The position numbers were made by a program, and so were the translations under genes. Of a stretch of DNA of 16,029 nt, positions 1 to 16,029 are shown in pieces. Under the pieces are notes generated by a model. That model had not been told where the DNA came from. It made no database searches and worked only from the letters and a program-made list of their open reading frames with translations. How positions within the stretch are numbered: the stretch's first letter is position 1; each line of letters starts with the position of its first letter. This stretch comes from a virus, in UHGV virus genome UHGV-0264118; one strand, given 5' to 3'.

Positions 1-107
1 TGGTACGAGCGCTGAACAAAATGACGAAAGCAGGTATGCCTGAAAGCGTGCGTATTGCCTGAAAACACAACCCGCTACGGGGGAGACTTACCCGAAATCT
101 GATTTAT

Positions 108-290
108 TCAACAAAGCCCCAGCGTTCCTACAAAACGGGAATTTCGGTCAATCATCCAGTAGCGACCAACTTTTATAGCGGGTGGGGCCATCATTTTCCC
201 TTGCGCGTATTTTTTCAGAACTCGCTCACTTGGTGCTAAGTCCCCAAATTCTTCTTTAGCCCAGTCCTGTAAAGTGATTAGTCGAGACAT
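108..290 (-). CDS. xis: Excisionase, lambda Xis-like
   Basis: 60-aa ORF. Motif ITLQDW...APPAIKVGRYW parallels lambda Xis LTLQEW...PPPVKDGREY. A strong Shine-Dalgarno (AGGAGGACAAATG on the minus strand) precedes the start. Lies at the left end of the early-left operon, where xis sits next to int. Confidence 0.6.
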   Translation of the reverse strand: MSRLITLQDWAKEEFGDLAPSERVLKKYAQGKMMAPPAIKVGRYWMIDRNSRFVGTLGLC

Positions 291-429
291 TTGTCCTCCT
301 CTTAGCTGCTGAGGGAGTTTGTGACCGATATATCTGACATGATATTAAGCTCATGGCAGGTACATCTCTTGACTGGTCATAGAGATAAATTTAATGCTGA
401 GAAATGCAGTATTGAATTTATCAATTTTT

Positions 430-669
430 CTATTTCCTGCGTATGGCACGTAACTTCTTAATGTGTTCTGCCGTTTCGATCTCTTCTGCTATCCGATCTG
501 CATCAGCTTTATTCACAGGTTCAAAGTCATGATTAAAGCGGAACATGCTGGCGATACATGTTCTGCCTTTTCGGATGTAGTGAACTTTGTTGTGGGTAGA
601 ACGCAGGATTTTGCAGGGAGTGCCGTGGTGGTCGACGTACCAGGTGTTAGGAAAAATGATTCTGAACAT
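430..669 (-). CDS. Hypothetical early-left-operon protein (79 aa)
   Basis: ORF with a GAGGTG Shine-Dalgarno about 7 nt upstream of the ATG on the minus strand. Same orientation as the neighbouring early genes. No family recognised. Confidence 0.45.
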   Translation of the reverse strand: MFRIIFPNTWYVDHHGTPCKILRSTHNKVHYIRKGRTCIASMFRFNHDFEPVNKADADRIAEEIETAEHIKKLRAIRRK

Positions 670-716
670 TTTTACACCTCAGTTGGACGATGTTGAAATT
701 TGCTGCTTTGAGGCCA

Positions 717-935
717 TCACAATCCCCATTGTTTGTTCTTAAGTTCGATCTCCTCCTGGCAACTTGCACAAGTCCGACAACCCTGAACGGCCAGGCGTCT
801 TCGTTCATCTATGGGATCGCCACACTTACAACAATGAGTGGCAGATATAGCCTGGTGGTTCAGACGACGCATTTTTATTGCTGTATTGCGCTGTAATTCT
901 TCGATTTCTGATGCTGAATCAATGATGTCTGCCAT
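717..935 (-). CDS. TraR/DksA-family C4 zinc-finger protein (lambda orf73-like)
   Basis: 72-aa ORF with paired Cys motifs (CCKCGD ... CRTCASC) in the TraR/DksA arrangement. Sits in the lambda ea/orf region between xis and exo. Confidence 0.65.
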   Translation of the reverse strand: MADIIDSASEIEELQRNTAIKMRRLNHQAISATHCCKCGDPIDERRRLAVQGCRTCASCQEEIELKNKQWGL

Positions 936-1033
936 CTTCCATTAATCCCTGAATTGTTGGTTAATACGCTTGAGGGTGAATGCGAATAATAAAAAAGGAG
1001 CCTGTAGCTCCCTGATGATTTTGCTTTTCATGT

Positions 1034-1249
1034 TCATCGCTCCTTAAAGAAGCCGTTTAACATGCCGATCGCCAGGCTTAAATGAGTCGGTGTGAATCCC
1101 ATCAGCGTTACCGTTTCGCGGTGCTTCTTCAGTACGCTACGGCAAATGTCATCGACGTTTTTATCCGGAAACTGCTGTCTGGCTTTTTTGATTTCAGAAT
1201 TAGCCTGACGGGCAATGCTGCGAAGGGCGTTTTCCTGCTGAGGTGTCAT
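1034..1249 (-). CDS. Small early-left protein, lambda orf61-like
   Basis: Predicted ORF 1034..1315. The ATG at 1249 (MTPQQENALRS...) is the likely true start. The upstream in-frame ATG at 1315 lies only 11 nt after the stop of the preceding gene and has no Shine-Dalgarno. Start is uncertain. Confidence 0.45.
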   Translation of the reverse strand: MTPQQENALRSIARQANSEIKKARQQFPDKNVDDICRSVLKKHRETVTLMGFTPTHLSLAIGMLNGFFKER

Positions 1250-1325
1250 TGAACAAGTCCCATGTCGGCAAGCATAAGCACACAGAATATGAAGCCCGCT
1301 GCCAGAAAAATGCATTCAGTGGTTG

Positions 1326-1517
1326 TCATACCTGGTCTCTCTCATCTGCTTCTGCTTTCGCCACCATCATTTCCAGCTTTTGTGAAAGGGATGCGGCTAA
1401 CGTATGAAATTCTTCGTCTGTTTCTACTGGTATTGGCACAAACCTGACTCCAATTTGAGCGAGGCTATGTGCCATCTCGATACTCGTTCTTAACTCAACG
1501 GGAGATGCTTTATGCAT
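1326..1517 (-). CDS. Small early-left protein, lambda orf63-like
   Basis: 63-aa ORF ([23 protein letters not shown]...), near-identical by recollection to lambda orf63. Overlaps the 3' end of the next ORF as in lambda. Confidence 0.6.
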   Translation of the reverse strand: MHKASPVELRTSIEMAHSLAQIGVRFVPIPVETDEEFHTLAASLSQKLEMMVAKAEADERDQV

Positions 1518-1678
1518 ACAGCCCCCCGTTTATTATTTATCTTCTCAGCCAGCCGCTGTGCTTTCAGTGGATTTCTGATAACAGAAAGGCCGGGAAATAC
1601 CCAGCCTCGCTTTGTAATGGAGTAGACGAAAGTGATCGCGCCTACCCGGATATTATCGTGAGGATGCGTCATCGCCAT
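1490..1678 (-). CDS. Small early-left protein, lambda orf60a-like
   Basis: 62-aa ORF (..[18 protein letters not shown]..) matching recollection of lambda orf60a. Its 5' end overlaps the exo stop by 10 nt. Start may be the ATG at 1672. Confidence 0.6.
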
Positions 1679-2349
1679 TGCTCCCCAAATACAAAACCAA
1701 TTTCAGCCAGTGCCTCGTCCATTTTTTCGATGAACTCCGGCACCATCTCGTCAAAACTCGCTATGTACTTTTCATCCCGCTCAATCACGACATAATGCAG
1801 GCCTTCACGCTTCATGCGCGGGTCATAGTTGGCAAAGTACCAGGCATCTTTTCGCGTCACCCACATGCTGTACTGCACCTGGGCCATGTAAGCCGATTTT
1901 ATTGCCTCAAAACCACCGAGCCGGAATTTCATGAAATCCCGGGAGGTAAACGGGCATTTCAGTTCAAGGCCGTTGCCGTCACTGCATAAACCATCTGGAG
2001 AGCAGGCGGTGCGCATACTTTCGTCGCGATAGATGATCGGGGATTCAGTAACATTCACGCCGGAAGTGAATTCAAACAGGGTTCTGGCGTCGTTCTCGTA
2101 CTGTTTTCCCCAGGCCAGCGCCTTAGCATTAACTTCCGGAGCCACACCGGTGCAAACCTCAGCCAGCAGGGTGTGGAAGTAGGACATTTTCATGTCAGGC
2201 CACTTCTTTCCTGAGCGGGGCTTTGCTATCACGTTGTGAACTTCTGAAGCGGTGATGACGCCGAGCCGTAATTTGTGCCATGCATCATCCCCCTGTTCGA
2301 CAGCTCTCACGTCGATCCCGGTACGCTGCAGGATAATGTCCGGTGTCAT
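1669..2349 (-). CDS. exo: Lambda-type 5'-3' exonuclease (Red-alpha)
   Basis: 226-aa translation ([65 protein letters not shown]...GEQWR) is essentially lambda Exo over its full length. Its start overlaps the bet stop (ATGA). Confidence 0.95.
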
Positions 2350-3131
2350 GCTGCCACCTTCTGCTCAGTGGCTTTCTGTTTCAGGAATCCAAGAGCTTTC
2401 ACTGCTTCGGCCTGTGTCAGTTCTGACGATGCGCGAATGTCGCGGCGAAATATCTGGGAACAGAGCGGCAATAAGTCGTCATCCCATGTTTTATCCAGGG
2501 CGATCAGCAGAGTGTTAATCTCCTGCATGGTTTCATCGTTAACCGGAGTGATGTCGCGTTCCGGCTGACGTTCTGCAGTGTATGCAGTATTTTCGACAAT
2601 GCGCTCGGCTTCATCCTTGTCATAGATACCAGCAAATCCGAAGGCCAGACGGGCACACTGAATCATGGCTTTATGCCGTAACATCCGTTTGGGATGCGAC
2701 TGCCACGGTCCGGTGATTTCTCTGCCTTCGCGGGTTTTGAATGGTTCGCGGCGGCATTCATCCATCCACTCGGTAACGCAGATCGGATGATTACGGTCCT
2801 TGCGGTAAATCCGGCATGTACAGGATTCATTGTCCTGCTCAAAGTCCATGCCATCAAACTGCTGGTTTTCATTGATGATGCGGGACCAGCCATCAACGCC
2901 CACCACCGGAACGATGCCGTTCTGCTTATCAGGGAAGGCGTAAATTTCTTTCGTCCACGGATTAAGGCCGTACTGGTTGGCGACGATCAACAATGCGATG
3001 AACTGCGCATCGCTGGCATCACCTTTAAATGCCGTCTGGCGAAGAGTGGTGATCAGTTCCTGTGGGTCGACAGAATCCATGCCGACACGTTCAGCCAGCT
3101 TCCCTGCCAGCGTTGCGAGTGCTGTACTCAT
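2346..3131 (-). CDS. bet: Red-beta single-strand annealing protein
   Basis: 261-aa translation ([82 protein letters not shown]...) matches lambda Bet. A GAGGT Shine-Dalgarno lies upstream. Confidence 0.95.
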
Positions 3132-3136
3132 CCGTT

Positions 3137-3433
3137 TTATACCTCTGAATCAATATCAACCTGGTGGTGGGCAATAGTTTCAACCATGTACCGGATGTGT
3201 TCTGCCATGCGTTCCTGAAACTCAACATCGTCATCAAACGCACGGGTAATGGCTTTTTTGCTGGCCCCGTGGCGTTGCAAATGATCGATGCATAGCGATT
3301 CAAACAGGTGCTGAGGCAGGCCTTTTTCCATGTCGTCTGCCAGTTCTGCCTCTTTCTCTTCACGGGCGATCTGCTGGTAGTGACGCGCCCAGCTCTGAGC
3401 CTCAAGACGATCCTGAATGTAATAAGCGTTCAT
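3137..3433 (-). CDS. gam: Gam (RecBCD inhibitor), short 98-aa form
   Basis: Translation [60 protein letters not shown]... matches lambda GamS. A good Shine-Dalgarno (CAGGAGTTCAGCCATG) precedes the start. Confidence 0.9.
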
Positions 3434-3508
3434 GGCTGAACTCCTGAAAATGGCTGTGAAAATATCGCCCGCGAAATGCCAGGCTGATTAGGAAAACAGG
3501 AAAGGGGA

Positions 3509-3799
3509 TTAGTGATTCAGGCCGTTACCGCGTCCGTCGAGAAAAACTTCCACGAGCAAATCACGGGTATAAGTGCGCTCGATGCCGCGATGCAGATATA
3601 GCCGTCCGCGTAAATTAGCTGATGCAGTCCAGGTACCATCTTTGTGTTTGACCAGCATTCCTGGCATGACCGCACCTCGATTAACGGTCTGCGTTCCGTA
3701 ATGTTGATGAACCATAAAAACTCCTGCCCGTAAGCTGGGCTGCTGAACATATAGAGACTTCTGCGCGTATTCAGGCGGTGGATGGCCGCCGGTTGTCAT
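3509..3799 (-). CDS. Hypothetical protein in the kil/cIII position
   Basis: Predicted 136-aa ORF (3509..3919) begins at a TTG. The first ATG ([11 protein letters not shown]...) at 3799 gives 96 aa with a weak GAGG upstream. GC-rich, no hydrophobic segment, no cIII-like motif. Family not recognised. Confidence 0.35.
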
Positions 3800-4273
3800 A
3801 ACTAAGCCGCCTCGTTGAAGCGACTGAGGTATGAGGTGTTGAGTTGATTTCAGCTGGTCACACCGACGTTCACACGTCCGTTTCACCCCTCGCACTCCCC
3901 GTAGCCTGCTGAAATTCAAGCTGCAGATCTAAGCGGTCATCGCAACGGTGAAGCGGTAAATCAGAAGATTGCCGCATTCCTGTGCCGTTGTGATGGATTT
4001 ATAATACCTATTGCTATTAATCATATCAATACGTATGGGTATCAATCGATAGCATTTGTTGTTATGCTGTTGATACTGAAAAGAATTTAATGTTGAGGTT
4101 TTTTGTGACATTCGACTCAAAATGGATTTTGCAATTAAATAACCAATTGATAACAATGAAAACATCACGGAGAACTAGATAGGCCAAATTACTTGCCACG
4201 AAGATAGTTGTAAGCGTTGATAACAATGGTATTGAGGAGGGATACCCCCGACAATTGCGTCAGGGGGGAGGGA

Positions 4274-4654
4274 TTATTGGGCTTTAATGTAATTTTTCAA
4301 CTTTGCAGTTTGCTCTACAGCGCTAGGAATGCATCCAAACATATTTGCGCATGAGGTTTGAACAACAATTTCGTTCTTATCGTTTCCTAAAGGTGTTTTT
4401 ACAACCTGATATCCAAGCACGGCACTATTTCCAATAGGAGTGTATGTGGAAATTACCGTTTCATCTGCCATCTGAATTTTCCAACCAGAATTCATTGCTA
4501 TCCAAGCTTTGGCTCTCGACCAATATGTATCGCATTGCTCTTTACCTTGACAGTAAACTGGTTGTTGAGCTTGTGCGGCAATTTGGGGATCTATTTTCTG
4601 AGCACATCCAGAGATGCTAATCAGAATAGCTGCTGTAACGAATAGTTTTCTCAT
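4274..4654 (-). CDS. Lipoprotein, likely lysogen-expressed moron in the rexAB position
   Basis: ORF MSMRKLFVTAAILISISGC|AQ... has an N-terminal signal peptide and lipobox (ISGC). The ATG at 4654 has an AAGGAA Shine-Dalgarno 6-7 nt upstream. Lies 48 nt downstream of, and co-oriented with, the repressor gene. AT-rich relative to neighbours. Confidence 0.6.
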   Translation of the reverse strand: MRKLFVTAAILISISGCAQKIDPQIAAQAQQPVYCQGKEQCDTYWSRAKAWIAMNSGWKIQMADETVISTYTPIGNSAVLGYQVVKTPLGNDKNEIVVQTSCANMFGCIPSAVEQTAKLKNYIKAQ

Positions 4655-4702
4655 TGACATTTCCTTTGTTTTGAATATACAACAAATAAATTGGCAAAAA
4701 AA

Positions 4703-5395
4703 TTATCCGTGTTTTCTATATGTCTGCGGCATGCTTCCAATGACTTTACCGAAGATGAACACCCGGTTCATCTCGTCTTTCTCGATCGGGTCCCACGGTG
4801 AGTAGCTCTTGTTATCAGAGATAACCAGCAGCTTATCCTTCATCATTTGCAGGCGCTTTACATGGGCTGTGTCGTCGTACAGAAACGCATAGATACCATC
4901 ACCGTCGAAAGATTTAACAGTGATATCAACGAACAAAAGATCACCTGGTTCGATCGTTCCTGACATGCTGTCACCGCGTACGTTAATGATGCGGATATTT
5001 TCTGCCTTCCTGCCATCGAACATGTGACGAGCATCGTCAAACGAGTACTCAACCGAGCGTAGAACTTCTACAAACTCACGATTGATGACACCCGGCCCGG
5101 CACTGACTTCTATATCAAGAACGTCAATCTTGAAGTATTTGGAATGGCTGACAGCAGGCTTCCCTGATTGTTGACCGTCATTTCTCATCGGGCCTATGCC
5201 TGATGAGAGCCACTCTGTTCGAACACCCAATGCATTAGCTATTTCAACAATTTTTGTTGAGCCGCGCGCGTTGCCGCTTGTCAGTCTCCAGATTGTGGGT
5301 TGAGCTACGCCAGACGCCTTTGCAAGAGCGCCTTGAGACATTCCAGATTGTTCCATCGCTAGGTTTAAGCGATCAGCAAGAGTTTCTTTTTTCAT
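4703..5395 (-). CDS. cI: CI-type prophage repressor (XRE-family HTH plus S24 LexA-like autopeptidase domain)
   Basis: HTH segment MSQGALAKASGVAQPTIWRLTSG. Ala-Gly cleavage site (EVSAGPG). S24 catalytic motifs GDSM and VKRL. The ATG at 5395 (MKKETLADRL) has no Shine-Dalgarno, consistent with a leaderless PRM-type transcript. The predicted TTG start at 5431 is less likely. Confidence 0.85.
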   Translation of the reverse strand: MKKETLADRLNLAMEQSGMSQGALAKASGVAQPTIWRLTSGNARGSTKIVEIANALGVRTEWLSSGIGPMRNDGQQSGKPAVSHSKYFKIDVLDIEVSAGPGVINREFVEVLRSVEYSFDDARHMFDGRKAENIRIINVRGDSMSGTIEPGDLLFVDITVKSFDGDGIYAFLYDDTAHVKRLQMMKDKLLVISDNKSYSPWDPIEKDEMNRVFIFGKVIGSMPQTYRKHG

Positions 5396-5505
5396 AAGTT
5401 TTAATTTATACGCTTGCGTATTGATGGTCAAAACACGTTTTGCTATTGATTGGGTTAATACGCATTGCTATTATCTATTCATTGCAATACCAATAGGAAT
5501 TGATA
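5396..5505. promoter_or_regulatory. Divergent repressor/cro promoter-operator region (PRM/PR-like)
   Basis: Intergenic region between divergent cI and cro. Near-palindrome ATACGC-TT-GCGTAT at 5408-5421 and related ATACGCATTGCTAT at 5457-5470. Candidate PR: TTGATT (5446-5451), 17-nt spacer, TATTAT (5469-5474). Candidate PRM on the minus strand: TTGACC then about 16 nt then ATAAAT, ending just upstream of the leaderless ATG. Confidence 0.5.
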
Positions 5506-5733
5506 ATGACAAATCAAACCATTCAACTCGCAATCAGTATTACAGGTAGTCAAAAACGACTGGCAGATCTCTGCGGTGTAGCCCAACCCACGGTTTGGCG
5601 TTGGCTACACGGTGGCGGAATTGATGCCCGCTATGTAATGAAAATTGTCTCAGCCACTGGTGGAAAGATTAAACCAGCAGATATTCGTCCCGACCTCGCA
5701 CCATTGTTTAACGTGAGTAATTCTTCCGCCTAA
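5506..5733 (+). CDS. Cro/YdaS-like small HTH regulator
   Basis: 75-aa ORF from the ATG at 5506 (predicted TTG at 5500). AGGA Shine-Dalgarno 7 nt upstream. HTH segment SQKRLADLCGVAQPTVWRW. Divergent from the repressor. Confidence 0.7.
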   Translation: MTNQTIQLAISITGSQKRLADLCGVAQPTVWRWLHGGGIDARYVMKIVSATGGKIKPADIRPDLAPLFNVSNSSA

Positions 5734-5763
5734 TCTGCGGAGTTAACTGATAAGGCAATTACT

Positions 5764-6303
5764 ATGCAACCAATTACATACCAACAGACTAGCGGATTTA
5801 CCCCGGCTGCGGTGATAAATCGTTCTCAAACAAAACAGGCGCCAGGCCACGAAAAAATCCGTGATGCCGTTCGCGCCTGGTCGGCTGCAGATAATCAGGA
5901 TGTTGTTGCCGCACTCATTGTGAATGAGTATCGGGAGCAGGGCGGCGGCACCATCGATTTCCCTGATGATGTCAGCCGTGCACGCCAGAAGCTGTTCCGC
6001 TTCCTCGATAACAAATTCGATTCTGAAAAATACCGAAATAACGTGCGTGAACTGACCCCGGCAATTCTGGCGGTACTACCGCTGGAATATCGCGGTTACC
6101 TGGTTGAGCAGGATAGCTTCATGGCCAGGTTGGCTGAAATGGAAAAGGAACTCAGTGAGGCAAAACAGGCTGTCATTCTCAACGCACCACGCCACCAGAA
6201 ACTGAAGGAAATTGGTGAAGGTATTGTATCGATGTTTCGTGTGGACCCAGATCTGGCTGGTCCATTGATGGCGATGGTTACTACCATGCTGGGGGCGATA
6301 TGA
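5764..6303 (+). CDS. YdaT-like or CII-like regulatory protein (family assignment tentative)
   Basis: 179-aa ORF directly downstream of the cro-like gene, in the position of cII/ydaT. Motifs EYREQGGG and LTPAILAVLP recall YdaT-family proteins, from recollection only. Confidence 0.5.
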   Translation: MQPITYQQTSGFTPAAVINRSQTKQAPGHEKIRDAVRAWSAADNQDVVAALIVNEYREQGGGTIDFPDDVSRARQKLFRFLDNKFDSEKYRNNVRELTPAILAVLPLEYRGYLVEQDSFMARLAEMEKELSEAKQAVILNAPRHQKLKEIGEGIVSMFRVDPDLAGPLMAMVTTMLGAI

Positions 6304-6389
6304 CAGGTTCAGAAATGGCGAAAGCCGGTCTGCTGGAACAGAACCGACTTTCAGGTGCAAATCGTAACACACTCATTGCGGGAGGAATT

Positions 6390-7319
6390 ATGGCAAACAC
6401 TGCTGAGATATTCAATTTTCCAGTGCCGGATGCGGCACAAAAGGAGCCGCGCGTGGCAGATCTCGATGATGGTTATACGCGCATTGCAAATGAGTTGCTG
6501 GAAGCTGTGATGCTGGCCGGATTAACACAGCACCAGCTTCTGGTCTTCCTGGCTGTCATGCGCAAAACATATGGCTTTAATAAAAAACTGGATTGGGTGA
6601 GCAACGAGCAACTGTCCGGATTGACCGGGATATTACCGCACAAGTGTTCTGCTGCAAAAAGTGTTCTGGTAAAGCGTGGGATTTTGATTCAGAGCGGGCG
6701 GAATATCGGTATTAATAATGTGGTCAGTGAATGGTCAACATTACCCGAATCAGGTAAGAAAAATAAAGTTTACCTGAAAGAGGTAAATTTACCTGAATCA
6801 GGTAAGAAAAGTTTACCCAAATCAGGTAAAGGCGTTTACCCGAATCAGGTAAACACAAAAGACAAACTAACAAAAGACAATATAAAACCTTTTTCGTCCG
6901 AGAATTCTGGCGAATCCTCTGACCAACCAGAAAACGATCTTCCTGTGGTGAAACCAGATGCTGCAATTCAGAGCGGCAGCAAGTGGGGGACAGCAGAAGA
7001 CCTGACCGCCGCAGAGTGGATGTTTGACATGGTGAAGACCATCGCACCATCAGCCAGAAAACCGAATTTTGCAGGGTGGGCTAACGATATCCGCCTGATG
7101 CGTGAACGTGACGGACGTAACCACCGCGACATGTGCGTGCTTTTCCGCTGGGCATGCCAGGACAACTTCTGGTCCGGTAACGTGCTAAGTCCGGCCAAAC
7201 TCCGCGACAAGTGGACCCAACTCGAAATCAACCGTAACAAGCAACAGGCAGGCATGATAGCCAGCAAACCAAAACTCGACCTGACAAACACTGACTGGAT
7301 TTACGGGGTGGATTTATGA
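6390..7319 (+). CDS. O: Replication initiator O (lambda O-like)
   Basis: From the ATG at 6390 (MANTAEIFNFPVP..., GGAGG Shine-Dalgarno 4 nt upstream). The C-terminal ~150 aa (..YSSENSGESSDQPENDLPVVKPDAAIQSGSKWGTAEDLTAAEWMFDMVKTIAPSARKPNFAGWANDIRLMRERDGRNHRDMCVLFRWACQDNFWSGNV..) is essentially lambda O. The N-terminal iteron-binding domain is related but divergent. Confidence 0.9.
   Translation: MANTAEIFNFPVPDAAQKEPRVADLDDGYTRIANELLEAVMLAGLTQHQLLVFLAVMRKTYGFNKKLDWVSNEQLSGLTGILPHKCSAAKSVLVKRGILIQSGRNIGINNVVSEWSTLPESGKKNKVYLKEVNLPESGKKSLPKSGKGVYPNQVNTKDKLTKDNIKPFSSENSGESSDQPENDLPVVKPDAAIQSGSKWGTAEDLTAAEWMFDMVKTIAPSARKPNFAGWANDIRLMRERDGRNHRDMCVLFRWACQDNFWSGNVLSPAKLRDKWTQLEINRNKQQAGMIASKPKLDLTNTDWIYGVDL
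6741..6853. repeat. Replication origin iterons inside the O gene
   Basis: Five copies of about 17 bp with consensus TACC(C/T)GAATCAGGTAA(G/A) at approximately 6742, 6771 (degenerate), 6790, 6814 and 6837. Followed by an A-rich tract at 6854-6890, as in ori-lambda. Confidence 0.75.
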
Positions 7320-8017
7320 AAAACATCGCCGCACAGATGGTTAACTTTGACCGTGAGCAGATGCGTCGGATCGCCAACAACATGCCGGAACAGTACGACG
7401 AAAAGCCGCAGGTACAGCAGGTAGCGCAGATCATCAACGGTGTGTTCAGCCAGTTACTGGCAACTTTCCCGGCGAGCCTGGCTAACCGTGACCAGAATGA
7501 ACTGAACGAAATCCGCCGCCAGTGGGTGCTGGCTTTTCGGGAAAACGGGATCACCACAATGGAACAGGTTAACGCTGGAATGCGCGTAGCCCGTCGGCAG
7601 AATCGACCATTCCTGCCATCACCCGGGCAGTTTGTCGCCTGGTGCCGGGAAGAAGCATCCGTTACCGCCGGGCTGCCAAACGCCAGCGAGCTGGTTGATA
7701 TGGTTTACGAGTATTGCCGGAAGCGCGGGCTGTATCCGGATGCAGAGTCTTATCCGTGGAAATCAAACGCGCACTACTGGCTGGTTACCAACCTGTATCA
7801 GAACATGCGGGCCAATGCGTTGACTGACGCGGAATTACGGCGCAAGGCTGCCGATGAACTGTCCTGTATGACCGCACGAATTAACCGTGGTGAGGCTATA
7901 CCTGAACCAGTAAAACAACTTCCTGTCATGGGCGGTAGACCTCTAAATCGTGCACAGGCTCTGGCGAAGATCGCAGAAATCAAAGCTAAGTTTGGGCTGA
8001 AAGGAGCAAGGGTATGA
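7316..8017 (+). CDS. P: Replication protein P (DnaB helicase loader)
   Basis: 233-aa translation MKNIAAQMVNFDREQMRRIANNMPEQYDEKPQVQQVAQIINGVFSQLLATFPASLANRDQNEL... is near-identical to lambda P. Start overlaps the O stop (ATGA). Confidence 0.95.
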   Translation: MKNIAAQMVNFDREQMRRIANNMPEQYDEKPQVQQVAQIINGVFSQLLATFPASLANRDQNELNEIRRQWVLAFRENGITTMEQVNAGMRVARRQNRPFLPSPGQFVAWCREEASVTAGLPNASELVDMVYEYCRKRGLYPDAESYPWKSNAHYWLVTNLYQNMRANALTDAELRRKAADELSCMTARINRGEAIPEPVKQLPVMGGRPLNRAQALAKIAEIKAKFGLKGARV

Positions 8018-8316
8018 CGGGCAAAGAGGCAATTATTCATTACCTGGGGACTCATAAGAAATTCTGTGCGCAGGACGTTGCCGCGGTAACAGGCGCAACG
8101 GTAACCAGCATAAATCAGGCTGCGGCTAAAATGGCACGGGCAGGTCTTCTGGCTATCGAAGGTAAGGTCTGGCGAACGGTGTATTACCGGTTTGCTACCA
8201 GAGAAGAACGGGAAGGAAAGGTGAGCACGAATCTGATTTTTAAGGAGTGTCGCCAGAGTGCCGCGATGAAACGGGTATTGAGGGTATATAAAAGAACATC
8301 AATGGGTACACAATGA
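8014..8316 (+). CDS. ren: Ren protein
   Basis: 100-aa translation MTGKEAIIHYLGTHKKFCAQDVAAVTGATVTSINQAAAKMARAGLLAIEGKVWRTVYYRFATREEREGK... matches lambda Ren. Start overlaps the P stop. Confidence 0.85.
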   Translation: MTGKEAIIHYLGTHKKFCAQDVAAVTGATVTSINQAAAKMARAGLLAIEGKVWRTVYYRFATREEREGKVSTNLIFKECRQSAAMKRVLRVYKRTSMGTQ

Positions 8317-8383
8317 TGAAACAGGTGAGTTGAGTTCAAACTGTAGTACAATTCTCTCCAGTTTGAACAGGAAAGAATATTCT

Positions 8384-8716
8384 ATGAACCCTTATATTTA
8401 TCTTGGTGGTGCAATACTTGCAGAGGTCATTGGTACAACCTTAATGAAGTTTTCAGAAGGTTTTACACGGTTATGGCCATCTGTTGGTACAATTATTTGT
8501 TATTGTGCATCATTCTGGTTATTAGCTCAGACGCTGGCTTATATTCCTACAGGGATTGCTTATGCTATCTGGTCAGGAGTCGGTATTGTCCTGATTAGCT
8601 TACTGTCATGGGGACTTTTCGGCCAACGGCTGGACCTGCCAGCCATTATAGGCATGATGTTGATTTGTGCCGGTGTGTTGGTTATTAATTTATTGTCACG
8701 AAGCACACCACATTAA
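8384..8716 (+). CDS. emrE: SMR-family multidrug efflux transporter EmrE
   Basis: 110-aa translation from the ATG at 8384 (MNPYIYLGGAILAEVIGTTLMKFSEGFTRLWPSVGTIICYCASFWLLAQTLAYIPTGIAYAIWSGVGIVLISLLSWG...) matches E. coli EmrE with its four transmembrane helices. The predicted ORF starts earlier at 8330. Confidence 0.95.
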   Translation: MNPYIYLGGAILAEVIGTTLMKFSEGFTRLWPSVGTIICYCASFWLLAQTLAYIPTGIAYAIWSGVGIVLISLLSWGLFGQRLDLPAIIGMMLICAGVLVINLLSRSTPH

Positions 8717-8747
8717 AAATAATTTGTTTCTAAACGACTAAAATATG

Positions 8748-8780
8748 GAGGCTCTTATATTTATATGAGCCTCGTTTTAT
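8748..8780 (+). terminator. Rho-independent terminator downstream of emrE
   Basis: Perfect 7-bp stem GAGGCTC (8748-8754) / GAGCCTC (8767-8773) with a 12-nt loop, followed by GTTTTATGCTTTTT. Confidence 0.6.
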
Positions 8781-8972
8781 GCTTTTTGTTAATGTCTTTA
8801 TTTTTTTATGTATTCTTTTGTGCTTTCAAGATTATGGCGTAAGAAAATTGCAATACGATTATTGTTGTATATTCAAGATAATGTGACCTTAATTGTCTTT
8901 TTAAATAAAAATTAAACAAAAATTATATCCCACCACTAAGGTTTATAAAAGCATACGTTAGCAGGTGTCACC

Positions 8973-10499
8973 ATGAAAAAAGCCATAGCATATATGCGAT
9001 TTTCATCACCAGGTCAGATGTCTGGCGACTCATTAAACCGACAGAGAAGACTTATTGCTGAATGGTTAAAGGTAAATAGTGATTATTATCTTGATACCAT
9101 AACATATGAAGATTTAGGATTAAGTGCATTCAAAGGAAAGCATGCACAATCAGGAGCTTTTTCGGAATTTTTAGATGCTATAGAGCATGGTTATATATTG
9201 CCAGGAACTACATTGTTAGTTGAAAGTCTGGACAGACTTTCAAGAGAAAAAGTCGGTGAAGCGATTGAACGTCTGAAATTGATTTTGAATCACGGTATTG
9301 ATGTTATAACTCTTTGCGACAATACAGTCTATAATATTGACTCTTTGAATGAGCCATATTCATTAATAAAAGCCATACTTATAGCACAAAGGGCAAATGA
9401 AGAAAGCGAGATAAAGTCAAGTCGGGTTAAATTATCATGGAAGAAAAAACGGCAGGATGCACTGGAATCAGGTACGATTATGACGGCGTCTTGTCCGAGA
9501 TGGCTCTCCTTAGATGACAAAAGAACGGCTTTTGTTCCAGACCCCGACAGGGTGAAAACTATTGAGCTAATTTTTAAACTCAGGATGGAAAGGCGCTCAT
9601 TGAATGCAATAGCCAAGTATTTAAATGATCATGCTGTAAAGAATTTCTCAGGAAAAGAAAGTGCATGGGGACCTTCTGTAATTGAAAAATTATTAGCGAA
9701 TAAAGCTCTGATAGGTATATGCGTACCTTCATATCGTGCAAGAGGTAAAGGAATAAGTGAAATCGCTGGCTATTATCCCAGAGTCATATCAGATGATTTG
9801 TTTTACGCTGTACAGGAAATTCGGTTGGCACCTTTTGGTATTAGCAATAGTAGCAAAAATCCTATGTTGATAAATCTACTTCGAACAGTTATGAAGTGCG
9901 AGGCTTGTGGTAATACCATGATTGTTCATGCGGTATCTGGAAGTTTGCATGGCTATTATGTTTGTCCGATGAGAAGACTGCATCGATGTGACAGGCCATC
10001 AATAAAGAGAGATTTGGTTGATTATAATATCATTAATGAGTTGCTTTTTAATTGTAGTAAAATCCAACCAGTTGAAAACAAGAAAGATGCTAATGAAACT
10101 TTAGAGTTGAAAATTATTGAGCTCCAGATGAAAATTAATAATTTAATTGCTGCATTATCTGTTGCGCCTGAAGTTACCGCTATAGCAGAAAAAATCAGAG
10201 TATTAGATAAGGAATTACGAAGGGCTTCTGTATCATTAAAAACTTTGAAGAGTAAAGCGGTGAGTTCACTTGGTGATTTTCATGCTATTGACTTAACCAG
10301 TAAAAATGGGCGAGAGCTATGTCGTACACTTGCCTATAAAACATTCGAAAAAATCATAATCAATACAGATAATAAAACCTGTGATATCTATTTTATGAAT
10401 GGCATTGTTTTTAAACACTATCCTTTAATGAAAACAATATCCGCCCAGCAGGCGATAAGTACTCTCAAATATATGGTTGATGGTGAGGTTTATTTTTGA
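8973..10499 (+). CDS. ybcK: Large serine recombinase (YbcK-like)
   Basis: 508 aa. N-terminal resolvase-type catalytic motif AIAYMRFSSPGQ (Y-x-R-x-S nucleophile). C-terminal Cys cluster (CEACGN...CPMRRLHRCD) and a coiled-coil segment typical of large serine recombinases. AGGTG Shine-Dalgarno upstream. Markedly AT-rich gene. Confidence 0.85.
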   Translation: MKKAIAYMRFSSPGQMSGDSLNRQRRLIAEWLKVNSDYYLDTITYEDLGLSAFKGKHAQSGAFSEFLDAIEHGYILPGTTLLVESLDRLSREKVGEAIERLKLILNHGIDVITLCDNTVYNIDSLNEPYSLIKAILIAQRANEESEIKSSRVKLSWKKKRQDALESGTIMTASCPRWLSLDDKRTAFVPDPDRVKTIELIFKLRMERRSLNAIAKYLNDHAVKNFSGKESAWGPSVIEKLLANKALIGICVPSYRARGKGISEIAGYYPRVISDDLFYAVQEIRLAPFGISNSSKNPMLINLLRTVMKCEACGNTMIVHAVSGSLHGYYVCPMRRLHRCDRPSIKRDLVDYNIINELLFNCSKIQPVENKKDANETLELKIIELQMKINNLIAALSVAPEVTAIAEKIRVLDKELRRASVSLKTLKSKAVSSLGDFHAIDLTSKNGRELCRTLAYKTFEKIIINTDNKTCDIYFMNGIVFKHYPLMKTISAQQAISTLKYMVDGEVYF

Positions 10500-10610
10500 G
10501 TAATAATCACTTTTTCAACCGTGCTATAGTAAGAAAGTTAGGTAAGTACAATAAAATTATCTATCCTGAACGAAGCGTCCTGAGCTATGGTTTTACTATA
10601 GAGACTGCCA

Positions 10611-10934
10611 ATGGATGCTGGCGTTCTCGTTCTAGCAGTTCAACAATACCCAATCACAAAACAATTCACTGATAACGAACTTTGCACACTCGCCTGGTTA
10701 TGGCGAGCAGGGAATGTGATGTTAATTACCTACCAGAACGTTACTCCTCTTCTTCAGGTTGCGGAGCATCGTGAAGCTGGTCGCTTCACTTCTATCGAGC
10801 AAGAATATCCCCAGATACTCAATAAGGCACAGGCAATCCTTGCCAGAGAAACGGCACATGTAAAATTCCGGCCGTGGCAGGATGATAAGTGGAGTCGAGT
10901 TTTGCCGCATTTACGTTCGGATCGATTACAGTAG
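10611..10934 (+). CDS. Hypothetical protein (107 aa), coding status uncertain
   Basis: ORF with a weak ribosome-binding site. No recognisable family. Flanked upstream by a 9-bp inverted repeat. Confidence 0.3.
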   Translation: MDAGVLVLAVQQYPITKQFTDNELCTLAWLWRAGNVMLITYQNVTPLLQVAEHREAGRFTSIEQEYPQILNKAQAILARETAHVKFRPWQDDKWSRVLPHLRSDRLQ

Positions 10935-11395
10935 ATTCCAATTAACAATGAGAAACACATAGCCACCCCGTGGTATTGAAACCATATAATGTTGGATTTG
11001 AAAACAGATCTTTTTCCATGTATTAATAACTACATCCCCGCGAGTGATTCAAAAAGGAGGGCCCAATTTTGTCCGAGTTTTTGTATTCCCCCGCATGCCG
11101 CTGCGGAGCACTACATCTGAGTGTCTGACTAGGGGATAAAATTAGACTGGATAGTGAGAAGAAAGTGGCGTGCTAGGCTGTGCCGAGTGCTACCAGTACA
11201 CCCTGGGGGTGTGCAGCTTTCGCCGAGACTGTAGTGGGTATCGGTTAATGCACGAAAAACCGAGAGGTCAGACAACCAATTTGCCGTAGGATTGTTTCCG
11301 GTGCGATACCGGTGTACTAACTGAAAGCAATGCGAAAAAGCATAAACTCGGTCCTTCAGTCGCCCTACACACTATTTACTAAGAAGGGCTAAAGC

Positions 11396-11752
11396 ATGGA
11401 TACAATTATCACATGGATGGGAGATCGTCTGTTGGGGTGGATAACAAACAAATCCGATCTGCGGCAGAGGGCAATCACTGGATTAACTCCTGCGATTTAT
11501 TCAACAATTTTATATACTGAAAAATTAAAACGTGGTGAGCCTAATAACCCAAACGAAGAAGAAAAACTTTATAGGCTTTGGTATGAAGCGTCTTCCCAAG
11601 TCGTAGACTTTGATCGAGAGCTGGCTAAAAGATGTTTAGATAAATCAGAATATTGGCTTCATTCTGAATTATATAGCCCTGAGAAAGTTGGAGAGCTAAA
11701 CATTTCTTTGGTTGGTATGAAGGCAACGCTTGAAGGAATAAAGCACAATTAA
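11396..11752 (+). CDS. Hypothetical protein (118 aa)
   Basis: AT-rich ORF (MDTIITWMGDRLLGWITNKSDLRQRAITGL...) with an AAGGG Shine-Dalgarno about 9 nt upstream. No recognised family. Preceded by a ~430 bp non-coding GC-richer region. Confidence 0.45.
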   Translation: MDTIITWMGDRLLGWITNKSDLRQRAITGLTPAIYSTILYTEKLKRGEPNNPNEEEKLYRLWYEASSQVVDFDRELAKRCLDKSEYWLHSELYSPEKVGELNISLVGMKATLEGIKHN

Positions 11753-11841
11753 AACCTTTGATTTGCGATAATCAACTCGCCATAATCATGTCATCGGAGC
11801 CTGAACAACTCCGGTGACTTCTGCGCTAAACGGGGACGTTT

Positions 11842-11943
11842 ATGCGCACACACAATCCAAACTCTCTTCTCCCTCCACAGATGCAGAAATGCACCTGCGA
11901 TATATTGTATCCAGCGTTTGACCTCTGCGGAGGTGAAGCGTGA
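11842..11943 (+). CDS. ylcH: Small protein YlcH-like (33 aa)
   Basis: Translation [33 protein letters not shown]. Its stop overlaps the GTG start of ybcN (GTGA). Below the 60-aa cutoff of the ORF track, found by manual translation. Confidence 0.5.
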
Positions 11944-12395
11944 ATCTCCCACAAGATGGCATCAAATTACATCGCGGTAACTTCACCGCTATCGGTCGGC
12001 AGATCCAGCCTTATCTGGAGGAGGGCAAATGCTTTCGCATGGTGCTTAAACCGTGGCGTGAGAAACGCAGTCTTTCCCAGAATGCACTCAGCCACATGTG
12101 GTACAGCGAAATCAGTGAATACCTCATCAGCAGGGGTAAAACGTTCGCTACTCCAGCTTGGGTAAAAGATGCTCTCAAACACACATATCTCGGTTATGAA
12201 ACCAAAGACCTGGTTGATGTCGTAACCGGTGATATCACCACTATCCAGTCGTTACGCCATACCTCCGATCTTGATACCGGAGAGATGTATGTCTTCCTGT
12301 GTAAGGTTGAAGCCTGGGCGGTGAATATTGGCTGCCACCTGACTATTCCGCAGAGCTGCGAGTTCCAGCTGCTCCGCGACAAGCAGGAGGCGTAA
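11940..12395 (+). CDS. ybcN: NinB/Orf-family recombination protein (YbcN-like)
   Basis: 151 aa from a GTG start with a GGAGGTG Shine-Dalgarno 5 nt upstream. Motif [19 protein letters not shown] parallels lambda NinB RSLDQNRKLW. Confidence 0.8.
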
Positions 12396-12565
12396 TGGCT
12401 ACACCGCTTATTCGTGTCATGAACGGACACATCTACAGAGTACCAGATCGTCGTAAGCGTAAACCGGAGCTGAAGCCTTCCGAAATACCAACACTGCTCG
12501 GATATACCGCCAGCCTGGTTGATAAAAAATGGTTGCGATTGGCAGCAAGGAGGAATCATGGCTGA
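12395..12565 (+). CDS. ninE: NinE-like small protein (56 aa)
   Basis: Manual translation [56 protein letters not shown]. Start overlaps the ybcN stop (TAATG). The 3' end overlaps the ybcO start. Confidence 0.7.
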   Translation: MATPLIRVMNGHIYRVPDRRKRKPELKPSEIPTLLGYTASLVDKKWLRLAARRNHG

Positions 12566-12848
12566 TTTGAGAAAAGCAGCGCGTAGTCGGGAATGCCAGG
12601 TAAGAATCCCTGGCGTATGTAATGGCAACCCTGAAACGTCTGTACTGGCACATATCCGGCTGACTGGATTGTGCGGCACCGGTACCAAACCGCCAGACCT
12701 GATTGCCACCATTGCATGTTCTGCCTGCCACGACGAAATCGACCGCCGCACACATTTTGTCGATGCTGCATATGCAAAAGAATGCGCGCTGGAAGGTATG
12801 GCGAGAACACAGGTTATCTGGCTGAAAGAGGGGGTTATTAAGGCGTGA
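12558..12848 (+). CDS. ybcO: YbcO-like Cys-rich putative nuclease (96 aa)
   Basis: From the ATG at 12558 ([64 protein letters not shown]...). The predicted ORF starts upstream at 12519 inside ninE. Confidence 0.8.
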
Positions 12849-13207
12849 ATACCTACAGCATCACATTACCCTGGCCTCCGAGCAATAATCGCTATTACCG
12901 CCATAATCGCGGGCGCACGCACGTCAGCGCAGAGGGGCAGGCATACCGCGATAACGTCGCCCGAATCATTAAAAACGCAATGCTGGATATCGGCCTGGCT
13001 ATGCCTGTGAAAATCCGCATTGAGTGCCACATGCCGGATCGCCGTCGCCGTGACCTGGATAATCTGCAAAAAGCCGCTTTTGACGCACTCACTAAAGCAG
13101 GTTTCTGGCTGGATGATGCTCAGGTCGTTGATTACCGCGTTGTGAAGATGCCTGTTACCAAAGGTGGGAGGCTGGAACTGACCATCACCGAAATGGGGAA
13201 TGAATGA
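12845..13207 (+). CDS. rusA: Holliday-junction resolvase RusA
   Basis: 120-aa translation [104 protein letters not shown]... matches E. coli RusA. Confidence 0.95.
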
Positions 13208-13344
13208 TGTTTGAGTTTTATATGGCAGAACGTCTTCGCCACCGCTGGGGGCGTCTGCGCTTATATCGTTTCCCCGGTTCTGTTTTGACCGATTACCGAA
13301 TACTGAAGAATTACGCCAAAACCCTGACAGGAGCAGGAGTATGA
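13204..13344 (+). CDS. ylcG: YlcG-like small protein (46 aa)
   Basis: Manual translation [46 protein letters not shown]. Start overlaps the rusA stop (ATGA). Confidence 0.55.
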
Positions 13345-13429
13345 AGTCAGAGATAACAATCAACTAATACTGTTTCGTTGATTTTTGCTTGTAATTGGCG
13401 TTCTGGTCTGATTTTTGTGGAGTAAGTTG

Positions 13430-13813
13430 ATGCGTGATATTCAGATGGTTCTTGAGCGTTGGGGAGCGTGGGCGGCTAATAATCATGAAGATGTGACCTG
13501 GTCGTCCATTGCCGCCGGTTTTAAGGGATTAATTACTTCAAAAGTAAAATCTCGCCCGCAATGTTGTGACGATGACGCGATGATCATTTGCGGGTGCATG
13601 GCCCGTCTGAAAAAGAACAACAGCGATTTGCACGATTTATTAGTAGATTATTATGTAGTCGGTATGACATTCATGTCACTGGCAGGTAAGCATTGCTGCT
13701 CTGATGGTTATATCGGGAAAAGGTTACAGAAGGCTGAGGGCATAATTGAAGGGGTGTTAATGGCATTAGATATCCGGTTAGAGATGGATATCGTTGTTAA
13801 TAACTCTAATTAA
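13430..13813 (+). CDS. quuD: Late-gene antiterminator Q, phage 82 type (QuuD-like)
   Basis: 127 aa from the ATG at 13430 ([34 protein letters not shown]...[16 protein letters not shown]...). GGAGTAAG Shine-Dalgarno upstream. The predicted TTG start at 13415 is less likely. Confidence 0.85.
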
Positions 13814-13846
13814 TACGCCAATTATTTACTAAAAGTTATTAAAAAT

Positions 13847-13865
13847 GGGGCGTTGAAACGCCCCC
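13847..13865 (-). terminator. GC hairpin with a flanking T-tract on the minus strand (candidate nmpC terminator or element of the late regulatory region)
   Basis: Stem GGGGCG (13847-13852) / CGCCCC (13859-13864) with loop TTGAAA. On the minus strand it is followed by ATTTTTAATAA. Confidence 0.4.
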
Positions 13866-13952
13866 AAAAATAAAGGGTAATATATAACAGAAGGTTTGTA
13901 TAGTTAGAAGCAAGGTTGTGCTTCTAAAGGAAGTGGCTTGAGGGAGCCACTT

Positions 13953-13990
13953 ATATGTTGGGGAGGCAAAGCCTCCCACAACATATCTTT
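13953..13990 (+). terminator. Candidate tR'-like intrinsic terminator downstream of Q
   Basis: Stem of about 11 bp, GTTGGGGAGGC (13957-13967) / GCCTCCCACAAC (13971-13982), loop AAA, followed by ATATCTTTT on the plus strand. Lies about 145-170 nt downstream of the Q stop. Confidence 0.45.
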
Positions 13991-14001
13991 TAGTAATCAA
14001 A

Positions 14002-15084
14002 TTAGAACTGGTAAACCATACCTACAGCAACGATATCATCGGTAGCAACGCCAGATGCTTTCGTGAAATCGCTCTTATCAATCAGGTTGATTTTGTAGTC
14101 AACAAAAGTGGACATATTTTTGTTGAAGTAATAGGTTGCACCTACATCAACATATTCAACCAGGTCCTGATCACCCCAAACACCCAAGTCTTTTCCTTTA
14201 GAATGCAGGTAAGCAACGGATGGACGCAGGCCGAAGTCGAACTGATATTGTGCAACAGCTTCGAAGTTTTGTGCTTTGTTGGCAATATGGTTATTACCAA
14301 AAACAGTCATGTTCTGGGTTTCAGAATAGGTGGTGGCCAGATAGATGTTGTTCGCATCATATTTCAGACCAGCTGCCCATACTTCAGCATTTTGACCAGA
14401 AGCATTCAGACCGTTGTTACCGTAGATAACCTGATTATTAGTGCGATCAGATTTAGCATAGGTTGCACCCACGCCGAATCCTTCATACTCATAAGTAGTT
14501 GAGAAACCGAAACCATCGCCATTAGCTTCAGTTACTTCATTTCGGTCATTTTTGCCCTGATACTGAGCTGCAAAGTTCAGGCCATCAACCAGACCAAAGA
14601 AGTCGTTGTTACGATAAGTTGCAACACCTGTGGTGCGACCAGTCATGAATACATCTGTTTGGGTCCAGGTATCGCCACCGAATTCTGGCAGAACGTCAGT
14701 CCACGCACCGATGTCGTATGCTACACCGTAGTTACGGCCGTAATCGATTGAGCCGTAGTCACCGAATTTCAGGCCTGCAAATGCAAGACGGGTTTTGTCT
14801 TTGGAGGAACCTTGAGATTCAGCGCGGTTGCCTTTGAATTCATATTCCCACTGACCGAAACCAGTCAGTTGATCGTTGATTTGGGTTTCACCTTTGAAGC
14901 CAAGACGGGCATAAGTAGTATCACCATCATCTGCATCATTAGAGGAGAAGTAGTGCTTAGCATTAACTTTCCCGTACAGATCCAGCTTGTTACTGTCTTT
15001 ATTATAAATTTCAGCTGCCTGAGCAGACATCGCCATCAGTACTGATGCAGCTACAGCAGAAATTGCCACTGTTAATTTTTTCAT
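14002..15084 (-). CDS. nmpC: Outer-membrane general porin (OmpC/OmpF family), NmpC-like
   Basis: 360 aa. Signal peptide [23 protein letters not shown]|AEIYNKD. Beta-barrel porin hallmarks and C-terminal ...VAVGMVYQF. Convergent with Q, between Q and the lysis genes. Confidence 0.9.
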
Positions 15085-15672
15085 CGTGAGCCCTTTTTTT
15101 TGAACTATTATTAAAAAATGATGTCACTGCGCGATAAATATTCATCTAATCAATGTGATTATTTCAAGATGTAAGTTTTAGTTTCTCATTTAATTTGTGA
15201 AGTAGATCTCTATTTTTATCTGAACTTTTTCTATCGAAACCTATTTATGGCTCTTATTTGAACAAAAATAAACCTATTAGCTAATTTATATTAATGGCTG
15301 TTATTTATGGGGGTTCTATAATTCGGCAGTTTAATTTAAATCAACTAAAAATAACGTCTGAAATTATTTATTGGTTATTTGTTGAGGTTTTCTTATGTAT
15401 TTGTGGTGGAGTTTTGAACACTCGGTAGCATTCTCATAAATATCATTCAGTGGTTTACGTACGTAAAAAATTGGTTATGCTGTTAAGAGTGGTTACTTCG
15501 TCACACAGCTTAAACCCGCCGTCGAGCTGGTTTTTCCATTTTTTGAGTCTCGATATTAGCTGATAACTCAATACCTGAGTTATTCACTGACTCCGAGTCT
15601 GTTACGTTTCTGCTTTTTTGCGATACGTTGTATTCCCTCAATTTACACCCGCTTTGTCTGCGAGGTGGGGTT

Positions 15673-15888
15673 ATGAAATCCATGGATAAGTTAACAACGG
15701 GTATCGCCTATGGCACCTCAGCAGGTAGTGCCGGTTACTGGTTTTTACAGCTGCTCGATAAAGTCACGCCCTCACAGTGGGCAGCAATAGGTGTGCTGGG
15801 TAGCCTGGTATTTGGCCTGCTGACGTACCTGACAAACCTTTATTTCAAGATTAAAGAAGATAAGCGCAAGGCTGCGAGAGGTGAATAA
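15673..15888 (+). CDS. essD: Class II holin, phage 21 S-type (EssD-like), dual-start
   Basis: 71 aa from the ATG at 15673 ([71 protein letters not shown]). MKSM dual-start motif. GAGGTGGGG Shine-Dalgarno upstream. Confidence 0.9.
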
Positions 15889-16029
15889 TGCCTCCATCAT
15901 TACGAAAAGCCGTTGCTGCTGCTATTGGTGGCGGAGCAATTGCTATAGCATCAGTGTTAATCACTGGCCCAAGTGGTAACGATGGTCTGGAAGGTGTCAG
16001 CTACATACCATACAAAGATATTGTTGGTG
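15888..16029 (+). CDS. rrrD: SAR endolysin (phage 21 R-type lysozyme), N-terminal fragment cut by the window end
   Basis: Translation [47 protein letters not shown]... with a Gly/Ala-rich signal-anchor-release segment. Start overlaps the holin stop (TAATG). Confidence 0.85.

Follow-up and report, generated by a model that had tools for sequence, protein, structure and literature searches.

The analysed window, 16,029 nucleotides of the virus genome UHGV-0264118, carries a porin gene (14002..15084, − strand) between two + strand genes of phage late functions. To its left, quuD (13430..13813), the name given to this gene in identical E. coli records, encodes a Q-family late antiterminator that matches Pfam PF06530 Phage_antitermQ over its full length (E = 5.4e-53) and, distantly, the Q21 structures 6JNX and 6P18. 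To its right, essD (15673..15888) is annotated as an S21-type (P21-type) holin, and its product matches PF04971 (E = 2.2e-35) and shows the dual-start motif MKSM. Coordinates and Pfam matches thus agree with the initial annotation that the porin lies between Q and the holin on the opposite strand. Identical 1.9-kb regions are annotated quuD, porin and essD in many E. coli chromosomes, within a prophage that carries int, xis, exo-bet-gam, cI, O and P, terminase and capsid genes. The spacer between the ATG codons of the porin and essD is 588 bp long (15085-15672); the right-hand limit of 15627 given previously marks an alternative start, a TTG that precedes the holin ATG of the annotation. Of the roughly 540 bp of AT-rich DNA described upstream of the porin, the AT-richness stands over ~15050-15450, where GC content is 26-32%, climbing to 38-46% beyond and compared with 43-56% in the nin/Q region. 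However, this is not one porin upstream region: the spacer is a composite in which the porin promoter and an AT-rich stretch are followed, towards essD, by the late promoter PR', a terminator-like hairpin and the leader of the holin gene.

The porin gene is a single ATG-to-TAA frame of 360 codons, and a check for stops and frameshifts found no internal ones, in line with its description as intact. Its product of the NmpC/Lc/OmpD type matches Pfam PF00267 Porin_1 along the entire profile (positions 1-337 of 337, residues 29-360, E = 3.6e-152, 507 bits against a cut-off of 23.7 bits), and residues 24-360 align from residue 1 of the mature OmpC, OmpK36, PhoE and OmpF crystal chains, with E-values down to 2e-135. 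Since residue 24 corresponds to residue 1 of these mature chains, residues 1-23 (15016-15084, − strand), which run basic-hydrophobic-AQA, are assigned as the signal peptide, and the mature porin would start at AEIYNKD after predicted cleavage. The PEFGG constriction motif of loop 3 lies within residues 131-140, and the C-terminus, ...VGMVYQF, ends in Phe, an aromatic residue for assembly. The reading frame, Pfam match and crystal-chain alignments bear out a full-length OmpC/OmpF-family porin with its signal peptide, and the end-to-end alignment to solved porins suggests a trimeric 16-strand β-barrel with pore activity. Among NCBIfam models, the protein scores above the cut-off solely for the broad "porin OmpC" subfamily (515 vs 484) and stays below the equivalog cut-offs of PhoE (505 vs 599) and OmpF (480 vs 583), so that "porin OmpC", its label in RefSeq, names the family and makes no claim of orthology. 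OmpC, OmpF and PhoE have the Pfam family, length class, PEFGG loop-3 motif and C-terminal Phe in common with the porin, at roughly 60% identity. The correct annotation of the gene is NmpC/OmpD-type, not OmpC. Its nearest relatives outside Escherichia are chromosomal OmpD-type porins, which align over the full length with 76-80% identity.

Alignment to K-12 NmpC (b0553) of the DLP12 prophage gives 91% protein identity, and nmpC likewise lies between quuD and essD in the same orientation. The initial annotation gave the K-12 gene as disrupted by IS5, and it is indeed an annotated pseudogene, split by IS5B 58 nt before the stop codon; the IS5B target is CTAA, whereas the corresponding tetranucleotide in the window gene is CGAA. 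The first 128 codons, the proximal promoter, the 3' ipeX region and the PR' block are 95-99.5% identical between DLP12 and the window (97-99.5% for the codons and proximal promoter), while the proteins differ in five short patches and in length (360 aa in the window, 365 aa in K-12). The prophages also differ, as that of the window is far more complete than DLP12, with exo, bet, gam, cI, O and P all in place; its neighbour in the near-identical strain AH65 is ybhB, whereas that of DLP12 is argU. Another phage-borne porin is Lc (protein 2) of the lambdoid phage PA-2, which is expressed in lysogens and whose transcript tail, a 3' UTR containing ipeX, is reported to lower OmpC. Some sources name the cluster of the window porin "outer membrane porin protein LC", as for PA-2 Lc. 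The lc gene of PA-2 is presumably close to the K-12-type allele.

Upstream of the porin ATG, 15085..15215 (− strand) comprises the 5' UTR and the core promoter, PnmpC, and these 131 bp are 96.9% identical to K-12. The ompD genes of Salmonella, Citrobacter and Enterobacter can also be aligned around the −35 element and over part of the 5' UTR, but their distal upstream DNA is unrelated to that of the window. This alignment suggests a transcription start at a G near 15132 and a −35 element TTGAAA at 15162-15167, both on the − strand. In K-12, PnmpC is contained within −199/−210 of the ATG, starts at a G by 5' RACE, is activated by CRP, is repressed by OmpR, IHF and MprA, and shows higher activity at 37 °C. 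A candidate CRP-like site in the window, TGTGA-N6-TCTCT (15196-15211, + strand), does not line up with the CRP-like element of the ompD promoters. A consensus promoter scan called neither PnmpC, whose core elements match the consensus poorly, nor PR'; its only two promoter-like matches lie within quuD and are fewer than expected from shuffled sequence. The promoter positions thus rest on homology and the literature, and a promoter of the porin's own is suggested by a 97% match to the PnmpC region mapped by experiment in K-12, together with the ompD promoter alignment. Facing the holin, a putative SigmaE-like promoter (15102..15134, + strand) can be read from the sequence as GAACTA-N16-TCACT with +1 at ~15133-15134, back to back with PnmpC. 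A published reporter study describes its primers as −121..+650 of the DLP12 lysis-operon start, and their coordinates place this +1 at K-12 L002 12874-12875, equivalent to window 15133-15134. Further upstream of the porin, the distal AT-rich spacer (15216..15452, 26-32% GC) varies among alleles, with a mean pairwise difference of 0.105 (11 alleles). A 44-aa ORF within it (15294-15428), listed as a "hypothetical protein" in phage ev099, was rejected as a gene, as in K-12 the start codon is lost and a stop appears early in the frame.

Downstream of the stop codon, the porin 3' UTR (13838..14001, − strand) corresponds to the ipeX small-RNA region, recognised by K-12 identity, folding and published reviews, and comprises four stem-loops. 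The last of these (13847-13864) is a Rho-independent terminator, and the stretch closes with GGGGCGTTTCAACGCCCC and a U-run; the terminator scan called the porin terminator on the − strand only. The initial annotation had overlooked ipeX. In the literature, ipeX is placed between the stop codon of the phage porin and a Rho-independent terminator and is reported to repress host OmpC and OmpF synthesis, although the reviews disagree on its Hfq dependence and the role of base pairing. Aligned to K-12, 194 of 204 positions of the region are identical (95%), and the substitutions fall in loops, linkers, an unpaired position in the bulge of stem 1 and hairpin-flanking stretches. The minimum free energy is −58.5 kcal/mol (z = −8.4 against shuffles), and in an alignment of 11 alleles 98% of the cells keep their pairing. 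These alleles form 7 distinct rows with one compensatory pair, a result equalled in 133 of 500 shuffles and not significant; covariation is thus uninformative, and the case for the fold is one of thermodynamics and conservation. An Rfam scan of 13300-16029 (E ≤ 1) gave no match and hence no curated family for either ipeX or the short transcript from PR'. A small ORF (13839-14000) overlaps the ipeX hairpins and was rejected as a gene. Downstream of chromosomal ompD in Salmonella, Citrobacter and Enterobacter, no ipeX similarity was found; OmpD is not prophage-borne, and its stop codon is followed by a simple terminator without an ipeX-like 3' UTR. The absence of ipeX from these chromosomal loci marks it as a phage-specific addition.

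On the holin side of the AT-rich spacer, homology identifies the late promoter PR' (15453..15488, + strand), with −35 GTTTAC (15453-15458), −10 TATGCT (15476-15481) and a predicted +1 at ~15488, followed by the conserved initial transcribed block AAGAGTGGTTAC. The block 15453-15535 has as its homologue the PR' mapped in Stx phages; in P13803 and Sakai Sp5 it directly abuts the Q stop codon, and in PhiR55_1 it comes after a different insert, that is, another gene in the same slot. In Sakai Sp5, 258 nt separate the predicted start, 7 nt past the −10 hexamer, from the end of the tR' T-run farther downstream, which agrees with the published PR'-to-tR' distance of 258 nt. Among 11 alleles, the PR' block has the lowest diversity of the region (0.007). 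As this block lies to the right of the porin and abuts the Q stop in Stx phages, the porin cassette sits upstream of the late promoter and not inside the late operon, where it had been placed before; it is probably outside the Q-antiterminated late transcript and reads away from PR'. Downstream of PR', folding reveals a terminator-like (tR'-like) hairpin with T-runs (15512..15545, + strand). T15528 weakens its stem relative to K-12, which has an 8-bp stem, whereas the window has an alternative CAGCU/AGCUG stem; the weakened variant also occurs in the phage ev099 record. The leader of the lysis genes (15546..15672, + strand) differs from K-12 by a 16-bp indel (15610-15625), and a predicted hairpin at ~15646-15670 occludes the essD Shine-Dalgarno sequence.

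Several of these features are those of a moron. The Q and PR' flanks of the porin are contiguous in the Stx phages P13803 and Sp5, and the porin has its own − strand terminator and a composition unlike that of its neighbours (26-32% GC upstream, 43-56% in nin/Q). Like stx and other morons, it is cargo of the lambdoid Q-to-S interval, with related Q and PR'. However, stx is encoded on the late strand beyond PR' and tR' and needs Q read-through, whereas the porin cassette precedes PR', is read from the opposite strand and has a terminator and a putative promoter of its own. The segment 13814-15452 is thus very probably a classical lysogenic-conversion porin cassette (nmpC/lc) of DLP12/PA-2-type lambdoid prophages, in which nmpC/lc would represent a general porin of the OmpD branch that is carried by phages. 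This reading draws directly on the intact reading frame, the protein family, the cassette borders, the ipeX sequence and fold, the homology of the promoter and PR', and the prevalence of the region. The cassette would be an autonomous leftward transcription unit with its own sigma70 promoter within ~200 bp of the ATG, and, as it is wedged between the Q stop and the PR' −35, its expression from the prophage would be independent of late transcription. The 360-aa pre-porin would be exported, trimerise in the outer membrane and form a general diffusion pore, while its mRNA would end in the structured ~165-nt 3' UTR ipeX, closed by the Rho-independent terminator, and ipeX would lower OmpC and OmpF synthesis post-transcriptionally, as reported. 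In the lysogen, host porins would be partly replaced by the phage porin, and permeability and susceptibility to porin-dependent phages and colicins would change as a consequence. Promoter regulation, ipeX activity and expression in lysogens are carried over from the literature on near-identical sequences; the exact start sites and the function in this particular host are predicted.

The cassette is widespread. The exact porin protein is found on at least 1000 public contigs, where it is named OmpD or LC, and the region is present in ~2,465 of 5,426 complete E. coli genomes, while the K-12 IS5 junction occurs in only 295 complete E. coli genomes. Contrary to what the initial annotation implied, intact copies are therefore the norm and the K-12 disruption the exception. 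The module is also found in 36 deposited temperate-phage records with 92-99.5% identity, and each of the nine phage records checked has an intact porin ORF. Amino-acid changes among the phage alleles are limited to five short patches, and the β-strand regions show many nucleotide changes and almost no amino-acid changes, a pattern that points to selection on the porin protein.

This pattern also bears on whether the porin, although intact, may be effectively silent, a "quiescent" cargo without phenotype here, kept off by H-NS bound to the AT-rich DNA. All ChIP studies compared list the spacer between nmpC and essD of K-12 as a "promoter island" occupied by H-NS, nmpC of E. coli B is reported to be "quiescent", and the GC content upstream is 26-32%; if K-12 is a guide, the porin could be largely silent under many conditions. 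Yet silent cargo is an unlikely reading, as K-12 PnmpC gives the only ins5A fusion transcript detectable by 5' RACE, nmpC mRNA is 16.5-fold higher at 37 °C, 89% of UPEC isolates have NmpC in their outer-membrane proteome, the LF82 prophage Perceval expresses it 10-fold above background, and the β-strand pattern indicates selection on the protein.

A further possibility concerns the 588-bp spacer, which might act as a regulatory junction combining the back-to-back SigmaE-type and porin promoters with antisense early read-through. The porin start (~15132, − strand) and the SigmaE-type +1 (~15133-15134, + strand) appear to lie within 2 bp, so the polymerase footprints of both promoters would fully overlap. 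Moreover, Q and the cassette are transcribed towards each other, with no + strand terminator in the cassette, and N-modified early read-through would thus run antisense across ipeX and the porin. If this doubtful proposal were true, envelope stress could switch on a holin-ward transcript and physically block porin/ipeX transcription, while antisense early transcription after induction could shut conversion off. To our knowledge, neither coupling has been described before.

It could also be speculated that the ipeX RNA is the main selected product, acting through host-porin shut-down and exclusion of OmpC-dependent phages, and that the porin chiefly compensates for the permeability lost. The diversity of ipeX (0.046) is lower than that of the distal two-thirds of the porin CDS (0.12-0.16), ipeX is absent from chromosomal ompD loci and hence a phage-specific addition, and K-12 retains an almost identical ipeX despite its broken porin. 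However, the nine intact phage ORFs, with amino-acid changes confined to five patches, speak against it, and in K-12 IS5 lies between the promoter and ipeX, so retention may reflect a recent disruption; we consider this reading improbable. That the porin is a late-operon passenger, expressed or silenced through Q-dependent transcription across it, is very hard to credit: while it lies between the Q and S genes and the late transcript does include other morons such as stx, the porin is encoded on the opposite strand, and the PR' homologue (15453-15488) is to its right, abuts the Q stop in Stx phages and is the most conserved segment. In addition, a K-12 reporter limited to the nmpC-essD spacer plus ~120 bp from the start of essD is reported to be expressed and to respond to pH and osmolarity.

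As a lysogenic-conversion cassette of the nmpC/lc type, the porin module is real but ordinary and already described. The initial annotation held that a prophage-encoded porin can alter the outer membrane of lysogens, and published work concurs: lysogens produce porins of this type, and the composition of their outer membrane changes. For NmpC and Lc, knowledge of such effects goes back to the 1970s-80s, and for ipeX to 2006. Prophage porins of the NmpC/Lc type shift the porin make-up of the outer membrane in E. coli lysogens, and this bears on permeability to antibiotics and nutrients, sensitivity to porin-dependent phages and colicins, and surface antigenicity.

The porin gene at 14002-15084 on the minus strand is one open reading frame of 360 codons, running from ATG to TAA, in which no internal stops or frameshifts were found. 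It is flanked by the Q-family antiterminator gene quuD (13430-13813, plus strand) and by essD (15673-15888, plus strand), encoding an S21-type holin. The protein covers the Pfam general-porin profile end to end (1-337 of 337, E = 3.6e-152), and both the loop-3 motif PEFGG and a terminal ...VYQF are found in it. The mature chains of solved OmpC, OmpK36/37, PhoE and OmpF align, from their first residue on, with the stretch from residue 24 to the C-terminal Phe, which makes residues 1-23 the signal peptide. The initial annotation of an intact, full-length porin with a signal peptide between Q and the holin is hence borne out. The RefSeq name 'OmpC' is a family label, since the protein clears only the broad 'porin OmpC' subfamily model of NCBIfam and scores below the equivalog cut-offs for PhoE and OmpF. 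The gene product is the prophage porin NmpC/Lc and shares 91% protein identity with K-12 NmpC. Beyond Escherichia, chromosomal porins of the OmpD type from Citrobacter, Salmonella and Enterobacter come closest, at 76-80% identity.

Many E. coli strains have chromosomal prophage DNA that is 100% identical to the 1.9 kb around the porin. The copy in strain AH65 lies inside a lambdoid prophage that carries genes for integrase, exo-bet-gam, repressor, O and P and continues with emrE, ybcK, nin genes, quuD, porin, essD-rrrD, terminase and capsid genes. Among deposited temperate phages, 36 genomes carry the Q-porin-S module (92-99.5% identity). The exact porin protein, variously called 'porin OmpD', 'porin OmpC' and 'outer membrane porin protein LC', is found on at least 1000 public contigs. 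Of 5,426 complete E. coli genomes, 2,465 have no less than 80% of the 1.9-kb region at one place; since fragments separated by up to 1.45 kb were merged, IS-split copies may be part of this count. An nmpC::IS5 junction of the K-12 type occurs in 295 genomes, those listed being mostly K-12 laboratory derivatives. Intact copies are the rule, and all nine phage porin alleles extracted are intact (360 or 365 aa). The IS5 disruption of K-12 nmpC named in the initial annotation agrees with the MG1655 record, where nmpC is a pseudogene that IS5B interrupts 58 nt ahead of the stop. The IS5 target CTAA in K-12 nmpC (TTAG on the plus strand) is replaced by CGAA (TTCG) at window 14060-14063, so the K-12 insertion site as such is absent from this allele.

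Elsewhere in the prophage, the interval that separates the replication genes from the nin region holds two further cargo genes, an arrangement shared with DLP12: emrE (8384-8716; Pfam Multi_Drug_Res), for a multidrug efflux pump of the SMR type, and ybcK (8973-10499), for a large serine recombinase. AH65 is 98-99.9% identical elsewhere in aligned segments but differs in the immunity region (3958-5763), which looks like a cassette exchanged as a module. An S24/HTH repressor (4703-5431, minus strand), a cro-like ORF (5500-5733) and a 128-aa ORF with no Pfam hit (4274-4660) are located here. A YdaT_toxin-domain gene (5764-6303) lies directly downstream of the cro-like gene, before O and P.

Upstream of the porin ATG, GC content is 26-32% up to ~15450 and higher beyond. 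The ~540 bp was thus rightly described as AT-rich, yet it is not a single porin upstream region but a composite of promoter, spacer, the phage late promoter PR' and holin leader. In K-12, a stretch of 199-210 bp ahead of the ATG contains the porin promoter PnmpC, whose start was mapped to a G by 5' RACE; CRP activates it via two sites, while OmpR, IHF and MprA repress it. The window is 97% identical to K-12 in this region, and alignment with ompD upstream regions points to TTGAAA (15162-15167) as the putative porin -35 and to a start close to G15132. A 44-aa ORF at 15294-15428, listed as a hypothetical protein in the ev099 and PhiR29_1 phage records, is unlikely to be a gene, as K-12 has ACG for ATG and a stop after 10 codons. 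The K-12 nmpC/essD spacer is among 78 listed 'promoter islands' and is H-NS-bound in all compared ChIP studies, which explains the AT-rich tract and is in line with the strong induction of nmpC reported at 37 °C in CFT073 and K-12 MC4100. It could be speculated that H-NS represses the porin gene to silence, yet this is unlikely: together with the 37 °C data, the 10-fold level of NmpC over local background for the LF82 prophage Perceval and its detection among the outer-membrane proteins of 89% of UPEC isolates are published support for expression in lysogens.

A second promoter may face the lysis genes. A published DLP12 lysis-operon lux reporter is described as covering positions -121 to +650 relative to the transcription start that Rueggeberg et al. 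2015 determined. The reporter primers map to window 15012 and ~15795-15800, and from these coordinates the lysis-operon +1 is deduced to be 15133-15134 on the plus strand, with an uncertainty of 1-2 nt. The deduced +1 is preceded by GAACTA-N16-TCACT, resembling the sigmaE consensus. If this +1 is right, the lysis-ward start would apparently stand back to back with the PnmpC start, ~2 bp apart.

Downstream of the porin, ~165 nt separate the stop codon from the terminator closing the transcript (13847-13864, minus strand; GGGGCGTTTCAACGCCCC followed by a U-run), and four strong hairpins are predicted (-58.5 kcal/mol, z = -8.4). Judged by sequence, this 3' UTR is ipeX: 194 of 204 positions are identical to K-12, and substitutions fall in loops, linkers, an unpaired bulge position of stem 1 and stretches flanking the hairpins. 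Rfam holds no family for ipeX, and covariation among available alleles is too sparse to bear on the predicted fold. According to reviews, IpeX is a 167-nt DLP12 RNA that represses OmpC and OmpF; it is transcribed together with the porin from the phage-porin promoter and is processed afterwards. In contrast, chromosomal ompD genes are followed only by a simple terminator with nothing similar to ipeX, making ipeX a phage-specific addition. That ipeX is the main selected product of the cassette is improbable; the porin itself displays the usual pattern, in which the barrel is under purifying selection and the surface loops diversify. Despite nucleotide divergence, amino-acid changes among porin alleles sit in five short patches (mature residues 159-164, 193-208, 240-244, 280-287 and 312-324), presumably external loops L4-L8 given the OmpF topology. 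Identity to K-12 is 97.5-99.5% over the first ~128 porin codons, 76-86% over the remaining CDS, 94.7% in the 3' UTR, 96.9% in the proximal 131 bp upstream of the porin, 84.5% in the distal AT-rich spacer and 98.1% in the PR' block. Among 11 alleles, mean pairwise difference is 0.007 in the PR' block, 0.013 in Q, 0.021 in porin codons 1-128, 0.026 in the proximal promoter, 0.046 in ipeX, 0.105 in the distal spacer and 0.12-0.16 in the remaining porin.

The PR' block (15453-15535) consists of GTTTAC-N17-TATGCT, then AAGAGTGGTTAC and a hairpin with a T-run, and is homologous to the sequence directly after the Q stop codon in Stx phages. In Sakai Sp5, 258 nt separate the predicted start, set 7 nt after the -10 hexamer, from the end of the T-run of the terminator tR', matching the published PR'-to-tR' distance. 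In phage PhiR55_1, the block is preceded by a different minus-strand gene that lacks a Pfam match (1280-1726 of its locus, L004; 148 aa). Between the Q stop and the PR' -35 there is thus a slot, empty in Stx phages and filled by an unrelated gene in PhiR55_1 and by the porin cassette here, that seems to be a recurrent cargo site. By this layout, the cassette (13814-15452) probably lies outside the Q-antiterminated late transcript; its initial placement inside the late operon is not supported, and a passenger porin controlled by late transcription is highly improbable.

The terminator-like hairpin after PR' (15512-15545) has GCTGG, with T at 15528, in place of K-12 GCGGG; this breaks the 8-bp stem, and an alternative CAGCU/AGCUG stem forms. 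The variant is also present in ev099 and is therefore not peculiar to the window. In Stx phages, a strong hairpin and T7 lie only ~30-55 nt past the PR' start (L003 1985-2005, L005 670-697), and despite these the short transcript, as published, continues to a second terminator 258 nt downstream. The holin leader, the final 127 bp before essD, includes a hairpin over the essD ribosome-binding site. A 16-bp segment, ctgcttttttgcgata (15610-15625), is found in the window and ev099 and is missing from K-12. It adjoins two TACGTT hexamers, one at 15603-15608 and one at 15624-15629 that shares the final two bases of the segment, an arrangement suggesting slippage deletion or insertion.

Taken together, the porin cassette very probably serves lysogenic conversion. 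In the prophage, porin and ipeX would be transcribed leftward from PnmpC by sigma70 RNA polymerase, with transcription governed by CRP, OmpR and temperature. The pre-porin would be exported and then assembled as a general diffusion pore, while ipeX would reduce OmpC and OmpF synthesis, so that the phage porin would partly replace the host porins and thereby may alter permeability and receptor availability. The porin, its Q-S position, the K-12 IS5 disruption, ipeX, PnmpC and the H-NS-bound spacer are already described for DLP12, PA-2 or K-12; the small refinements made here are that the cassette lies exactly between Q and PR' and that PnmpC and a sigmaE-type promoter are apparently arranged back to back.
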